A DNA stretch of 64,000 nucleotides from an uncultured Actinomycetota bacterium (GTDB lineage: Bacteria > Actinomycetota > Actinomycetes > Mycobacteriales > Pseudonocardiaceae), in the NCBI GenBank assembly GCA_963786585.1, contig CAWAZG010000006.1, positions 782,338-846,337 on the forward strand. Reading direction: 5' to 3'. The notes below the pieces were generated by a model. It was given only the letters and a program-made list of their open reading frames with translations. It searched no databases and had not been told where the DNA came from. Positions 1-64,000 of this stretch are shown here, piece after piece. How positions within the stretch are numbered: position 1 is the stretch's first letter; every line of letters begins with the position of its first letter. Made by a program: the position numbers and the translations under genes.

Positions 1-124
1 CGACGACCGTGGCGGTGCCGGCGAGGGTCTCGGCGACCGCGCCGGTGATCCCGCGGCCGACGACCACGTCGTACGGCGCGGCGCTCGCGACGTGCAGGCG
101 CTCGAGGACCGTCTCAGCGGGCAC
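1..124 (-). CDS. aroB: 3-dehydroquinate synthase, N-terminal fragment (runs off left edge)
   Basis: GTG at 124 reads [25 protein letters not shown], typical actinobacterial AroB N-terminus; directly downstream of aroK. Confidence 0.75.
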   Translation of the reverse strand, partial: MPAETVLERLHVASAAPYDVVVGRGITGAVAETLAGTATVV

Positions 125-641
125 CGTCGCCCACCTCCGCGCGCAGGGCCGCCAGGACGGCGTCCACGACGTCGTCGGGGCTCACGGTGTCGGTGGCGAT
201 CTCGTGGCGGGCCACCGAGCGGTAGACCGGCAGGCGCTCCTGCAGCAGCGCGGAGAACGTCGCGCGGGGGTTGACCCCGGCGAGCAGGGGCCGCGCCGTC
301 GACAGGCCGACGCGGCGGACACCGACGGCCAGCCCGACGCCGAGGAACACCACGGGGTGCCCGTCGAGCAGGTCGCGGACCGCCTCGGTCATCACCGCTC
401 CCCCGCCGAGCGCGAGCACGCCGTCGTGGTCGGCCAGCGCCCCGGCCACCGCGTCGCGCTCGAGCGCGCGGAACACCGGCTCGCCGTCGGTGAGGAAGAT
501 GTCGCTGATCGCCCGGCCGGCCATCGCCTCGACCAGCGCGTCGCTGTCGGCGAAGGGCACGCCCAGGCGCTCGGCCAGCAGGGTCCCCACGGTCGTCTTG
601 CCCGCCCCGGGGGGCCCGACCAGGACCGCGACCGGGCTCAC
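114..641 (-). CDS. aroK: shikimate kinase
   Basis: Walker [31 protein letters not shown]; GTG overlaps aroC stop. Confidence 0.95.
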
Positions 642-1885
642 GGCTGGCCCGGGCCGTCGATGGTCGAGAGCCGCTGCGCGTCGTCCCCGGTGTCGACGTG
701 GCGACGCGGGTCGATCGCCGCGGCGTAGGCCGAGGCGTTGCGGGCGGTCTCGCGCAGCGAGTCGCCGCCGAACTTCTCCAGCGCCGCCTCGGCGAGCACG
801 AGCGCGACCAGGGCCTCCGCCACCACGCCGGCGGCCGGCACGGCGCAGACGTCGGAGCGCTGGTGGTGCGCGGTGGTGCCCTCGCCGGTGACCACGTCGA
901 CGGTGCGCAGCGCCTTCGGCACGGTGGAGATGGGCTTCATGGCCACGCGCGCCCGCAGGGGCTCGCCGTTGGTCATGCCGCCCTCGATGCCGCCGGCGCG
1001 GTTGGTGAACCGGGCGACGCCCGTGTCGTGGGAACCGTGGAGGATCTCGTCGTGGGCCGCGGACCCCCGGCGGCGCGCGGTGGTGAACCCGTCGCCGATC
1101 TCCACGCCCTTCATCGCCTGGATGCCCATGAGGGCCGCGGCGAGGCGGGCGTCGAGCCGGCGGTCGGCCTGGACGTAGGACCCGAGGCCCACGGGCAGCC
1201 CGTGGGCGACGACCTCGACCACCCCGCCGAGCGTGTCGCCGTCCTCCTTGGCGGCGTCGACCTCGGCCACCATCCGCGCGGTCGAGGCCTCGTCCACCGC
1301 GCGCACCGGGCTCGCGTCGATGCGCTCGCCGTCGCCCGGCATCGGGATCACGTCGAGCGTCGCGTCGGCCGTCCCGAGGCTGACGACGTGCGAGAGCACC
1401 TCGACGCCCAGGGCCTGCGCGAGGAACGCCTTGGCCACCGCGCCGAGGGCCACCTTGGCGGCGGTCTCGCGGGCGCTCGCGCGCTCGAGCACCGGGCGGG
1501 CCTCGTCGAAGTCGTACTTCGTCATGCCGGCGAGGTCGGCGTGGCCGGGACGCGGACGCGTCAACGGGGCGTTGCGTGCGCGGCCCTCCAGCAGCACCGG
1601 GTCGACGGGGTCGGCGGACATCACCGTCTCCCACTTCGGCCACTCGCTGTTGGCGATGCGGATGGCCACCGGGCCGCCCATCGTCAGGCCGTGCCGCAGG
1701 CCCCCGGAGAGCTCGATCTCGTCGGCCTCGAAGCTCATCCGCGCGCCACGGCCGTAGCCGAGTCGCCGCCGGGCGAGCTCGGCCGACACCTCCTTCGAGC
1801 TCACCGAGACGCCCGCGACCATGCCCTCGAGCACGGCCGTGAGCGCCGCTCCGTGCGACTCTCCCGCCGTCAGCCACCGCAACAC
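638..1885 (-). CDS. aroC: chorismate synthase
   Basis: [12 protein letters not shown] start, [28 protein letters not shown] motifs. Confidence 0.97.
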
Positions 1886-1912
1886 GGGCCCATCGTTTCA
1901 CGTCGCCGACGG

Positions 1913-2545
1913 TCATCGGGCGATCACGGTCGCGAAGAGGACGAGCCACGTCGCTCCGAGCAGCGGCGGACCGTACGGGACACGGCGGGCACCGCCGGCG
2001 AGCACGAGGACGAGGACCCCGACGGCAGCGAGCACCGGGGCCGCCAGCAGCCCGCCCCAGGACGCGGCGGCCAGCGGCGCGCCGAGCGCGGGAGCCAGCT
2101 TGACGTCCCCCGCCCCCAGCGCGCCCGGGGCCGCGAGGTGCACCGCGGCGAACGCCCCACCGAGGACGACGGCGCCGAGGAGGCCGGCGACGAGGTGCTC
2201 CGTGCCGAGCGGGACCAGGGCGGCGAGGGCGAGCACCGAGGCCGGCACGGTGACGGCGTCCGGGAGGCGCCGGGCGACGAGGTCGGTGGCGCTGCCGGCG
2301 ACGACGAGCGCGCCGAGGACCAGCCACGCCGGGAGCCACGTCGCCGGCGCGAGCCCGGCGGCCACGACCCCCGCCGGCACGGTCCAGAGCACCGCCAGCG
2401 TCCCGGCGGTCGGGAGGACCGGGACGAGCACCCCGCGCCGCATCCGCGCGAGCAGGGCCCGCAGGCACACCCCCGCGAGAGCGCCCGTCGACCCGGCGCC
2501 GAGGACCGCTAGGGCGACCGCTGTGGGGACCGTTCCGATGACCAC
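1913..2545 (-). CDS. A24-family prepilin peptidase-like membrane protein
   Basis: Hydrophobic; DLVARRLPD, GAGDVKLA and VPYGP motifs; same position as Rv2551c. Confidence 0.8.
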   Translation of the reverse strand: MVIGTVPTAVALAVLGAGSTGALAGVCLRALLARMRRGVLVPVLPTAGTLAVLWTVPAGVVAAGLAPATWLPAWLVLGALVVAGSATDLVARRLPDAVTVPASVLALAALVPLGTEHLVAGLLGAVVLGGAFAAVHLAAPGALGAGDVKLAPALGAPLAAASWGGLLAAPVLAAVGVLVLVLAGGARRVPYGPPLLGATWLVLFATVIAR

Positions 2546-2671
2546 GCTCTCGAGCCTGGAGCAGCCCGTCCACTCCCGTCACGCGCCGTCTCGGGGCCTG
2601 TGGACGCATCCGGCGGATGGGGACGGCGGACGGAGCAGCGAACAGGGTCGAGCCCAGCCGGCAGCGCTGCG

Positions 2672-2693
2672 AACGCTTCGGTTTCCGAAGCGT
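2672..2693. repeat. intergenic palindrome ACGCTTCGG-TTT-CCGAAGCGT, copy 1
   Basis: Perfect 9-bp arms; near-identical copy at 11717-11737. Confidence 0.7.
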
Positions 2694-2742
2694 CTCGCGC
2701 GAACGAGGTCAGGTTCCGGGGGCCGCCGAGATGGGGGCTTTC

Positions 2743-2779
2743 CTGACGTCTGACGTGAGCGTGGGCCCCAGGCTGACAC
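2743..2779. repeat. dispersed ~37-bp element, copy 1
   Basis: 32/37 identical to 38135-38171; related to the 52.3/52.8 kb inverted repeats. Confidence 0.7.
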
Positions 2780-2789
2780 CCACGCGCGC

Positions 2790-3668
2790 TCACCCCGGCA
2801 GGGGCAGGAGGGCGACGTCGGTGGTGGCGGCGAGGGCCTCGTGCATCGCCTCGCGCGGCGCAGGCCGGCCCGTGAACTGCTCGACCTGGCCGAACGCCTG
2901 GTGCAGGAGCATGTCGAGGCCCGTGGCGACGGGCAGGCCCCGGGCCGCGGCGGCCTCGGCCAGGGGTGTCGGCCAGGGGTGGTAGACCGCGTCGAGGACC
3001 ACCGACCACGGGGGCAGCGCCGCGACGAGGCGCTCGGCCAGCCCGGGCCCGAGGGCGTCGGCCGGGGTGGTGTTGATCAACCACTTGGCCGTCACCAGGT
3101 CGCCCACGCCGAGGTCGTCCCAGGTGACGGGGCGGCGGTGGAAGCCGTGGGCGCGGGCCACCGCGAGGGTGCCGGCGGCCCGCGCGACGTCGCGCACCAC
3201 CAGCGTCACCGACTCGCCGCCGAGCTCGAACACGCCGGCGAGTGCGGCGCACGCCGTGGCCCCGCTGCCCAGGACGACCACGTCCGTGATGCCCGCGGAG
3301 ATGCCCGGGGAGATGCTCGGGGAGTCCCGGACCCGCGCCGCGCGCAGGGCGCCGGCGACGCCGTCGACGTCCGTGCAGTCCGCGACCCAGCCGCCGTCCC
3401 GGGGCACCAGCGTGTTGGCCGCCCCGACCCGCCGGGCCCGGGGGGTCACGCTCGACGCCAGCTCGAGAGCCGCGCGCTTGCCGGGCATCGTCACCGACAG
3501 GCCCGCCCACGACGCGTCGCGGGCCGCGACCCAGCCGGGCAGCTCCTCGACGGTGCACTCGACGGCCTCGTAGGTCCAGTCGTCGAGGCCCAGCGCGGCA
3601 TAGGCGGCGCGGTGCAGGACCGGGGAGCGGGAGTGCGCCACCGGCGACCCCAGGAGTGCGGCGCGCAC
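2790..3668 (-). CDS. aroE: shikimate dehydrogenase
   Basis: LGSPVAHSRSPVLH, SVTMPGK, ANTL, DCTDVDG, GSGATA, GLDMLLHQA. Confidence 0.93.
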   Translation of the reverse strand: MRAALLGSPVAHSRSPVLHRAAYAALGLDDWTYEAVECTVEELPGWVAARDASWAGLSVTMPGKRAALELASSVTPRARRVGAANTLVPRDGGWVADCTDVDGVAGALRAARVRDSPSISPGISAGITDVVVLGSGATACAALAGVFELGGESVTLVVRDVARAAGTLAVARAHGFHRRPVTWDDLGVGDLVTAKWLINTTPADALGPGLAERLVAALPPWSVVLDAVYHPWPTPLAEAAAARGLPVATGLDMLLHQAFGQVEQFTGRPAPREAMHEALAATTDVALLPLPG

Positions 3669-3670
3669 GA

Positions 3671-5257
3671 TCAGTAGACCCCGCGTTCCTGGGCGAGACG
3701 GCGGTTGGCGTCGTGCTCCTCGGGGGCGACCGCGAAGCAGGAGATGCCGTCGGTCTGGCACTTCACGAAGTACACCCACGGTCCCGGCGTCGGCTCGAGC
3801 GCGGCGGCGAGGGCCTCCGGGCTCACGGCGCCGATGGGGGTCGGGGTCAACCCGAGGTTGAGGTACGTGTTGTACGGACCGGGCCGCGCGCGGTCGAACG
3901 GGCTGGTCAGGAGCGTCTGCCGGTCGAGGGGATAGTTCACCGTCGAGTCGAACTGGAGGCGCATCGGGACCGCGAGCCGGTTGTAGATGACCTGCGCGAC
4001 CTTCCCGAAGTCCGCCGCGACACCCTCGCGCTCGGCGAGCGAGGCGACGATCAGCGCGTCGTACGGCGGCACCCCGCGCGCCTCGGCCTCCTGCACGAGA
4101 CCGGACGCCTCGAGCCGCGGCACCGACGCGCGCACCACCTGCTCCAGCGCCTCCCGGGCGCCGATGCCCGGCGCGAGGTCGACGGTGCCGGGGGCGAGCA
4201 GACCCTCCAGCCGGCGGGCCGGCTCGGCGCGGCGCACGCCGTCGAGCGCCCAGGTCGGCACCCCGAGCTCGGCGGGGTCGGTGTCGACCATGGCCGCCCG
4301 GAGATCCGCGACGGAGGCGCAGCGCTCGGCCCCGGCGTCGTCGACGGTGCAGGTGGCCCGCGAGATCAGCGACAGGACACCCGGCACCGTGGAGTCGCCC
4401 GCGCCGACGGTGTCGTCGAGCTGCACCCCGCTGCGGATCTCCAGGCGGCCGACCCGGGTGGCCGGGTCGAGCAGGGCCTCGACCGCGCCGGCCGACGACA
4501 TCTGGCGGCGCAAGTCGTAGAAGCCGGGCTGGATGCCCCGGCCGTTCGGGTTGTCCTCCGCGGCGTCGCCGAACGACCGGGCCGAGGCCACGACGTCGTC
4601 GGCGACGAGCTGCTCGCCGATCTCGCGGGTGGACGAGCCCTCCGACACCTCGACGACGACCCGGCCGGTGCCGGGGCCGTCGTAGTCGGGCGGGAAGACG
4701 ATCGGGAGCAGATCGCGGGCGAAGAACACCCCGCCGGCGAGGACGACGACCAGGAGCACCGCGATCCCCGGCCACAGGAGACGTCGGCGGGGACGCTCCT
4801 CGCCGCCCTGGGGCAGGGCCTCGGTGAGCGCGTCGCCCTGCGGGGCGGGCGGGTCGTCGCCGAGGAGCCAGCCGGGGTCCACCTCGGGATCCGGCTCCGG
4901 CTCGGGCGCCGGGTCGCGACGGTCCGGAGCACGCCCCGCCTCGTACGCGGCGAACGCGGTCCCTGCGACGTCGGTCTCGGCGTCGGCGTCGGCGGCGTCG
5001 CGCGCGATCTGCTCCGGACGCAGCCACCCCGACGCGTAGTGGCGCTCGGTCTCGGCGTCCCCGTGGTCACCAGAACGGTCGACAGAGCGGTCGACGGGCC
5101 GCGCGACGACCGGCCGTCCCGCCGTCTGCCCGCGCCCCGCGACGGGGCGGCCGGCCCGCACCCCCGGCCGCTGGGTGGTCGCCGACATCTTCACGATCCG
5201 GCGCCCGGACGGCGTCCCGTTCTCCGGCGCGTCCGGTCGCCCGTGACGTCCGGTCAC
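3671..5257 (-). CDS. mltG: endolytic transglycosylase MltG (start uncertain, long disordered N-terminus)
   Basis: TM helix, [35 protein letters not shown]; between ruvX and aroE. Confidence 0.88.
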
Positions 5258-5733
5258 GTGTCCTCCGCGGTCGCGCCGCCGTCGGGACGCGCGCGGCGGG
5301 CGTCGAGGTAGCCCTGCAGGATGCCGACGGCCGCGGCCTGGTCGATCACCTTGCGCTGCTTGCGCCCCTTCACACCCCGGTCCGAGAGCGTGCGCATGGC
5401 GGTGACGGTGGTCAGGCGTTCGTCGGAGAGCACGACCGGCACGTCGCGACCCGCCGCGGACAGCCGCCCGCGCAGCGCCGTCGCGTAGTCCTGGGCCTTC
5501 TGCGCGGCCGGACCCTCGCGTCCGGCCAGCGTGCGGGGAAGCCCCACGACCACCTCGACCACCTCGTGCTCGTCGACGAGCGCCACCAGCCGGGCCAGGT
5601 CGGCGCCGGCCGATTCATCGTGATCGAGGGTAACGAGCGGTGTCGCGAGCACCCCGCCGGGATCGGACAGGGCGACGCCCACGCGCACGCTGCCGACGTC
5701 CACGCCGAGGCGCCGGCCGCTGTCAGCCGCCAG
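5254..5733 (-). CDS. ruvX: Holliday junction resolvase-like / pre-16S rRNA processing nuclease (start approximate)
   Basis: [39 protein letters not shown]. Confidence 0.9.
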
Positions 5734-8395
5734 CGCGGGCCACCTCCGCGCGCAGGGCCGCGATGGCGTCGTCGATCCCGGCGACACCACTGCCACCGCC
5801 CTGGGCCAGGTCCGGCTTGCCGCCGCCCCGGCCGTTCACCGCGGGCGCGAAGGCCTTGACCAGGTCGCCCGCGGCCAGGCCGCGCTCGCGGGCGCCCTCG
5901 GTGGTGGCGACGACGAACGAGACCTTGTCCCCGTCGGGCGCGAAGAGGGCGACGACGCCCGGCCGGGCCTGCAGCCGCCCGCGGACGTCGCCGGCGAGCG
6001 ACCGCAGGTCGCCCCCGCCGACGCCCTCGGGCGTGCGGGCGGCGACCAGGGCGATCCCGCCGACGTCCTCGGCGCCGTCCACGAGCGACCCCGCCGAGGA
6101 GAGCACCTCGCGGGCCCGGATCGTCTCGAGCTCCTTCTCCGCGGCGCGCAGGCGGTCGACGACCCCGCCGATGCGCTCGGGGAGCTCCTCGGGCTGGGCG
6201 CGGAACTGCTCGGCGAGCTGGTTGACCAGCACGTGCTCGCGGGCCAGGAACCGGAAGGCGTCGATGCCGACGAGGGCCTCGACGCGGCGCACGCCGGACC
6301 CGATGGAGCCCTCGCCCATCAGCTTGACCAGGCCGAGCTGGCCGGAGCGGCCCACGTGGGTACCGCCGCAGAGCTCGCGGGAGTACTCGCCGACCTCGAC
6401 GATGCGCACGGCGTCGCCGTACTTCTCGCCGAAGAGGGCGACGGCGCCGAGCTTGCGGGCCTCGTCCATCGACGTGACGAACGCGCGCACCTCGTCGTCG
6501 CCGAGGAGCACGGTGTTGACCTCGTCCTCGACGTCGGCGAGCACGCTGGCCGGTACCGCGCCCTCCGGCGAGGTGAAGTCGAAGCGCAGCCGGCCGGGGG
6601 CGTTGAGCGACCCCGCCTGGGCGGCCGAGTCGCCGAGGGCCTTGCGCATCCCGGCGTGCACGAGGTGCGTCGCGGTGTGCGCGCGCGAGATCGCGGCGCG
6701 GCGCTCGACGTCGATCTGGGCCGAGACCGGGGCGTCGCGGGTGGCTTCACCGTGCAGGACGCGACCGCGGTGCACCGAGAGGCCCGGCACCGGGGTCTGC
6801 ACGTCGGTGATCTCGATGGTGAACCCGTCGCCGAACAGGCGCCCGGTGTCCGACTGCTGGCCGCCGCCCTCCGCGTAGAACGGGGTGCGGTCGAGCATGA
6901 CCTCGACGTCGTCGCCCTCCGTGGCGGCGGGGACGCCGACACCGTCGACGACGAGCCCGACGATCGAGGCGTCGGCGCGCTGGTCGGAGTAGCCGAGGAA
7001 GTCGGTGAGCCCGGCCCGCTCCAGGACCTCGCGGTAGGCGCTGGCGTCGGCCCCGCCGTGCTTGCGGGCGGCGGCGTCGGCCTTGGCGCGGGACCGCTGC
7101 TCCTCCATCAGCGACCGGAAGGCGCCCTCGTCGACCGAGAGCCCGGCCTCCGAGGCCATCTCCAGCGTCAGGTCGATGGGGAAGCCGTAGGTGTCGTGCA
7201 GGGCGAAGGCGCTGGACCCGGGCAACGTCGTCGAGCCGGAGGCCCGGACGTCGGAGACCGCCGACTCGAAGATCCGCGAGCCGGTGGCGAGCGTGGCGAG
7301 GAAGGCCTCCTCCTCGCGGCGCACCACGGCGGCGATCCGCTCGTAGGAGGTGACGATCTCCGGGTACGACGGACCCATGGCGTCGCGCACGATGCCGACG
7401 AGGTCGACGAGCACCGGCTCGGTGATGCCGAGCAGCCGGGCGTTGCGCACGACGCGACGCAATAGGCGGCGCAGCACGTAGCCGCGACCCTCGTTGCCGG
7501 GCACGACGCCGTCGCCGATGAGCATGGCGCCGGTGCGGACGTGGTCGGCGATGACCCGGAACCGGACGCCCTGCTCCTCGGTCCCCTCGTCGTAGGAGCG
7601 GCCCGAGAGCTCCTGCACGCGGTCGATCACCGGGCGCAGCAGGTCGGTCTCGTAGACGTTCTCCACGCCCTGGAGCAGGAACGCGACGCGCTCGACGCCG
7701 AGCCCGGTGTCGATGTTCTTCTGCGGGAGCTCGCCGATGGGGGCGGCTCCGTACTTCGGGCTCGCCTCCCCGCGGATGTCCTGCATGAAGACGAGGTTCC
7801 AGATCTCGACGTACCGGTCCTCGTCGACCACCGGGCCGCCCTCGAGCCCGTGCTCGGGACCGCGGTCGTAGTAGATCTCCGAGCACGGCCCGCCGGGGCC
7901 GGGGATGCCCATGTCCCAGTAGTTGTCGCGCCCGTCGCGGCGCTGGATGCGCTCGGGCGGCAGGCCGGCGACCTCCTGCCACAGGCGCTCGGCCTCGTCG
8001 TCGTTCTCGAAGACGGTGACCCAGACGCGCTCGGGGTCGAAGCCGAACCCGCCGTCGTCCAGGGTGCCGGTGACCAGCGTCCAGGCGTGCCGGATCGCGC
8101 CTTCCTTGAAGTAGTCACCGAACGAGAAGTTGCCCGCCATCTGGAAGAACGTGTTGTGGCGGGTGGTGTGGCCGACGTTCTCGATGTCCCCGGTGCGCAC
8201 GCACTTCTGGATCGACGTGGCCGTGTCGTAGGGCGCCGGGGCCTCGCCGAGGAAGTACGGCTTGAACTGCACCATCCCCGCGTTGACGAACAGCAGGGTC
8301 GGGTCGTCGAGGATCAGCGAGGCGCTGGGGACGGGGGTGTGGCCGGCGTTCTCGAAGTGGGCGAGGAAGCGTCGGCGGATCTCGTGGGTCTGCAC
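5723..8395 (-). CDS. alaS: alanine--tRNA ligase
   Basis: [58 protein letters not shown]. Confidence 0.98.
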
Positions 8396-8446
8396 GTCAG
8401 TCCTGCTTCGCAGAGATGCGGGTGGGGGCGGGCGGGCGCGGGGGCC

Positions 8447-8749
8447 TCAACGGGCGTGCGAAGCTCCCCGCCGCGGCGCTCGGGCGTGACGGGCGTCCGA
8501 GGCGGGCTCGGGCCGCACCGGGATCTCCGTCGTGTCCTCCACCATCGCGTACAGCTCGTCGGAGCGTTCGTTCATTCCGGCGCGCACCTCGGCGCCGAAC
8601 GCCCCGAGGCCGGCGCCGAGCTCGCGCAGCCCCTCACCGAGGCTGGTGCCGATCCCCGCCGGCGTGGCCTTCTGCGTGATCGCGTTGACCTTGCGGGTCG
8701 CGGTGACCCCGACGGCCACCCCGACACCGACCCAGAACAGACGCTTCAT
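8447..8749 (-). CDS. conserved actinobacterial small membrane protein
   Basis: MKRLFWVGVGVAVGV N-terminal TM; overlaps upstream gene stop; usual neighbour of alaS. Confidence 0.75.
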   Translation of the reverse strand: MKRLFWVGVGVAVGVTATRKVNAITQKATPAGIGTSLGEGLRELGAGLGAFGAEVRAGMNERSDELYAMVEDTTEIPVRPEPASDARHARAPRRGASHAR

Positions 8750-9141
8750 GCGCGGGCACTCCGCTTCGACTTCTTCGGGGGCGGGGCGTTCTTCAGCTTG
8801 CGGGCCTGCTGGGCCTTGCGGATGCCGTAGGACAGCGCCGCGACCTTGATCAGCGGGCCGCCGAGCGTCGCGGTGAACAGCGTGCTCAGGGCCTTGGTGT
8901 TGGCGGCGACGGCCTGGGCGCTGGCGGTGACGCCGTCGACGCGCTCGAGCTGGGTGTTCACCGTGGTGAGCGTGACCCCGGCGTCGGAGAGCAGCGGCTC
9001 GGTGCCCTCGTGGGTCTTGCGGATCGCGATCGTGGCCTCGTCGAGCGTGCGACCGAGCTTGATCAACGGGATGGCGAGCAGCACCACCAGGATCACGAAC
9101 GCCACCGCGGCGATGATCGCCGCGATCTGGCCGACCGACAC
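8746..9141 (-). CDS. DUF948-like membrane protein
   Basis: GGAGG RBS + GTG; MSVGQIAAIIAAVAF, GGPLIKVAALSYG. Confidence 0.8.
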   Translation of the reverse strand: MSVGQIAAIIAAVAFVILVVLLAIPLIKLGRTLDEATIAIRKTHEGTEPLLSDAGVTLTTVNTQLERVDGVTASAQAVAANTKALSTLFTATLGGPLIKVAALSYGIRKAQQARKLKNAPPPKKSKRSARA

Positions 9142-9286
9142 GGGTCCTCCTCGGTGCTGGGTGCGATACAGGTCCCCGGACCGCCGGCCGGCGACACCAC
9201 CCAACAGGGCAGGGTCGTCGGCCGACACCTGGCGCAGGTGGCGGCAGGTTACCGTGCGCCGTCCGGACCTCTCCGGGGGACGGTGA

Positions 9287-10051
9287 TCAGCACGGGGGTA
9301 GTCCGAGACCCCCGCGGTAGGCCGGCGCGAGGTAGACCTCGGAGATGTAGCCGACCCGCCCGTCGGGGGCCCGCGCGCCCAGCCAGAGCTCCGAGACGGC
9401 CGCGTTCGGGTTCTGCCCGATGCTCGTCGACGTGAGGTCGGCGTTGGTGATCGACTCACCCGTGAGCTGGCAGACCGCGACGAACGTGGCGCCGGTCCCC
9501 ACGTCGGTGCCGGGGATCGTGCAGCCGGGCACGTTCGCGCACCGCGCGACGGGCCGCTCCCCCAGGTACGACGGCGTGCGGTCCTCGACGAGCCGGCCCT
9601 CCCCGATCGCCACCTTGTTCTGCACCACGACGGTGCGGGTCTCGACGTCGGGCGGGCTCGTCAGCACGACGACGAGTGCGGTCGCGAGGCCGACGACCAG
9701 CGCGACGAGGGCGGCGAACACCGCGATCTCGACGCGCCGCCGCGTGGTGCGCGGTGCGGTCGGGGCGGCCCCGTGAGGCCTCTCGTCCTCCGGCGGTGCG
9801 GCGGGAGCCGTGTCCCGCAGCGCCTCGTGACGGGCCCGCCAGCCCTCGACGTCGGCCGGCTCGACACCGATCGCGGCGAGCACGTCGGTGACGAGGTCGA
9901 CGTTCGGCAGCCCGGGTCCGCGCGTCGCCGCCGCGATCGTCGACTTCCCCCAGCCCGAGAGCCCTTCCGCACGCCGGAACGAGACGCCGCGGCGCTGCAT
10001 CGCGGCGAGGACATCGGCGCAGAACTGCGCGGGGGTGTCGCCGGGGCTCAC
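9287..10051 (-). CDS. XRE-like HTH + transmembrane + Cys-containing extracellular domain protein
   Basis: N-terminal HTH-like segment (SFRRAEGLSGWGKSTIAAA...LP), TM VFAALVALVVGLATALVVVL, C-terminal WLG...GRVGYISEVYL, ends LPPC. Confidence 0.7.
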   Translation of the reverse strand: MSPGDTPAQFCADVLAAMQRRGVSFRRAEGLSGWGKSTIAAATRGPGLPNVDLVTDVLAAIGVEPADVEGWRARHEALRDTAPAAPPEDERPHGAAPTAPRTTRRRVEIAVFAALVALVVGLATALVVVLTSPPDVETRTVVVQNKVAIGEGRLVEDRTPSYLGERPVARCANVPGCTIPGTDVGTGATFVAVCQLTGESITNADLTSTSIGQNPNAAVSELWLGARAPDGRVGYISEVYLAPAYRGGLGLPPC

Positions 10052-10227
10052 CGCGCCGCCTGTCCGGGGCGTCGGCGTCGTCGCAGGTCATGGGCGTCCG
10101 GACGGTGTCCGGGACAGCGGCGGACACCGCGTCGCGAACCGTCGGGGATCACAGCGGGAAGGCTACGACGAGGCGGGCCCGCAGCGACGCCGGCCACGGG
10201 TGCTTCCGGGGGGCGCACCTGGGGTCC

Positions 10228-11634
10228 TCATCGCTCGGGCCCGCCTCCCCGCACCACCTCGCGCAGCCGGGCGAGCCGCTCGCCGCGGTTCCGTTCGTCG
10301 CCCCGGCCCGCCGGGCGGTAGTAGTCACGGCCCACGAGCTCGTCGGGCGGGTACTGCTGGGCGACCACCCCGGCGCGGTCGGAGTGCGGGTAGGCGTAGC
10401 CGACCGCGTTGCCCTGGGCCTCGGCCCCCGCGTAGTGACCGTCCCGCAGGTGCGGGGGCACCGGACCGGCGGCGCCCTGGCGGACGTCGCTCATGGCCTC
10501 GTCGATGGCGGTGATCACCGCGTTGGACTTCGGGGCCGTCGCGAGGTGGATCGTCACCTGCGCGAGGTTGATGCGTACCTCGGGGAGGCCGATCAGGGCC
10601 ACCGCCTGGGCGGCCGCGACCGCGGCCGGCAGGGCGGTGGGGTCGGCGAGCCCGATGTCCTCGCTGGCGTGGACGACGAGGCGGCGCGCGATGAACCGCG
10701 GGTCCTCCCCAGCCACGATCATGCGGGCGAGGTAGTGCAGGGCAGCGTCCGGGTCCGAGCCGCGGATGGACTTGATGAACGCCGAGATGACGTCGTAGTG
10801 CTGGTCGCCGGCGCGGTCGTAGCGCACGGCGACCTCGTCGACCACGCGCTCGACGTCGGCGAGGGTCAGGGGTCCGGCGTTACCCACAGCGTCGGCGGCG
10901 GCCTCGAGCGCGGTCAGGCTGCGCCGGCCGTCGCCCGCCGCCAGCCGGACGAGGTGGGCGCGGGCGTCGGGGTCCAGGGTCACCGCGCCGCCCAGCCCGC
11001 GCGGGTCGGCGACGGCCCGGTCGAGCAGCAGCCCGACGGCCTCGTCGTCGAGGGCGTGCAGGCCGAGGACGAGGCTGCGGCTCAGCAGCGGGGCGACGAC
11101 GGAGAAGCTCGGGTTCTCGGTGGTGGCGCCGACGAGCAGCACCACGCGGTCCTCGACGGCCGCGAGCAGCGCGTCCTGCTGGGTGCGCGAGAAGCGGTGG
11201 ATCTCGTCGATGAACAGCACGGTGCGTCGTGGCTCGGAGGCCGCCAGGCGGCGGCGGGCGACCTCGATGACCCCGCGCACCTCCTTGACCCCGGCGTTGA
11301 GCGCGGACAGCGCCTCGAACGCCCGGCCCGTGGCCTGGGAGATCAGGCGGGCGAGCGTCGTCTTGCCCGTCCCCGGCGGGCCGTGCAGCACGACCGACGC
11401 CGGGGCGGCGCCCTCGACGAGGCGGCGCAACGGCGCTCCCGGCGCGAGCAGGTGGTCCTGGCCGACGACCTCGTCGAGGCTCGCGGGGCGCATCCGGACC
11501 GCCAGCGGCGTCCCGTCACCGCTGGTGGGGGCGGGACGGTCCTCGACGGTGCCGCGCGTGACCGGCCGGTCCGGATCGGGGCCCGTCACCGGTGCCTCCG
11601 GCACCTCGACATCGAACAGCCCGTCCTCACCCAT
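10228..11634 (-). CDS. rarA: replication-associated recombination protein A (MgsA/RarA AAA+ ATPase)
   Basis: [56 protein letters not shown]. Confidence 0.95.
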
Positions 11635-11716
11635 GCGCCCATGATGGCCTGCCGCTCCGACGGGCCCACGGCCCCAGCCGCGGGGATCGGCCCGGAGGCG
11701 TCCGACCCTCCGTGGC

Positions 11717-11737
11717 AACGCTTCGATTTCCGAAGCA
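11717..11737. repeat. intergenic palindrome GCTTCG-N5-CGAAGC, copy 2
   Basis: AACGCTTCGATTTCCGAAGCA vs AACGCTTCGGTTTCCGAAGCG at 2672. Confidence 0.65.
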
Positions 11738-11828
11738 TTCGCCGCCGAGGGGCCCACGCTCCGCCCACCTCGGCCCCCGCATGCCGGGACCCCGGCGGTC
11801 ACCCGGCGGAGAGATTAGGGTCCTGTCC

Positions 11829-12308
11829 ATGCGCGAGATCCTGACCGTGCTCGAGGCCGACGCCCGCGCCACGCCGGAACGGATCGCGGGCCTCACGGGG
11901 ATCCCGGAGGACGAGGTCCGCGCGGCGATCGCAGCCTGGGAGGCCGAGGGCGTCATCCGCCGGTACAAGACGGTGGTCGACTGGGACCGCGCGGGCGACG
12001 AGCGCGTCACCGCGTTCGTCGACGTCACCGTCGCCCCCGAGCGGGGTCGCGGGTTCGACGACGTCGCCGAGCGGATCGCGCGGTTCCGGGAGATCCGGGC
12101 GGTGCACCTCGTGTCGGGCGCGCAGGACCTGCGGGTCGAGGTGGAGGGCTCCTCGATGAAGGAGGTCGCCGACTTCGTGGCCCAGAAGCTGTCGGGCGTC
12201 GAGCGCGTCACCGCGACGAGCACCCACTTCCTGCTGCGCCGCTACAAGGACGACCACCAGCTGCTCACCGAGCCCGAGCCCGACCAGCGGCTGTCGGTGA
12301 TGCCCTGA
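11829..12308 (+). CDS. Lrp/AsnC family transcriptional regulator
   Basis: N-terminal HTH (ILTVLEADARAT...), GVIRRY, HLVSGAQDL, TSTHFLLRRYK. Confidence 0.9.
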   Translation: MREILTVLEADARATPERIAGLTGIPEDEVRAAIAAWEAEGVIRRYKTVVDWDRAGDERVTAFVDVTVAPERGRGFDDVAERIARFREIRAVHLVSGAQDLRVEVEGSSMKEVADFVAQKLSGVERVTATSTHFLLRRYKDDHQLLTEPEPDQRLSVMP

Positions 12309-13477
12309 TGGGTGCGCCGCAGAAGCCCCTGTCGCGGGTCGTCGAGGCCTGCCCGCCCTCGGGCATCCGCAAGTTCTTCGACCTCGCCCAGACGATGACC
12401 GGCGTCATCACCCTGGGCGTCGGCGAGCCCGACTTCCCGACGCCGTGGGGCGTGCGCGAGGCGGCGATCCACGCGCTGACGCGCGGGGCCACCACCTACA
12501 CCGGCAACTCGGGGCTGCTCGAGCTGCGCGAGCTGATCTGCGCCGACCTCGAGACGCGCCACGGCACGAGCTACCGGCCCGCCGACGAGTGCCTGGTGAC
12601 CTCCGGCGTCTCCGAGGGACTCGACCTGGCGCTGCGCGCGTTGCTGAACCCCGGCGACGAGGTGATCGTCCCGGAGCCGTCGTACGTGGCCTACCAGCCG
12701 TGCGTGGCGTTCGCGGGCGGCGTGGCCGTACCGGTGGCGAGCGACCCGGCGCAGGGCTACCGGCTCGACGCCGAGCAGATCGCCGAGGCGGTGACCCCGC
12801 GGACCAAGGCGGTGCTGTTCGGGTCGCCGTCGAACCCCACCGGCGCCGCCCAGTCCGCCGCGGACCTGACCGCGCTGGTGGCGCTCGCGGAGCGCGAGGA
12901 CTTCTGGCTGGTCAGCGACGAGATTTACGACCGGCTGACCTACACCGGCACGCACACCAGCACCGCGGCGGTGCCCGGCGCCTGGGACCGGACGGTCGTG
13001 CTCAACGGCTTCTCGAAGTCCTACGCGATGACCGGCTGGCGGGTCGGCTACGTCTGCGCGCCCGAGCCCCTGGCGGCGCTGATGCACCGCATCCACCAGT
13101 ACACGATGCTCTGCGCCCCGCACGTCAGCCAGGTCGCCGCGATCGAGGCGCTGCGCAGCGCGGACCCCGACGTCACCGAGATGGTCGCCGACTACGACCG
13201 GCGCCGGCGTCTGTTCGTCAAGGGTCTCGACGAGCTGGGGCTGACCTGCCCGGAGCCCGGCGGCGCCTTCTACGCGTTCCCGTCCATCCGCTCGAGCGGG
13301 CTGTCGTCGCAGGACTTCGCCGAACAGCTGCTCGAGGAGCAGAAGGTCGCGGTGGTGCCGGGCGACGTGTTCGGCCCCTCGGGCGAGGGCCACGTCCGCT
13401 GCTCCTACGCCACCGCGCTCCCCCTGCTCGAGGAGGCCCTCGAGCGCATGGGCCGCTTCCTCGCCACCCATACGTGA
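12308..13477 (+). CDS. PLP-dependent class I/II aminotransferase
   Basis: LGVGEPDF, SPSNPTG, SDEIY, NGFSKSYAMTGWRVGY, PGGAFY. Confidence 0.93.
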   Translation: MGAPQKPLSRVVEACPPSGIRKFFDLAQTMTGVITLGVGEPDFPTPWGVREAAIHALTRGATTYTGNSGLLELRELICADLETRHGTSYRPADECLVTSGVSEGLDLALRALLNPGDEVIVPEPSYVAYQPCVAFAGGVAVPVASDPAQGYRLDAEQIAEAVTPRTKAVLFGSPSNPTGAAQSAADLTALVALAEREDFWLVSDEIYDRLTYTGTHTSTAAVPGAWDRTVVLNGFSKSYAMTGWRVGYVCAPEPLAALMHRIHQYTMLCAPHVSQVAAIEALRSADPDVTEMVADYDRRRRLFVKGLDELGLTCPEPGGAFYAFPSIRSSGLSSQDFAEQLLEEQKVAVVPGDVFGPSGEGHVRCSYATALPLLEEALERMGRFLATHT

Positions 13478-13513
13478 GAACTTTCCGCCCCGATAGGGGC
13501 GGAAAGTTCTCAC
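13474..13513. terminator. perfect 18-bp hairpin between convergent genes (bidirectional terminator or REP-like)
   Basis: GTGAGAACTTTCCGCCCC-gata-GGGGCGGAAAGTTCTCAC. Confidence 0.7.
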
Positions 13514-13517
13514 ATGG

Positions 13518-14303
13518 CTAGTTGAGCTTGCGCGTGCCGTCGGGCAGGCCGCCGCCGGCGTAGGCGTCCTCGGCCAGCTTGGCCAGGGCCGTGAGGGCGA
13601 CGTTCTGGCTCCACGGGCCGAAGGAGCAGCGGGCGACGCCGAGCTCGCCGAGACGCATCGTGCTCGGCACCCCGGGCACGCCGATGACGTTCACCTTCTG
13701 CGGGCCGAGCTCCGCGACCAGCGCCTGGATCGTCTCCTCGTCGAGCTTGCCGGGCACGAAGAACGACGTCGCGCCGGCCTCGAGGTAGGCGCGGCCGCGC
13801 TCGATCGCGTCGTCGAGGATGACCTTCGGGTCGCGGTCGCCGCCGCGCACCCACGCGTCGGTGCGGGCGTTGAGGGCGAACGGGACGCCGGCCTTCTCGC
13901 CCGCCGCGACCGCCGCCTCGACGGCCTTCACCGCCTCGGACAGCGGCTTGAGCTGGTCCTCGAGGTTGGCGCCGACGATCCCGACGTCGATCGCGCGGGC
14001 GATCGTGCCGCCCGGGTCGCCGTAGCCGGCCTCGAGGTCGGCGCTCACGGGCAGCTCGGTCCGGCGGGCGATGAGCCCGACCTCGGCGATCATCTCGTCG
14101 CGCGGGATGACCTCGCCGTCGGGGTAGCCGCGCGAGGCGGCGATGCCGTGGCTCGCCGTGGCGAGGGCCTTCGTGCCGGGGGTGTTCGCGACCGTGGTCG
14201 CCGTGATCGCGTCCCACACGTTGACGACCACGAGCAGCTCCGGGTCGCTGTGCAGACGCTGGAGTTCCTGGGCCCTGCTGATGACGCTGTCGGCGGTGCT
14301 CAT
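13518..14303 (-). CDS. isocitrate lyase/PEP mutase family protein
   Basis: NVWDA, ATASHGIA, PVSADLEAGYG, GANLEDQ, LNARTDA. Confidence 0.88.
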   Translation of the reverse strand: MSTADSVISRAQELQRLHSDPELLVVVNVWDAITATTVANTPGTKALATASHGIAASRGYPDGEVIPRDEMIAEVGLIARRTELPVSADLEAGYGDPGGTIARAIDVGIVGANLEDQLKPLSEAVKAVEAAVAAGEKAGVPFALNARTDAWVRGGDRDPKVILDDAIERGRAYLEAGATSFFVPGKLDEETIQALVAELGPQKVNVIGVPGVPSTMRLGELGVARCSFGPWSQNVALTALAKLAEDAYAGGGLPDGTRKLN

Positions 14304-14366
14304 ACCCGATCCGTACTCCTCGTAGCGGCGGCCCGCACGGTCACCTAGGTGATCGCGTCACTTACC

Positions 14367-14382
14367 GGTGACCGGCGTCACT
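14367..14382. promoter_or_regulatory. CRP/GlxR-like box upstream of hhyS
   Basis: GGTGA-ccggcg-TCACT; core GTGA-N6-TCAC intact; about 65 bp before hhyS. Confidence 0.45.
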
Positions 14383-14446
14383 GTCAGCCTCTCTTGGTCG
14401 GCAGCCCACCACCTGCTGGCTCGCCGTCGACCAGCTGGGGGACCTC

Positions 14447-15502
14447 GTGACGACGTTCGCCGACCATCGCGACACCACCGTGCACATCCTCTGGATGAAC
14501 GCCGGGCTGTCGTGCGACGGGGACTCGGTGGCCCTCACCGCGGCCACCCAGCCGAGCATCGAGGAGATCGCGCTCGGCGCTCTCCCGGGCCTGCCGACGG
14601 TCGCGGTGCACTGGCCGCTGATCGACTTCGAGTCCGGCCCGGTCGGCGGCTCCCAGTCCTTCATCGACTGGTTCTTCAAGGCCGAGCGGGGCGAGCTGGA
14701 CGGGCCCTTCGTCCTCGTCATCGAGGGCTCGATCCCCAACGAGTCGATCAAGTCCGAGGGGTACTGGTGCGGCTTCGGCAACAACCCGGTGACCGGGCAG
14801 CCGATGACCACCAGCGAGTGGATCGACCGTCTGGCCCCCAAGGCCCTGGGCATCCTCGCCGTCGGCACCTGCGCGACCTACGGCGGCATCCACGCCATGG
14901 CCGGCAACCCGACCGGCGCGATGGGCGTCGCGGACTACCTGGGCTGGGACTGGAAGTCCTCCGCCGGCCTGCCGATCGTCAACGTCCCGGGCTGTCCGGT
15001 GCACCCGGACAACCTCTCCGAGACGATCCTCTACCTGCTCTACCAGGCCGTGGGCGACGCCCCGATGATCCCGCTCGACGAGGCCGGCCGCCCGACATGG
15101 CTGTTCGGCGCCACCGTGCACGAGGGCTGTGACCGCGGCGGCTACTACGAGCAGGGCCAGTTCGCCACCGAGTACGGCTCACCGGAGTGCCTGGTCAAGC
15201 TCGGCTGCTGGGGTCCGGTCGTGAAGTGCAACGTCCCCAAGCGCGGCTGGATCAACGGCGTCGGCGGCTGTCCCAACGTGGGCGGCATCTGCATCGGCTG
15301 CACCATGCCCGGCTTCCCGGACAAGTTCATGCCGTTCATGGACGCCCCGCCGGGCAGCAAGGTCTCCGGCGCCGCCAGCGGTGCCTACGGCGTGGTGATC
15401 CGCAAGCTGCGCGACATCACGGCGAAGACCGTCGACAAGGAACCGCGCTGGCGTCGCCCGGGGCGGCAGCTGACGACCGGATACAGGCCCACCGCGTTCT
15501 GA
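14447..15502 (+). CDS. hhyS: group 1h [NiFe]-hydrogenase small subunit
   Basis: WMNAGLSCDGDS, GTCATYGG, PGCP, HEGCDR, CLVKLGCWGP, GGCPNVGGICIGC; no Tat signal. Confidence 0.93.
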   Translation: MTTFADHRDTTVHILWMNAGLSCDGDSVALTAATQPSIEEIALGALPGLPTVAVHWPLIDFESGPVGGSQSFIDWFFKAERGELDGPFVLVIEGSIPNESIKSEGYWCGFGNNPVTGQPMTTSEWIDRLAPKALGILAVGTCATYGGIHAMAGNPTGAMGVADYLGWDWKSSAGLPIVNVPGCPVHPDNLSETILYLLYQAVGDAPMIPLDEAGRPTWLFGATVHEGCDRGGYYEQGQFATEYGSPECLVKLGCWGPVVKCNVPKRGWINGVGGCPNVGGICIGCTMPGFPDKFMPFMDAPPGSKVSGAASGAYGVVIRKLRDITAKTVDKEPRWRRPGRQLTTGYRPTAF

Positions 15503-15551
15503 CGCGCGCACGAACTCCCCTGACGACCACCACGCCGAAGGGATGCCCGCG

Positions 15552-17357
15552 ATGACCGCCGTGGCACCGAAGAGCACGACCGGCAAGAAGACCGACCTCG
15601 TCGAGATGGCGTGGGACCCGATCACGCGCATCGTCGGCAGTCTGGGCATCTACACGAAAATCGACTTCGCGGCGAAACGCGTCGCCGAGTGCCATTCGAC
15701 GTCGTCGATCTTCCGTGGCTACTCCATCTTCATGAAGGGCAAGGACCCGCGGGACGCGCACTTCATCACGAGCAGGATCTGCGGAATCTGCGGTGACAAC
15801 CACGCGACGTGCTCGGTCTACAACCAGAACATGGCCTACGGGGTGCGCCCGCCGCACCTGGGCGAATGGATCATCAATCTCGGCGAGGCCGCCGAGTACA
15901 TGTTCGACCACAACCTCTACCAGGACAATCTCGCCTGCGTGGACTACTGCGAGAAGATGGTCGCGGACACGAACCCCGGGGTCCTCGAGCTCGCGAACCG
16001 CACACCGAGCCCGCACGCCGACGACCACGGCTTCCGCACCATCGGCGACATCATGCGGGCCCTCAACCCGTTCACCGGCGAGTTCTACCGCGAGACGCTG
16101 AAGGTCTCCCGCTACACACGCGAGATGTTCTGCCTGATGGAGGGGCGACACGTCCACCCGTCGACGCTCTATCCCGGCGGGGTCGGCACGGTGGCGACGA
16201 TCCAGCTCTTCACCGACTACATGACCCGGCTCATGTGGTACATCGAATTCATGAAGCGGGTCGTGCCGATGCACGACGATCTCTTCGACTTCATGTACGA
16301 GGCCCTTCCCGGCTACGAGGAGGTCGGTCGCCGCCGCGTCATCATCGGGTCGTGGGGGGCGTTCAACGACCCGGAGCACTGCGACTTCGACTACAAGACG
16401 ATGTCGAACTGGGGACGGAAGATGTTCGTCTCCCCCGGGGTCATCGTCGACGGGAAGCTCGTCACCACCGACCTGGTCGACATCAACCTCGGCATCCGCA
16501 TCCTGCTGGGCAGTTCCTTCTACCGGGGCTGGGAGGACCAGGAGAAGTTCGTCGACCGCGACCCGCTCGGCAATCCGGTCTCGATGGACCACCCCTGGAA
16601 CCAGCACACGATCCCGGCGCCGCAGAAGCGCGACTTCGACGACAAGTACTCGTGGACGATGTCGCCGCGCTGGTTCGACGGCACGGACCACCTCGCGATG
16701 GACACCGGCGGCGGCCCGCTGCCCCGGCTCTGGGTCACGGCGCTCGCCGGCCTGGTCGACGCCGGCGGCTACGTCCGGTCGACGGGACACAGCGTCGAGC
16801 TCAACCTCCCGCGCACGGTGTCGAAGCCCGAGACGACGTTCACGTGGACCCCGCCGGTCGACAAGCAGGGGCGTCCGCTGTCCAACGCCATCGAGCGGGA
16901 CCGCGCCCGGACCTACTTCCAGGCCTACGCCGCCGCGGCGGCGATGCACTTCCTGGAGAAGGCGCTCGCCGAGGTCCGCGGCGGGAACACCAAGACCTGG
17001 GAGTCGTTCGTCGTGCCCGACGAGTCGGTGAGCGTCGGCTTCACCGAGGCCGTCCGCGGCGTCCTCTCGCACCACATGGTCGTGCGCGACGGGAAGATCG
17101 CGAACTACCACCCGTACCCGCCGACGCCGTGGAACGGCAGCGTCCGCGACAAGTTCGGCACGCCCGGCCCGTACGAGGACGCCGTGCAGAACACCCCGAT
17201 CTTCGAGGAGAACGGCCCGGACACCTTCAAGGGCATCGACATCATGCGCGCGGTGCGCAGCTTCGACCCCTGCCTGCCGTGCGGGGTGCACATGTACCTC
17301 GGCAACGGCAAGCAGCTGCACCGGGAGACGTCACCGACCCAGCTGAACCTGCCCTGA
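15552..17357 (+). CDS. hhyL: group 1h [NiFe]-hydrogenase large subunit
   Basis: L1 SRICGICGDNH and L2 SFDPCLPCGVH, followed by a short C-terminal tail. Confidence 0.95.
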   Translation: MTAVAPKSTTGKKTDLVEMAWDPITRIVGSLGIYTKIDFAAKRVAECHSTSSIFRGYSIFMKGKDPRDAHFITSRICGICGDNHATCSVYNQNMAYGVRPPHLGEWIINLGEAAEYMFDHNLYQDNLACVDYCEKMVADTNPGVLELANRTPSPHADDHGFRTIGDIMRALNPFTGEFYRETLKVSRYTREMFCLMEGRHVHPSTLYPGGVGTVATIQLFTDYMTRLMWYIEFMKRVVPMHDDLFDFMYEALPGYEEVGRRRVIIGSWGAFNDPEHCDFDYKTMSNWGRKMFVSPGVIVDGKLVTTDLVDINLGIRILLGSSFYRGWEDQEKFVDRDPLGNPVSMDHPWNQHTIPAPQKRDFDDKYSWTMSPRWFDGTDHLAMDTGGGPLPRLWVTALAGLVDAGGYVRSTGHSVELNLPRTVSKPETTFTWTPPVDKQGRPLSNAIERDRARTYFQAYAAAAAMHFLEKALAEVRGGNTKTWESFVVPDESVSVGFTEAVRGVLSHHMVVRDGKIANYHPYPPTPWNGSVRDKFGTPGPYEDAVQNTPIFEENGPDTFKGIDIMRAVRSFDPCLPCGVHMYLGNGKQLHRETSPTQLNLP

Positions 17358-17887
17358 TGGAGCCGCCGGAGACCGAACGGGTCGCCGAGCGCATCGCCGC
17401 ACTGCTCGACGGGATGTCGGCCGACCCCGCCGCGCGGGAGGCCGGCGAGGACCTCGTGCGCGTCCTCATGGAGTTCTACGGCGCGGGCCTCGCCCAGATG
17501 GTGTCGATCGTCCGGCTCGGGTCGGGCGACGCGCTGGTCCACCGGCTCGCCGCGGACCCGCTCGTGGCGGCGCTGCTCGCCCTGCACGACCTGCACCCGG
17601 TCGACCTCCCGACGCGGGTCGGCCACGGCGTCGACACGGCCCGGCGGCGCCTGGGCCACCACGGCTCCGGCATCAGCCTCGAGCGCGTCGACACCCACAC
17701 CGGCACCGTCCACGTCGCGCTGGCGCCGGGCTGCGGCTCGTCGTCGGACACGGTGCGCGACGTCGTCCGGACCGCCGTGTCCGAGCTGGCTCCGGAGGTC
17801 GTCGCCGTCGAGTTCGTCACCGAGCCCGCCGGGCCGGCGCTGCTGCAGATCGGGGTGCGGCCCCCGAGTTCCGTGGCGGGGTCGTGA
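17357..17887 (+). CDS. NifU-like hydrogenase accessory protein (HhyE-like)
   Basis: ATG overlaps hhyL stop; LMEFYGAGL, LLALHDLHP, GCGSS; standard position in group 1h clusters. Confidence 0.75.
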   Translation: MEPPETERVAERIAALLDGMSADPAAREAGEDLVRVLMEFYGAGLAQMVSIVRLGSGDALVHRLAADPLVAALLALHDLHPVDLPTRVGHGVDTARRRLGHHGSGISLERVDTHTGTVHVALAPGCGSSSDTVRDVVRTAVSELAPEVVAVEFVTEPAGPALLQIGVRPPSSVAGS

Positions 17888-18534
17888 CGGCCTCGCTGCG
17901 CCGCTTCCTGGCGCCCCGACAGGCCCCGTCGGTCGATCCGGCGGTGGAGCGCTGCGAGCTGTGCGCGGGCGAGGTCGCCCCCGAGCACCCGCACCTCGTC
18001 GACGTCGCCGGCCGGGCGCTGAAGTGCGCGTGCCGCCCGTGCGCGCTGCTCTTCGTCGACCGCACCCGCGAGATGGCCGGCACGGCGTACCGCACGGTGC
18101 CCGACCGCTACCGGTACGACCCGGAGTTCAGCCTCGCCGACGCGCAGTGGGACGCCCTGCAGATCCCGGTCGGGATGGCGTTCTTCCTGCGCAACTCCGT
18201 GCAGGACGACGCGGTGGTGGCCTGCTACCCGAGCCCGGCGGGCGCGACCGAGAGCGAGCTCGACCTGTCCGAGTTCGTCGACGGCGTCGGCGCCGGCCTG
18301 CTCGGCGCGATGCTCGAGCCCGACGTCGAGGCGCTGCTGGTGCGCCACAGTGCCGACAGGGGGACGCGATCGGAGTGCCTGCTCGTGCCCGTCGACGCCT
18401 GCTACCGGCTCGTCGGCCTGGTCCGGCGGCACTGGCGGGGGTTCGACGGCGGCGCCGAGGCGTGGATCCACATCGACCGCTTCTTCGACGACGCCCGCGC
18501 GCGGGCCCGCGATGTGCGGCGGGTGCGCCCATGA
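17884..18534 (+). CDS. hydrogenase-associated conserved protein (DUF5947/HhaA-like)
   Basis: ERCELC, CACRPC, IPVGMAFF, YPSPAGATES, VDACYRLVG, WRGFDGG. Confidence 0.8.
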   Translation: MTASLRRFLAPRQAPSVDPAVERCELCAGEVAPEHPHLVDVAGRALKCACRPCALLFVDRTREMAGTAYRTVPDRYRYDPEFSLADAQWDALQIPVGMAFFLRNSVQDDAVVACYPSPAGATESELDLSEFVDGVGAGLLGAMLEPDVEALLVRHSADRGTRSECLLVPVDACYRLVGLVRRHWRGFDGGAEAWIHIDRFFDDARARARDVRRVRP

Positions 18535-19196
18535 CGCTGCCCTTCCCCCGCGCCGCGCCGGGACCGTCGTTCCGGTTCGCCGTCGCGCGCGCCGACCACG
18601 ACCCGCAGGCCGCCGGCCCGACCCTCCGGCTGCACACCACGATCACCGAGACCACCGGCACGCGCGTGCACGCCCTCGCCCTGCGCGCCCAGATCCGCCT
18701 CGAGCCCGCCGCCCGGCGCTACTCCCCCGACCAGCAGGAACGCCTCGTCGAGCTCTTCGGCGACCCGTCCCGCTGGGGCCGCACGCTCAACCCGATGCAG
18801 CTGGCGACCGTGTCGACGGTGACGCCGTCGTTCTCCGGCGAGCAGGAGGTCGTGTTCGAGGTCCCGCTGACCTTCGACACCGACGTCGCGACCACCCGGT
18901 ACTTCCGCGGAGTCGGCGACGAGGGTGACGCCCCGATGCGCCTGTTGTTCAGCGGCACCGTCTTCTACGAGGCGCCGTCGGGGGTGCAGATCGGGCTCGT
19001 CCCGTGGCACTCGGAGGCCACGTTCCGTCTGCCGGTCGCCGTGTGGACGGACATGATGGACGCCCACCAGCACGGGATGGCGTGGCTGCGGCTTCCCGAG
19101 CACACGCTCGCCGAGCTCAGTGCATGGCGCGCGGCGCGGGCGCTGCCCACCTGGGAACAGACTTTCGCGGCACTGCTGGCGGGTGACGAGCCATGA
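18531..19196 (+). CDS. hydrogenase-associated conserved protein (DUF6084/HhaB-like)
   Basis: LRAQIRLEP, LFGDPSRWG, LLFSGTVFY, VPWHSEA; coupled to neighbours. Confidence 0.8.
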   Translation: MTLPFPRAAPGPSFRFAVARADHDPQAAGPTLRLHTTITETTGTRVHALALRAQIRLEPAARRYSPDQQERLVELFGDPSRWGRTLNPMQLATVSTVTPSFSGEQEVVFEVPLTFDTDVATTRYFRGVGDEGDAPMRLLFSGTVFYEAPSGVQIGLVPWHSEATFRLPVAVWTDMMDAHQHGMAWLRLPEHTLAELSAWRAARALPTWEQTFAALLAGDEP

Positions 19197-20548
19197 CCGC
19201 GGCCGACCCCCTCGACCCCGTCGCCGCGATCGCCGACGCCGTGCTGTTCGAGGGCTACCTGCTCTACCCCTACCGCGCCTCGGCGCAGAAGAACGCGCTG
19301 CGCTGGCAGTTCGGGGTCCTCGTGCCGCCGGCGGTGTCGGCGGCCCTCGCCGAGCCCTCCGCCAGCCGCACCGAGTGCGTGATCGACGCCCGGCCCGGCG
19401 CGACGCTGCGGCTGCGCCTGCGGTTCCTCGGCCTCCAGCGCCGGAGCGTCGTCGACCCCGACGGCAGGGAGCACGACCGCCTCGAGGTCGACGGGGTCCC
19501 CCACACCGCCTGGGAGGAGGGCGTGCCGCGCCAGGTCGACGCCGCCGTCGCACTCGAGTCCCTGGCCGAGGCCCCGGTGACCGTCGACGTCACGTGCCCG
19601 GCCACCACGACGTCGGAGGAGATCCGCGACGCGACGGGCGCGCTGCACGGGCACCTCGTCCGGCGCGCCGAGGCCGTCAGCGGGCGGGTGGTGCTCGCGA
19701 CCGAGCCGCTCCCCGGGCCCTACGGCGCGCTGCGGCTGCGCCTCGACGTGGTCAACGACGCCGTCGCGGACCCGTCCACGCCGCGCGCGGCGGCCCTGCG
19801 CACGGCCCTGATCTCCGCGCACACCGTGCTGGGCCTCGACCGCGGCGCGTTCCTCTCCAGTGCCGACCCACCGCAGTGGGCCGCTCCCGCCGTGGCGGCC
19901 TGCGTCAACGCGCACAGCTGGCCGGTGCTGGCGGGCCCAGCGGGCGACGGTTCGCTGCTGCTCGCGACGCCGATCATCCTCGAGGATCACCCGCAGCTCG
20001 CCCCGGAGAGCCCGACGAACCTGTTCGACGGCACCGAGAACGACGAGATCCTCGCGCTGCGCACCCTCGCCCTCACCGACGACGAGAAGCGCGAGGCCCG
20101 GGCCACCGACCCGCGCGCCGCCCACATCGTCGACGCGGTCGGCGCCATGGGGCCGGCGATGTTCGAGCGCCTGCACGGTGCGATCCGCCCCGACGGCCGG
20201 GCGCCGGACGACATCCCGACGATCGCCACCCCGGGGACGCCCTGGTGGGACCCGGGTGCCGACGCCTCGGTGGACCCCGACTCCGACGAGGCGGTCGTCG
20301 ACGGGCACGCGGTCGCGCGCGGCAGCTCGGTGATCCTCGTGCCGGGCCGCGGCAGCGACGCGCAGGACACGTTCCTGCGGGGCGCCACGGCCACCGTGCA
20401 GGCCGTCCTGCACGACGTCGACGGCGGCACCCACGTCGCCGTGTCGATCGACGACGACCCCGGCGCCGACCTCCAGGCCACCCACGGCCGGTTCCGCTAC
20501 TTCCGGCCCGACGAGCTCGCGGTGCCGTCGAGGGAGGGATCGCGGTGA
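19193..20548 (+). CDS. hydrogenase-associated conserved protein (HhaC-like)
   Basis: IADAVLFEGYLLYPYR, RWQFGV, PIILEDHP, LFDGTENDEIL. Confidence 0.8.
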   Translation: MTAADPLDPVAAIADAVLFEGYLLYPYRASAQKNALRWQFGVLVPPAVSAALAEPSASRTECVIDARPGATLRLRLRFLGLQRRSVVDPDGREHDRLEVDGVPHTAWEEGVPRQVDAAVALESLAEAPVTVDVTCPATTTSEEIRDATGALHGHLVRRAEAVSGRVVLATEPLPGPYGALRLRLDVVNDAVADPSTPRAAALRTALISAHTVLGLDRGAFLSSADPPQWAAPAVAACVNAHSWPVLAGPAGDGSLLLATPIILEDHPQLAPESPTNLFDGTENDEILALRTLALTDDEKREARATDPRAAHIVDAVGAMGPAMFERLHGAIRPDGRAPDDIPTIATPGTPWWDPGADASVDPDSDEAVVDGHAVARGSSVILVPGRGSDAQDTFLRGATATVQAVLHDVDGGTHVAVSIDDDPGADLQATHGRFRYFRPDELAVPSREGSR

Positions 20549-21072
20549 GGATCCTGGTCGCCGGGGTCGGCAACGTCTTCTTCGCCGACGACGGCTTCGG
20601 CTCCGAGGTGGCGCGACGCCTGCTCGCCGACCCCGGCGCGCTGCCGGCATCGGTGGACGTCGTCGACGTCGGCATCCGCGGCATGCACCTCGCCTACCAG
20701 GTGCTCGACGGCTACGAGGTTCTCGTCGTTGTCGACGCGGCCCCCCGGATCGATGACGGGGGCGAGGGTCCCCCCGGCACGCTGCACCTCGTCGAGCACG
20801 ACCTCGCGGCGGCCACCGGCGACGCGGCCTTCGACCCGCACGGCATGGAGCCCGACGCCGTCCTCGAGCTCGTCGGGGCGCTGGCCCGCGGGGTCGGCGC
20901 GGGCGGCGTCGACCGCGTGCTCGTCCTGGGCTGTGTCCCCGCCGACGCCGGCGCCGGGATGGGTCTGAGCCCGCCCGTGGCCGCGGCGGTCGACGAGGCG
21001 GTCGAGGCCGTCGGCCGGATCGTCGCCCGCCTGACCGAGAACCGTCCCTTCACCGAGGTGGGAGCGCCATGA
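20545..21072 (+). CDS. hydrogenase maturation endopeptidase
   Basis: MRILVAGVGNVFFADDGFG, DVGIRGMHL, DPHGM, LGCVP. Confidence 0.92.
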   Translation: MRILVAGVGNVFFADDGFGSEVARRLLADPGALPASVDVVDVGIRGMHLAYQVLDGYEVLVVVDAAPRIDDGGEGPPGTLHLVEHDLAAATGDAAFDPHGMEPDAVLELVGALARGVGAGGVDRVLVLGCVPADAGAGMGLSPPVAAAVDEAVEAVGRIVARLTENRPFTEVGAP

Positions 21073-21173
21073 CCAAGAAACTGCTGCTGCTGGGCCTGAT
21101 CGGCAGCGTCGGCTGGGTCGCGTACGACAACCGCGCCGACGTGCAGCGCTACCTGCGGATCCGGGCGATGTGA
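21069..21173 (+). CDS. 34-aa small membrane protein (not in ORF track)
   Basis: ATG overlaps protease stop; MTKKLLLLGLIGSVGWVAYDNRADVQRYLRIRAM*; ends 1 nt before hypA. Confidence 0.7.
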   Translation: MTKKLLLLGLIGSVGWVAYDNRADVQRYLRIRAM

Positions 21174-21174
21174 C

Positions 21175-21546
21175 GTGCACGAGTTCGGGGTGGCGGCCGC
21201 GGTCCTCGAGGCCGTCGACGCCCGGGCGGCGGGACGCTGCGTCGGCGCGCTGTGCCTGCACGTGGGCGCGCTGCAGCGCCTGGACCGAGCCGTCTTCGAC
21301 CAGGCCTTCGCGATGATCGCCGACGGCGGCGTCGCCGACGGCGCGACCGTCGACGTCGTCGAGGTCGACGTCACGGTCCGCTGCCGCGCGTGCACGGCGG
21401 AGGCCACCGCCACCGAACTGATCACCACGTGCCCGGCGTGCGCGGGCCACGATCTCGAGCTCGTCGCGGGCGACGACCTCGTCCTCGCGTCGATCACGCT
21501 CGCGGACCGGGACGCCCCGGACCGCGCGGAGCAGGAGGTGGGCTGA
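21175..21546 (+). CDS. hypA: hydrogenase nickel metallochaperone HypA
   Basis: MHE start, CRAC and CPAC zinc motifs. Confidence 0.92.
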   Translation: MHEFGVAAAVLEAVDARAAGRCVGALCLHVGALQRLDRAVFDQAFAMIADGGVADGATVDVVEVDVTVRCRACTAEATATELITTCPACAGHDLELVAGDDLVLASITLADRDAPDRAEQEVG

Positions 21547-21833
21547 TGTGTCTCGGCATCCCCGGTGAGCTCGTCGAGCTCGCCGACGAAGACACCGATC
21601 TCGCGACGGTCTCCGTCGCCGGGGTCCGGCGGAAGGTGAACGTCGGGCTGCTGATCGAGGACGAGGAGCTGGCCGTCGGCGACTGGATCCTCATCCACGT
21701 CGGCTTCGCGCTGGCCAAGATCGACGAGGCCGAGGCGGCCGCCGCGCTGGAGATGCTGCACGCCATGGGTCCGGCCTACGACCAGGAGCTCGAGGAGTTC
21801 GTGGGCTCCTCGACCGGGAGGGAGGGGCTGTGA
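21546..21833 (+). CDS. hypC: hydrogenase assembly chaperone HypC
   Basis: MCLGIPG, GDWILIHVGFAL. Confidence 0.95.
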   Translation: MCLGIPGELVELADEDTDLATVSVAGVRRKVNVGLLIEDEELAVGDWILIHVGFALAKIDEAEAAAALEMLHAMGPAYDQELEEFVGSSTGREGL

Positions 21834-22984
21834 AGTTCGTCGACGAGTTCCGCGACGCCGACACGGCCCGATCGGTGGCCGCGCGGATCGCCGCGCTCTG
21901 CGAGCCCGGCCGGCGGTACGCCTTCATGGAGGTCTGCGGCGGGCACACGCACACGATCTACAAGCACGGTCTCGAGGACCACCTGCCCGAATCGGTCCGC
22001 CTCGTCCACGGCCCCGGCTGCCCGGTCTGCGTGCTCCCGATGGGCCGGGTGGACGACGCGATCGCGATTGCGCAGCAGCCCGACGTGATCATGACGGCGT
22101 TCGGCGACATGATGCGGGTGCCCGGCGGGGACGGGTCCTTCTTCGACGCCAAGGCGGCCGGGGCCGACATCCGGATGGTCTACTCGCCCCTCGACGCCCT
22201 GAAGATCGCGCGCAACAACCCGGACCGCCGCGTGGTGTTCATGGCCATCGGCTTCGAGACCACGGCCCCGTCCACGGCGATGACCGTCCTGCGGGCCGCC
22301 CGCGAGGGGATCGAGAACTTCTCGATCTTCTGCAACCATGTCACGATCATCCCGGCGATCAAGGCCATCCTCGACTCGCCCGACCTGCGCCTCGACGGCT
22401 TCCTCGGCCCGGGCCACGTGTCCACCGTGATCGGCTGCCGGCCCTACGAGTTCATCGCCGCCCGCCACGGGAAGCCGCTCGTCACCGCGGGCTTCGAGCC
22501 GCTGGACATCCTGCAGTCGGTGCACCAGCTGATGCTCCAGCTGCACGACGGCCGCTGCGAGGTCGAGAACCAGTACAGCCGTGTGGTGCCCTGGAACGGC
22601 AACCGGCGGGCGCTCGAGGTCATCGGCGAGGTGATGGAGCTCCGGCCCTACTTCGAGTGGCGTGGGCTCGGGTTCATCTCGCAGTCCGCCATGCAGATGC
22701 GCGAGGAGTACGCGCGGTTCGACGCCGAACGGATCTTCGCGGTCCCGGGGGTCCGCGTCGCCGACCCGAAGGCGTGCCAGTGCGGCGAGGTGCTCAAGGG
22801 CGTCCTCGAGCCGTGGGAGTGCAAGGTCTTCGGGACCGCGTGCACCCCCGAGACGCCGATCGGCACCTGCATGGTGTCGTCCGAGGGCGCCTGCGCGGCC
22901 TACTACAACTTCGGCCGCTTCAGTCGCGAACGCGTCCGCGCCGGCGGCACCACGATGCTCGCGGACCCGGTGGTGCGGCGATGA
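21830..22984 (+). CDS. hypD: hydrogenase formation protein HypD
   Basis: MEVCGGHTH, GPGCPVC, GFETTAP, PGHVS, CMVSSEGAC. Confidence 0.96.
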   Translation: MKFVDEFRDADTARSVAARIAALCEPGRRYAFMEVCGGHTHTIYKHGLEDHLPESVRLVHGPGCPVCVLPMGRVDDAIAIAQQPDVIMTAFGDMMRVPGGDGSFFDAKAAGADIRMVYSPLDALKIARNNPDRRVVFMAIGFETTAPSTAMTVLRAAREGIENFSIFCNHVTIIPAIKAILDSPDLRLDGFLGPGHVSTVIGCRPYEFIAARHGKPLVTAGFEPLDILQSVHQLMLQLHDGRCEVENQYSRVVPWNGNRRALEVIGEVMELRPYFEWRGLGFISQSAMQMREEYARFDAERIFAVPGVRVADPKACQCGEVLKGVLEPWECKVFGTACTPETPIGTCMVSSEGACAAYYNFGRFSRERVRAGGTTMLADPVVRR

Positions 22985-24141
22985 GCACGAACGGCGTCCC
23001 CGCGAGCCCCACGGTCCACGCCGGCTGGGCCGAGGAGGCCGTGGCGACGCACGCCGGGGCCGAGCACCTGCGCAGCGAGGAGCAGGTGCTCGAGCGCATC
23101 GAGCGGGCGCGGCGGCGCCGGCCGCGGGTGCGGGAGGAGCGCATCACCCTCGCGCACGGGGCCGGGGGCAAGGCCACCCACACCCTCATCGACGCCGTGT
23201 TCGTCGAGGCGTTCCGCAATCCGGTCCTCGAACAGCTCGAGGACGGGGCGTCGCTGGAGGTGGGCGGGGCGCGCCTGGCGTTCACCACCGACTCGTACGT
23301 CGTCTCGCCGCTGTTCTTCCCCGGCGGCGACATCGGCGACCTCGCGGTCAACGGCACGGTCAACGACCTCGCGATGTGCGGGGCGCGGCCGCTGCACCTC
23401 TCGGCCGGGTTCATCCTCGAGGAGGGCTTCCCGGTCGCCGACCTGCGGCGGATCGCCGACTCGATGGCGCGCGCGGCCGCCGTCGCCGGGGTGCAGATCG
23501 TCACCGGAGACACCAAGGTCGTCCCGCGGGGCAAGGCCGACGGCTGCTTCATCACGACCGCCGGGGTCGGCCTCCTGGACCGGCCCCTCACCCTCAGCGC
23601 CACGGCGGCCTGCCCGGGCGACGCGGTGATCGTGTCCGGACCGCTCGGCGACCACGGCATCACGATCATGCTGGCCCGGGGCGAGCTCGACATCGAGGCG
23701 GACCTCTCCTCCGACACCGCCGCGCTGCACGGGCTCACGGCCGACCTGCTCGACGCCGGTGGCGACGGCGTCCGGGTGCTGCGCGACGCGACCCGCGGCG
23801 GGGTCGCCACCATCCTCAACGAGATCGCGGCCGCGTCCCAGGTCGCGGTCGTGGTGGACGAGGCCTCGGTCCCGGTGCGCGAGGTCGTCACCGGGGCGTC
23901 GGAACTGCTCGGGATCGACCCGCTCTACGTCGCCTGCGAGGGCCGCCTCGTCGCCGTGGTCGACCCCTCGCGGGCCGACGCCGTCGCGGCCGCACTCCGG
24001 GCCCACCCGCTCGGCGACGGCGCCGCCGTCATCGGGCACATCGCCGACGACCCGCCCGGGCTGGTGCTCCTGCGCACCGCGTTCGGCGGCACCCGGATCG
24101 TCGACATGCTCGTCGGCGACCCGCTGCCGCGCATCTGCTGA
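22981..24141 (+). CDS. hypE: hydrogenase expression/formation protein HypE
   Basis: HGAGG, TTDSYVV, GDTKVV, RDATRGG, C-terminal LPRIC. Confidence 0.96.
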   Translation: MSTNGVPASPTVHAGWAEEAVATHAGAEHLRSEEQVLERIERARRRRPRVREERITLAHGAGGKATHTLIDAVFVEAFRNPVLEQLEDGASLEVGGARLAFTTDSYVVSPLFFPGGDIGDLAVNGTVNDLAMCGARPLHLSAGFILEEGFPVADLRRIADSMARAAAVAGVQIVTGDTKVVPRGKADGCFITTAGVGLLDRPLTLSATAACPGDAVIVSGPLGDHGITIMLARGELDIEADLSSDTAALHGLTADLLDAGGDGVRVLRDATRGGVATILNEIAAASQVAVVVDEASVPVREVVTGASELLGIDPLYVACEGRLVAVVDPSRADAVAAALRAHPLGDGAAVIGHIADDPPGLVLLRTAFGGTRIVDMLVGDPLPRIC

Positions 24142-24155
24142 GACGAGGAGGAGAC

Positions 24156-24506
24156 GTGGACGACGCCGAGAAGGACGCTGCGGAGGGCGCCGCGCGGGCG
24201 TTCGACGCCTCGAACGCCCCGCCCCCGGGCCCCGGGCGCGAGCCCTCGCCGGAGGAGGCGGAGGGGATGAAGGACACCGACACGACACCGAAGGGCCCCC
24301 TCGGGGTGGGCGAGAGCATCAACGCCCGCGCCGAGGACATCGCCCGCGCGGCCGAGGAGAAGCGGGGTTCCGACCGCGAGGGCACGAAGGGTGCGGCGGG
24401 GCGCCCCTACGGCAGCGGAGATCCGCAGGACGCCGAAGGCGTCGAGCCGAACCCGTCGGTCACCCCGGGGAGCCCGGACCTCCCGCCGGGCGATCAGGGC
24501 AGCTGA
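24156..24506 (+). CDS. hypothetical acidic, Pro/Gly-rich low-complexity protein
   Basis: Strong GAGGAGGAG RBS before GTG; GC3-rich codons; 3' end overlaps the convergent SIS gene by 47 bp. Confidence 0.6.
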   Translation: MDDAEKDAAEGAARAFDASNAPPPGPGREPSPEEAEGMKDTDTTPKGPLGVGESINARAEDIARAAEEKRGSDREGTKGAAGRPYGSGDPQDAEGVEPNPSVTPGSPDLPPGDQGS

Positions 24507-25164
24507 GGGCCCGGAGGGTCAGCTCGCCCAGCACCTGGTAGACGGTGGTCTGGGCCTCCTGGATGCGGTGCACGGACGACGACGGCATGACGAACAGGTG
24601 GTCGACGGTGTCGACCTCGGCCATCCGGCCGCCGTCATACCCCGCCAGCCCGACCGTGAGCATGCCCCGGCGGCGCGCCTCGGCGAGCCCGCGCAGCACG
24701 TTCGTCGAGCCGCCGCTCGTCGACAGCCCGAGGGCGATGTCCCCGGCGCGTCCGGACGCCGCGAGCGGGCGGGCGAAGACCACCTCGAAGGACACGTCGT
24801 TGGACAGGGCGGTGAGGACCGCGACGTCCGCGGTGAGGGCGATCGCGGGGAGGCCGGCGCCCGGGTCCCCGGGTGCGGAGAACATCTCGGCGACCGCCTG
24901 CGCGTCGGTGCTGCTGCCGCCGTTGCCGAACGAGAACAACCGCCCGCCCGCCGCGAACGCCGCCGCCATCTCGCCGGCGCAGGTCACGAGGTCGTCGGCG
25001 TAGCTCGCCAGCACCCGCTCGCGCAGCACCGCGATCTCCGCGACCTTCTCCCGCGTGGAGCGGCGGACCTCGGAGAACACCTCCTGCTCGCGGGCCGCGT
25101 GGTCCTTCGGCTCCTCGTCGGCGCAGGGGTAGAGGAACGGGTAGAGCGACTCGACGCCGCTCAC
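24460..25164 (-). CDS. SIS-domain protein (GmhA-like) 2
   Basis: FGNGGSSTDAQ, ALSNDV, STSGGS, GLAGYDGG, HRIQE. Confidence 0.88.
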   Translation of the reverse strand: MSGVESLYPFLYPCADEEPKDHAAREQEVFSEVRRSTREKVAEIAVLRERVLASYADDLVTCAGEMAAAFAAGGRLFSFGNGGSSTDAQAVAEMFSAPGDPGAGLPAIALTADVAVLTALSNDVSFEVVFARPLAASGRAGDIALGLSTSGGSTNVLRGLAEARRRGMLTVGLAGYDGGRMAEVDTVDHLFVMPSSSVHRIQEAQTTVYQVLGELTLRALSCPDRPAGGPGSPG

Positions 25165-25760
25165 CGCGCGGTCCCCCGCTCGAGGAACACGTGCGCCAGC
25201 TCCCACAGCACGTGGTAGATCGTCACGTGCATCTCCTTGACCACGAAGGGGTCGGTGGAACGGACCCGCAGCACGTGGTCCAGGCCCGGCACGGCTGCGA
25301 CCGCTCCCCCGTCACCCCCGATCAGGGCGACGGTGAGCAGGCCGTGGTCGTGCGCCTCCCGGAGGGCCCGGGCCACGTTCGGGCACTCCCCGTCCACGGT
25401 GATCCCGACCGCGATGTCGTCCGGGCGGGCCTGGGCCCGGAGCTGGGCGGCGAAGGTGTCCTCGAAGCCGGAGCGGCGGGCGATCCCGGTGAGGGTCGCG
25501 GGGTCGGTGACCAGCGAGACCGCCGGGAGGGCGCGCTTGCCCACGATCACCGGGTGGACGAACTCGACGGCGAGGTGCGCGGCGTCCGCGGCCGCCGCGC
25601 CGTTGCCGAAGGTGATCAGCCGCCCGCCGCGGGAGAAGCGCTCGGCCATCGCGTGACAGGCGTCGGCGATGCGATCGGCCTCCTCGGCCAGGGCAGTGGT
25701 GGCCGGTTTCCGCCGGGCGAACGCCTCCACCGCGTCCTCCCGGGTCAGCGTCGTCATCAT
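25161..25760 (-). CDS. SIS-domain protein (GmhA-like) 1
   Basis: FGNGAAAADAAH, HPVIVGKRALPA, LIGGDGG, VKEMHVTIYH. Confidence 0.88.
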   Translation of the reverse strand: MMTTLTREDAVEAFARRKPATTALAEEADRIADACHAMAERFSRGGRLITFGNGAAAADAAHLAVEFVHPVIVGKRALPAVSLVTDPATLTGIARRSGFEDTFAAQLRAQARPDDIAVGITVDGECPNVARALREAHDHGLLTVALIGGDGGAVAAVPGLDHVLRVRSTDPFVVKEMHVTIYHVLWELAHVFLERGTAR

Positions 25761-28047
25761 CGATCGACCTCCGTCGACGAGGGGTTGGTGGGTGCGGGGG
25801 CGCAGGCGGCCACCGCCGCCTGGCCGAGGCTCAGGCCGCCGTCGGTGCACGGCACGCGCTCGTGGACCAGGACGCGCAGACCGGCGGCCTCCAGCCCGGC
25901 GCGGACGCGCTCGAGCAGGACGAGGTTGACGAACACCCCGCCGGACAGCGCGGCTGTCGTCACGCCGTGCTCCGCGGCCGCGGCGACCGCCGCGCGGACC
26001 GTCGCGTCGGCGAGGCCGTGGTGGAAGCGCGCGGCGATGCGGCCCCGTTCGACGCCCGCCCGGACGTCGGCGACGGCGGCGGCCACGAGGTCGCCGGCCG
26101 GGATCACGCCGTCGACGGCCTCGCCGACCGGGTACGCCGCGCGCTCGGCGGGATCGACGTACTGCTCCAGCTCCATCGCGGCCTGGCCCTCGTAGGTCGT
26201 CGTGTCCCGGACGCCGAGCACGGCCGCGACCGCGTCGAAGAGCCGCCCGGCGCTCGAGGTCCGCAGCGTCGACGCCGAGCGGGCCAGCGTCGCGACCGCC
26301 TCCCACCGCTCCTGACGCCGGGCCACGGCGAGGTCCGCCCCGGACGCCCCCAGCCAGGCCGCCGCCATCCGCCACGGCGCCCGGACCGCCGCCGCTCCCC
26401 GGGCAGCCCGACGGTCTCGAGGTGCCCGACCCGCTCCGCGCCCCGCAGTGACGCGAGCAGCAGCTCCCCGCCCCAGATCGTCCCGTCGGGGCCCCAGCCG
26501 GTGCCGTCGTAGGCGACGCCGAGCACCGGGGGGTCGTCGGGGCCCCGGCCGTGCTCGGCCAGGCACGACGCGATGTGGGCGTGGTGGTGCTGGACCCCGA
26601 CCGCCGTGAGGTCGTCCCGGTCGAGGGCGTAGGTCGTCGACCGGTACTCGGGGTGCAGGTCGTGGGCGACGACCTCGGGCTCGATGTCGAAGAGCCGCCC
26701 GATGTGCGTGACCGCGTCGGTGTAGGCCCGCAGCGTCGCGAGGTTCTCGAGGTCGCCGATGTGGGCGGAGAGGAACGCCCGCGTCCCGGCGGCCAGGGTG
26801 ATCGTCACCTTCTGCTCGCCCCCGCAGGCCAGCACGGGCCGCCCGACGGCGAATCCCAGCGTCACCGGTTCGGGGGCGTACCCGCGGGCCCGGCGCACCG
26901 GAAGGACACGACGGCGCGCGACCCTCGCGACCGAGTCGTCGACCCGGGTCCGGATGGGGCGGTCGTGGGTCAGGAACCCGTCGACGAGCGGGGCGAGCCG
27001 GGCCGCGGCGTCGTCGTCGCGGTGGGCGATCGGCTCGTCGGAGACGTTGCCGCTGGTCAGCACGAGGGGGACGTCGACGTCCCGGGCGAGCAGCCGGTGC
27101 AACGGGGTCGGCGGGAGCAGGATCCCGAGCTCGCCCGTCGCCGGGGCCACCGCGGGCGCGACGGCGGCCCCCGGGCGCCACGGGAGCAGCACGATCGGGC
27201 GCTGCCGCGACGTCAGCAGGCCCGCGACGTCCTCGTCGACGACGACCAGCTCCGCCGCCGCGTCCAGGTCGGCGGCGAGCACCGCGAAGGGCTTGTCCTC
27301 GCGGTGCTTGGCCGCCCGCAGCCGGGCCACCGCGTCCTCGTCGTCGGCCCGCACCGCGAGGTGGTACCCGCCGAGGCCCTTCACCGCGAGGATCTGCCCC
27401 GCCAGCAGGCGCGCCGCGGCGCGGGTCAGCACACCGTCGGACGAGTCGGACGAGCCGTCGAGGCGCAGGGTCGGTCCGCAGTCGTGGCAGCAGACGGGCT
27501 GGGCGTGGAAGCGGCGGTCGGTCGGGTCGTGGTACTCAGCGGTGCAGGCCGGGCACATCGGGAAGCCGGCCATGGTGGTGGTCGCCCGGTCGTAGGGGAC
27601 GTCGCACACGATACTGAACCGCGGTCCGCAGTTCGTGCAGGTGATGAACGGGTGGCGGTGGCGCCGGTCGGCCGGGTCGTCGAGCTCGGCCAGGCAGTCC
27701 GTGCACGGGGCGGTGTCGGCCGAGACCGTCGTGCGTGGACCCCCGGCTCCGGTCGCGCTCGCCGCGATGAGGAAGCCGGGCGCTCCGGTGGACGCCACCG
27801 GACGGCGGCGCACGGACTCCACCAGCGCCAACGGCGGCGCGTCGGTGCGCAGGGCGACGACGAACGCCTCCACCGCCTCCGGCGCGCCCTCGACCTCGAC
27901 CACCACGCCGGCGTCGTCGTTGCCGACGTACCCGTCGAGGGCGAGCCGCCCGGCGAGCCCGTGGACGAACGGCCGGAAGCCGACGCCCTGCACGATGCCG
28001 GTGACCGAGAGGTGCGCGCGCACGCGGACCGGCGGCGGGACCGTCAC
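25757..28047 (-). pseudogene. hypF: carbamoyltransferase HypF, frameshifted at about 26397-26400 (mutation or sequencing error)
   Basis: GIVQGVGFRP, two zinc fingers, KGLGGY, LTSGN, QHHHAH, DGTGWG in one frame; PWRMA, TSSAGRLFDA, YEGQAA, SGGVF, DGGLSLGQ in another; one extra G in a G4 run restores LPGGAAAVRAPWRMA. Confidence 0.85.
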
Positions 28048-28060
28048 CGCCCGGCCCTCC

Positions 28061-28315
28061 TCACGGTGGGCCCAGCGCGGCGATCGCCTCCCCGGCGTGC
28101 ACGAGCACGACGTCACCGACCGCGGCGTCCACGAGGGCCACGGACACCTCCTCCTCACCGGCCCCGGTGTCGACGCGGGCGGTGCCGTCGGGGTGCAGGG
28201 CCACCACGGTCACCCGGACCGCCTGGTCGGAGCAGGTGATGCAGACGGGGCCCTCGCAGGGCGCGCGGACTGCGGCCGGTGGCGCGGAGGTCTCGCAGGC
28301 CAGGAACCAGGTCAC
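28061..28315 (-). CDS. second, atypical HypC/HupF-like chaperone
   Basis: CITCSD motif, then VSVALVDAAVGDVVLVHAGEAI (HypC OB-fold signature). Confidence 0.75.
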   Translation of the reverse strand: MTWFLACETSAPPAAVRAPCEGPVCITCSDQAVRVTVVALHPDGTARVDTGAGEEEVSVALVDAAVGDVVLVHAGEAIAALGPP

Positions 28316-28659
28316 GACGTCGCCTCCGATCCCATCGCGCGGCCGCAGCGCCCGAGGAACGAGTGCAGCAGCTGGTGGGTGGCCTCCAGCGTCTCGATCT
28401 GGCGGCGCAGGCTGTCCGACCCGGCCGGGGTCAGCGCGTAGGTCCGCCGTGCGGGCCCGGTGGCCGGGATGCTCCACGTCGACCGGACGAGGCCTTCGCG
28501 CTCGAACGACCGCAGGGTGCGGTAGACGCCGCCGGCATCGGTGTCGTCGATCAACGAGGCGTGGAGTCGCTCCACGAGGTCGTACCCGTGCGCGGCCCGT
28601 TCCTGGATGAGCAGGAGCAGGCACGGCCGCAGGAAGTTCCGGGGTTCGCACTCGCCCAT
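28312..28659 (-). CDS. PadR-family (PhaQ-like) transcriptional regulator
   Basis: NFLRPCLLLLI, HGYDL, GGVYRTLR, GPARRTYALT; stop overlaps start of hypC-like gene. Confidence 0.9.
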   Translation of the reverse strand: MGECEPRNFLRPCLLLLIQERAAHGYDLVERLHASLIDDTDAGGVYRTLRSFEREGLVRSTWSIPATGPARRTYALTPAGSDSLRRQIETLEATHQLLHSFLGRCGRAMGSEATS

Positions 28660-28707
28660 GGCCGCCCCCTGGCGAGGGTCCCGGGGGCCAGGGGATCCCG
28701 TTGCTCG

Positions 28708-28723
28708 TGTGGTGTGTATCACA
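28708..28723. promoter_or_regulatory. CRP/GlxR-like box in divergent promoter region
   Basis: TGTGG-tgtgta-TCACA, 9/10 match to TGTGA-N6-TCACA; 49 bp upstream of PadR start. Confidence 0.6.
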
Positions 28724-28739
28724 TAGGGTGGCACCGGTC

Positions 28740-29441
28740 GTGACGCCGAGCAAGACCGCGAACGAGGTGCTGGGACCGATGGACGAGGCGACACGGGCCC
28801 TGATGGGGCTCTGGGACGTGGCCGGCGAGAACGTCCGCGCGCTCCGGGCCGACGACTGGGCGCGGCCGCTGCCCCACGCCGGTGTCGGGCCCGCCGACGT
28901 CGCAGAGCTCGCGGTCCACCTCACCGGGGTGCACTACGCCGGGCCGGAGACGCTGCGCGAGGCCGTCGCGGCCGCACGTCACCGCGCGGAGACCCAGCTG
29001 GCCGGCCGCACGAGCGGCGACCCGGTGCTCGGCGCCCAGTGCCTCGACATGTGCCTGCACGTCCACGACCTGACCGCGGCCCTCGGCGCCCCGGCCGACC
29101 TGCGCGACCACGAGGCGGCCGCCCGCGAGGCGTGCCGGCTCGTCCTGCGTGTGCTGCCGCGCCTGCTCGTCGCGGCGGTGGGGGCCGACGACGCGACGCT
29201 GCGCGTGGCGGTGCGCCTCGGCGACGACCGCGCCGTGCACGTCACCCATGGCTCCGTCGTCCCGGCCCGCCCAGAGGACACAGCCGATGCCGCGGACGCC
29301 GTCGAGATCGATCCGGGCGGGCTCCTGCTGTTGCTCGCGGGGCGCCGCGACGCCGAGTCGTTGCGCGACGCGGGTGCGCTGAGCTGGACCGGACCGGCCG
29401 CGGAGGCGTTCGTCCACCGCGCCCGGCTGGTCGCGGCGTAG
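28740..29441 (+). CDS. hypothetical protein, MDMPI/DinB-like N-terminus with SCP2-like C-terminus (start uncertain)
   Basis: DWARP, ELAVHL, DMCLHVHDLTAALG, LLLLAGRR. Confidence 0.6.
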   Translation: MTPSKTANEVLGPMDEATRALMGLWDVAGENVRALRADDWARPLPHAGVGPADVAELAVHLTGVHYAGPETLREAVAAARHRAETQLAGRTSGDPVLGAQCLDMCLHVHDLTAALGAPADLRDHEAAAREACRLVLRVLPRLLVAAVGADDATLRVAVRLGDDRAVHVTHGSVVPARPEDTADAADAVEIDPGGLLLLLAGRRDAESLRDAGALSWTGPAAEAFVHRARLVAA

Positions 29442-29447
29442 CCGGCC

Positions 29448-30701
29448 CTACTCCTGGCGGCCTCCGGCGAACGCCGGGTAGGACGGCAGCACGGCCTCGC
29501 CCCCGTGGCGCCCGAGCGCGCCGACGACGGCCGCCGCGAGCTCGGCCGTGGCGACGTGCCCCGCGCGCTCGGCGTCCATGCCGAGGCGCCGCCAGAGCGC
29601 GCTGAGCACCGCGGGCGCGTCCTCGCCCGGGTCGGCGACGACGACGCGGGCCACCCGGCCCGACGGCCGGACACCCACGACGGCAGGCAGCAGCGCGCGG
29701 GTCGAGAGCCACACCCAGAGCACCTCGGCCTGCAGCAGGCGCTCACGCAGGACCTCGGGGTCCGCGAGCTCGCCCCAGACCGGCGTGATCTCGGCCTGCC
29801 AGGCGGCGACCATCGCCTCGGCCATGCCCGGCGGCTGGGCGCGCGCCGGGCCGCCGCTGGGCAGCGGCAGGCGCAGCGAGGCGCCCATGAGCGCGACGTC
29901 GCGGAAGCAGCCCCACTCGAAGTCGAGGAAGCGCGCGCCGCTGCCGGTGAGCAGGCAGTTGTCGGGCCGGACCTCCGCGGGGCTGAAGGCGCGGTGGCCG
30001 GACCCGCCCAGCAGGCGGGCGGCCTCGCGCGCCTCGGCCACCCCGGCGGGCGCCGCCTCGACCCGCAGCAGCTGGGCGAGCTGGTCGGGCACCTCCGCAA
30101 GCGCCGCGCGAGCGTCGTCGGCCAGGGGGTCGCGCCACGTGCGCTCGCCGAAGCGGCGCAGCAGGGCCCCGAAGTCGTTCTCGCGGCCCGCGGTGGCCGC
30201 CTGCATGCGCCCGAGCGCCCGGGCCCAGCCGAGCAGCGCGCGCTCGGCGGCCTTCGGGTCACGCTCCTCGAGGCGGTCGGCCAGGGTGGCGCAGCGCCCG
30301 AGGTCCTCGAGCACCAGCAGGCGGTGGGCCGGGTCGTTGGCCACCAGCATCGGGCTCGCCCGCTCCTCCGACGGCATCGCCGTCAGCAGCTGGCACGACG
30401 CGGCCTCGTAGTGGAACCGGTCGATGCTCTGCTCGCCCGCCCCCGGGTCGTCGAGGAAGTGCTTGACGACGAGCGTGCGCGGCAGCGAGAACGGGTTCTC
30501 GGCGACGCGGACCCGCACGACCAGCGAGCGCGTGCTGCCGCCGAGGTCCTCCGGATCCGCCAGGCGCACCGTGGCCCCGTGACGCCGCGTGAGGAGCTCT
30601 TCGGCCAGGTGCAGCACCTCGGTGGTGCGATCGTCCGCTCCGGCCGGGCCGGTGGAGCGACCGTTCGAGGTATCCGCGTCGTCCGTCGTCAGGGGAGCCA
30701 T
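29448..30701 (-). CDS. phosphotransferase/kinase-like protein
   Basis: TLVVKH, LLVLEDLG, RPDNCL, FLDFEWG (APH/kinase-like motifs). Confidence 0.7.
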   Translation of the reverse strand: MAPLTTDDADTSNGRSTGPAGADDRTTEVLHLAEELLTRRHGATVRLADPEDLGGSTRSLVVRVRVAENPFSLPRTLVVKHFLDDPGAGEQSIDRFHYEAASCQLLTAMPSEERASPMLVANDPAHRLLVLEDLGRCATLADRLEERDPKAAERALLGWARALGRMQAATAGRENDFGALLRRFGERTWRDPLADDARAALAEVPDQLAQLLRVEAAPAGVAEAREAARLLGGSGHRAFSPAEVRPDNCLLTGSGARFLDFEWGCFRDVALMGASLRLPLPSGGPARAQPPGMAEAMVAAWQAEITPVWGELADPEVLRERLLQAEVLWVWLSTRALLPAVVGVRPSGRVARVVVADPGEDAPAVLSALWRRLGMDAERAGHVATAELAAAVVGALGRHGGEAVLPSYPAFAGGRQE

Positions 30702-30714
30702 CAGCCGGAGGAGT

Positions 30715-31681
30715 CTACCGGTCCGGGCGCCCCGCGGGGAGGGAATCGGGGAGCCCGCGGCGCTGCCGCGAGCGGCGGACGAGGAGCAGCACGACGAGTC
30801 CGGACAGCACGACACCGGCGACGTTGACGGCCAGCTGGAGCAGCGAGCTCAGTGCCCGCCCCCAGTCGCCGACCACCACGGCCACCGCCCGCGAACCCGG
30901 CCGCGGGCACCGTCGTCACCGAGATGAAGACCCCGACCAGGACGCCGGTGCTCTCCCCCGCGATCAGCGCGACCATGCCGGCGACCCCGGCCAGCAGCGC
31001 CACCACGAACGAGAACGGTCCGACCTGGTAGAGGAACGAGACACCGGAGAGGTTGGTCAGCACGTCGTCGGGGATCAGGGCGATCGCCTCCGCCCCGGCC
31101 GCGGCGAGGGCGGTGACCGCGAGGGCGATGGCGAAGCCCGCGCCGAGCGCCACGCCCGCGTCACGCGCCTTCGGACCGTCCCACCGGACCGCGGCCACCG
31201 CCAGGGCGGCCAGCGGGCCGAACTCGGGCCCCAGCACCATCGCGCCCACGACGGTCACCGGGGAGTTGGTGACGACGCCGACCGCCGCGAGCAGGCACGC
31301 GATGGTCAGCATGACCACGAACGTCACCGACAGCCGGGCGCCCTGCCCGGTGCGCTCGAGCAGCTCGTCCCACACCACGGCGTCGACGCCCTCGCCCGGA
31401 GCGGCCTCGTCGGCGCGGTCGGCGGCGTCGGACACGACGGTGTCCAGGGTCTCGAGCACGATCCCCCCGCGCTGCCCGCAGCCGAACCCGCGCAGGGCCT
31501 CGAGCACGCCGTCGACGGATTACCGCGCGATGTCGGCCTCCACGACGTCGCCGGGCGGATCCACCATCACGCCGCGCAGGCGCACGACGTGCACCGCACC
31601 CGCCTCGCCGGCCAATACGTCGATCACCGAGTCGACGAGGCCGGGCTCCGAATCCGGGCAGAGTGCCCGCAGGCGGATCAC
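30715..31681 (-). pseudogene. DUF389 membrane protein pseudogene
   Basis: In-frame TAA at 31520-31522 (AR*SVDG; Glu expected) plus +1 frameshift near 30889 after TTVPAAGFA; VGAMVLGPEFGPL motif present. Confidence 0.8.
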
Positions 31682-31721
31682 CGCGACGTCGGGTCGAGCT
31701 CCGCGGCGCTGCGTCCCACGG

Positions 31722-33536
31722 TCACTGGACCGGTCGCTCCTGCGGCTTCACCGGCGCCGCCGGTTTCGTCTGCGTCCCGGGTGCGGGAGCGTCGACGCCC
31801 GCCTCCTTGCGCTGCAGCGAGGTGATGGGGGCCGGGGCGGCCGTGAGCGGGTCGTACCCGCCGCCGGTCTTCGGGAAGGCGATGACCTCGCGGATCGAGT
31901 CGACCCCGGTGAGCAGGGCGCAGATGCGGTCCCAGCCGAACGCGATCCCGCCGTGCGGCGGCGGACCGTAGGCGAACGCGTCGAGCAGGAAGCCGAACTT
32001 CTCCTCCTGCTGCTCGGGCGTGAGGCCCATCAGCGCGAACACGCGCTCCTGCACGTCGCGCTGGTGGATACGAATGGATCCCCCGCCGATCTCGTTGCCG
32101 TTGCAGACGAGGTCGTAGGCGTAGGCCAGCGCGTTCTCGGGGTCGGATTCGAAGGAGCCGATCCACTCCGGGGTGGGCGAGGTGAACGCGTGGTGCACCG
32201 CCGTCCAGGTGCCCGACCCGACGGCGACGTCGTCCGTCGAGCCCGCGGCCTCGAACAGGGGTGCGTCGACGACCCAGACGAACGACCAGGAACCCTCGGG
32301 GATGAGGTCGAGGCGGCGCGCGATCTCGCCGCGGGTGGCGCCCAGCAGGGCGCGCCCCTCGGCCCGCGTGCCGGCGCCGAAGAAGATGCAGTCACCCGGG
32401 TTGGCGCCCGCGGCCTTGGCCAGGCCCTCGCGCTCGGCGTCGGTGATGTTCTTGGCGACGGGTCCGGTGAGCGTGCCGTCCTCGCCCACCAGCACGTAGG
32501 CGAGGCCCTTCGCGCCGCGCTGCTTCGCCCACTCCTGCCAGCCGTCGAGCGTGCGCCGCGCCTGGGACGCGCCGCCGGGCATGACCACCGCGCCCACGTA
32601 GGGCGCCTGGAAGACCCGGAAGGTGGTGTCGGCGAAGAACTCGGTGAGCTCGGTCAGCTCGATGTCGAAGCGCAGGTCGGGCTTGTCCGAGCCGTAGCGG
32701 GCCATGGCCTCGGCGTAGGAGATCCGCGGGATCGGCGTCGGGATCTCGTGGCCGCCGAGCTCCGACCACAGGGCGCCGACGATCGCCTCGCCGAGCGCGA
32801 TGACGTCGTCCTGGTCGACGAAGCTCGCCTCGATGTCGAGTTGCGTGAACTCCGGCTGGCGGTCGGCGCGGAAGTCCTCGTCGCGGTAGCAGCGCGCGAT
32901 CTGGAAGTAGCGCTCCATCCCGGACACCATGAGCAGCTGCTTGAACAGCTGCGGCGACTGCGGGAGCGCGTACCAGGACCCCGGTCGCAGGCGGGCCGGG
33001 ACGAGGAAGTCGCGCGCCCCCTCGGGCGTCGACCGGGTCAGGGTCGGCGTCTCGATCTCGAGGAAGTCGCGGTCGGACAGCACGTCGCGCGCGATCTTGT
33101 TGGCGCGGCTGCGCAGGCGGATGGCCGACGCCGGGCCCTCGCGGCGCAGGTCCAGGTAGCGGTAGCGCAGGCGGACGTCCTCGCCGACCTCCGCGTGCTC
33201 GTCGAGCGGGAACGGCAGCGGCGCGGACTCCGAGAGCACCGTCAGCGCCGTGGCGCTGATCTCGACGTCCCCGGTGGCGAGGTCGGCGTTCTCGCTGCCC
33301 GCCGGGCGCTGCTCGACCGAGCCCGTGATCTGCACGCAGAACTCGGCGCGCAGGCGGTGCGACTCCTGCGCCACCTCGCCGGCCCGGAACACCACCTGCA
33401 CCACGCCCGAGGCGTCGCGCAGGTCGATGAACACGACCCCGCCGTGATCGCGGCGGCGGGCCACCCATCCGGCGAGGGTGACGGTGGCGCCGACGTGCTC
33501 GGCGCGCAGCGTGCCGGCGGGGTGCGTGCGCATCAT
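31722..33536 (-). CDS. aspS: aspartate--tRNA ligase
   Basis: [60 protein letters not shown]. Confidence 0.97.
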
Positions 33537-33605
33537 CGGCGGTGGTGCTCCTGGATCGGTCGGGCGAGTCACCTTGCAGGCTATCGACCGGGTCGACGCG
33601 GAATC

Positions 33606-34019
33606 TCAGCCGCTCTTGTCGGGGCCCGCGCGGTCGAGGTGCACCCGCAGGAGGACCCGGCGCTCGCGGTGCATGGCCTCGTCGAAGTCCGCCCAGTCGG
33701 GGTGCTCGCCGCCCTGCACCTGCCGGTAGAGGGCGCGCAGGCCGTCCAGCGCCGCGGGCAGCTCGACGATCTCGACGTCGCCCTCCACCTGGACCCACCG
33801 GCCGAAGAAGCCGTCGGGCAGGACGCAGAGCCACGCCCGCCCCTCCCGGCGCAGGTTCTTCGTCTTCAGGGCGGTCTCGCGCGTGCTGATCGTCGCCGCG
33901 CCGTCGTCGTCGATGCCGACGACCACGGGCGAGAGCTGGGGCGCGCCGTCGGTGCGGCGGGTCGCGAGGACGGCACGGTGCTGCTCGCGCAGCACCTGCC
34001 GGGCGTCGTCGAGGTCCAT
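33606..34019 (-). CDS. PPOX-class F420-dependent oxidoreductase-like protein
   Basis: VLATRRTDGAPQLSPV, KTKNLRR, WVQVEG. Confidence 0.85.
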   Translation of the reverse strand: MDLDDARQVLREQHRAVLATRRTDGAPQLSPVVVGIDDDGAATISTRETALKTKNLRREGRAWLCVLPDGFFGRWVQVEGDVEIVELPAALDGLRALYRQVQGGEHPDWADFDEAMHRERRVLLRVHLDRAGPDKSG

Positions 34020-34041
34020 GCCCCGGAGGCTAGGGCCGCCC

Positions 34042-35616
34042 TCAGAGCAGGGACAGCTGCTCCGGGGGCGCCTCGACCACCTTCTCCGGGATCACGGGCA
34101 CGGCACCTTCCGGCCACGACCGCTCGGTCTCCCGCCCCTCGTCGCCCTGCCGGCCGCCCATGGCGTGGCCGCCACCGGTGAGACCGTGGCGTGCGAGCAG
34201 CGGCCCGACGCGCGCGGCGAGCTCCTTGCGGTAGGCCGCGTCGACATAGGCCCCGCGGCGGTAGAGGGCGGCGTAGCGCTCGATCAGCGCGGGGTGCTCG
34301 CGGGCGAGCCAGGCGTGGAACCACTCCCGCGTGCCCGGCCGCAGGTGCAGGGCGAGCACGGACGCGCCGCTCGCCCCCGCTGCGGCGATCTCGCCGAGCA
34401 GGGCGTCGAGGGCCTCGTCGGAGTCGGTGAGCCCGGGCAGGACCGGGGCGACGAACACCCCGCACGGCAGCCCGGCGTCGCGGATGCGGCGGACGAGGTC
34501 GAGCCGGGCCCGGGGCGTCGGCGTGCCCGGCTCGACGCGGCGGTGCAGCTCCGGATCGAGCAGGGCCAGCGACACCCCGACCCCCACGGGGACGTCGCGC
34601 GCGGCGGCCGCGAGCTCCGGGAGGTCGCGGGCGAGGAGCGTGCCCTTGGTGAGGATCGAGAACGGCGTGCCGCTGGCCCCCAGGGCCTTGATGATCCCGG
34701 GCATCAGCGCGTACCGGCCCTCCGCGCGCTGGTAGGGGTCGGTGTTGGTGCCCATCGCAACGTGCTCGCGGGCCCAGCGCGGCGCGCGCAGCTCGCGGGC
34801 CAGCACCTCGGGCGCGTTCAGCTTGACCACGACCTGGCGGTCGAAGTCGTCGCCCGCGTCGAGGTCGAGATAGGTGTGGGTGTTGCGGGCGAAGCAGTTG
34901 TGGCTGATCACCCCGTCGGCGACGAAGTCGCCGGTGCCGGTGGTGAGGTCGCCGAGGGCACGCTCGCCGGGCAGCTCGTCCACCTCGACGACGACGCGGC
35001 CGCCGGGCTCGTCGCCGGGCGGCGCCGGGGCCACCGGCGGCGACCCGGGCCGGCGGAACGCCTCGTCGGCCAGGGTCTCGGCGCCGACCAGGGCCTCGCC
35101 GATCCGCAGGTGCGGCCGCTCGTCACCGCCGCAGCCCTCCGGCCGCACGTGGACCCAGCCGCGGCGCGTGAGGAAGCGGTGCTCGGCGCTGGCGACGATC
35201 GCCGTGCCGTCGAGCAGACGGACACACCAGGCCGCCTTCGTCGTGGTCCACGCGGCGTGCACCGGCGTCGGCACCAGCGACCGGACGCCGTTGCTGCGCA
35301 CCTCGGAGCCCACCACGAGATCGCCGACCCGGACGTCGGCCAGCCGCACGCTGGTGCCGTCGACCATGAGGATCCTGGTGTCGAGCGAGAGGCAGTAGGT
35401 GCACGCGTGGCTGCACCCCCGGTAGGGGTTCACGGTCCAGGCGAAGGGCATCGGCGACACCCCGGGCACGCGGTTGAGCACCGAGCGCGCCCGCACCTCG
35501 TGGAAGGTGATCCCCGCGAACTCCGGCGTGCGGACGCTGCGCACGAGGCCCTTGAGCGCCGGCATGCCCGGCAGCTCCTCGGGGCCTCCCGCGACCTTCT
35601 GCTCGTCCCACCGCAC
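34042..35616 (-). CDS. intein-containing Rv2578c-family radical SAM protein
   Basis: WTVNPYRGCSHACTY|intein|CFARNTH, MGTNTDPYQRAEG, ILTKG, TPTPRARL. Confidence 0.93.
   Translation of the reverse strand: MRWDEQKVAGGPEELPGMPALKGLVRSVRTPEFAGITFHEVRARSVLNRVPGVSPMPFAWTVNPYRGCSHACTYCLSLDTRILMVDGTSVRLADVRVGDLVVGSEVRSNGVRSLVPTPVHAAWTTTKAAWCVRLLDGTAIVASAEHRFLTRRGWVHVRPEGCGGDERPHLRIGEALVGAETLADEAFRRPGSPPVAPAPPGDEPGGRVVVEVDELPGERALGDLTTGTGDFVADGVISHNCFARNTHTYLDLDAGDDFDRQVVVKLNAPEVLARELRAPRWAREHVAMGTNTDPYQRAEGRYALMPGIIKALGASGTPFSILTKGTLLARDLPELAAAARDVPVGVGVSLALLDPELHRRVEPGTPTPRARLDLVRRIRDAGLPCGVFVAPVLPGLTDSDEALDALLGEIAAAGASGASVLALHLRPGTREWFHAWLAREHPALIERYAALYRRGAYVDAAYRKELAARVGPLLARHGLTGGGHAMGGRQGDEGRETERSWPEGAVPVIPEKVVEAPPEQLSLL
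34897..35394 (-). mobile_element. 166-aa mini-intein without homing endonuclease
   Basis: Block A CLSLDTRILMVDG, block B ASAEHRFLT, blocks F/G DLTTGTGDFVADGVISHN followed by Cys+1. Confidence 0.92.
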
Positions 35617-35625
35617 GCCCACCAT

Positions 35626-35641
35626 TCGAACACGTGTTCGA
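35626..35641. promoter_or_regulatory. LexA SOS box
   Basis: Perfect palindrome TCGAAC-ACGT-GTTCGA, about 10 bp upstream of the radical SAM start. Confidence 0.9.
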
Positions 35642-35675
35642 GCGGTAGGCAAACCCCCGTCCGGCGTCCACCATC

Positions 35676-36539
35676 GTGCCCGTGGACGACGCCCGCCGCC
35701 TGTGGACCTTGCTCGAACCCCTGCACGCGGTCACGTACTTCGCCCCGGAGGCCCGCGCCGCCGCCGACGCGGTGGGCCTGAAGGGGTTCTGGATGGGCTA
35801 CGTCGCCCAGCGGGCGGCGCCGCTCGGAGCGGTCGGTCCGGAGGTGGCCTGGGCGTCGTTCCACGGCTTCCACGCCGACCGCATCCGCCGCGCGCTGCCC
35901 GACGCCTGGGCGCTCGCCTCCCCCGCGACCTGCCTCGAGGCGCGCCTGACAGGCGTCGACGCGGCGCTGCGACGCCTCCTCGCCGACCTCCCCGGCGGTG
36001 TCGGCTCCGAGGCGGTCGCGGAGGCCGCGCGGCTCGCCGGGGAGGCCGCCGACGCCGCGGACACGGCCGGGCGCGTCCTCGCGGCGGCGAACCAGGCCCT
36101 CCCCCGCCCGGCCCCGCCGCACCTCGCGCTGTGGCAGGCCGCGACGACGCTGCGCGAGCACCGGGGCGACGGCCACGTCGCGGCGCTCGTCGCCCACGAC
36201 GTCGGGCCGGTCGCCGCACACCGGCTCAAGATCGCCGCCGACGAGTCGTCGGACAGCCTCCAGGACTCCCGGCGGATCGACGAGGGAACGTGGGCGGCGG
36301 CCGGCGAGGAGCTGGCCGTGCGCGGCTGGCTCGATGCGAACGGCGCCCTCACCGACGACGGGCGTCGTGCCCGCGACGAGGTCGAACGCGCCACCGACCG
36401 CGCCGCGTCCGGGCCGTGGCGGGCACTCGGCCGGGCGGGCACCGACCGCCTCGCCGGGCTCCTCGGGCCGCTCGTCACCGCCGTCGTCGACGCCGGCGCC
36501 GTCCCGTTTCCCAACCCGATCGGCCTCCCGCGCCCCTGA
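35676..36539 (+). CDS. conserved actinobacterial hypothetical protein (SCO6745-like)
   Basis: EPLHAVTYFA, YVAQRAAPLG, LWQAATTLREHRGDGH. Confidence 0.8.
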   Translation: MPVDDARRLWTLLEPLHAVTYFAPEARAAADAVGLKGFWMGYVAQRAAPLGAVGPEVAWASFHGFHADRIRRALPDAWALASPATCLEARLTGVDAALRRLLADLPGGVGSEAVAEAARLAGEAADAADTAGRVLAAANQALPRPAPPHLALWQAATTLREHRGDGHVAALVAHDVGPVAAHRLKIAADESSDSLQDSRRIDEGTWAAAGEELAVRGWLDANGALTDDGRRARDEVERATDRAASGPWRALGRAGTDRLAGLLGPLVTAVVDAGAVPFPNPIGLPRP

Positions 36540-36602
36540 TCCCACGGGTTTCGGTACCAGCGGTACGCGGTACTAGTCGGTAACACCAGAACGGAGCAGC
36601 CG

Positions 36603-37973
36603 ATGAGTGCCTTCACCCTGGAACTGACGCCCGCCCACCACGAGCTGATCCGGCGGACGCACGCCTTCGCCGAGGACGTCGTCCGGCCGGCCGCGACGAA
36701 GTACGACGCGGCCGAGGAGTGCCCGTGGGAGATCGTCGACCGGGCCTCGCAGGAGGGCTTCTACAACGCCCTCTTCTACGCCGACCTCATCGCCGACCCC
36801 ACGGGCCTGTCGCTCCCGCTCTTCCTCGAGGAGATGTTCTGGGGCTGCGCCGGCATCGGGCTCACGGTGGTGCTGCCCGCCCTCGCGCTGTCCGCGCTGA
36901 ACCAGGCCGGCACCCCGGAGCAGCTCGCCCGCTGGGCGCCGGAGATGTTCGGCGAGCCCGGCGACATCAAGCTCGCGGCACTCGCGGTGTCCGAGCCCCA
37001 GGGCGGCAGCGACGTCGCCAACCTGCAGACCCGCGCCCGCAAGGAGGGCGACGAGTGGGTGCTCGACGGCGAGAAGATCTGGATCGGCAACGGCGGGATC
37101 GCCGACGTCACGATCGTCAACGCCGTCGTCGACCCCGAGCTCGGCACCAAGGGCCAGGCGATGTTCGTGGTCCCCAAGGACACCCCGGGCATGGAGCAGG
37201 TCCGGCGGCTGCGCAAGCTCGGGCACCGGGCGTCGCACACCGCGGAGCTGCGGTTCGAGGGCTGCCGCATCCCCGCCGAGAACCTCCTGGGCGGGGAGGA
37301 CAAGCTCAGGCACAAGCTGGAGAAGGCGCGCCGCGGTGAGGGCAAGCCCGCGGCGCTCGGCACGTTCGAGCAGACGCGGCCGATGGTCGCCGCCATGGCG
37401 CTCGGGGTGGCGCGGGCGTCGTTCGAGTACGCCTGCTCCTACGCCCGGGAGCGCGAGGCCTTCGGCGGCCCGATCATCGGCAACCAGGGCGTCTCGTTCC
37501 CGCTCGCCGACCTCGCCGCCGACATCGACGCCGCACGGCTGCTCACCTGGCGCGCGTCGTGGATGGCCGCCAACGGCATCCCGTTCCAGGCCGGCGAGGG
37601 CTCGATGTCGAAGCTCAAGGCCTCCGAGGTCGCCGTCCGCGCCGCCGAGCAGGCCGTCCAGACCTGCGGCGGGTGGGGCTACGTCGACGACCTCCCGGTC
37701 GAGAAGTGGTACCGCGACGCGAAGCTCTACACGATCTTCGAGGGCACGAGCGAGATCCAGCGGATGGTCATCGGGCGCACGCTGGCCGAGCCCGAGGCCA
37801 CCGCTACCCCGCTGCACCACCACCTGCCCGGCGACCGGGGCGGCGTGAGCCGGAAGTTCGGGCACGGATCGCTCGCCCGCGCCCGGGCCGGAGAGGCGTT
37901 CATGAAGCTCGCGAAGAAGGCGCCGGACTCCGTGTTGCGGCTCGGCGGGAAGCTCGCCTCCCCCGGCGCGTGA
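36603..37973 (+). CDS. acyl-CoA dehydrogenase
   Basis: VSEPQGGSD, LDGEKIWIGNG, KLGHRAS, YRDAKLYTIFEGTSEIQR. Confidence 0.93.
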   Translation: MSAFTLELTPAHHELIRRTHAFAEDVVRPAATKYDAAEECPWEIVDRASQEGFYNALFYADLIADPTGLSLPLFLEEMFWGCAGIGLTVVLPALALSALNQAGTPEQLARWAPEMFGEPGDIKLAALAVSEPQGGSDVANLQTRARKEGDEWVLDGEKIWIGNGGIADVTIVNAVVDPELGTKGQAMFVVPKDTPGMEQVRRLRKLGHRASHTAELRFEGCRIPAENLLGGEDKLRHKLEKARRGEGKPAALGTFEQTRPMVAAMALGVARASFEYACSYAREREAFGGPIIGNQGVSFPLADLAADIDAARLLTWRASWMAANGIPFQAGEGSMSKLKASEVAVRAAEQAVQTCGGWGYVDDLPVEKWYRDAKLYTIFEGTSEIQRMVIGRTLAEPEATATPLHHHLPGDRGGVSRKFGHGSLARARAGEAFMKLAKKAPDSVLRLGGKLASPGA

Positions 37974-38001
37974 CGGGATCGCTCCCGGAGAGGATGGCCG
38001 G

Positions 38002-39477
38002 GTGACCTCCTCCCGGCCCGCGGGGCGCCGCGTGCGGTCCGCGACCGTCGAGGACGACGCCGGCGACGACGCCGTGACGGGTCCGATCGAGGTGCCGCGT
38101 GACCGACCGGCCCGTCGGCGAGCGGGGGGATCCGCTGACGTTGAACGTCAGCGTGGCCCCCAGGCTGACACTCCCCGGCCGACGCGACGGCGGCGCGCGG
38201 ACGCGCCTCTCGAGGCGAGCCACGGCCACGGGCACGGGCACGGCGGGGGCTCGCTGGACGGGGCGTCGGCCACGCGGGTGCGACGGCTCCTGGCCCTCCT
38301 GCTCGTGCCCTGCGGGCTCGCGGTGCTGGTGGGCCTCGTGGTGCTCGCCCCGTCCCCGTCCGAGTACGCCCGGGTGGCGGAGCGGGCCGCGACCGGACAG
38401 GGCGCGCCCGGGCTCGGGGCGCAGACCCCGGTCGACGCCGAGGTCCTGCGCGCCGCCGGGGAGTCCGACTGCACCGACCCCAACCTGCCCTCCCCCGGGG
38501 AGGGCGAGGGCTGTGTCGCCGTCGCGCTCCGCCTGCAGGACGGGCCGGCGGCCGGGAGCACCATCGTCACCCTGGCGCCGACCACGCCCGGCTCGCCGCG
38601 CTTCGCCGTCGGCGACGCCGTCGTGCTCGGCTGGTCCGGCGGGGATCCCGCGGACGCCCTCACGTACACGATCGTCGACTTCCAGCGCGGCCAGCCGCTG
38701 CTCCTGCTCGGCGGCCTCTTCGCGCTCGCGGTGCTGCTGCTCGGGCGCTGGCAGGGCCTCGCCGCGCTCGTCGCCCTGGGCGCGACGCTCGGGGTGCTCG
38801 CGGTCTTCGTCCTGCCCGCCCTGGCCACCGGGGGCCCGCCGGTCCCGGTCGCGCTCACGGCGTCCGGGCTGATCGTCGGCATCGTGCTGCCCCTGACGCA
38901 CGGCCTGTCGGCCCGCACGGCGACCGCGGCGCTCGGCACGCTCGCCAGCCTCGGGCTCATCGGCGTCCTCGCTCTGCTCTTCGCCGCGCTGTCGCGCCTC
39001 ACCGGTCTCGGCGAGGAGGCCTCGGAGCTCGCCGGGGTGGTAGGGCCGGGACTCGACCTGCGCGGCCTGCTGCTCGCGGGCGTCATCATCGGCGCGCTGG
39101 GGGTGCTCGACGACGTCACCGTCACCCAGACCAGCGCCGTCTGGGAGCTCCACCGCGCGAACCCGGCCGCGCGGCTCGCCGACCTCTATGGTGCCGCCAT
39201 GCGTGTCGGTCGTGATCACGTCGCCTCGGCGGTCAACACGCTCGTGCTCGCCTACGCCGGGGCGGCGCTGCCCCTGCTGCTGCTGTTCGCGCTGGCGGGG
39301 CGGGGTCTCGGTGACCTGCTCACCGCGGAGGACGTGGCGCAGGAGGTCGTCCGGACGCTGGTGGGCAGCATCGGCCTCGTCGCCTCGGTCCCGTTGACGA
39401 CCGTCCTCGCCGCCGTCGTCGTCCGTTCCGTCAGCCCCAGCGCCACCCCGACCACGAGCCGGAGCCGTCCCGCATGA
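38002..39477 (+). CDS. YibE/F-family membrane protein (start uncertain)
   Basis: HGHGHGH, IVDFQRG, LGVLDDVTVTQ, GRDHVASAVNTLVLAYAG, RTLVGSIG. Confidence 0.85.
   Translation: MTSSRPAGRRVRSATVEDDAGDDAVTGPIEVPRDRPARRRAGGSADVERQRGPQADTPRPTRRRRADAPLEASHGHGHGHGGGSLDGASATRVRRLLALLLVPCGLAVLVGLVVLAPSPSEYARVAERAATGQGAPGLGAQTPVDAEVLRAAGESDCTDPNLPSPGEGEGCVAVALRLQDGPAAGSTIVTLAPTTPGSPRFAVGDAVVLGWSGGDPADALTYTIVDFQRGQPLLLLGGLFALAVLLLGRWQGLAALVALGATLGVLAVFVLPALATGGPPVPVALTASGLIVGIVLPLTHGLSARTATAALGTLASLGLIGVLALLFAALSRLTGLGEEASELAGVVGPGLDLRGLLLAGVIIGALGVLDDVTVTQTSAVWELHRANPAARLADLYGAAMRVGRDHVASAVNTLVLAYAGAALPLLLLFALAGRGLGDLLTAEDVAQEVVRTLVGSIGLVASVPLTTVLAAVVVRSVSPSATPTTSRSRPA
38135..38171. repeat. dispersed ~37-bp element, copy 2
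   Basis: CTGACGTTGAACGTCAGCGTGGCCCCCAGGCTGACAC; starts with perfect CTGACGT-N3-ACGTCAG palindrome. Confidence 0.7.
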
Positions 39478-40961
39478 GCCGCCCCGCCCTGCCCCGCTCC
39501 GTCGAGGCCCCGCCGAGCGGCGTGCTGGACACCGCCCGCGCCCTCGTCGTCGCGTCGACCCGCACGGCCGTGGAGCTCACGCTGCAGGGCCCGACGATCG
39601 TGCGGGGCCTCGCCGACCTCGCCCGTACCGGCGCCGGGACGGCCGCCGACCTCAGCCCCCTCATCGTCGACGCCCTGCGTGCGTTGCCGCGGCTCGTGCG
39701 ACTGCTGGAGCAGCTGGCGCCGGTGGCGTCCGGGCTCCAGCACACCCTCGACGAGATCGCGCCCGACCTCACCCGCCTCTCCTACGCCGTCGACGCCCTC
39801 GACCGGCTCGGCGGTGCCGTCGACGACCTCCACGCCCTGGCCCGCGCCGTGCCGGCGCTGCAGGCGATCGCCGGCGCGGCGCCCGACATCCGCGTCCTCG
39901 GCGAGGCGGTGCCGGCGCTGCAGGAGATCGGCCGGGCCCGCGAGGACCTCGCGACGCTGGCGAGCGCCGTGCCCGCGCTCCAGGAGATCGGCCGGGCCGG
40001 CGGCGACATCGCGACCCTCGCGAGCGCCGTGCCCGCCCTCCAGCAGATCGCCGGGGCCGCCCCCGACATCCACGCGCTCGGCGAGGCCGTGCCCGCGCTG
40101 CAGGAGATCGCCGCGGCCCGCGAGTCCATCGCGACCCTCGCGAGCGCCGTGCCCGCGCTCCAGCAGATCGCCGGCGCGACGCCCGACATCCACGCCCTCG
40201 GCGAGGCCGTCCCCGCGCTGCAGGAGATCGCCCGGGCCCGCGGCGACCTCGCCGCCCTCGCGAGCGCCGTGCCGTCCCTCGAGCGCCTCGGCTACGCCAC
40301 CGACGACCTGCACGTCATCGCGAGCGCCGTGCCCGCCCTCCAGCAGATCGGCGAGGCGGCCGGCCAGCTGGAGACCCTGGCGGGCGCGGTCCCGTCCCTG
40401 GAGCGGATCGCCGGCGCCGCCGACGACATCGGCACGATCGCCGGCGCCACCGGCACCGTCGAGCGCATCGCCGAGGGCGTGCCCACCGTCGGGCGCCTCG
40501 CCGACGCCGTCCCCACCGTCGTCCGGCTGGCCGAGGCGATCCCGACGCTCGAGACCCTCGGCGGCGCGGTGGACGACCTGCACGCGCTCGGCACCGCGGT
40601 CGCCGACCTCCACCATCTCGCCCAGGCCGCGCCGGCCCTGCAACAGATGGCCGGCGCGGTCGACGAGGTGCGCAAGCTGAGCGGGGCGATCGAGCACATC
40701 GAGGTCCTCGCCCGTCACGCCGACACCACGTTCCCCGACGTGCCGCCGCGCCTGGCCAACCTCGACGCCGGGCTGTCGACCGCGGCCGGCGAGCTGCAGA
40801 AGGTCAGCCCTGACCTGCGGACCCTCGCCGGCCGGATCGACAACCTCGACGAGCAGATCAAGGTCCTCGCCGACGCCCTCGCCCCGCTGCAGGGCACGAC
40901 CGAGCGCCTCGGCCGTGTCGTCGACCGCCTTCCCGGGCGCAAGAGGTCCGACGAGCGGTAG
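39474..40961 (+). CDS. alanine-rich helical tandem-repeat protein of unknown function
   Basis: Ten 20-aa repeats (xxAVPALQxIxxAxxDIxxL), then 10-aa units; start overlaps YibE/F stop. Confidence 0.8.
   Translation: MSRPALPRSVEAPPSGVLDTARALVVASTRTAVELTLQGPTIVRGLADLARTGAGTAADLSPLIVDALRALPRLVRLLEQLAPVASGLQHTLDEIAPDLTRLSYAVDALDRLGGAVDDLHALARAVPALQAIAGAAPDIRVLGEAVPALQEIGRAREDLATLASAVPALQEIGRAGGDIATLASAVPALQQIAGAAPDIHALGEAVPALQEIAAARESIATLASAVPALQQIAGATPDIHALGEAVPALQEIARARGDLAALASAVPSLERLGYATDDLHVIASAVPALQQIGEAAGQLETLAGAVPSLERIAGAADDIGTIAGATGTVERIAEGVPTVGRLADAVPTVVRLAEAIPTLETLGGAVDDLHALGTAVADLHHLAQAAPALQQMAGAVDEVRKLSGAIEHIEVLARHADTTFPDVPPRLANLDAGLSTAAGELQKVSPDLRTLAGRIDNLDEQIKVLADALAPLQGTTERLGRVVDRLPGRKRSDER
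39840..40439 (+). repeat. intragenic 60-bp tandem repeat x10
   Basis: GCCGT(G/C)CC...CAG(G/C)AGATCG-type unit recurs at the same column in ten consecutive 60-nt lines. Confidence 0.9.
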
Positions 40962-41149
40962 CGCGTCCCGGCCGAGCGGGCGGGTGCTCTCCATGTCGAT
41001 CTCTCGACAGTGCTGCCAGTGCGCCCGCGCTGCTGACACTCCGGAAGGGGCACGGTCGGGCACCCGAGCGTCGAGATCACCAGGCCGAGACGCACCTCGG
41101 AACGCGCTCTCGAGGTGCCTTTCGACCCGGTGATCATGGGCGAGGACGC

Positions 41150-41878
41150 TCAGCCTGCTCCCGACGGCAGGGCGGCGCCGGTGTCCTTCAGCCCGATGCC
41201 CGAGAGCTGCAGGCGGAAGGACTCGGTCAGGAGCGCGGCGAGGATCTCCGCGGCACCGTCGTAGGTCAGGCCGTCGGGCGGGCGGATGTTCGAGACGCAG
41301 TTGCGCTCGGAGTCCACGCGCCCCGGGCGCGGCTCGAAGGTCAGGTACGCGCCGAGGGAGTCGGGCGACGACATCCCTGGGCGCTCACCGATGAGCACGA
41401 GCACCATCCGCCCACCGAGCGCGACGGCGATCTCGTCGCCCAGCGCCACCCGGGCCTGCTCGGCGACGACCACCGGCGCCACCGACCAACCCTCCAGCCG
41501 CGGCAGCAGGGCGTCGACCACCGCCACGGCGTGGTCCTGCACGGCGCGGGCCGAGAGTCCGTCGGAGATCACGACGACGAGGTCGTGCTCACCGGCCTCG
41601 AGCCCGTGCTCGGGGGCGAGACGACGCCCCAGGTCCGGGCGCTGCAGGTACTCGGCACGGTCGGCGGCCTGCGAGTGCACGACGGGCCCGGCCCGGTCGC
41701 CGAGCGCGGCGACGATCGCGTCGGCGTCCAGCGCGGTGTGCACGGCGTCGCGGGCCTGGGCGTGGGCGGCGGCGAGGCGGAGGTTCTCGGCGGTGGACAG
41801 GCCGTCGCCGGCGCGTCCGAGACCGACCCGTGCCCGGGTGGCGGCGCGCAACGCGTCCCACGGATCGACATCGCTCAT
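41150..41878 (-). CDS. eutC: ethanolamine ammonia-lyase small subunit
   Basis: ARVGLGRAG, YLQRPDLGR, DGLS, LIGERPGM, SERNCVSNI. Confidence 0.95.
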   Translation of the reverse strand: MSDVDPWDALRAATRARVGLGRAGDGLSTAENLRLAAAHAQARDAVHTALDADAIVAALGDRAGPVVHSQAADRAEYLQRPDLGRRLAPEHGLEAGEHDLVVVISDGLSARAVQDHAVAVVDALLPRLEGWSVAPVVVAEQARVALGDEIAVALGGRMVLVLIGERPGMSSPDSLGAYLTFEPRPGRVDSERNCVSNIRPPDGLTYDGAAEILAALLTESFRLQLSGIGLKDTGAALPSGAG

Positions 41879-43248
41879 CCCATCAGCGCCCGGATCGGCT
41901 CCGGCACCAGCTGCGGCACGCGACCGGCGTCGTCGAGCAGCCCCACCGACCCCAGCCACGCCTCGAACTCGGGCGCCGGCCGCAGCCCGAGCGTCTGGCG
42001 GACCTGCAGCACGTCCTGGAACGACAGCGACTGGTAGTTGAGCATGATGTCGTCGCCCCCCGGGACGGTGATCACGAACGAGCAGCCCGCGGCACCCAGG
42101 GTGAGCAGCAGGGTGTCGGTGTCGTCGGCGTCGGCCTCGGCGTGGTTGGTGTAGCAGACGTCGACGCCCATCGGGACGCCGAGCAGCTTGCCGCAGAGGT
42201 GGTCCTCCAGGCCGGCGCGCAGGATCTGCTTGCCGTCGAAGAGGTACTCCGGGCCGATGAAGCCGACGACGGTGTTGACGAGCAGCGGGTCGAACGCCCG
42301 GCACACGGCGTAGGCCCGGGCCTCGAGGGTCTGCTCGTCGACGTCGTGGTGGGCGTCGGCCGACAGCGCCGAACCCTGCCCCGTCTCGAAGTACGTGACG
42401 TTGTTGCCGACGGTGCCGCGGTGCAGCTCGGACGCCGCGGCGTGGGCCTCGCGCAGCTGGTCCAGCGTCACCCCGAAGCCCCGGTTGGCCGCCTGGGTGC
42501 CGGCGACGGACTGGAAGACGAGATCGATCGGGGCGCCCTGTTCGATCAGCTCCAGCGTGGTGGTCACGTGCGTGAGCACGCACGACTGGATCGGCGCCCC
42601 GAGCCGCTGGCGCGCGTCGTCGATCAGCTCGAGCAGCGCGCGCACCGTCGACGGCCGGTCGGTGGCGGGGTTGATGCCGACCACCGCGTCGCCGGCGCCG
42701 TGCAGCAGCCCGTCCACCAGCGACGCGGTGATGCCGACGGGGTCGTCGGTCGGGTGGTTGGGTTGCAGGCGCGTCGCCAGCCGGCCCTCGAGGCCGATGG
42801 TCGTGCGCAGGCCCGTGACGACGCGGGTCTTGCGCCCCACGGCGACCAGGTCGCCGACGCGCATGAGCTTGCTGACCGCCGCCACCATCTCGGGAGTGAG
42901 CCCGGGCGCGAGGTCGCTCAGCACGGTGGTGTCGGCTTCCCAGGACAGCAGCCAGTCCCGGAAGCCGCCGACGGTCAGCGACCGCACGGGCGCGAACGCG
43001 GCGGCGTCGTGGGAGTCCATGATCAGCCGGGTGACGTCGTCGTCCTCGTAGGGCACGACGGCCTCGTCGAGGAAGTGCGCGAGCGGCAGGTCGGCGAGCA
43101 CCGTCTGGGCGGCCACCCGCTCGGCGGCGGACTCGGCGGCCACGCCGGCGAGCACGTCCCCCGAGCGCGCCGGCGTCGCCTTGGCGAGCAGCTCGCGCAG
43201 GTCGGCGAAGCCGTACGAGTGCCCGCCGAGCGTGGTCGTCCAGCTCAT
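41875..43248 (-). CDS. eutB: ethanolamine ammonia-lyase large subunit
   Basis: RSGDVLAG, RLQPNHPTDD, YFETGQGS, NTVVGFIGPEY, DIMLNYQS. Confidence 0.96.
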   Translation of the reverse strand: MSWTTTLGGHSYGFADLRELLAKATPARSGDVLAGVAAESAAERVAAQTVLADLPLAHFLDEAVVPYEDDDVTRLIMDSHDAAAFAPVRSLTVGGFRDWLLSWEADTTVLSDLAPGLTPEMVAAVSKLMRVGDLVAVGRKTRVVTGLRTTIGLEGRLATRLQPNHPTDDPVGITASLVDGLLHGAGDAVVGINPATDRPSTVRALLELIDDARQRLGAPIQSCVLTHVTTTLELIEQGAPIDLVFQSVAGTQAANRGFGVTLDQLREAHAAASELHRGTVGNNVTYFETGQGSALSADAHHDVDEQTLEARAYAVCRAFDPLLVNTVVGFIGPEYLFDGKQILRAGLEDHLCGKLLGVPMGVDVCYTNHAEADADDTDTLLLTLGAAGCSFVITVPGGDDIMLNYQSLSFQDVLQVRQTLGLRPAPEFEAWLGSVGLLDDAGRVPQLVPEPIRALMG

Positions 43249-44681
43249 CCGATCTCCTCCTCGGCCGCGGCCAGTGCCGCGAACTCCTCGTCCGGGGCCG
43301 ACGCGACGAGGTGGTGGCGTGAGTAGAACCCGAAGTAGGCCATGAACACGGCGAAGGCGCCGAGCGCGCAGAGCGCCGCGACGACGTCGACCAGGAACGT
43401 GGCCACGACGGCGGCGAGCGCCAGCACCAATGCGACGCCCGTGGTGATCCGTCCGCCCGGCGTCCGGTACGGCCGCGGCATGTCGGGGTTCCGGACGCGC
43501 AGGACCTGGTGCGCCACCATCATCAGGACGTAGGACAGCGTCGCCCCGAAGACCGCGAGGTTGATGAGGATGTCGCCGTTGCCGGTCGCGGCGAGGACGA
43601 AGCCGATGGCGCCGGGGACGATCAGCGCGAGCGTCGGCGCCTTACGGCTGTTGGTGCGCGAGAGCACGCGCGGCAGGTAGCCCGCGCGCGAGAGCGCGAA
43701 GGTCTGGCGCGAGTAGGCGTAGATGATCGAGAAGAAGCTCGCGATCAGGCCGAGCAGACCGACGTAGTTCACGGTCGTCGACAGCCACGTCGACCCGCCG
43801 GAGCCGGCCTCGAGCGCGCTGACCAGCGGGTTGTCGCTCGTCGAGAGCCCGAGGGAGCCCTGCGCACCGGGGGCCAGGAAGAGCACGGCGGCCGCCGAGA
43901 CGGCCAGGACGCCCATCGCCACGATGATCCCGCGCGGCACCGCGCGCACGGGGTCGCGCGCCTCCTCGGCGGCCAGCGGGACGCCCTCGACGGCGAGGAA
44001 GAACCAGATCGCGAACGGGAAGCTCGCCCACACGCCGACCAGGCCGAACGGCAGGAACGGGGACGCGCCGACGGCGTCGCCGGCCGGGATGTCGGTGAGG
44101 TTCGCGGTGTCGAAGGACCCGATGGCGCCGAACGCGAAGAGCAGGAGGCCGGCCAGCGCGATCGCGGTGATCACGAAGGTGACCTTGAGGGCCTCGCCCA
44201 CACCCAGCAGGTGGATGCCGATGAAGAGCACGTAGCAGGCGAGGTAGACCCACCAGCCGTCGGTGATCCCGAACAGTCCGAGCGACTCGACGTAGCCGCC
44301 GATGAACGTCGCGATCGCGGCCGGGGCCACGGCGTACTCGAGCAGGATCGCGGCACCCGTCGCGAAGCCGCCCCACGGTCCCATCGCGACGCGGGCGAAG
44401 GTGTAGCCGCCGCCGGCCGCCGGCAGCGCCGAGGACATCTCGGCGAGCCCGAGCACCATGCAGGCGTACATCACGGCCATGAGCACCGCGGCGATCGCGA
44501 GCCCGCCCCAGCCGCCCTGCGCGAGCCCGAAGTGCCAGCCCGCGTAGTCGCCCGAGATCACGTACGCGACGCCGAGGCCGGCCAGCAGGACCCAGCTCGC
44601 GGAGCCGGCCTTGAGCTGCCGAGCGGCGAGGTAGTCACTCCCCGCGCCCGTCCCGGGGTTCGACTCCACCCGATCCGCCAT
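43245..44681 (-). CDS. eat: ethanolamine permease (APC family)
   Basis: YVISGDYAGW, AGGGY, WFFLAVEG, RPYRTPG; upstream of eutBC. Confidence 0.92.
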   Translation of the reverse strand: MADRVESNPGTGAGSDYLAARQLKAGSASWVLLAGLGVAYVISGDYAGWHFGLAQGGWGGLAIAAVLMAVMYACMVLGLAEMSSALPAAGGGYTFARVAMGPWGGFATGAAILLEYAVAPAAIATFIGGYVESLGLFGITDGWWVYLACYVLFIGIHLLGVGEALKVTFVITAIALAGLLLFAFGAIGSFDTANLTDIPAGDAVGASPFLPFGLVGVWASFPFAIWFFLAVEGVPLAAEEARDPVRAVPRGIIVAMGVLAVSAAAVLFLAPGAQGSLGLSTSDNPLVSALEAGSGGSTWLSTTVNYVGLLGLIASFFSIIYAYSRQTFALSRAGYLPRVLSRTNSRKAPTLALIVPGAIGFVLAATGNGDILINLAVFGATLSYVLMMVAHQVLRVRNPDMPRPYRTPGGRITTGVALVLALAAVVATFLVDVVAALCALGAFAVFMAYFGFYSRHHLVASAPDEEFAALAAAEEEIG

Positions 44682-44775
44682 GTGTGTCCCCTTCTACCGT
44701 CCCCCGGATGCCACAGCGTGAGGCAGGTGTGAAGTCCGTGGGTGACGATGGGGTTGCGATCGCCGACGGGCGAGA

Positions 44776-45207
44776 TCAGTCGGCGAGGTTCGTGCGGCAG
44801 CGGTTGAGCAGGGCGCGCAGGTCGGCGCGCTCGGCGTCGTCGAACCCGTCGACCATGCTGGCCTCGACCTCCGCGGCCACCGGTGCGAGCCGCTCGAGCA
44901 GCGACCAGCCGTCGTCGGACAGCCCGATCAGCACGCGCCGCCCGTGCGCGGGGTCCGGGGTGCGCGTGATCCACCGCCCGCGTTCGAGGGCGGCGACCAG
45001 GTCGCCCATCGCCTGGGCGCTGACGAAGGCGTTGCGGGCGAGCTCGGCGCTGGTCTGCCCCTCGCGGCGCGCGAGCACCGTCAGCGCCGTCCACTGGGGC
45101 ACCGTGATGCCCGATCCCCGCAGCCGCTCGTCGAGGCGGGCGCGCACCGCGAGCTCCACCTGCTTGACGGCGTAGAGCAGGGAAGGCGGTCCCTCTGTCC
45201 TCGTCAC
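44776..45207 (-). CDS. MarR family transcriptional regulator
   Basis: ITVPQWTALTVL, SAELAR, DPAHGRR; divergent from crotonase operon. Confidence 0.9.
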   Translation of the reverse strand: MTRTEGPPSLLYAVKQVELAVRARLDERLRGSGITVPQWTALTVLARREGQTSAELARNAFVSAQAMGDLVAALERGRWITRTPDPAHGRRVLIGLSDDGWSLLERLAPVAAEVEASMVDGFDDAERADLRALLNRCRTNLAD

Positions 45208-45250
45208 CGCACCCTTCCCGGCGCCTTCCGTCGAGGCGGCCGCCCGGATA

Positions 45251-45269
45251 ATATCAACCTCCTTGACAT
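45251..45269. promoter_or_regulatory. candidate MarR operator
   Basis: Imperfect palindrome ATATCAA-cctcc-TTGACAT between divergent MarR and crotonase. Confidence 0.55.
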
Positions 45270-45295
45270 CTCAGGTATCGCCCGGAAGGGGATCG

Positions 45296-46072
45296 ATGGC
45301 GCCGCAACTGCCCCCGTCGCTGACGCTGGACCACGACGGACCGGTCGCCGTGCTGCGCCTCGCGCGCCCGGGCAAGCGCAACGCGCTCGACGACGCCACC
45401 GTCACCGGGCTCGAGGCGTTCTTCACCGCGCCGCCGCCGGACGTGCGCGCCGTGGTGCTCGACGCCGAGGGCGACCACTTCTCCGCCGGGCTCGACCTCG
45501 CGGAGCTCGGGGCCACCGACGGCGTGGCCGGTGTCGAGCACTCGCGCTTCTGGCACCGCGTGTTCGACCGGATGGAGCGCGGGCGCCTCCCGGTCGTCTC
45601 CGTCCTCAAGGGCGCCGTGGTGGGCGGCGGCCTCGAGCTCGCCGCCGCCACGCACGTCCGCGTCGCGGAGACCTCCGCGTTCTACGCCCTGCCCGAGGCA
45701 CGCCACGGCCTCTTCGTCGGGGGCGGCGGCTCGGTGCGGATCCCGCGGCTGATCGGCGTGCACCGCATGACCGACCTGATGCTCACCGGTCGCGTGCTCG
45801 ACGCCCACGAGGGCCTGGCGCTGGGCATCTCCACGTACCTCACCGAGCCCGGCGAGGGCTTCGCGAAGGCCCTCGAGCTGGCCCACCGCATGGCCGACAA
45901 CCCGCCGGTGAGCACGTTCGCGGTGCTCCAGGCCCTGCCCCGCATCGCGGCGGCGCGCGACGAGGAGGGCTACCTCATGGAGTCGCTGATGGCCGCGATC
46001 TCCTCGAGCAGCGCCGAGGCCCAGGACCGCATGACCGCCTTCCTGGACGGACGCGCGGGAAAGGTCCGCTGA
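45296..46072 (+). CDS. crotonase/enoyl-CoA hydratase (CouA-like)
   Basis: KRNAL, GDHFSAGLDL, WHRVFD, GGGLELA, FVGGGGSVRIPRLIG. Confidence 0.9.
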   Translation: MAPQLPPSLTLDHDGPVAVLRLARPGKRNALDDATVTGLEAFFTAPPPDVRAVVLDAEGDHFSAGLDLAELGATDGVAGVEHSRFWHRVFDRMERGRLPVVSVLKGAVVGGGLELAAATHVRVAETSAFYALPEARHGLFVGGGGSVRIPRLIGVHRMTDLMLTGRVLDAHEGLALGISTYLTEPGEGFAKALELAHRMADNPPVSTFAVLQALPRIAAARDEEGYLMESLMAAISSSSAEAQDRMTAFLDGRAGKVR

Positions 46073-48000
46073 TGACGACACCTGCTCCCCCACCGGCGGG
46101 CACCGTCATCGCCCGCTTCGTCGACTGGCTCGCCACCGAGCGCGGGCTGGTGTTCGACGACTACGACGCCCTGCAGCGCTGGTCGGTCACCGACCTCGAC
46201 GGCTTCTGGTCGGCGATCACCGGGTTCTACGCGGTCCCGTTCCACGAGCAGCCCCGCACGGTGCTCGAGAGCCGCCGGATGCCGGGGGCCGTCTGGTTCC
46301 CTGGGGCGACGCTGAACTACGCGGAGCGCGCCGTCGAGGGGCCCGAGCCCGACGACGACGTCGCCCTGCTCGCCTACTCCCAGACCCGCGAGCCCGAGCA
46401 GTGGACGCGCGGCGAGCTGCGCGACGCCGTCGCCCGCGCCCGCGCCGGCCTGGTGCGCCTCGGCGTGGGACGCGGGGACCGGGTGGTCGCCTACGCCCCG
46501 AACATCCCCGAGACGGTGGTCGCGCACCTCGCCGCCGCAAGCCTCGGCGCGGTGTGGGCCTCGTGCGCGCCGGAGTTCGGGGCGCGCAGCGTGATCGACC
46601 GCTTCGCCCAGGTCGAGCCGACGGTGCTCATCGCCGTCGCCGGCTACGTCTACGGCGACAAGCCCATCGATCGCAGCACCGAGGTCGCGGCGCTGCGCGC
46701 GGCCCTCCCGAGCGTGCGCCATGTCGTCGCCGTGCCCTACGGCCCCGGCACGATCCCGGACGCGGTGGCGTGGTCGGAGCTGGTCGGGACCCCGGCGGCG
46801 CCGGCCTACGACCCGGTGCCGTTCGACCACCCGCTGGTGGTGCTGTTCTCGTCGGGCACGACCGGGCCGCCCAAGGCGATCGTGCACGGCCACGGCGGGA
46901 TCACCGTCGAGCACCTCAAGAACCACGGCCTGGCCTGGGACGTGCAGCCCGGCGACCGGATGCTCTGGTTCACCACGACCGCCTGGATGATGTGGAACGC
47001 GCTGGTCTCCGGGCTGCTCCACGGCGCCGCGCTGATCCTCGTCGACGGCAACCCGCTGCACCCCGACCTGGCGTGGCAGTGGCGCCTCGCCGCCGACGCC
47101 CGGGCGACCCACTTCGGGTCCTCCCCCGGCTTCCTCATGGCGTGCCGGGCCGAGGGCGTGCACCCCGCGCGCGACCACGACCTGTCCGCGCTGCGCCAGG
47201 TCTGCGTGGCGGGCAGCCCCCTGCCGCCCGAGGGCTACCGCTGGGTCGCCGAGGAGTTCGGCCCCGACGTCCTGCTGCTCGTGGGCAGCGGCGGCACCGA
47301 CGTGTGCTCCGGGATCGTCCAGGGCGGGCCGTGGCAGGAGGTCGTCGAGGGCGAAATCTCCGGCCGCGAGCTCGGCGTCGACACCGCCGCGTTCGACGAG
47401 GACGGCCACGAGGTGGTGGGCGAGCGCGGCGAGCTGGTGATCCGCGCGCCGATGCCGTCGATGCCGTTGTTCTTCTGGGGCGACAACGACGGCTCCCGGC
47501 TGCACGCCGCCTACTTCGACACCTACCCGGGCGTGTGGCGCCACGGCGACTGGGTGCGGTTCTCGCCGTCCGGTTCGGTCGTCGTCTCGGGCCGCTCGGA
47601 TGCCACGCTGAACCGCGGCGGCGTGCGCCTGGGCACCGCCGAGTTCTACGCCGTCGTCGAGGAGCTGCCCGAGGTCGCCGACAGCCTCGTGATCCACCTC
47701 GAGGACCCCTCCGGCGGACCCGGCGAGCTGCTGTTGTTCGTCGTGCCGGCGCCGGGCCATGAGGTCGACGACGCGCTCGTCGCCCGGATCCGCGGCGAGC
47801 TGCGTTCCTCGCTCTCCCCGCGCCACGTGCCCGACCGGATCCACGGCGTGCCGGCGGTGCCCCGCACGCGGACCGGCAAGAAGCTCGAGGTCCCCGCCAA
47901 GCGGATCCTGCTCGGCGCCGACCCGGACACGGTGGCCTCGCGGGACGCGCTCGTCGACCCCGCCGCACTGGAGCCGTTCGCGGCGCTGGCCCGGCCATGA
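46072..48000 (+). CDS. acetoacetate--CoA ligase family acyl-CoA synthetase
   Basis: WFPGATLNYAE, FSSGTTGPPK, GSGGTD, WRHGDW, GRSDATLNRGGVRLGT, KKLEVP. Confidence 0.9.
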   Translation: MTTPAPPPAGTVIARFVDWLATERGLVFDDYDALQRWSVTDLDGFWSAITGFYAVPFHEQPRTVLESRRMPGAVWFPGATLNYAERAVEGPEPDDDVALLAYSQTREPEQWTRGELRDAVARARAGLVRLGVGRGDRVVAYAPNIPETVVAHLAAASLGAVWASCAPEFGARSVIDRFAQVEPTVLIAVAGYVYGDKPIDRSTEVAALRAALPSVRHVVAVPYGPGTIPDAVAWSELVGTPAAPAYDPVPFDHPLVVLFSSGTTGPPKAIVHGHGGITVEHLKNHGLAWDVQPGDRMLWFTTTAWMMWNALVSGLLHGAALILVDGNPLHPDLAWQWRLAADARATHFGSSPGFLMACRAEGVHPARDHDLSALRQVCVAGSPLPPEGYRWVAEEFGPDVLLLVGSGGTDVCSGIVQGGPWQEVVEGEISGRELGVDTAAFDEDGHEVVGERGELVIRAPMPSMPLFFWGDNDGSRLHAAYFDTYPGVWRHGDWVRFSPSGSVVVSGRSDATLNRGGVRLGTAEFYAVVEELPEVADSLVIHLEDPSGGPGELLLFVVPAPGHEVDDALVARIRGELRSSLSPRHVPDRIHGVPAVPRTRTGKKLEVPAKRILLGADPDTVASRDALVDPAALEPFAALARP

Positions 48001-48875
48001 GGATCGCCGTCGTCGGGACCGGCGTCATCGGCGAGAGCTGGGCGCGGCTCTTCCTCGCCCACGGCCACGAGGTCACGGCCACCGACCCCGCGCCCGGCGC
48101 GGAGGACCGGCTGCGCGCGTCGCTCGGTCCGTCGGAACGGCTGCGGTTCACCGACGACCCGGCCGCGGCCGTCGCCGACGCGGCCTTCGTGCAGGAGAAC
48201 GGCCCGGAGCGTCTCGAGGTCAAGCACGAGCTGCTGGCCACGCTCGACGCCGCCACCCGGCCCGACGTCGTCGTCGCCAGCAGCTCGTCGATGCTGCGCC
48301 CCACCGACCTCGCCCGCGGCGCCCCATCGCACCCCGAGCGCGTCCTCGTCGGGCACCCCTTCAACCCGCCGCACCTCGTGCCGCTGGTGGAGGTGGTGCC
48401 CGGGGAGGCGACGTCACCGGTCGCGGTCGACGCCGCCATGGCGTTCTACCGAGCGGTCGGGCGCACTCCGCTGCGGCTGCGCGCCGAGCTCCCGGGTCAC
48501 CTGGCGAACCGCCTGCAGGCCGCGCTGTGGCGGGAGGCGTACTCGCTGGTGGCGCGCGGGGTGGCGACGGTCGCCGACGTCGACACCGCGATCACCGAGG
48601 GGCCGGGTCTGCGGTGGGCGGCGCTGGGTCCGTTCGCCAACCAGCACCTCTCCGGCGGCCCGGGCGGCATCGCGCACGTCCTCGAGCACCTCGGGCCCGG
48701 CACCGAGACGCTGTGGGCCGACCTCGGGACGGCGTCGCACACCCCGGAGCTCGTGGCCAGCATCGTCGCCGGCATCGACGAGGCCCTCGCCGGGAGCGAG
48801 TCCGCCGACCTCCTCGCCCGCCGGGACGCGGTGATCGCCGCCGTGCTCGCCGCCCGGGCGCCCGAGGGCGGCTGA
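47997..48875 (+). CDS. 3-hydroxyacyl-CoA dehydrogenase family (carnitine dehydrogenase-like)
   Basis: GTGVIG, VQENGPE, HPFNPPHLVPLVE, NRLQAALWRE, GPGLRW. Confidence 0.88.
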   Translation: MRIAVVGTGVIGESWARLFLAHGHEVTATDPAPGAEDRLRASLGPSERLRFTDDPAAAVADAAFVQENGPERLEVKHELLATLDAATRPDVVVASSSSMLRPTDLARGAPSHPERVLVGHPFNPPHLVPLVEVVPGEATSPVAVDAAMAFYRAVGRTPLRLRAELPGHLANRLQAALWREAYSLVARGVATVADVDTAITEGPGLRWAALGPFANQHLSGGPGGIAHVLEHLGPGTETLWADLGTASHTPELVASIVAGIDEALAGSESADLLARRDAVIAAVLAARAPEGG

Positions 48876-48946
48876 TCGGCCCGGTCACATCCGTGGCCGC
48901 CCGTGCGTCTCCTCGTCGACGTCCCCGACGACCCGAGGAGCCCACG

Positions 48947-49363
48947 ATGGACGCCCGCACCCTCACCTACCGGACCACCACCGCCGTCACCGTGTTCGTG
49001 CTGCTCTCGGGCGGCCTGGCCTACCTGCTCGGCGCCGAGTGGGCCGTCGCGGGCGTGACCGCGCTCGGCTACCCCGCCTACGTCGTCACCCTGCTCGGCG
49101 TGTGGAAGGTGCTCGGCGCCGTCGCCCTTACCGTCCCCGGCTACCCGCGGCTCAAGGAGTGGGCCTACGCCGGGATCGTGTTCGACCTCAGCGGCGCCGC
49201 GGTCTCCCACCTCGCCTCGGGCAGCCCGGCGTTCCACCTGGTGGTGACGACGACGCTTCTCGTCGTCGCCGGGCTCTCGTGGGCGACCCGTCCGACCTCA
49301 CGACGCCTCGCGGCGCCCACCGAGCGCCGCGAGCCCATGGCCGAGCCCGTTCCGGCCGCCTGA
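48947..49363 (+). CDS. DoxX-like membrane protein
   Basis: GAGG RBS; LGYPAY, LGVWKVLG, LKEWAYAG. Confidence 0.85.
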   Translation: MDARTLTYRTTTAVTVFVLLSGGLAYLLGAEWAVAGVTALGYPAYVVTLLGVWKVLGAVALTVPGYPRLKEWAYAGIVFDLSGAAVSHLASGSPAFHLVVTTTLLVVAGLSWATRPTSRRLAAPTERREPMAEPVPAA

Positions 49364-49371
49364 TCAAGCGA

Positions 49372-49416
49372 TTACTGGCTGGTATCACTCGCTGAGCGAG
49401 CGATACCAGCCAGTAA
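49372..49416. terminator. long hairpin between convergent DoxX and hisS
   Basis: TTACTGGCTGGTATC...GATACCAGCCAGTAA 15-bp stem plus inner CTCGC/GCGAG. Confidence 0.7.
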
Positions 49417-49424
49417 CCGTGCGG

Positions 49425-50695
49425 TCAGGAGTCCTCGAGGGCGCGGTCCACCGCGGCCGCGGCGCCGTCGAGGGCGATGGCCTGCTGGGAGCCGTCGGTG
49501 AGGTCCTTGAGCTGGATCTCCCCGGCCTCGAGGTCGCGCTCGCCCAGCACGAGCGCGAAGCGGGCGCCCGAGCGGTCGGCCGCCTTCATGGCGCCCTTGA
49601 GCCCGCGACCGCCGTAGGCGAGGTCGGCGCGGATGCCCGCGTGGCGCAGCGCCCCGATGATCCCGACGAGGCGGTCCTTCGCCGCGTCGCCGAGCGGGAC
49701 GCCGAAGACCTCGACCCGCGAGGCCGTGTCGAGGCCCGCCTCCTCCGCGCGGCAGGCGAGGAGCGCGCGGTCGACGCCGAGCCCGAACCCGACACCGGAC
49801 AGGTCCTGCCCGCCGAGCTCGGCCATCAGGCCGTCGTAGCGCCCGCCGCCGCCGATGCCCGACTGGGAGCCCAGGCCGTCGTGGACGAACTCGAAGGTCG
49901 TCTTCGTGTAGTAGTCGAGCCCGCGCACCATCCACGGGTTCTCGACGTAGGCGACGCCGAGGTCGTCGAGGTGACGCTTGACCGCCGCGTGGTGCGCGGC
50001 CGCCTCGTCGGAGAGGTGGTCGATCATCAGCGGGGCGTCGGTGAGCTGCTCGCGGACCTCGGGGCGCTTGTCGTCGAGCACGCGCAGCGGGTTGATCCGC
50101 GCCCGCTCGCGGGTGGCCTCGTCGAGGTCGAGCTTCTCGAGGAACCGCGTGAGCTCCTGGCGGTACTGCGGCCGCGTGGTGGCATCGCCGAGGCTCGTGA
50201 TCTCCAGGCGGTAGCGGCGCAGGCCCAGCGCGCGGAACCCGGCGTCGGCGACGGCGAGGACCTCGGCGTCCAGGGCCGGGTCGTCGACGCCGATCGCCTC
50301 GACCCCGACCTGCTGGAGCTGGCGGAACCGCCCGGCCTGCGGGCGCTCGTACCGGAAGAACGGCCCGGTGTAGCGCAGTTTCACCGGTAGCCCGCCGCGG
50401 TCGAGGCCGTGCTCGATCACCGACCGGACGACGCCCGCGGTGCCCTCGGGCCGCAGGGTCACCGAGCGGCCGCCGCGGTCGTCGAAGGAGTACATCTCCT
50501 TGCTGACGACGTCGGTGGACTCGCCGACGCCGCGCGCGTAGAGCGCGGTGTCCTCGAAGACCGGCAGCTCGATGTGGGCGTAACCGGCGCGGTCGGCCTC
50601 GCGCACGAGGGTGTCGCGGACGCTCGTGAACTCCGGACCGACGTACTCGGGGACGCCCTTGGGCGCGCTGAAGCCCCCGGGCGGGACGGCCGCGG

Positions 50696-50699
<4 letters not shown>
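49425..50699 (-). CDS. hisS: histidine--tRNA ligase
   Basis: [41 protein letters not shown]. Confidence 0.97.
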
Positions 50700-51388
<689 letters not shown>

Positions 51389-51479
51389 GTCCTCGTCCTC
51401 CTCGGACAGATCGGTTCGATTCGCCACCCTAGTCGAGCCCACACTCCGGGCCCGTCGGCGCGGTTCCTACGATGCCCCC

Positions 51480-52289
51480 GTGCCGACGAACGAACAGCGC
51501 CGGAAGGCCGCCAAGAAGAAGCTGGAGCGTCAGCTCGAGCGACGCGCGGAGCGGGCGAAGCGACGTCGGCAACGCCTGACCATCATCTCGGTGGTCGCGG
51601 TCGTGGCGGTGGTCGCCGTCGCAGCGGGGATCTACTTCGTCGTGACCGCCGAGGACGACCCTGCGCCGGTCGCCGCGCCGTCGACCTGCACGTACAACCC
51701 GTCGGAGGCGGCGGCCAAGCCGAACACCCCGCCCGACGGCAACCCCCCGACCACCGGCACCGTCGACGTCACCCTGCAGACCTCGCAGGGCGCGATCCCG
51801 ATGACGCTCGACCGCGCCTCGGCACCCTGTGCGGTCAACGCGGTGGTCAGCCTCGCGTCGCAGGGCTTCTACGACGACACGCCCTGCCCGCGCCTGGTCA
51901 CCAGCCAGGGGCTCCAGGTGCTCCAGTGCGGCGACCCGACCGGCTCAGGCTCAGGGGGCCCGGGCTACCAGTACGCCGAGGAGCCCCCGGCCGGCCTGCC
52001 GCCGTTCCCGGGCGCCGAGGGCCAGGCGTCGACCTACGCCCGCGGCCTCGTGGCCATGGCCAAGAGCTCGCAGCCGGGCTCGACGGGCAGCCAGTTCTTC
52101 CTCGTCTACGGCGACTCGGCCCTGCCGCCGGAGTACTCGGTGGTCGGGCGCATCGCGACCCCCGGGCTCGCGGTGCTCGACCGCGTCGGCGCGGGCGGGG
52201 ACGACGGCTCGAACCAGGCCGGGGGCGGCGCGCCGCGCATCCCGGTGCAGATCCAGCGCGCCGTCGTCGCCGGGCCCCCGGCGCCCTGA
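51480..52289 (+). CDS. membrane-anchored cyclophilin-type peptidylprolyl isomerase (PpiB-like)
   Basis: MPTNEQRR, TM helix, LQCGDPTG, GSQFFLVY. Confidence 0.9.
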   Translation: MPTNEQRRKAAKKKLERQLERRAERAKRRRQRLTIISVVAVVAVVAVAAGIYFVVTAEDDPAPVAAPSTCTYNPSEAAAKPNTPPDGNPPTTGTVDVTLQTSQGAIPMTLDRASAPCAVNAVVSLASQGFYDDTPCPRLVTSQGLQVLQCGDPTGSGSGGPGYQYAEEPPAGLPPFPGAEGQASTYARGLVAMAKSSQPGSTGSQFFLVYGDSALPPEYSVVGRIATPGLAVLDRVGAGGDDGSNQAGGGAPRIPVQIQRAVVAGPPAP

Positions 52290-52292
52290 CGC

Positions 52293-52331
52293 AGATGTCA
52301 GCGGCGTGGCGCCGCAGACGTTGAGTGTCCG
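52293..52331 (-). repeat. 39-bp inverted repeat, left arm
   Basis: Exact reverse complement of 52833-52871. Confidence 0.92.
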
Positions 52332-52403
52332 TAACGCCACGCAGACGCCTGCACATCCGATTCGTCCAAGCCTGCGAGGCGGGCGTCGCCCTAGCGTGAC
52401 CGC

Positions 52404-52790
52404 ATGGATGAGGACGCTGTCGCGCGCGAGATCGTCGCGCTCGCCCGGGACTGGAACACGGCGATCGTCTCGAACGACGCCGACAAGATCGCCGAGTACA
52501 TGACAGACGACTGGGTGATCGTCTCGTGGACGGGAGTCACGGGACGGGACGATTTCCTCGCCTTCGTGCGCTCCGGCGCGCTCGGGCACACGCGGATGGA
52601 GCCTGCGAGCGATCCGCGGGTGCGCGTCCACGGGGACGTCGCGACCCTCGTCGTCCGGGTCGTGAGCACCGCCCAGTACGGCGGCGCGGACATCGACGCC
52701 GACGAGTGGACGTCGGACGTCTTCGTCCGCGCCGACGGTCGCTGGCGCTGCGCGCTGACGCACATCACCCCGGTGTCGCCGGCGTCCTGA
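52404..52790 (+). CDS. NTF2-like / DUF4440 protein
   Basis: DWNTAIVSND, VRVHGDVA, WTSDVFVR, WRC. Confidence 0.85.
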   Translation: MDEDAVAREIVALARDWNTAIVSNDADKIAEYMTDDWVIVSWTGVTGRDDFLAFVRSGALGHTRMEPASDPRVRVHGDVATLVVRVVSTAQYGGADIDADEWTSDVFVRADGRWRCALTHITPVSPAS

Positions 52791-52832
52791 TCCGATCGAG
52801 TGCGTGGCCCTATCGGCGTGCTCCGTTGAATT

Positions 52833-52871
52833 CGGACACTCAACGTCTGCGGCGCCACGCCGCTGACATCT
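52833..52871 (+). repeat. 39-bp inverted repeat, right arm
   Basis: CGGACACTCAACGTCTGCGGCGCCACGCCGCTGACATCT. Confidence 0.92.
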
Positions 52872-52874
52872 CCG

Positions 52875-54383
52875 CTACGCCGTCAGGGGCAGCGCGCCGG
52901 GGTGGAGGGGGGCGGGGAGGTCGGTGCTGCCCTCGGGGTCGAGGTAGCGGTCGACGGCCGCCGCGGCCGAGCGGCCCTCGGCGATCGCCCACACGATCAA
53001 CGACGCACCGCGGTGGGCGTCGCCGCAGACGAACACGCCGGGCGCGTCGGTCTGCCAGTCCGAACCACAGCCGACCGCGCCCTTGGGGTTGCGCTCGATC
53101 CCGAGGGCGGGCAGGAGCGCCCGGTCGTCGGGGCCCGTGAAGCCGATGGAGAACAGCACGAGGTCGCACGGCATCTCGTGCACCTCCTCCGAGGTCGGCA
53201 CGACCTCCCGGTGCCCGTCGGCGTCCCGGCGCACCTCGACCGACGAGAGCTCGACCGCCCGCACGTGGCCGCGCTCGTCGCCCACGAACCGGCGGACGGC
53301 CGTGGCGAACAGGCGCTCGCCGCCCTCCTCCAGCGCCGGCGGCGTCCGGAAGACGTACGGCCAGGTCGGCCACGGTGACGACGAGTCCTGCCGGGTCTTC
53401 GGCGGCGGGGGGTACTGGTCGAGCTGGTGAACGGCCAGCGCGCCCTGGCGGGTCGCGGTGCCGTAGCAGTCCGCCCCCGTGTCGCCGCCGCCGATGATGA
53501 CGACGTTCGCCCCGCGGGCGTTGATCGGCGACGGGCCGTCGCCCTCGCACTCGCGGTTGGCGGGCACGAGGTACTCCATCGCCAGGTGCACGCCGTCGAG
53601 GTCGCGGCCCTCGATGGTGCGGTCGTCGCGGCCCTCGAGCGCGCCGACCGCGAGCACCACGGCGTCGTGCTCGCCCTGCAGCCGCTCCACGGGCAGCGCC
53701 GCGGTCCCGACCTCGCAGTTCGTCACGAACCGGGTGCCCTCGGCGCGCATCTGGTCGAGCCGGCGGTCGAGCTCCCACTTCTCGAACTTGAACTCCGGGA
53801 TGCCGTAGCGCATGAGCCCGCCGAGGCGGTCGTCGCGCTCGAAGACCGTGACGTCGTGCCCGGCGCGCGTGAGCTGCTGGGCCGCGGCGAGCCCCGCGGG
53901 CCCCGACCCGACGACGGCGACGCGACGCCCGGTGCGGTTGCTCGGCATCTGCGGGACGACGTACCCGTCGGCCCAGCCGTTCTCGGCGATCGACCACTCG
54001 ACGCGCTTGATCGCCACCGGGCCCGGCTGGCTGGTGATCGACAGGACGCAGGCCGCCTCGCACGGCGCGGGACACAGGGCCCCGGTGAACTCCGGGAAGT
54101 TGTTCGTGGCGTGCAGGCGCTCGCTCGCGCGGTCCCACTCGCCCCGGCGGACGAAGTCGTTCCACTCCGGGATGAGGTTGCCCAGCGGGCAGCCGGCGCC
54201 GCCGGAGTGGCAGAACGGGATGCCGCAGTCCATGCACCGCGCCGCCTGGGTCTGCGTGCCCTCGCGGGTCGCGGGCTCGGTCAGCGACGCGTAGAGCTCG
54301 TGCCAGTCGGTGCGGCGCTCCTCGATCGGACGCTTGGGGTTGTCCTCACGGGAGTACTTGAGGAACCCGCGTGGGTCAGCCAC
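52875..54383 (-). CDS. gltD: glutamate synthase small subunit
   Basis: [44 protein letters not shown]. Confidence 0.96.
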
Positions 54384-57300
54384 CGGCCGCCACCTCCATG
54401 ATCACCTCGTGGGGGTCGCGCCCTTCGGCCTGGGCCCGCTGGGTCGCGTCGAGGACGCGCTGGAAGTCGTCCGGCATGACCTTGGTGAAGCGCGGCACGG
54501 CGGCCGCCCAGTCGTCGAGCAGGGCCGCCGCCCGCGGCGACCCGGTGAGGTCGCGGTGGCGCTCGACGACGCCGCGCAGCCAGTCCGCGTCCTCGTCGTC
54601 CACCTCGAGCAGCGACACCATCTCCGGGTTCACCCGCACCTCGGGCAGGTCGAGCACGAAGGCGATCCCTCCGGACATCCCGGCGCCGAGGTTGCGTCCC
54701 GTCGTGCCGAGGACGACGACCCGGCCGCCGGTCATGTACTCGCAGGCGTGGTCCCCGGTGCCCTCGACGACGGCCAGCGCCCCCGAGTTGCGGACACAGA
54801 ACCGCTCGCCGACCTGCCCGCGCAGGAACACCTCACCCCCGGTGGCGCCGTAGGCGATGACGTTGCCGGCGATCACGTGCGTCTCGTCGACGGTGCCGGC
54901 GAAGGGCGCATCGTCCGAGGGCCGCACGATCACCCGGCCGCCGGACAGACCCTTGGCCAGGTAGTCGTTGCTGTCACCGACGAGGTCGAGCGTCATCCCG
55001 GGCGGCAGGAACGCCCCGAACGACTGCCCGGCGGACCCGGTGAACCCGACGTGGACCGTGTCGTCGGGCAGGCCCGCGTCGCCGTAGCGGCGGGTGATCT
55101 CGGCGCCGGTCAGCGTCCCGACGGTGCGGTTGACGTTGCGCACCGGCATCTCCAGGCGCACCGGCGTCGCGTCGGAAAGGGCGCCCTCGGCGAGCTGCAT
55201 GAGGGTGCGGTCCAGCGCCCGGTCCAGGCCGTGGTCCTGGGAGCGCGTGCGGATGCGGTCGGTGGGCGCGCCCTCCGGCACGTCGGGGACGGTGAACAGC
55301 GGCGCCAGGTCGATGCCCTGGGCCTTCCAGTTGTCCACCGCCTCGACGGCGTCGATCAGCTCGGCGTGCCCGATGGCCTCGTCCATGGTGTGGAATCCCA
55401 GCTCGGCGAGGTACTCGCGGACCTCCTCGGCGATGAACCAGAAGAAGTTCTCCACGAACTCCGGCTTGCCGGTGTAGCGCTTGCGCAGCTCCGGGTTCTG
55501 GGTCGCGACGCCCACCGGGCAGGTGTCGAGGTGGCAGACACGCATCATGATGCAGCCGTTGACGATCAACGGCGCTGTCGAGAACCCGTACTCCTCGGCC
55601 CCGAGCAGGGCGCCGACGATGACGTCGCGACCGGTCTTCATCTGGCCGTCGACCTGGACGGTGATGCGGTCGCGCAGCCCGTTGATCATGAGCGTCTGCT
55701 GGGTGTCGGCCAGGCCGACCTCCCACGGCGCCCCGGCGTGCTTGAGCGAGGTCAGCGGCGCCGCGCCGGTGCCGCCCTCCCAGCCGGAGATCAGCACGAC
55801 GTCGGAGTGCGCCTTCGCCACGCCCGCGGCCACCGTGCCGACACCGACGGACGCCACGAGCTTGACGTGGATCCGCGCGTGCTCGTTGGCGTTCTTGAGG
55901 TCGTGGATGAGCTGTTTGAGGTCCTCGATGGAGTAGATGTCGTGGTGCGGCGGCGGCGAGATCAGGCCGACGCCGGGCGTGGAGTACCGCACCTCGGCGA
56001 TCCACGGGTAGACCTTCTGCCCCGCGAGCTGGCCGCCCTCGCCGGGCTTCGCGCCCTGGGCCATCTTGATCTGGATGTCGGTGCAGTTGACCAGGTACTC
56101 GCTGGTGACACCGAACCGCCCGGACGCCACCTGCTTGATCGCCGAGCGTTTCGACGGGTCGTGGAGCCGGACCGGGTCCTCCCCGCCCTCGCCGGTGTTC
56201 GACTTGCCGCCGATGTTGTTCATCGCGATCGCGAGGTCGGTGTGCGCCTCCGCCGAGATCGACCCGTACGACATGGCGCCGGTGGCGAAGCGCTTGACGA
56301 TCTCCGTCGCCGGCTCGACCTCGTCGATCGGGATCGGGCTCCGGTCCTCGGTGCGCAGCCGGAACATCCCCCGCAGCGCGCCGCCGGAGGAGATCAGCCG
56401 GTTGACCTCGGCCGTGTAGCGCTGGAACACGCCCCACTGCTTCGTCCGCGTGGAGTGCTGCAGCAGGAACACCGTCTCGGGGCTGAACAGGTGCAGCTCG
56501 CCCTCGCGGCGGTAGGCGTACTCGCCGCCGACGTCGAGCGCGCGGTAGGCCCGCTCCCCCGGGTTCTCCGGGTGGGCCTGCCGGTGGCGCTCGGCGGCCT
56601 CGCGGGCGACGACGTCGAGCCCGCCCCCGCCGAGCTTGGACGCCGTGCCGGTGAAGAACTCGTCGACGAACTCCTGTGAGAGCCCGACGGCCTCGAAGCC
56701 CTGGGCCGCGGTGTAGCCCGACACCGTGGAGATGCCCATCTTCGACATCACCTTGCGGACGCCCTTGACCAGCGCCTTCACGTAGTGGTCGATGGCCTCC
56801 GCGCACTCGATGTCCTGCAGCCACCCGCTGGTGATCATGTCTTCGATCGACTCGAAGGCCAGGTACGGGTTCACCGCCGCGGCGCCGTAGCCGAGCAGCA
56901 GCGCGATGTGGTGCACCTCGCGGGCGTCGCCGCACTCGACGACCAGGGCGGCCTGGGTGCGCTCGCGGGTGCCGACGAGGTGGTGGTGCACCGCCGACAC
57001 CAGCAGCAGCGCCGGGATCGGCGCCCACTGCGCGTCGGAGTCGCGGTCGGAGAGCACGAGGATGCTCTTGCCGACTCCGATCGCCTCGGACGCCTGGCGG
57101 CGCACGCGGTCGAGCGCGTCGGCCAGGGCCCGCTCGCCGCCGTCGACCTCGTAGAGCCCGGAGATCACCGTCGCGGCGAACCCGTGCATGTTGCCGTCGT
57201 CGTCGACGTGGATGAGCTTGGCGAGGTCGTCGTTGTCGATCACCGGGTCGGGCAGCACGACCTGCCGGCACGAGGCGGGGCCGGGGTGGAACAGGTTCTG

Positions 57301-59004
57301 CTCCGGGCCGATGGCCCGCGTCATCGAGGTGACGAGCTCCTCGCGGATCGCGTCGAGCGGCGGGTTCGTCACCTGCGCGAAGAGCTGGACGAAGTAGTCG
57401 TAGAGCAGCCGGGAGCGCGCCGACAGGGCTGCGGTGGGGGTGTCGGTGCCCATCGACCCGAGCGGCTCCGCGCCGGTGGTGGCCATCGGCGCGAGGAGGA
57501 CCCGCAGGTCCTCCTCGGTGTAGCCGAAGGTCAGCTGCCGGCGGACGACCGACGCGTGGGTGTGCACGATGTGGTCCCGCGGCGGCAGGTCGTCGAGGTG
57601 CACCAGCCCGGCGTGCAGCCACTCGCCGTAGGGCGCCTCGGCGGCGAGCTCGCTCTTGAACGCGTCGTCGTCGACGATGCCCGCAGAGCCTTCTCCCGTC
57701 GCTGCGCCCGCCCCGGAGCGGGTGTCCACGAGGAACATCCGCCCCGGCCGCAGGCGCCCCTTGGCCAGCACCCGCGACGGGTCGACGTCGAGCACTCCCG
57801 ACTCGCTGGCCAGCACCACGCGGTCGTCGTCGAGGTGCCACCAGCGCGCCGGGCGCAGGCCGTTGCGGTCGAGGGTGGCGCCCATGAGCGTGCCGTCGGT
57901 GAACGTCACGCAGGCCGGGCCGTCCCAGGGCTCCATGAGGCTCGCGTGGAAGCGGTAGAAGTCGCGCTGGTCGGTCGGCATCTCGGCGTGGTTCTCCCAC
58001 GCCTCGGGCATCATCATCATCACCGCGTGCGGCAGCGGCCGGCCGCCGAGCTCGAGCAGCTCGAGCACCTCGTCGAAGCTCGCCGAGTCCGAGACGTCCT
58101 CCGGGCACACCGGCATCGCGCGCTGGAGGTCGCCGGGGAAGAGGTCGGTGGCGAGCAGCGCCTCGCGGGCCCGCATGCGGTTGCGGTTGCCGCGGATCGT
58201 GTTGATCTCGCCGTTGTGCGCCATCACCCGGTACGGGTGGGCCAGCGGCCAGCTCGGGAAGGTGTTGGTCGAGAACCGGCTGTGCACCACGGCGATGGCG
58301 CTGACCAGGCGTTCGTCGCGCAGGTCGGGGAAGAACGCCGGCAGCTGGTCGGTGGTCAGCATGCCCTTGTAGGTCATCGTGCGGCTGGAGAGCGACGCGA
58401 TGTAGAGCCCGCACCCCTCCTCGGCGGACTGGCGCTCCGCGCGCTTGCGCACGATCCAGGCGAGGCGGTCGAGCTCGATCCCGGCGACCTGCCGGTCGGG
58501 GGTGGCGACGACGATCTGCGCGAAGTGGGGCATCGCGCCGCGCGCCACCGATCCGACATCGGCGCCCTCGGGGTCCACCGGGACCTCGCGCCAGCCGAGG
58601 ACGTCGAGGCCCTCCTCGGCGACGATGCGCTCGAGCAGCGAGATCGCCTTGGCGCGATCGTCGGGGTCGGCGGGCAGGAACGCGAGGCCGGTGGCGTACG
58701 CCAGCACCGGCGCGCCACCGTCGGACGACGGCCTGGCCTCGGGCAGCGCGAAGTCGACCGTGGCCCGCAGCAGCGCGTCGGGCACCTGGAGCATGATCCC
58801 GGCCCCGTCCCCGCTCGTCGGCTCGCTGCCGGCGGCGCCGCGGTGGTCGAGGTTGTGCAGGACGACCAGGGCGTCGCGCACGATCGCGTGGCCGGCCACC
58901 CCGCGGGTGTTCGCGACGGCACCGACCCCGCAGGCGTCGTGCTCGTACGCGGGGTCGTAGAGCCCCTGCGGGCCCGGGGCCGAGCGGGCCTTCGACACAG
59001 GCAT
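54376..59004 (-). CDS. gltB: glutamate synthase large subunit
   Basis: [54 protein letters not shown]. Confidence 0.97.
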
Positions 59005-59240
59005 CTCGTGCCTCCTCGTCGTCGCGCGGGTGGTGGAGACCCGGGGACGACGGTGGCCCAGGATGGATGACGGCGTTGCCACCCGCCGCGCGGCGTGCAT
59101 GCGGCGGGTCCGTGTATCGAACCCGGTGGGACGGGTGACGGGCACGGAAACGGCGGCGCCGGACCCCGACGTCCTGCGCGGTGCGTGCCCGATCCTAGTC
59201 CGTCAGCGGACCCGTGGCAGGCCCGGAGGTGACGTCTGCG

Positions 59241-60377
59241 TCAGCTCGTGGCGCGCGACGGGGGCTCCGCCGGCGCGTCCTGCTCGCGCTCCTGCTGCGG
59301 GTCGGCGGGCGCCGCGTCGACGCTGCTGGCGTCGGACGCCCCACCCTTGCCCCCGGGCTCCGCCGCGGACGACTTCTCCTTCGAGCGCGCCTCGACCTCG
59401 TTCTGGGCGCGCTGGTCCTCGTCGGGATCCCCGGTGCTGTTGGTGCTGACCACGGAGCCAGGCGTACCCGGGTCCCCGTCGCCCGAACCGGTGGCGAAGC
59501 GGCCGAACACCTCACGGGGGCGGCCACGGTTCACGATCATGTAGATCACCGCTCCGACGAACACCACGGCCGCGACCACCACGTTGATCCGCACGTCGCC
59601 GAAGACGCGGGTCGCCGGGTCGGTGCGCAGGAGCTCGATGACGAAGCGCCCGGCGGTGTAGCCCGCGACGTAGAGGGCGAACGCGCGGCCGTGCGACAGC
59701 CGGAACCGCCGGTCGGCCCAGACGACGAGCGCGGCGACCGCGAGGTTCCAGAGCAGCTCGTAGAGGAACGTGGGCTGGACGACCGCGATCGGTGTGGTGT
59801 CGACCGCGACGCCGGTGAGGTTGTCCGGCGCGCCCGTGAGGGGGTCGATCCGCCGGTAGATCTCCAGTCCCCACGGCAGCGTCGTCGGTGCCCCGTAGAG
59901 CTCCTGGTTGAACCAGTTGCCCAGACGGCCGATGGCCTGCGCGGTGACGATGCCCGGCGCGGCGGCGTCGGCGAACGCCGTCAGCGGGATGCCGCGGCGC
60001 CGGCAAGCGATCCAGGCGCCGACCCCGCCCAGCGCGATCGCGCCCCAGATCCCGAGCCCGCCCTGCCAGATGAAGAGCGCGGCGACCGGGTTCCCGCCGG
60101 GTCCGAAGTACGTCGGCCAGTCGGTGGCCACGTGGTAGAGCCGCCCGCCGATCAGCCCGAACGGGACGGCCCACACCGCGACGTCGGTGACGGTGCCCGG
60201 CTCGCCGCCGCGGGCGACGAAGCGGCGCTCGGTCCAGAGGATCGCCACGACGATGCCGGCGATGATGCAGAGCGCGTAGGCCCGCAACGGGATCGGCCCG
60301 AGCTCCCAGACGCCCTGCGGCGGGCTGGGCAGATAGGTGGGCAGAACCGTGACCGCTGTCGGCACCGCTGGGAGCAC
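59241..60377 (-). CDS. lgt: prolipoprotein diacylglyceryl transferase (start uncertain)
   Basis: IGGRLYH, GGLGIWG, IGRLGNWFNQELYG, PTFLYE; acidic C-terminal tail. Confidence 0.93.
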   Translation of the reverse strand: MLPAVPTAVTVLPTYLPSPPQGVWELGPIPLRAYALCIIAGIVVAILWTERRFVARGGEPGTVTDVAVWAVPFGLIGGRLYHVATDWPTYFGPGGNPVAALFIWQGGLGIWGAIALGGVGAWIACRRRGIPLTAFADAAAPGIVTAQAIGRLGNWFNQELYGAPTTLPWGLEIYRRIDPLTGAPDNLTGVAVDTTPIAVVQPTFLYELLWNLAVAALVVWADRRFRLSHGRAFALYVAGYTAGRFVIELLRTDPATRVFGDVRINVVVAAVVFVGAVIYMIVNRGRPREVFGRFATGSGDGDPGTPGSVVSTNSTGDPDEDQRAQNEVEARSKEKSSAAEPGGKGGASDASSVDAAPADPQQEREQDAPAEPPSRATS

Positions 60378-60400
60378 GGCGCCACGCTATCTGTCGGCGG

Positions 60401-61209
60401 TCAGCGCCCCGTGTGCTGGCCCCGCACGCCGGCGGCGAGCTCGGTGGTGAGGCGGGCGACGGCCGCCCGGCCGTGCTCGGCGGCGCTCACCAGGGCCGAG
60501 CCCACGATCACGCCGTCGGCGAAGGACGCGACCTCGCCCGCCTGGGCGCCGTTGCGCACGCCCAGCCCGACGCCGATCGGGAGGTCGGTGTGCGTCCGCG
60601 TCCGCGCGACGAGCGTGGTGGCGGTGTCCGAGACCGCGTCCCGGGCGCCCGTGACGCCCATCGTCGAGGCGGCGTAGAGGAACCCGCGGGTGGCCGCCGT
60701 GGTGGACGCGATCCGCTCGTCCGACGACGACGGCGCGACGAGGAAGATCGGGGCGAGGCCCTCGCGGTCGGCGGCGGTGAGCCAGCTCCCGGCCTCGTCG
60801 GGCACGAGGTCCGGCGTGATCACGCCGAGCCCGCCGGCGGCGGCGAGGTCGCGGGCGAAGGCGTCGACGCCGTAGCGCAGCACCGGGTTCCAGTAGGTCA
60901 TCACCACGGCCCGCCCGCCCCGCTCCGCGAGCTGCTCGACGATCGCGAGCGTGTCGCGGACCCGCACCCCGCCCTTGAGCGCGGCGTCGACGGCGTGCTG
61001 GATCACCGGGCCGTCGAGCACAGGGTCGGAGTACGGCAGGCCGACCTCGACGAGGTCGGCACCCGCGTCGAGGGCCTGGGTGAGCAGCCCGAGCGAGCCC
61101 TTGATCGTCGGGTAGCCCGAGGGCAGGTAGGCGATCAGCGCGGCGCGGTCCTCGGCCTTCGCGGTGGTGAAGACCTCGGCGAGGCGCGTGATGCCGGTGC
61201 CGGTCGTCG

Positions 61210-61213
<4 letters not shown>
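60401..61213 (-). CDS. trpA: tryptophan synthase alpha chain
   Basis: [37 protein letters not shown]. Confidence 0.96.
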
Positions 61214-62514
<1,301 letters not shown>

Positions 62515-62595
62515 CGTGGAGCTCTTCCTGCGGGATGTGCGGGGGTCGTCGGCGATGCTACGAGGCCGCGCGACGGAGAAGCAGCGCGGCGGGAC

Positions 62596-63405
62596 TCAGC
62601 GTGCCGGCTTCGGGCACGCGGGGTGCGAGCCCGCTGTGACCAGCTGGCGCACCGCCGCCCGCGGGTCCTCCGCCGTGGCCATCGACTCGCCGACGAGCAC
62701 GGCGTCGGCACCGTGGCCGGCGTAGGTCATCAGGTCGCCGGGGCCGCGCACGCCGGACTCGGCGACGCGCAGCACCTCGCCGGGCAGGCCGGGGGCGATC
62801 CGGCTGAACACCGAGCGGTCGACCTCGAGGGTGTGGAGGTCGCGGGCGTTGATGCCGACGAGCTTGGCGCCGGCACGCAGTGCCATGTCGGCCTCCTCCT
62901 CGTTGTGCACCTCGACCAGCGCCGTCATCCCGAGGGAGTGGACGCGGTCGACGAGGGCGTCGAGGGCGTTCTGCTCGAGCACCGAGCACATGAGCAGGAC
63001 CAGGTCGGCGCCGTGGGCGCGCGCCTCGTGCACCTGATAGGTGCCGATGACGAAGTCCTTGCGCAGGATCGGGATGTCGACCGCGGCCCGGACGGCGTCG
63101 AGGTCGTCCAACGAGCCGCCGAAACGCCGCTGCTCGGTGAGCACGCTGATGACCCGCGCACCGCCGTCGACGTAGCGGCCGGCGAGCCACGCGGGGTCGG
63201 GGATCTCGGCCATCGGGCCCCGGGAGGGGCTCGCGCGCTTGATCTCCGCGATGACACCGATGCCGGGGCCCTGCAGCGCGGCGAGGGCGTCGCGTGCCGG
63301 CGGTGCGGCCGCTGCGAGGTCCTTGACGGCCGCGAAGGGAACGGCGGCTTCGCGGGCGGCGAGGTCGGCCCGAACCCCGTCGAGGATCTCCTCCAGGACG
63401 CTCAC
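62596..63405 (-). CDS. trpC: indole-3-glycerol phosphate synthase
   Basis: [33 protein letters not shown]. Confidence 0.96.
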
Positions 63406-63445
63406 GCCGGGTCTGCCCCTTTCCCCCGTCCGAGTTCGCTCCATG

Positions 63446-64000
63446 TTAACCCGCTGCCCCTTCCGTGCTGCCCACCCCGTCGGGAGGGCCGGAGCCCCGC
63501 CTGCGGGAGGGGTTCGGCGCTGGTTCGCCCGAGGGATCGTGGGTCGGTTCCCGGGTCGGGTCCCGGCCGTCGTCGAGCGCCTCCCACAGCGCCCGGTCCG
63601 GGTCCGCGGGTGCGACGCGTGGCGCGTCCCCGCCGCCCGGGGCGTCGTAGCGCGCGCCCATGCGCGGCAGGACCGCGGCCCAGCGAGCGGCGAGCAGGCC
63701 CGCCGCCAGCATGAGCAGCCCGCCGACCACGCCGACGATGGGGCCCGCGGGCACCGCCTCGGCGGGCAGGGGCCGGTCGCCGGGACGCAGGCCGACAGGC
63801 AGGGCGGTGGCCGCCGGCGCGACGAGCCCGGCCGCGCCGCGCAGCACCGCCCAGAGGCCCGCGACGGCGACGAGGGTGCCGACGACCCGCCGGCCCCACC
63901 CCGACGTCGCGAGGAGCCCGCCGACCGCGGCGAGGCACAGGAGCGCCCACGGCACGAGGATCGGTTCGGCGCGGGCGCCCTCGGCGGTGTTCGTGCGGGG
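63446..64000 (-). CDS. Trp-biosynthesis-associated membrane protein (5' part runs off right edge)
   Basis: Hydrophobic helices, [20 protein letters not shown]; upstream of trpC. Confidence 0.75.

What the first reader, a model, noticed from the sequence alone, without database searches (positions are those of the whole stretch)
28061..28723. PhaQ-like PadR regulator heading the hydrogenase maturation operon
Seen: the PadR stop overlaps the hypC2 start, so it is the first gene of the hypC2-hypF-SIS-SIS unit. Its sequence (PRNFLRPCLLLL...HGYDL...GGVYRTLR...GPARRTYALT) resembles, from memory, the PhaQ subgroup of PadR, and it has three Cys. I know of no established dedicated local regulator for group 1h clusters. 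Inference: a ligand-, redox- or metal-responsive regulator gating cofactor synthesis separately from the structural genes.
Basis: partly seen in the sequence, partly recalled or inferred. Interest (0 to 1): 0.58.

Follow-up and report, generated by a model that had tools for sequence, protein, structure and literature searches.

The report
PadR regulator heading hydrogenase-maturation operon
A small PadR-type DNA-binding protein is the first gene of the operon that makes part of the metal cofactor of an air-hydrogen-scavenging hydrogenase, and relatives of it sit in the same place in about a dozen actinobacterial families, so it is a good but untested candidate for a local switch of hydrogenase maturation.

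Summary
A 115-aa PadR-family gene (28312-28659, minus strand) overlaps the next gene by GTGA. It heads a tightly coupled unit padR-hypC2-hypF-SIS-SIS that converges on hhySL...hypACDE in an Actinomycetospora genome. The best named model is PhaQ (TIGR02719), but at 77.8 bits against a cut-off of 139, so it is PhaQ-like and not PhaQ.

New here: the linkage is conserved. All 11 genus genomes with the gene have hhyL. In 400 sampled Actinomycetes, the 11 genomes (11 families) with a clade member all have it within 5 kb of hypF or a [NiFe] large subunit. Only about 10% of hhyL-positive genomes carry it. The five PadR-negative clusters I inspected have no padR-headed convergent hyp operon; in four of them hypF lies in the main operon.

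A dyad (GTGA-N7-CAC, 28709-28722) is conserved upstream in 28 of 32 Pseudonocardiaceae loci. It is the best match in the genome, and no match lies upstream of hhyS. Operon-head members share a fixed N-terminus, M-x-x-C-E-P, plus Cys13.

Most likely this is an autoregulated local repressor of the maturation operon. The signal is unknown and nothing has been tested at the bench. In this assembly hypF carries a frameshift. The scan noted the same padR-SIS-hypC-SIS-hypF module in another genome (e1-2472125).

The parts
28312..28659 (-). padR: 115-aa PadR-family (subfamily-2 type) regulator. N-terminus MGECEPRNF; Cys at positions 4, 13 and 105.
   Evidence: Pfam PF03551, 3.1e-15. TIGR02719, 77.8 bits, below cut-off. 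AF2 model pLDDT 83.9 with a winged-helix domain plus one long C-terminal helix. Foldseek top hits are all PadR proteins, TM 0.7-0.76.
28709..28722 (-). Candidate operator: dyad GTGA-N7-CAC (22-mer 28705-28726), 50-63 bp upstream of the padR ATG.
   Evidence: [GA]TGA-N7-CAC is present at -80..-40 in 28 of 32 Actinomycetospora/Pseudonocardia-type loci, in 23 distinct versions, against 0.0055 expected per sequence. It is the top PWM score in the 6-Mb genome, 27.3 against 22.1 for the next hit, though the site is part of the training set.
28725..28753 (-). Inferred padR promoter: -35 TTGCTC (28748-28753), 17-nt spacer, -10 CACCCT (28725-28730). The dyad would cover the transcription start.
   Evidence: Read by eye from the sequence and from TTGTCN-N17-GAC(A/G)CT in orthologues. 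The E. coli-type scanner found nothing. Inference only.
28701..28729 (+). Inferred divergent promoter of the DinB-like gene: -35 TTGCTC (28701-28706), 17-nt spacer that holds the dyad, -10 TAGGGT (28724-28729). GTG start at 28740, nearly leaderless.
   Evidence: Sequence inspection. Inference only.
28061..28315 (-). hypC2: divergent HupF/HypC-family chaperone with an internal CITCSD motif instead of an N-terminal Met-Cys.
   Evidence: PF01455, 37.2 bits. TIGR00074, 23.4 bits, below cut-off. Follows padR in all Actinomycetospora loci.
25757..28047 (-). hypF (carbamoyltransferase), split by a 1-nt deletion near 26385 relative to the orthologue.
   Evidence: Pfam domains are split over two frames. 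tblastn and DNA alignment against Actinomycetospora sp. CA-101289. It is the only hypF copy in the genome.
25161..25760 (-). SIS-domain protein 1 (4-nt overlap with hypF).
   Evidence: PF13580, 59.8 bits. Junction sequence.
24460..25164 (-). SIS-domain protein 2 (4-nt overlap with SIS1); last gene of the unit.
   Evidence: PF13580, 58.9 bits. Junction sequence.
28740..29441 (+). Divergent DinB-like gene. It neighbours padR only in Actinomycetospora.
   Evidence: Weak PF12867 hit. Present next to padR in 11 of 17 Actinomycetospora loci and in none of the others.

Best explanation
The gene encodes a homodimeric PadR-type winged-helix transcription factor dedicated to the hydrogenase-maturation arm of a group 1h [NiFe]-hydrogenase cluster. 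It most likely binds the dyad GTGA-N7-CAC at 28709-28722. By my promoter reading, this dyad lies over the start of its own transcript and inside the spacer of the divergent promoter. Binding would repress its own operon, padR-hypC2-hypF-SIS-SIS, until an unknown signal releases it. Supply of the CN-ligand machinery (HypF) and of the HypC2/SIS accessory proteins would then be set separately from hhySL.

Shown: gene identity, fold, operon structure, conserved linkage, and the conserved upstream dyad.

Inferred: DNA binding at that dyad, repression rather than activation, and the existence of an effector.
For: Family and fold:
- PF03551 above cut-off.
- AF2 model with the PadR-s2 architecture. 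Foldseek hits only PadR proteins, prob 1.0.
- The DNA-reading motifs HGYDL, VYRTLR and GPARRTY are invariant in the clade.

Operon:
- GTGA overlap with hypC2, then 13-nt, 4-nt and 4-nt junctions.
- [AG]TGA is kept in 11 of 11 orthologues that have a stop.

Linkage:
- Within the genus, 11 of 24 genomes have the gene and all 11 have hhyL. The 11 hhyL-negative genomes all lack it.
- In 73 loci from genome contigs it heads padR-hypC2-hypF-SIS-SIS in Actinomycetospora. It heads padR-SIS1-hypC2-SIS2-hypF in Pseudonocardia, Micromonospora and Microtetraspora.
- In the class sample of 400 genomes, 11 hits at E<=1e-18 fall in 11 families. All lie within 5 kb of hypF or a NiFe large subunit. That is 9 of 88 hhyL-positive genomes against 2 of 312 hhyL-negative ones. 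Two of the 11, G059 and G064, are unpublished genomes; without them it is 9 of 9.
- In the quick tree, a 44-row group (aLRT 87) holds 39 linked rows.
- None of five PadR-negative clusters has a padR-headed convergent hyp operon. In four, hypF sits inside the co-directional main operon; in G109, hypF converges on SIS1-SIS2.

Operator:
-. No PWM match upstream of hhyS or hypA.
Against: - There is no experimental evidence of binding or regulation.
- The dyad is conserved only within Pseudonocardiaceae plus one other family (G094). Other families have different upstream sequences.
- My promoter hexamers are read by eye, and the consensus scanner found none.
- Some PadR proteins are activators (AphA).
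- About 90% of hhyL-positive Actinomycetes sampled do without this gene, including all 8 of the genus that, by its placement, I take to be mycobacterial, and 17 of 18 of the likely Streptomyces genus. It is therefore an accessory, not a core part of group 1h regulation.
- In this assembly hypF is frameshifted, so the regulated operon may be defective here.
Confidence: 0.6

Rival explanations
1. The PadR controls the whole hydrogenase cluster, including the structural operon hhySL, by also binding upstream of hhyS.
For: - The hhyS upstream region carries a strongly conserved element, CCTAGGTGAT..TCACTTACC (14344-14366). It shares the CTA-G-GTGA half with padR-upstream sites of some Actinomycetospora.
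- A perfect palindrome GTGACCGGCGTCAC (14368-14381) has GTG-N8-CAC spacing.
- The element occurs in several PadR-positive lineages: G094, G263, G126 and G391.
Against: - The PWM score there is only 1.4, against 27.3 at padR.
- The conserved element has N7 spacing, and its GTG is lost outside Actinomycetospora.
- The 14368 palindrome is not conserved in the other Actinomycetospora genomes.
- The same CACTTACC element is present in G199, whose cluster has hypB/hypA in place of a PadR.
Confidence: 0.15
2. The PadR mainly regulates the divergent DinB-like gene, as a stress or detoxification pair, and its position next to hyp genes is incidental.
For: - The dyad lies exactly in the 17-nt spacer of the inferred DinB-like promoter.
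- The DinB-like gene is the divergent neighbour in 11 of 17 Actinomycetospora loci.
- Many PadR proteins control detoxification genes (general knowledge).
Against: - The DinB-like neighbour is missing in Pseudonocardia, Micromonospora, Microtetraspora and all class-level loci, whereas the hyp/SIS genes downstream are kept.
- The start-stop overlap ties padR to hypC2.
Confidence: 0.08
3. In this strain the module is a decaying remnant. hypF is a pseudogene, hypB is missing, and the PadR no longer matters for H2 oxidation.
For: - There is a 1-nt deletion in the only hypF copy.
- No TIGR00073 hypB match was found in the 95%-complete genome.
- The hypD-to-hypC2 segment was replaced by recombination.
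Against: - All other cluster genes are intact and keep high GC3.
- padR is 100% identical to that of A. chibensis.
- A single-base indel in a 7-contig assembly may be a sequencing error.
- This would concern one strain only, not the clade.
Confidence: 0.12
4. The protein acts as an activator or as a non-DNA-binding partner of the HypC2/SIS maturation proteins rather than as a repressor.
For: - Translational coupling gives fixed stoichiometry with HypC2.
- The clade-specific N-terminal M-x-x-C-E motif could be a protein or metal contact.
- In one MAG species, sampled twice (L011 and L032, the same contig), padR, hypC2 and hypF lie in one open frame.
Against: - All PadR DNA-binding signatures are invariant.
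- A conserved dyad sits at the promoter.
- The one-frame case comes from metagenome bins only.
Confidence: 0.08

Closest known systems
PadR subfamily-2 regulators with solved structures (TM0937/2esh, BC4206/4esb, LmrR/3f8b, Rv3488/5zhc, Listeria 6abt)
   Same: - About 110 aa, with an N-terminal winged helix-turn-helix and one long C-terminal dimerisation helix.
- The gene is the first of the operon it presumably controls.
- The upstream dyad has 4-bp half-sites 8 bp apart. From my own knowledge, this is the geometry of the ATGT-N8-ACAT operators of B. subtilis PadR and LmrR.
   Different: - Sequence identity is only 20-30%.
- The target operon is hydrogenase maturation, not drug efflux or phenolic-acid detoxification.
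- It has a fixed N-terminal M-x-x-C-E-P motif.
- The half-sites are GTG/CAC rather than ATGT/ACAT.
PhaQ (TIGR02719), the poly-beta-hydroxybutyrate-responsive repressor of Bacillus megaterium
   Same: It is the best-scoring named HMM, 77.8 bits over residues 5-102. JGI pipelines label many clade members with this name.
   Different: - The score is far below the equivalog cut-off of 139.35.
- The neighbours are hyp/SIS genes, not pha genes.
Known regulators of uptake hydrogenases: HoxJ/HoxA with a regulatory hydrogenase (C. necator), DosR acting on hhy in M. smegmatis, GylR-linked catabolite repression of huc (PMC13098282)
   Same: They control when hydrogenase genes are expressed.
   Different: They are two-component or global regulators that act on the structural operons. 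None is a PadR protein encoded inside the maturation operon. According to PMC13098282, the direct regulators of Hhy induction are still unknown.
Earlier scan finding e1-2472125 (padR-SIS-HypC-like-SIS-hypF operon in another genome)
   Same: The same module and the same gene order that I found in Pseudonocardia-type loci.
   Different: That follow-up dealt with the SIS/HypC-like proteins. This report deals with the regulator, its distribution, its operator and its N-terminal motif.

Membership tests
PadR family (Pfam PF03551) | Winged helix-turn-helix domain matching the family HMM above the gathering score. | tested here: met
   56.4 bits against a cut-off of 27, residues 14-85 covering profile positions 1-74 of 75.
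PadR family, subfamily 2 (short, about 110 aa) | Fold: alpha1-alpha2-alpha3-wing followed by a single long C-terminal helix. | tested here: met
   The AF2 model has H10-20, H25-35, H42-54, E58-63, E71-76 and H78-114, pLDDT 83.9. Foldseek top hits are 3hhh, 6abt, 4esb, 2esh and 5zi8, TM 0.69-0.76.
PadR family | A dimer binds an inverted repeat in its own promoter (autoregulation). | tested here: inconclusive
   A conserved GTGA-N7-CAC dyad lies upstream in 28 of 32 loci. There is no binding assay, and the dyad is not conserved outside Pseudonocardiaceae.
PhaQ (TIGR02719 equivalog) | HMM score at or above the curated cut-off of 139.35 bits. | tested here: not met
   77.8 bits.
PhaQ (TIGR02719 equivalog) | Encoded in a pha (PHB synthesis or granule) gene cluster. 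| tested here: not met
   The neighbours are hypC2, hypF, two SIS genes and a DinB-like gene here, and hyp/SIS genes in all 41 operon-head loci.
PhaQ (TIGR02719 equivalog) | Binds PHB and is released from DNA by it. | not testable with these tools
   Needs biochemistry.
Thiol- or metal-sensing regulator (functional class) | Invariant Cys (or His) ligand set across the clade. | tested here: inconclusive
   C4 in 34 of 41 and C13 in 39 of 41 operon-head members. C105 occurs only in Actinomycetospora. C13 is also found in 19 of 35 unlinked relatives.

The most novel reading that the evidence does not exclude
The operon-head clade is a nickel- (or redox-) responsive PadR. Its N-terminus is fixed three residues before an almost invariant Cys: M-G-E-C-E-P, or M-H-x-C-E-P in other families. 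Together with Cys13 on helix 1 at the dimer interface, this would form a metal or thiol switch of the kind seen at the N-termini of HypA (MHE) and RcnR. The cell would then start the CN-ligand and HypC2/SIS arm of [NiFe] cofactor assembly only when nickel or the right redox state is available. This would be the first dedicated sensor-regulator of atmospheric-H2 hydrogenase maturation and a new sensing mode in the PadR family.
Probability: 0.15. Interest if true: 0.72.

Novelty: new member of a known kind. Interest (0 to 1): 0.45.

Why it matters
Group 1h hydrogenases are the main biological sink for atmospheric H2. What switches them on is still unknown: PMC13098282 (2026) lists Hhy induction as open. 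This PadR clade offers a concrete, small, testable candidate for local control of cofactor maturation. It covers roughly one in ten hhyL-bearing Actinomycetes, including Actinomycetospora, Pseudonocardia, Micromonospora, Microtetraspora and others, and comes with a defined candidate operator and a clade-specific N-terminal Cys motif to mutate. It also shows that many databases label these genes 'PHB-responsive repressor', which is probably wrong. The limits are that it is absent from the model organisms, that the mechanism type (an autoregulating PadR at the head of an operon) is ordinary, and that nothing has been tested at the bench.

Tried and rejected
1. I scanned the whole genome with a PWM of the dyad for further regulon members. 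The next-best sites lie beside GntR/FCD, ROK, Rieske, SBP56 and PucR genes, with no nickel or hydrogenase genes. They are probably other regulators' sites.
2. I looked for the dyad upstream of hhyS and hypA. Scores were 1.4 and 1.1.
3. I tested whether the conserved hhyS-upstream element (CACTTACC) depends on the PadR. It is also present in G199, which has hypB/hypA and no PadR in the gap.
4. I tried to transfer the dyad to operon-head loci of other families. Only G094 has it.
5. An apparent hairpin in the padR 5' leader that covers the ribosome-binding site is no more stable than shuffles, z = 0.65.
6. The E. coli-type promoter/terminator scan of 28250-28850 found nothing.
7. Literature searches for PadR or PhaQ together with hhyL, hypF or group 1h gave no relevant paper. 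Two apparent hits were author names, Padron and Padro.
8. The careful tree did not finish in 300 s, so only the quick tree is reported.

Full report
**Observation**

The window is 74% G+C. Its padR is 100% identical to that of Actinomycetospora chibensis JCM 17978. GC3-guided ORF calling and Pfam scans give two convergent arms.

The plus arm holds these genes:
- hhyS 14447-15502
- hhyL 15543-17357
- a NifU-like gene
- DUF5947
- DUF6084
- a 451-aa protein
- hupD
- hypA 21175-21546
- hypC1
- hypD
- hypE, ending at 24141

The minus arm holds these genes:
- padR 28312-28659
- hypC2 28061-28315
- hypF 25757-28047
- SIS1 25161-25760
- SIS2 24460-25164

The padR stop TGA shares three bases with a GTG that opens hypC2 (GTGA). 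The next junction is a 13-nt gap containing GGAGGG, and the last two are 4-nt overlaps. No terminator-like site lies around the padR/hypC2 junction. The protein has Cys at positions 4, 13 and 105.

**Family**

Pfam PF03551 scores 56.4 bits against a cut-off of 27. The best NCBIfam model is TIGR02719 (PhaQ) at 77.8 bits, well under its cut-off of 139.35. JGI pipelines nevertheless name many relatives 'poly-beta-hydroxybutyrate-responsive repressor'.

The closest solved sequence is TM0937 (2esh, E 6.6e-11). An AlphaFold model (pLDDT 83.9; residues 1-5 disordered) has the short PadR architecture: a winged helix-turn-helix plus one long C-terminal helix. Foldseek returns only PadR proteins at the top. 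So it is a PadR subfamily-2 protein, PhaQ-like by nearest model, but not PhaQ.

**Linkage to hydrogenase genes**

Within the genus:
- 11 of 24 other genomes have an orthologue (74-93% identity). All 11 have hhyL.
- The 11 genomes without hhyL also lack the gene.
- Two hhyL-positive genomes without a match are 84% and 59% complete.
- In every orthologous locus the gene is followed by hypC2 and hypF.

A pattern scan of one genome per species returned 73 loci.
- 17 Actinomycetospora loci have padR-hypC2-hypF(-SIS-SIS).
- About 15 Pseudonocardia-type loci, plus Micromonospora globispora and Microtetraspora sp., have padR-SIS1-hypC2-SIS2-hypF.
- Other actinobacterial MAGs have it divergent from hypC1DE-hhySL or a few kb from hhySL.
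- Dormibacteria and one Chloroflexota MAG have it next to more distant [NiFe] large subunits.
- Relatives below roughly 50% identity (Acidimicrobiales, Anaerolineae, Spirochaetes) show no hydrogenase genes within 10 kb.

In an even sample of 400 Actinomycetes genomes at least 90% complete:
- 11 genomes in 11 families have a match at E<=1e-18.
- In all 11 it lies within 5 kb of hypF or of a [NiFe] large subunit.
- hhyL (E<=1e-150) is present in 88 of the 400. The PadR is in 9 of these 88, and in 2 of the 312 without hhyL. Both of those two are still hydrogenase-linked.
- Two of the 11 (G059, G064) are unpublished genomes. The claim stands without them, at 9 of 9.

Related genomes are not independent, so I give counts and no test.

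A quick ML tree places 39 linked rows in one 44-row group (aLRT 87). Four of its five 'unlinked' rows are of a type in which hhyL lies about 15 kb away.

I inspected five PadR-negative clusters. In four of them hypF lies inside the co-directional main operon. In the fifth (G109) hypF converges on SIS1-SIS2. None has a padR-headed convergent hyp operon. The regulator therefore goes with the architecture in which the maturation genes form their own transcription unit.

**Candidate operator**

Upstream regions of Actinomycetospora and Pseudonocardia loci are otherwise hard to align, but they share a dyad, [GA]TGA-N7-CAC.
- It lies 40-80 bp before the start codon in 28 of 32 loci, in 23 distinct versions.
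- The background rate in the same loci predicts 0.0055 per sequence.
- In the window it is GTGATACACACCAC at 28709-28722.
- A PWM built from these sites scores it 27.3, the best site in the 6-Mb genome. The next hit scores 22.1, and the site itself is part of the training set.
- Nothing else in the 64-kb window exceeds 12.8. The hhyS and hypA upstream regions score 1.4 and 1.1.

Reading promoters by eye, which is inference only:
- TTGCTC-N17-CACCCT on the minus strand would start the padR transcript within the dyad.
- TTGCTC-N17-TAGGGT on the plus strand would drive the nearly leaderless DinB-like gene, with the dyad in its spacer.

This position suits a repressor. Half-sites of 3-4 bp separated by 8 bp match the geometry of the ATGT-N8-ACAT operators known for B. 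subtilis PadR and LmrR (my own knowledge, not tested here). The motif does not carry over to operon-head loci of other families, except G094.

**Clade-specific features**

In the 41 operon-head members the start codon sits exactly 12 codons before the invariant C-L-L-L. This gives M-x-x-C-E-P-R-N-F, for example MGEC, MHEC, MHTC, MQAC and MKPC.

| Residue | Operon-head members | Unlinked relatives |
|---|---|---|
| C4 | 34 of 41 | 6 of 35 |
| E5 | 95% | 11% |
| C13 | 39 of 41 | 19 of 35 |
| C105 | Actinomycetospora only | - |

The unlinked relatives also have longer N-termini. The fixed, disordered N-terminal tail with Cys and Glu is the best hint of a sensing site. It recalls N-terminal nickel sites of HypA and RcnR (my own knowledge), but this is speculation.

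**What I conclude**

The most likely reading (about 0.6) is a local, autoregulated PadR repressor of the padR-hypC2-hypF-SIS-SIS operon with an unknown effector. The rivals are:
- It also controls hhySL. The conserved hhyS-upstream element at 14344-14366 shares a half-site, but it occurs in G199 without any PadR.
- It belongs to the divergent DinB-like gene. That neighbour is confined to Actinomycetospora.
- The module is decaying in this strain.
- It is an activator or a protein partner.

**Novelty**

I found no paper linking PadR or PhaQ to group 1h clusters. PMC13098282 states that how Hhy is induced is unknown. The scan noted the same module in another genome (e1-2472125). The kind of system, a PadR autoregulator at the head of an operon, is ordinary. 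What is new is the target operon, the conserved linkage and the N-terminal motif.

**Side observations**

- hypF carries a 1-nt deletion near 26385 relative to its orthologue. It is the only hypF copy in the genome.
- No hypB was found.
- The stretch 22000-28250 (hypD to hypC2) is only 72-82% identical to A. chibensis, whereas the flanks are 95-97% identical. It resembles Actinomycetospora sp. CA-101289 instead (84-94%).
- A. chibensis and A. callitridis lack the two SIS genes.
- The right-hand recombination breakpoint falls at the padR/hypC2 junction.

Noticed in passing
window 26370-26400 (hypF, minus strand): hypF is split into two frames by a 1-nt deletion relative to the Actinomycetospora sp. 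CA-101289 orthologue (CCCGG-GG against CCCGGCGG). It is the only hypF in the genome. This is either a real pseudogene or an assembly error.
   Followed up: partly
whole genome G000; window 21072-21175: No hypB (TIGR00073) match was found anywhere in the 95%-complete genome. hypA follows hupD directly, with no room for hypB.
   Followed up: partly
window 22000-28250: The cluster is a mosaic. hypD-hypE-SIS2-SIS1-hypF-hypC2 is only 72-82% identical to A. chibensis, while both flanks are 95-97% identical. The segment is closest to Actinomycetospora sp. CA-101289 (84-94%). A. chibensis and A. callitridis lack the two SIS genes (window 24507-25800). The right breakpoint lies at the padR/hypC2 junction.
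   Followed up: partly
window 14344-14381: A conserved element CCTAGGTGAT..TCACTTACC lies upstream of hhyS. It is shared by Actinomycetospora and several other families, including one without the PadR. It is absent from the clusters I take to be mycobacterial, which have TTGACA-N17-TAGACC instead. It may be an unusual promoter or the site of another regulator. Next to it is a palindrome GTGACCGGCGTCAC that is specific to this window.
   Followed up: partly
L011 (G012:C7) and L032 (the same contig, found by a second route): In one MAG species, padR, hypC2 and hypF run in a single open frame without stop codons (open frame 1584 aa). This is either a fusion or an assembly artefact.
   Followed up: no
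window 28061-28315: HypC2 lacks the canonical N-terminal Met-Cys. It has an internal C-I-T-C-S-D motif after a poorly conserved 20-30-residue leader, and it scores below the TIGR00074 cut-off.
   Followed up: no
window 24156-24506 (+): A 116-aa acidic, low-complexity ORF with high GC3 lies after hypE. It overlaps the 3' end of SIS2 on the other strand and has no Pfam match.
   Followed up: no
window 34042-35652 (-): A radical SAM gene with a Hint/intein-like insert. Another agent of this scan has already followed it up (e1-5225945).
   Followed up: no
L038-L051 (Pseudonocardia loci): Pseudonocardia PadR orthologues carry C-terminal extensions (143-257 aa in total). They also have a second upstream dyad, TGAGAC-N6-GTCTCA, downstream of the inferred -10.
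   Followed up: no

Follow-up and report, generated by a model that had tools for sequence, protein, structure and literature searches.

A mini-intein fixed in the iron-sulfur motif of an SOS-boxed Rv2578c-family radical SAM protein of Actinomycetospora, and the case for reading it as a passenger

Why does an intein that is unable to home persist in the middle of the iron-sulfur motif of a radical SAM enzyme, and does its position turn it into a switch? The question is raised by a gene on the minus strand of the window, i.e., of the whole 64-kb stretch of DNA that was analyzed, which encodes an Rv2578c-family radical SAM protein (34042–35616, or up to 35625 if translation starts at an upstream ATG; defined by the ORF list, the translation, and matches to NF038135 and NF038136). 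The initial annotation had proposed that a domesticated mini-intein splits the CxxxCxxC motif of this protein and makes its maturation dependent on a reducing cytoplasm, in addition to transcriptional control by the SOS response.

The open frame extends from 34042 to 35652 on the minus strand and ends with a TGA stop codon (34042–34044). Judging from conservation, the most likely start codon is GTG at 35616 (MRWDEQK...), which would give a precursor of 524 aa, compared with 527 aa from ATG at 35625. This choice is favored because neither that ATG nor the TTG at 35652 is conserved in frame in relatives; the (A/G)TG-CGN-TGG start (M-R-W) is conserved in 30 loci of the genus and 28 family loci. 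The protein matches the NF038135 model 'Rv2578c family radical SAM protein' with 524.3 bits (cut-off 430). The NF038136 model 'intein-containing Rv2578c family radical SAM protein' is matched with 758.2 bits (cut-off 700) in two stretches, since this protein lacks the endonuclease that the model includes. The radical SAM core (PF04055, Pfam) covers residues 270–405, and the protein shares 98% identity with its counterpart from Actinomycetospora callitridis.

The translation across the two junctions reads NPYRGC71SHAC75TY / C78LSLDTRILMVDG...DFVADGVISHN243 / C244FARNTHTY, where slashes mark the boundaries of the insert and residues C71, C75, C78, N243, and C244 are counted from the ATG at 35625. 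The N-extein (35395–35616, minus strand) ends with C71-S-H-A-C75-T-Y (35395–35415), which contains the first and second [4Fe-4S] ligands. It is followed by the class-1 mini-intein of 166 aa (34897–35394, minus strand), delimited by the Cys1...His-Asn boundaries, the invariant residues, and the fold, and then by the C-extein (34045–34896, minus strand), which begins with Cys+1 as CFARNTHTY... and holds the radical SAM core. The codons of Cys1, Asn166, and Cys+1 occupy positions 35392–35394, 34897–34899, and 34894–34896, respectively. The initial annotation had described the motif as split by a 166-aa intein that runs from Cys1 to His-Asn and is followed by CFAR, and the translation agrees with it exactly. 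Boundaries and motif also bear out its statement that the third Fe-S ligand is the +1 nucleophile of the intein, so that active enzyme needs splicing: after splicing, the third ligand is Cys+1 (C244), and in silico removal of the insert leaves a colinear protein of 361 aa with an intact CSHACTYC motif.

Several lines of evidence identify the insert. Cys1, His-Asn, and Cys+1 are present at the same insertion point in all 120 of the 120 best database homologues, and these residues, together with the boundaries, are also invariant in 30 loci of the genus. Intein alignments contain 32 invariant columns, including C1, H72, D149, H165, and N166; His72 is the block B histidine (SAEH), and block F/G reads DLTTGTGDFVADGVISHN. 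The position of the block B threonine is taken by Ser or Gly, a tolerated variant. In the 43 family genes that are intein-free among the 150 matches listed, the sequence C...C.YCFAR runs without a gap across the junction. The run of intein HMMs proposed with the initial annotation had a mixed outcome, as the generic models stayed below their cut-offs (PF14890, 19.5 vs. 35.8; TIGR01445, 15.9 vs. 24.5; TIGR01443, 12 vs. 15.6), whereas the family-specific NF038136 was above its own.

The structural evidence points in the same direction. A profile of same-site mini-inteins run against the PDB matched structures of the DnaB, RecA, and DnaE inteins with E-values from 7e-7. AlphaFold2 predicts a compact all-beta HINT fold (pLDDT 86, pTM 0.82) in which disorder is restricted to residues 115–130, and the best Foldseek matches of this model are the DnaB, RecA, and gp41-1 mini-inteins (E ~1e-8), with a bacterial intein-like domain also among the top matches (TM 0.6–0.74). 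With the Mtu RecA and Ssp/Npu DnaB mini-inteins (PDB 2IN0, 1MI8, 4O1R) the insert shares the HINT fold (Foldseek TM 0.6–0.8) and 22–26% identity; in contrast, those inteins reside in unrelated hosts and sites and are mostly engineered endonuclease deletions, while the deletion here is natural. By its conserved residues and its predicted fold, the insert is a standard class-1 mini-intein. No other intein was found in this genome by a TIGR01445 search at E-values up to 1, a search of limited sensitivity.

The class to which it belongs is already catalogued: NF038136 corresponds to the actinobacterial 'SplB/COG1533' inteins, of which 48 have been counted, all of them in Actinobacteria (Novikova et al. 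2016, PMC4760082). The intein described here agrees with the NF038136/SplB inteins in host family, insertion point, the Cys1/His-Asn/Cys+1 residues, and homologous N- and C-terminal splicing blocks. It differs from them in size: the model has 574 positions, and its members are mostly LAGLIDADG inteins of 244–516 aa, in contrast to the 166-aa mini-intein. The RefSeq name of the Actinomycetospora proteins is 'Rv2578c family radical SAM protein', and an intein domain is absent from their precomputed Pfam annotation.

An intein in a catalytic motif has to splice if the enzyme is to work, and a dead or decaying gene, i.e., a non-splicing intein in a pseudogene kept by chance, was considered as an alternative. 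The replacement of the block B threonine by Ser or Gly and the sub-threshold scores of the generic intein HMMs could be taken as signs of such decay. However, the frame is open in 31/31 complete copies from the genus, the catalytic residues are all invariant, and the SOS box is conserved. Selection is also still at work. Pairwise Nei–Gojobori estimates of dN/dS, which are rough values given a GC3 above 90% and dS of about 0.4–0.6, are 0.07–0.16 for the exteins (C-extein, 0.10–0.16) and 0.07–0.11 for the exteins within two Actinomycetospora subclades. Within the same two subclades the whole intein has 0.20–0.28, and the splicing domain alone has 0.22–0.34 within Actinomycetospora subclades, so that the intein values as a whole span 0.2–0.34. 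We therefore rejected the dead-gene reading, which we hold to be extremely improbable, on the basis of open frames and purifying selection. As both exteins are under purifying selection, splicing must work, and from this selection together with the conservation of the intein we infer that the mini-intein is splicing-competent.

The initial annotation had also stated that the intein contains no homing endonuclease and hence does not spread by itself. Indeed, no LAGLIDADG, HNH, PF14528, or PF05204 match was found in it (Pfam), and the HINT model is compact; devoid of an endonuclease, the intein cannot home. The place of the LAGLIDADG endonuclease of its relatives is occupied by a disordered Pro-rich linker of 16 residues (intein residues 115–130; 35005–35052, minus strand; pLDDT <50 at 115–120 and 122–130). 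At the linker position the full-size relatives have YLxGxxxGDG ... GFLAGxFDAEGS and match PF14528.

A mapping of alleles, likewise proposed with the initial annotation, places this loss in the context of the genus and the family. Our genus survey covered 34 Actinomycetospora genomes, 31 of them with a complete gene; the assemblies of the remaining three are incomplete or in fragments. All 31 complete genes contain the mini-intein, and none has an internal stop. The profile match in these genes takes 1413–1440 nt for 317 positions, compared with the ~950 nt expected for this number of positions, which corresponds to an insert of 155–168 aa. The family survey covered 251 Pseudonocardiaceae genomes, of which 215 have the gene, and intein states were tallied for the 150 matches listed: 84 genes have a full-size intein (244–367 aa), 23 a mini-intein, and 43 none. 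The mini inserts among these 150 matches are 133–163 aa long and occur in three genera, and several genera hold mixed intein states among the matches listed. Intein sizes in the family form a decay series of 345, 290, 252, and 143 aa. Rv2578c of M. tuberculosis is not known to carry an intein.

In a tree of splicing domains, the Actinomycetospora mini-inteins and 13 metagenomic ones form one clade (support 0.78), whose sister is a 343-aa LAGLIDADG intein. Within the genus, two intein subclades are only 43–48% identical; separate origins of these subclades were considered and ruled out, as they are monophyletic and have the linker motif GDxLVGAETL in common. Intein dN is correlated with extein dN (Spearman 0.83). 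Since the mini-inteins are monophyletic and the divergence of inteins and exteins is correlated, the endonuclease was probably lost once, in the ancestor of Actinomycetospora, with vertical inheritance thereafter, and the mini-intein would derive from the LAGLIDADG inteins that are common in Pseudonocardiaceae.

The transcriptional part of the initial proposal, SOS control, stands on firm ground. A perfect LexA (SOS, Cheo-type) operator, TCGAACACGTGTTCGA, is located at 35626–35641 (no strand assigned), at a conserved position, with 9 nt between its end and the conserved GTG start downstream of it. It is the sole perfect box within the window, where eight matches with up to two mismatches were found vs. 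2.6 expected. The 6.0-Mb genome contains six perfect boxes vs. 0.08 expected from base composition; the recA gene of this genome has one box with a single mismatch, and lexA has three such boxes. The operator occurs at the same place in 30/30 loci of the genus, with a second, tandem perfect box in 7/30, and in 28/29 family loci outside the genus, across genes without an intein, with a mini-intein, and with a full-size intein. In M. tuberculosis, a LexA ChIP-seq peak at Rv2578c/Rv2579 and RecA-dependent induction have been reported (Smollett et al. 2012, PMC3381160), and that locus and the one studied here belong to the same gene family and both have a TCGAAC-N4-GTTCGA operator at the gene's 5' end (PMC3381160). 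From box conservation and this peak, LexA very probably represses the gene through the conserved operator at its start codon. The background statements of the initial annotation, i.e., the disulfide trap of the MoaA intein, the LexA regulation of Rv2578c, and the existence of intein-bearing family members, all agree with the literature and with NF038136.

The box might be thought of as a feature linked to the intein, and this was ruled out by the same box in intein-free alleles; as judged from these loci, the operator goes back to the ancestral host gene and is independent of the intein. In the conserved loci, the distance between box and start is 7–12 nt, too short to accommodate a ribosome-binding site. 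This spacing suggests that the transcript is probably leaderless, or else has the operator at its extreme 5' end. A scan of 33950–35760 for consensus sigma-70 promoters and for terminators gave no match.

Neither neighbor of the gene is well conserved. The divergently oriented neighbor encodes an HTH_67-family protein (35676–36539, plus strand; PF21863, 326 bits), starts 35 nt beyond the LexA box, and may share the operator; it is retained in 15/30 loci of the genus but in no family locus outside it. In M. tuberculosis, the divergent neighbor is dhaA instead. Downstream, 22 nt past the stop codon, is a PNPOx-like gene (33606–34019, minus strand; PF01243), possibly co-transcribed with the radical SAM gene, which is retained in only 16/30 loci of the genus and nowhere else among the family loci. 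Given that only about half of the genus loci, and no others in the family, keep these neighbors, the operator belongs to the radical SAM gene.

Could the junction of the intein nevertheless act as a second, post-translational control? In such a scheme, a Cys75–Cys1 disulfide, or a metal or cluster bound by Cys71, Cys75, and Cys1, would block the N-S acyl shift and thereby gate splicing by redox state or Fe-S supply. Once induced by the SOS response, the O2-labile enzyme would then require a cytoplasm that is reducing and well supplied with Fe-S clusters in order to mature, and it is for this that the mini-intein would have been kept. By analogy with known inteins, a gate of this kind is chemically plausible, and the sequence offers the parts for it. 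Cys75 is Cys-3 relative to the intein, so that C75-T-Y-C78 makes a CxxC over the N-terminal junction; in the precursor, C71xxxC75xxC1 is a complete CxxxCxxC formed with Cys1 of the intein, and Cys+1 adjoins the C-terminal junction. There are precedents as well. A native Cys-3/Cys1 disulfide controls the MoaA intein of P. abyssi (Callahan et al. 2011, as cited in PMC3922620), an engineered Cys-3 traps the Ssp DnaE intein, Cys1–Cys+1 disulfides are described for Pab PolII (PMC3922620), and for SufB of mycobacteria, inteins have been discussed as sensors of oxidative stress (PMC4760082). Presence of the mini-intein in every complete Actinomycetospora gene (31/31) would also be in line with a retained function. 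In the literature that could be searched, no experimental study of this intein family came up.

Every comparative test of this scheme, however, gave a neutral or negative result. As the insertion sits before the third Cys of CxxxCxxC, a CxxC formed by Cys-3 and Cys1 arises automatically. Accordingly, alleles without an intein, with a mini-intein, and with a full-size intein do not differ in the cluster motif C..(A/G)C.Y: whether or not an intein follows, Cys-3 and positions -2/-1 stay the same, and there is no sign of adaptation at the junction. As far as the account in PMC3922620 goes, this intein and the P. abyssi MoaA intein share a radical SAM host and a Cys at -3 that gives a CxxC over the N-terminal junction; the MoaA intein, in contrast, belongs to another host family, comes from an archaeal hyperthermophile, and has redox control established by experiment, whereas Cys-3 is explained here by the cluster motif of the host.

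The cysteines inside the intein do not change this picture. The two that the initial annotation had pointed out (WCV and GCG) are both present, as Cys57 (35224–35226, minus strand) and Cys88 (35131–35133, minus strand). However, Cys57 is private to this genome, being replaced by Arg in 29/30 Actinomycetospora inteins, and Cys88 is only partly conserved (Cys in 23/30, Ala in 7/30). Conservation of junction or intein cysteines beyond the demands of the host, which would mark a redox-trap intein, was not seen. The proposed redox-gated maturation thus finds no comparative support.

The pattern of selection bears on the claim that the intein was domesticated for a retained role. Relative to dS, the intein evolves 2–3 times faster than the exteins, and its splicing domain is 2–3 times more relaxed than they are. 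The dN/dS of the splicing domain is 0.12–0.27 in five genera with endonuclease-bearing inteins and 0.23–0.28 in two other mini-intein lineages, so the constraint on the Actinomycetospora domain is no tighter than that on inteins with an endonuclease, which means that loss of the endonuclease was not followed by tighter constraint. Furthermore, 43 of the 150 listed family genes do without an intein, and the same SOS box is found in intein-free alleles, which are common. The notion of domestication is therefore unsupported, and we consider redox- or Fe-S-gated splicing unlikely.

The explanation that we find very likely is that the insert is a passenger, i.e., an endonuclease-less descendant of the LAGLIDADG intein that is commonly found at the third cluster-cysteine codon of Rv2578c/'SplB' genes in Pseudonocardiaceae. 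According to this explanation, the 524-aa precursor would be made and the intein would excise itself by the class-1 route from Cys1 to Cys+1, joining CSHACTY to CFAR and restoring CxxxCxxC together with the radical SAM core. The original insertion at the codon of a catalytic Cys would reflect that homing endonucleases usually favor those stretches of a gene whose DNA is most conserved. The endonuclease would have been lost once in the Actinomycetospora ancestor and the intein inherited vertically since, and its persistence would need no useful function. A mini-intein can be expected to persist at such a site because only a codon-exact deletion spares the essential ligand; likewise, as an endonuclease-less intein is lost only by codon-exact deletion, fixation in the genus is expected anyway. 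The reading as a stuck passenger is a null model and not a proof, because a selected function would also lead to genus-wide fixation without an intein-free allele.

Relative to the catalogued class, the new observations concern the genus and the operator. The mini-intein is present in all 31 complete genes among the 34 Actinomycetospora genomes and, as judged from the alignments and the tree, is monophyletic and has diverged in parallel with the exteins; conservation of the SOS box across the compared loci does not depend on the intein state. The locus thus adds a natural mini form to the class, with fixation in a genus, a single origin, and a presence that is unflagged in RefSeq names and precomputed Pfam annotation. 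It provides a clear case from nature of how the homing cycle of an intein ends: within one family, alleles of a single site are full-size, in decay, reduced to a mini-intein, or empty, and one genus is fixed for the mini form. It also illustrates that standard annotation misses such mini-inteins. The evidence favors a passenger, and the value of the locus lies mainly in providing a well-defined and easily testable construct. If redox or Fe-S gating were true, the locus would represent native conditional protein splicing layered on SOS control, a second, post-translational checkpoint, and would be relevant to the old question of whether inteins are ever of use to their hosts.

In the Actinomycetospora loci L004, L016, L017, L024, L029, and L031, the radical SAM start is preceded by a second perfect SOS box, TCGAACTTGCGTTCGA, situated 1–2 nt upstream of the usual one and thus forming a tandem double operator. 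These loci belong to a single subclade of the genus, whose inteins are 159 aa long and end in HHN. Of the 29 loci from other Pseudonocardiaceae genera, L060 is the only one that lacks an SOS box, none being present in the roughly 300 nt around its start. This locus (G066:C1:6775583-6776527) encodes a second, intein-free paralogue of the Rv2578c family (431 bits) in one large genome.

Elsewhere in the 6.0-Mb source genome, five other perfect LexA boxes (C3:673250, C3:2703069, C6:157069, C6:224784, and C6:1410781) constitute a small candidate SOS regulon. One of the five lies upstream of a DUF222 protein, another upstream of a tandem DUF3072 protein, and a third upstream of a 286-aa protein with no Pfam match; our guess is that the last of these proteins is ImuA'-like. 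Beyond the window, an ORF of 430 codons that contains recA occurs in identical form on contig C2 and on contig C6, both copies having the same SOS box with one mismatch upstream; either this region is duplicated or the assembly includes a redundant contig.

The Actinomycetospora radical SAM proteins (window 34042-35616 and the database homologues P0003-P0022) are named "Rv2578c family radical SAM protein" in RefSeq, with no mention of an intein, and their precomputed Pfam domains comprise PF04055 only; routine annotation is in effect blind to the mini-inteins of this site. In the fragmented Actinomycetospora assembly G026, the radical SAM gene is divided over contigs C217 and C470. The split coincides precisely with the point of intein insertion, profile position 77, and the assembly break falls inside the intein.

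Full-size inteins were observed in every sampled species of two other Pseudonocardiaceae genera, g11 (loci L056 and L075-L085) and g21 (L050 and L061-L074), with a constant length within each genus (305 and 292 aa, respectively), and the intein looks fixed in both. The dN/dS ratio of the endonuclease region is about 0.09–0.14, and hence the endonuclease part of these inteins seems to be maintained despite their apparent fixation.

What the first reader, a model, noticed from the sequence alone, without database searches (positions are those of the whole stretch)
52293..52871. Cargo gene enclosed by perfect 39-bp inverted repeats (REP-doublet or MITE-like cassette)
Seen: 52293-52331 is the exact reverse complement of 52833-52871. 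The arms start 3 bp after the ppi stop and end 3 bp before the gltD stop, and enclose one DUF4440 gene. No transposase and no clear target-site duplication. The arms resemble the dispersed element at 2743 and 38135 (about 25/37 ungapped identity). Inference: a REP-like doublet that captured a gene, or a non-autonomous cassette moved in trans.
Basis: partly seen in the sequence, partly recalled or inferred. Interest (0 to 1): 0.62.

Follow-up and report, generated by a model that had tools for sequence, protein, structure and literature searches.

The report
Two dispersed hairpin repeats flanking a resident gene
The perfect 39-bp inverted repeat is real, but it is two separate copies of a short hairpin repeat scattered about 50 times through this Actinomycetospora genome, and the gene between them is an ordinary resident; the same repeat family always brackets a DNA-binding nuclease gene elsewhere in the genome, an arrangement like REP/RAYT systems but with an unrelated enzyme.

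Summary
Observation confirmed: 52293-52331 is the exact reverse complement of 52833-52871.

Interpretation partly right. The arms are REP-like, but DUF4440 is not cargo.
- Each arm is a complete member (55 nt and 78 nt) of a dispersed palindromic family, 'A', with about 49 copies in this genome. Eight copies share the same 36-mer.
- Copies usually begin 0-18 nt after a stop codon. One sits behind ppi and one behind gltD. These genes converge, so the copies are inverted.
- In congeners DUF4440 stays beside gltD with no repeat, one repeat, two repeats, or a different repeat family.

No RAYT/Y1 transposase was found in 34 genomes of the genus, and no target duplication was seen.

Unexpected lead: outside the window, a 333-aa gene next to clpC is bracketed by inverted family-A copies in all 13 species that have it. 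It combines an AbiEi-type DNA-binding module with a PD-(D/E)XK homing-endonuclease-like fold. Its four paralogues are each bracketed by a different dispersed repeat family. One is the family at window 2743 and 38135. The frameshifted paralogue has only its two flanking copies.

I found no published description of this REPtron-like layout with a non-RAYT enzyme. This scan had already noted it on at least seven other genomes. The activity of the protein on the repeats is inferred, not shown.

The parts
52293..52347 (+). Family-A palindromic repeat, short form (TGTCAGC tag, local hairpin GCGGCG/CGCCGC, central hairpin GACGT-TGA-GTGTC, closing arm CGCCACGC). It starts 3 nt after the ppi stop.
52794..52871 (-). 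Family-A palindromic repeat, long form (same 39-nt core plus the module AATTCAACGGAGCACGCCGATAGGGCCACGCACTCGATC). Its 5' end is 3 nt after the gltD stop and its 3' end is 3 nt after the DUF4440 stop.
52404..52790 (+). DUF4440 / SnoaL-like gene (128 aa). It is a resident, vertically inherited accessory gene, not cargo.
52356..52397 (+). Conserved upstream region of DUF4440: TCCGATTCGTCCAAG (52356-52370) and the -10-like TAGCGT (52392-52397), 6 nt before the ATG. It is present in all congeners that have the gene, and as a remnant where the gene is deleted (G009).
51348..52289 (+). Cyclophilin-type PPIase gene. The left repeat abuts its stop codon.
52875..54383 (-). gltD (glutamate synthase small subunit type). 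The right repeat abuts its stop codon.
2735..2790 (+). Copy of sister family C (GAGATGGGGGCTTTCCTGACGT...GGCTGACA), at least 56 copies genome-wide. Its reverse complement aligns ungapped with family A.
38130..38178 (+). Second copy of sister family C in the window.

Best explanation
The two arms are two independently placed copies of one dispersed, hairpin-forming repeat family ('family A', 55-78 nt). The family is restricted to one clade of the genus Actinomycetospora. Members sit in gene 3' ends with their TGTCAGC end facing the stop codon. One copy lies behind ppi and one behind gltD, and because these genes converge the copies are inverted. They are identical because both carry the family's master sequence. 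DUF4440 is an older resident of the locus with its own conserved upstream motif. It was neither captured nor moved. Shown: family membership, placement rule, synteny, independent presence or absence of each arm, and absence of RAYT and of target duplications. Also shown: family A brackets, in inverted orientation, a single-copy syntenic gene next to clpC (G000 C3:974403-975401). Its predicted fold joins an AbiEi-like DNA-binding part to a PD-(D/E)XK nuclease domain. Each of its four paralogues is bracketed by its own dispersed repeat family. Inferred: this protein recognises and processes its cognate hairpins and so spreads or maintains the family, as RAYTs do for REP/REPINs. Also inferred: copies persist at 3' ends because insertions are tolerated there, and they may act as U-tract-less terminator or stabiliser hairpins.
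For: The repeat is dispersed: 34 blastn hits, 49 nhmmer hits at E<1e-5, and 8 copies with the identical 36-mer. 30 of 49 copies start -3 to +18 nt after a co-oriented stop codon. 22 copies have only the 5' end at a stop, against 7 with only the 3' end. An exact 24-mer of the element was found only in Actinomycetospora among the 185,579 species genomes of genome contigs. Copy number in the genus runs from 0 to 71, with 0 hits for the reversed control pattern. DUF4440 lies beside gltD in 15 other species of the genus, with every combination of repeats. The closest relative, G042 (92% nt identity), has family A on the left but family B on the right, and G044 has the long form on the left and the c-form on the right. 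DUF4440 is single-copy with GC3 0.92. No PF01797 match was found in G000; in the other 33 genomes of the genus the only match was a 28-residue fragment in G046. The nested hairpin architecture shows compensatory changes between families A and C: 82.6% of cells paired against 72.1% in shuffles (0/500 reached it) and 31-46% when slid. Nuclease partnership: inverted family-A copies flank the 333-aa ORF in G000 and in 12 congeners, always next to clpC. The flanking variant matches each genome's dispersed variant. The paralogues pair with families C, B, D and E, and the frameshifted paralogue has only its 2 flanking copies. The AF2 model has pLDDT 91.8. Foldseek matches AbiEi 6y8q and Rv2827c 1zel (E about 1e-4) and the I-Bth0305I nuclease domain 3r3p (prob 0.99). 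Flanks share an exact inverted match of at least 15 nt in 11/14 genus loci and 12/22 loci from other genera, against 3/400 random genes. The flanking repeats are dispersed in Vallicoccus soli (140 pattern hits), G328 (26 BLAST matches, the gene's own two flanking copies included) and G108 (40 matches, both strands of a palindromic repeat counted).
Against: Close (+,-) pairs of family A are more frequent than random placement predicts: 3 sites observed within 1.5 kb against 0.43 expected, P about 0.009. Pairing may therefore not be wholly independent. G042 lacks the family-A nuclease gene yet keeps about 21 copies. In G266 the flanking repeat is not dispersed. A Prauserella homologue has no flanking repeat. 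In G000 the protein has L where most homologues have E or Q in the WEIDSxEHH motif, so this copy may be inactive. AbiEi proteins are autorepressors, so the flanking repeats could be operators and not substrates. My gene calls for the stop-codon statistic come from a crude GC3 filter covering 82% of the genome.
Confidence: 0.85

Rival explanations
1. Mobile insertion cassette: DUF4440 plus its two inverted repeats is a non-autonomous unit, moved in trans by an enzyme that recognises the repeats.
For: The layout (repeat, gene, inverted repeat, TGTCAGC ends outward) is the same as around the nuclease genes. A whole REP-ORF-REP block at C3:974245-975480 is absent from the closest relative G042.
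Against: DUF4440 is single-copy and lies at the gltD locus in all 15 other species that have it, never elsewhere. It occurs with zero, one or two family-A copies, or with a different family. The two arms are different sub-forms, short and long. There is no target duplication. Codon usage is native. The missing block in G042 is best read as a deletion, because more distant species keep it at the same clpC site.
Confidence: 0.03
2. One ancestral inverted doublet (REPIN-like) lay between the convergent ppi and gltD genes and was later split by insertion of DUF4440 into its spacer.
For: Doublets with the same outward orientation exist, such as C3:1226816/1226893 (32 nt apart) and many family-C doublets 40-250 nt apart. 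Close pairs are over-represented (P about 0.009). At C3:1226816, G042 has one symmetric palindrome where G000 has a split pair.
Against: DUF4440 with its conserved upstream motif is present in genomes without either repeat (G010, which has no family A at all, and G041, which has 53 copies elsewhere). The right copy is much more widespread than the left one. Several species have an extra hydrolase gene between ppi and DUF4440. The gene therefore predates the repeats.
Confidence: 0.07
3. The repeats are host cis-elements and not selfish DNA: U-tract-less bidirectional terminators or mRNA-stabilising hairpins kept by selection behind ppi, DUF4440 and gltD. The bracketing of the nuclease-fold genes reflects regulation (operators of an AbiEi-type repressor).
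For: No canonical U-tract terminator lies at these three 3' ends. In distant congeners the ppi-gltD gap holds unrelated perfect palindromes at the same place. The 5' end shows an orientation bias towards stop codons. G-U-compatible variants occur in the sense strand. AbiEi proteins are known autorepressors that bind inverted repeats (established knowledge; fold match).
Against: Copy number varies from 0 to 71 between species of one genus. Sister species carry different families at the same site. Copies also lie in promoters and in frame inside ORFs. A conserved nuclease domain is not needed for a repressor. This function can also coexist with selfish spread.
Confidence: 0.2

Closest known systems
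REP / REPIN elements with their RAYT (TnpA-REP, Y1 HUH) genes ('REPtrons') of Proteobacteria
   Same: Short imperfect palindromes in tens to more than a hundred extragenic copies, many at gene 3' ends. Inverted doublets occur. A single-copy, vertically inherited, syntenic gene is bracketed by inverted copies of its own repeat family. Several paralogue and family pairs coexist in one genome. No target duplication is seen.
   Different: The bracketed gene is not a Y1/HUH transposase. PF01797 has no match in G000, and only a 28-residue fragment in 1 of the 33 other genomes of the genus. Instead it has an AbiEi-like wHTH module fused to a PD-(D/E)XK nuclease fold. The units are longer (52-78 nt), with nested hairpins and a TGYCAGC tag in place of GTAG. 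The host phylum is Actinomycetota. Activity on the repeats is untested.
CGTC-tagged REP superfamily (Di Nocera et al. 2013, PMC3733652)
   Same: REP families with an unpaired terminal tag, sometimes TGTC, that lack a dedicated RAYT. Head-to-head dimers predominate, and some units are intragenic.
   Different: CGTC REPs have 8-9 bp stems with A-T first pairs, 4-5 nt loops and a CCA tail. In the passages retrieved they are listed for Proteobacteria, Chlorobi, Bacteroidetes, Spirochaetes and Thermotogae, and 'Actinobacteria' does not occur in the text. The elements here do not fit that consensus, and they do have a candidate partner gene.
Mobile insertion cassettes (MICs) and MITEs
   Same: Transposase-free DNA bounded by inverted repeats. 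In MICs a passenger gene lies between IS-type ends.
   Different: No target-site duplication, no parent IS with these ends, and the enclosed DUF4440 gene is syntenic without the repeats in relatives.
AbiEi antitoxin of the type IV AbiE system (S. agalactiae 6y8q; M. tuberculosis Rv2827c 1zel)
   Same: The N-terminal two-thirds of the bracketed protein has this fold (Foldseek E about 1e-4). AbiEi binds inverted repeats.
   Different: No AbiEii toxin gene lies beside it. It carries an extra C-terminal PD-(D/E)XK nuclease domain. Its repeats lie on both sides of the gene and are dispersed genome-wide.

Membership tests
REP/REPIN-RAYT system | Short imperfect palindrome able to form a stem-loop | tested here: met
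   Folds. The nested helices pair in 82.6% of cells against 72.1% in shuffles and 31-46% when slid, with compensatory changes at 3 pairs.
REP/REPIN-RAYT system | Tens to hundreds of dispersed, mostly extragenic copies | tested here: met
   About 49 copies of family A, at least 56 of C, at least 35 of B and about 21 of D. Most family-A copies lie at gene 3' ends.
REP/REPIN-RAYT system | Replicative unit is an inverted doublet (REPIN) | tested here: inconclusive
   Family A has three (+,-) pairs within 1.5 kb (32, 465 and 1096 nt apart) plus one self-overlapping symmetric copy at C6:1520182/1520188, among 48 sites; most copies are singlets. Family C has many doublets 40-250 nt apart.
REP/REPIN-RAYT system | Cognate Y1 (HUH) tyrosine transposase gene flanked by the repeats | tested here: not met
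   PF01797 has 0 matches in G000. In 33 congeners there is only a 28-residue fragment in one genome. The control genomes gave hits.
REP/REPIN-RAYT system | GTAG (or CGTC) terminal tag | tested here: not met
   The conserved terminal motif is TGYCAGC. It only loosely resembles the TGTC variant mentioned in PMC3733652.
MITE | Terminal inverted repeats plus target-site duplication, derived from an IS present in the lineage | tested here: not met
   No duplication was seen at this locus or in 5 filled/empty comparisons with G042, nor in 7 with other species. No transposase lies between pairs.
Mobile insertion cassette (cargo between IS-type inverted repeats) | Cassette, repeats included, found at different loci or absent as a clean unit from an otherwise identical site | tested here: not met
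   DUF4440 is always at the gltD locus, with 0, 1 or 2 repeats or another family.
AbiEi-wHTH / PD-(D/E)XK nuclease genes bracketed by cognate dispersed repeats (no published description found; noted earlier by this scan) | Nuclease-fold gene flanked on both sides by inverted copies of a repeat that is also dispersed in the same genome | tested here: met
   G000 holds five paralogue and family pairs. Twelve congeners show it for family A. It also holds in Vallicoccus soli, G328 and G108. Control: 3/400 random genes.
AbiEi-wHTH / PD-(D/E)XK nuclease genes bracketed by cognate dispersed repeats (no published description found; noted earlier by this scan) | Protein architecture: AbiEi-like DNA-binding part plus restriction-endonuclease-like domain | tested here: met
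   AF2 pLDDT 91.8. Foldseek matches 6y8q, 1zel, 3r3p and 3hrl. Sub-threshold Pfam hits to AbiEi_4 and MTES_1575. D250, S264, E266 and H268 are conserved.
AbiEi-wHTH / PD-(D/E)XK nuclease genes bracketed by cognate dispersed repeats (no published description found; noted earlier by this scan) | The protein binds or cuts its repeats and is needed for their spread | not testable with these tools
   Needs biochemistry or genetics.
AbiE type IV toxin-antitoxin | AbiEi gene paired with an adjacent AbiEii nucleotidyltransferase toxin gene | tested here: not met
   Between the two repeats lies only the 333-aa ORF. Its neighbours are clpC and a membrane protein.

The most novel reading that the evidence does not exclude
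Actinomycetospora, and many other Actinomycetes, carry a second, RAYT-independent kind of REP/REPIN system. In it, single-copy, vertically inherited AbiEi-wHTH/PD-(D/E)XK nucleases each recognise and propagate or maintain their own family of nested-hairpin repeats. The family-A copies on either side of DUF4440 are products of that system. This genome, with four intact nuclease and family pairs and one decayed pair, is a natural test bed for it.
Probability: 0.45. Interest if true: 0.8.

Novelty: new variant of a known kind. Interest (0 to 1): 0.6.

Why it matters
At the locus itself nothing exotic happens: a resident gene happens to lie between two copies of a common repeat. This warns against reading perfect inverted repeats as transposon ends in repeat-rich, high-GC genomes.

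The repeats are more interesting. REP/REPIN sequences are understood only where a RAYT transposase accompanies them, mainly in Proteobacteria. How RAYT-less palindromic repeats spread, for example CGTC REPs and actinobacterial repeats, is an open question.

This genome offers five paralogous nuclease-fold genes, each bracketed by its own dispersed repeat family. Repeat abundance tracks gene integrity, and the repeat variant tracks the orthologue across species. That gives a concrete, testable candidate enzyme for such repeats in Actinomycetota. It also gives defined substrates (52-78 nt hairpins) for biochemistry.

Tried and rejected
- **Rfam.** A scan of 51000-54000 at E up to 10 gave only chance miRNA-type hits.
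- **Canonical signals.** The sigma-70 promoter and U-tract terminator scan found none.
- **Target-site duplication.** I looked at this locus and at 12 filled/empty comparisons. None was found, and the flanks are often remodelled, including stop-codon changes.
- **RAYT/IS200 Y1 transposase.** No match in G000; only a 28-residue fragment in 1 of 33 other genomes of the genus.
- **A transposase between other inverted pairs.** The pairs enclose only DUF4440, the 333-aa ORF, a membrane protein, or parts of ordinary genes.
- **Pfam and NCBIfam on the 333-aa protein.** No hit for the protein itself. Two or three paralogues gave only sub-threshold AbiEi_4 and MTES_1575 hits. A PDB sequence profile search found nothing.
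- **Structure prediction.** Single-sequence AF2 failed (pLDDT 34). The alignment-based run succeeded.
- **Technical failures.** MAFFT misaligned the large indel at C3:974245-975480, so I read the junction by eye.
- **TA- or TNA-targeted MITE that homes to stop codons.** I considered this and dropped it for lack of TA/TNA duplications.
- **Integron attC (GTTRRRY in the core).** I considered this and dropped it because the copies are dispersed, not arrayed.

Full report
**1. The observation**

Window 52293-52331 and 52833-52871 are exact reverse complements (39/39). No shuffle of the window gave a match.
- a cyclophilin PPIase ending at 52289;
- a 128-aa DUF4440/SnoaL-like gene at 52404-52790;
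- a GltD-type gene on the minus strand ending at 52875.

The arms lie 3 nt from the ppi and gltD stop codons. The flanks carry no direct repeat.

**2. The arms are members of a dispersed family**

The whole genome is 6.01 Mb, 74% G+C, in 7 contigs; the window is C6:782338-846337.
- The 39-mer has 34 blastn-short hits. An nhmmer profile finds 49 copies at E<1e-5.
- Eight copies share the identical 36-nt core TGTCAGCGGCGTGGCGCCGCAGACGTTGAGTGTCCG. A perfect match between two copies is therefore expected and not special.
- Each arm continues inward into a complete unit. The left unit is the 'short form' (core + TAACGCCACGCAGACG, 52293-52347). The right unit is the 'long form' (core + AATTCAACGGAGCACGCCGATAGGGCCACGCACTCGATC, 52794-52871).
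- Both fold into nested hairpins.
- With a crude GC3-based gene finder (82% coverage), 30 of 49 copies begin -3 to +18 nt after the stop codon of a co-oriented gene. In 22 copies only the 5' end abuts a stop, against 7 for the 3' end only.
- The two arms follow this rule, one behind ppi and one behind gltD. Because these genes converge, the arms are inverted.

**3. DUF4440 is a resident gene**

The genus is Actinomycetospora. An exact 24-mer of the element occurs only in species of this genus among the 185,579 species genomes of genome contigs.

A DUF4440 orthologue (66-95% aa identity) lies beside gltD in 15 other species of the genus. It always carries the upstream motif TTCCGATTCGTCCAAG and a -10-like TAGCGT close to the start codon. 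Its repeat status varies between species:

| State at the locus | Genomes |
|---|---|
| No family-A copy on either side | G010; G041 (53 copies elsewhere) |
| No copy on the right | G018, G019 |
| Right copy only | G024, G046, G015, G016, G021 |
| Both copies | G005, G020, G044 |
| Long form on the left, a third tail form ('c') on the right | G044 |

- In G004 the ppi and gltD stops are 2 nt apart, with neither gene nor repeat. In G009 the gene is deleted but its upstream motif remains.
- DUF4440 is single-copy in G000. Its GC3 is 0.92, against 0.93 and 0.98 for its neighbours.
- The gene therefore predates the repeats, and the two arms were gained independently. The cassette reading is refuted.

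**4. What kind of repeat**

- Rfam has no match. The three 3' ends have no U-tract terminator.
- No Y1/RAYT transposase was found in G000 or in 33 congeners, apart from one 28-residue fragment.
- Filled/empty comparisons with other species and with the closest relative G042 show insertions of about 60-70 nt without target duplication. The flanks are often remodelled, including the stop codon.
- At orthologous sites, sister species can carry different tail modules or altogether different families.
- The central 13-mer GACRYNNNRYGTC occurs in both orientations.
- Copy number of the family-A core ranges from 0 to 71 among 34 genomes of the genus, with 0 hits for the control pattern. This indicates lineage-specific proliferation.
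- The elements at window 2743 and 38135 belong to a sister family C (at least 56 copies). The reverse complement of family C aligns ungapped with family A over 52 nt.
- The shared layout is a TGYCAGC tag, a long-range stem and a central hairpin. It pairs in 82.6% of cells, against 72.1% in shuffles (0/500 reached it) and 31-46% when slid. Compensatory changes occur at three pairs. Because only two lineages are compared, the covariation reflects few events.
- A third family, B, has at least 35 copies.
- Close (+,-) pairs of family A are somewhat over-represented: 3 sites within 1.5 kb against 0.43 expected, P about 0.009.

**5. A candidate partner gene**

The other (+,-) pair of family A (G000 C3:974262/975472) encloses one 333-aa ORF with no Pfam or NCBIfam hit.
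- The whole repeat-ORF-repeat block is missing from G042. It is present in A. aeridis and A. rhizophila.
- All 12 congeners with an orthologue (58-79% identity) have it between inverted family-A copies. It always lies next to the 3' end of clpC. This holds even in genomes with almost no other family-A copies.
- The flanking variant matches the variant dispersed in that genome. The variants are the short form, the c-form with GCGAAGT/ACTTCG, and the G020 form with GGAGCGG/CCGCTCC.

The four paralogues in G000 are each bracketed by inverted copies of a different family:

| Paralogue (aa identity to the 333-aa ORF) | Bracketing family | Copies in G000 |
|---|---|---|
| 51% | C | at least 56 |
| 33% | B | at least 35 |
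| 39% | D | about 21 |
| frameshifted | E | only its two flanking copies |

**6. The protein and its wider distribution**

- With a 34-sequence alignment, AlphaFold2 gives pLDDT 91.8 and pTM 0.85.
- Foldseek against the PDB matches the N-terminal two-thirds to AbiEi (6y8q) and Rv2827c (1zel) at E about 1e-4. It matches the C-terminal domain to PD-(D/E)XK nucleases: the homing endonuclease I-Bth0305I (3r3p, prob 0.99), NGO0050 (3hrl) and Can2.
- D250, S264, E266 and H268 are conserved across the family. The G000 copy has L where most members have E or Q.
- The family occurs in 169 of 301 sampled Actinomycetes genomes.
- An exact inverted match of at least 15 nt between the two 530-nt flanks occurs in 11/14 loci of the genus and 12/22 loci from other genera. 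Among 400 random G000 genes it occurs in 3, one of which is this gene.
- The flanking repeat is itself dispersed in Vallicoccus soli (140 pattern hits, control 0), G328 (26 BLAST matches, the gene's own two flanking copies included) and G108 (40 matches, both strands of a palindromic repeat counted). It is not dispersed in G266. A Prauserella homologue lacks flanking repeats.

**7. Comparison with what is known**

- The layout is that of REPtrons, that is, RAYT genes bracketed by their REPs with REP/REPIN populations in the genome. The defining enzyme is absent, so this is not a member of the REP/RAYT family.
- CGTC-tagged REPs are a published precedent for REPs without a dedicated transposase (PMC3733652). 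The present elements do not fit their consensus.
- Full-text searches found no paper that links AbiEi or DUF559 with REP, REPIN or RAYT. This is not proof of novelty.
- After I had reached this reading, a look-up showed that this scan had already noted the same nuclease-plus-repeat partnership on at least seven other genomes. One of those is a case like this one, where the repeats flank an ordinary gene. Those are unchecked AI notes and I do not count them as evidence.

**8. Verdict**

- The locus itself is ordinary.
- The repeat family belongs to a REP/RAYT-like system built on an unrelated enzyme, for which I found no published description.
- Shown: the association, the synteny, the co-variation and the fold. 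Inferred: that the protein acts on the repeats and drives their spread.

Noticed in passing
G000:C3:2350316-2350356 (outside the window); also C3:838561-838593 and C3:32552-32594: Family-C copies lie in frame inside long ORFs. In a biotin-carboxylase-type gene one copy adds about 18 residues (…VGDFLTSDVSMAPRLTLP…) just before the conserved YFLEMNTRLQVEHP motif. This recalls the Rickettsia palindromic elements found inside genes.
   Followed up: partly
window 52356-52397: The 15-nt motif TCCGATTCGTCCAAG and a TAGCGT box 6 nt before the DUF4440 start codon are conserved in every congener that has the gene. This suggests a leaderless transcript with a conserved promoter or regulator site.
   Followed up: partly
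L014:2006-2388 (G042, closest relative): DUF4440 appears frameshifted by a 1-nt deletion near codon 71 in the closest relative. It is absent in G004 and deleted in G009, so the gene is dispensable in the genus.
   Followed up: partly
G000 genome-wide; examples in window 52314-52326 and 52838-52850: The central 13-mer GACRYNNNRYGTC of family A occurs in both orientations relative to the rest of the unit. For example, GACGTTGAGTGTC has 32 copies and its exact reverse complement GACACTCAACGTC has 6. This looks like hairpin flip by template switching.
   Followed up: partly
window 52794-52871 vs L014 and L015; G000 C3:1216530 vs L109: Orthologous intergenic sites carry different repeat families or tail modules in sister species: family A, B or c-form at DUF4440-gltD, and family A against 'family F' at C3:1216530. 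Turnover at fixed sites is therefore rapid.
   Followed up: partly
G000:C3:14733-15854 (outside the window): A frameshifted paralogue of the nuclease-fold gene is flanked by a palindromic repeat ('family E') that has no other copy in the genome. This fits joint decay of gene and repeat family.
   Followed up: partly
L030, L033, L035, L037, L040 (ppi-gltD gap of distant congeners): In species without DUF4440, the short gap between the convergent ppi and gltD genes holds unrelated perfect palindromes, for example CGTGAGCACTTTCCGGTGC…GCACCGGAAAGTGCTCACG. These may be terminators or further repeat families.
   Followed up: no
G000:C3:1025770-1026732 (outside the window): In the random-gene control, this gene also has a 22-nt exact inverted match between its flanks. 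It was not examined.
   Followed up: no
G000:C3:974403-975401 (outside the window): The G000 copy of the family-A nuclease-fold protein reads WLLDSVEYH where most homologues read WEIDSxEHH or WQIDS. It may be catalytically impaired in this strain.
   Followed up: partly
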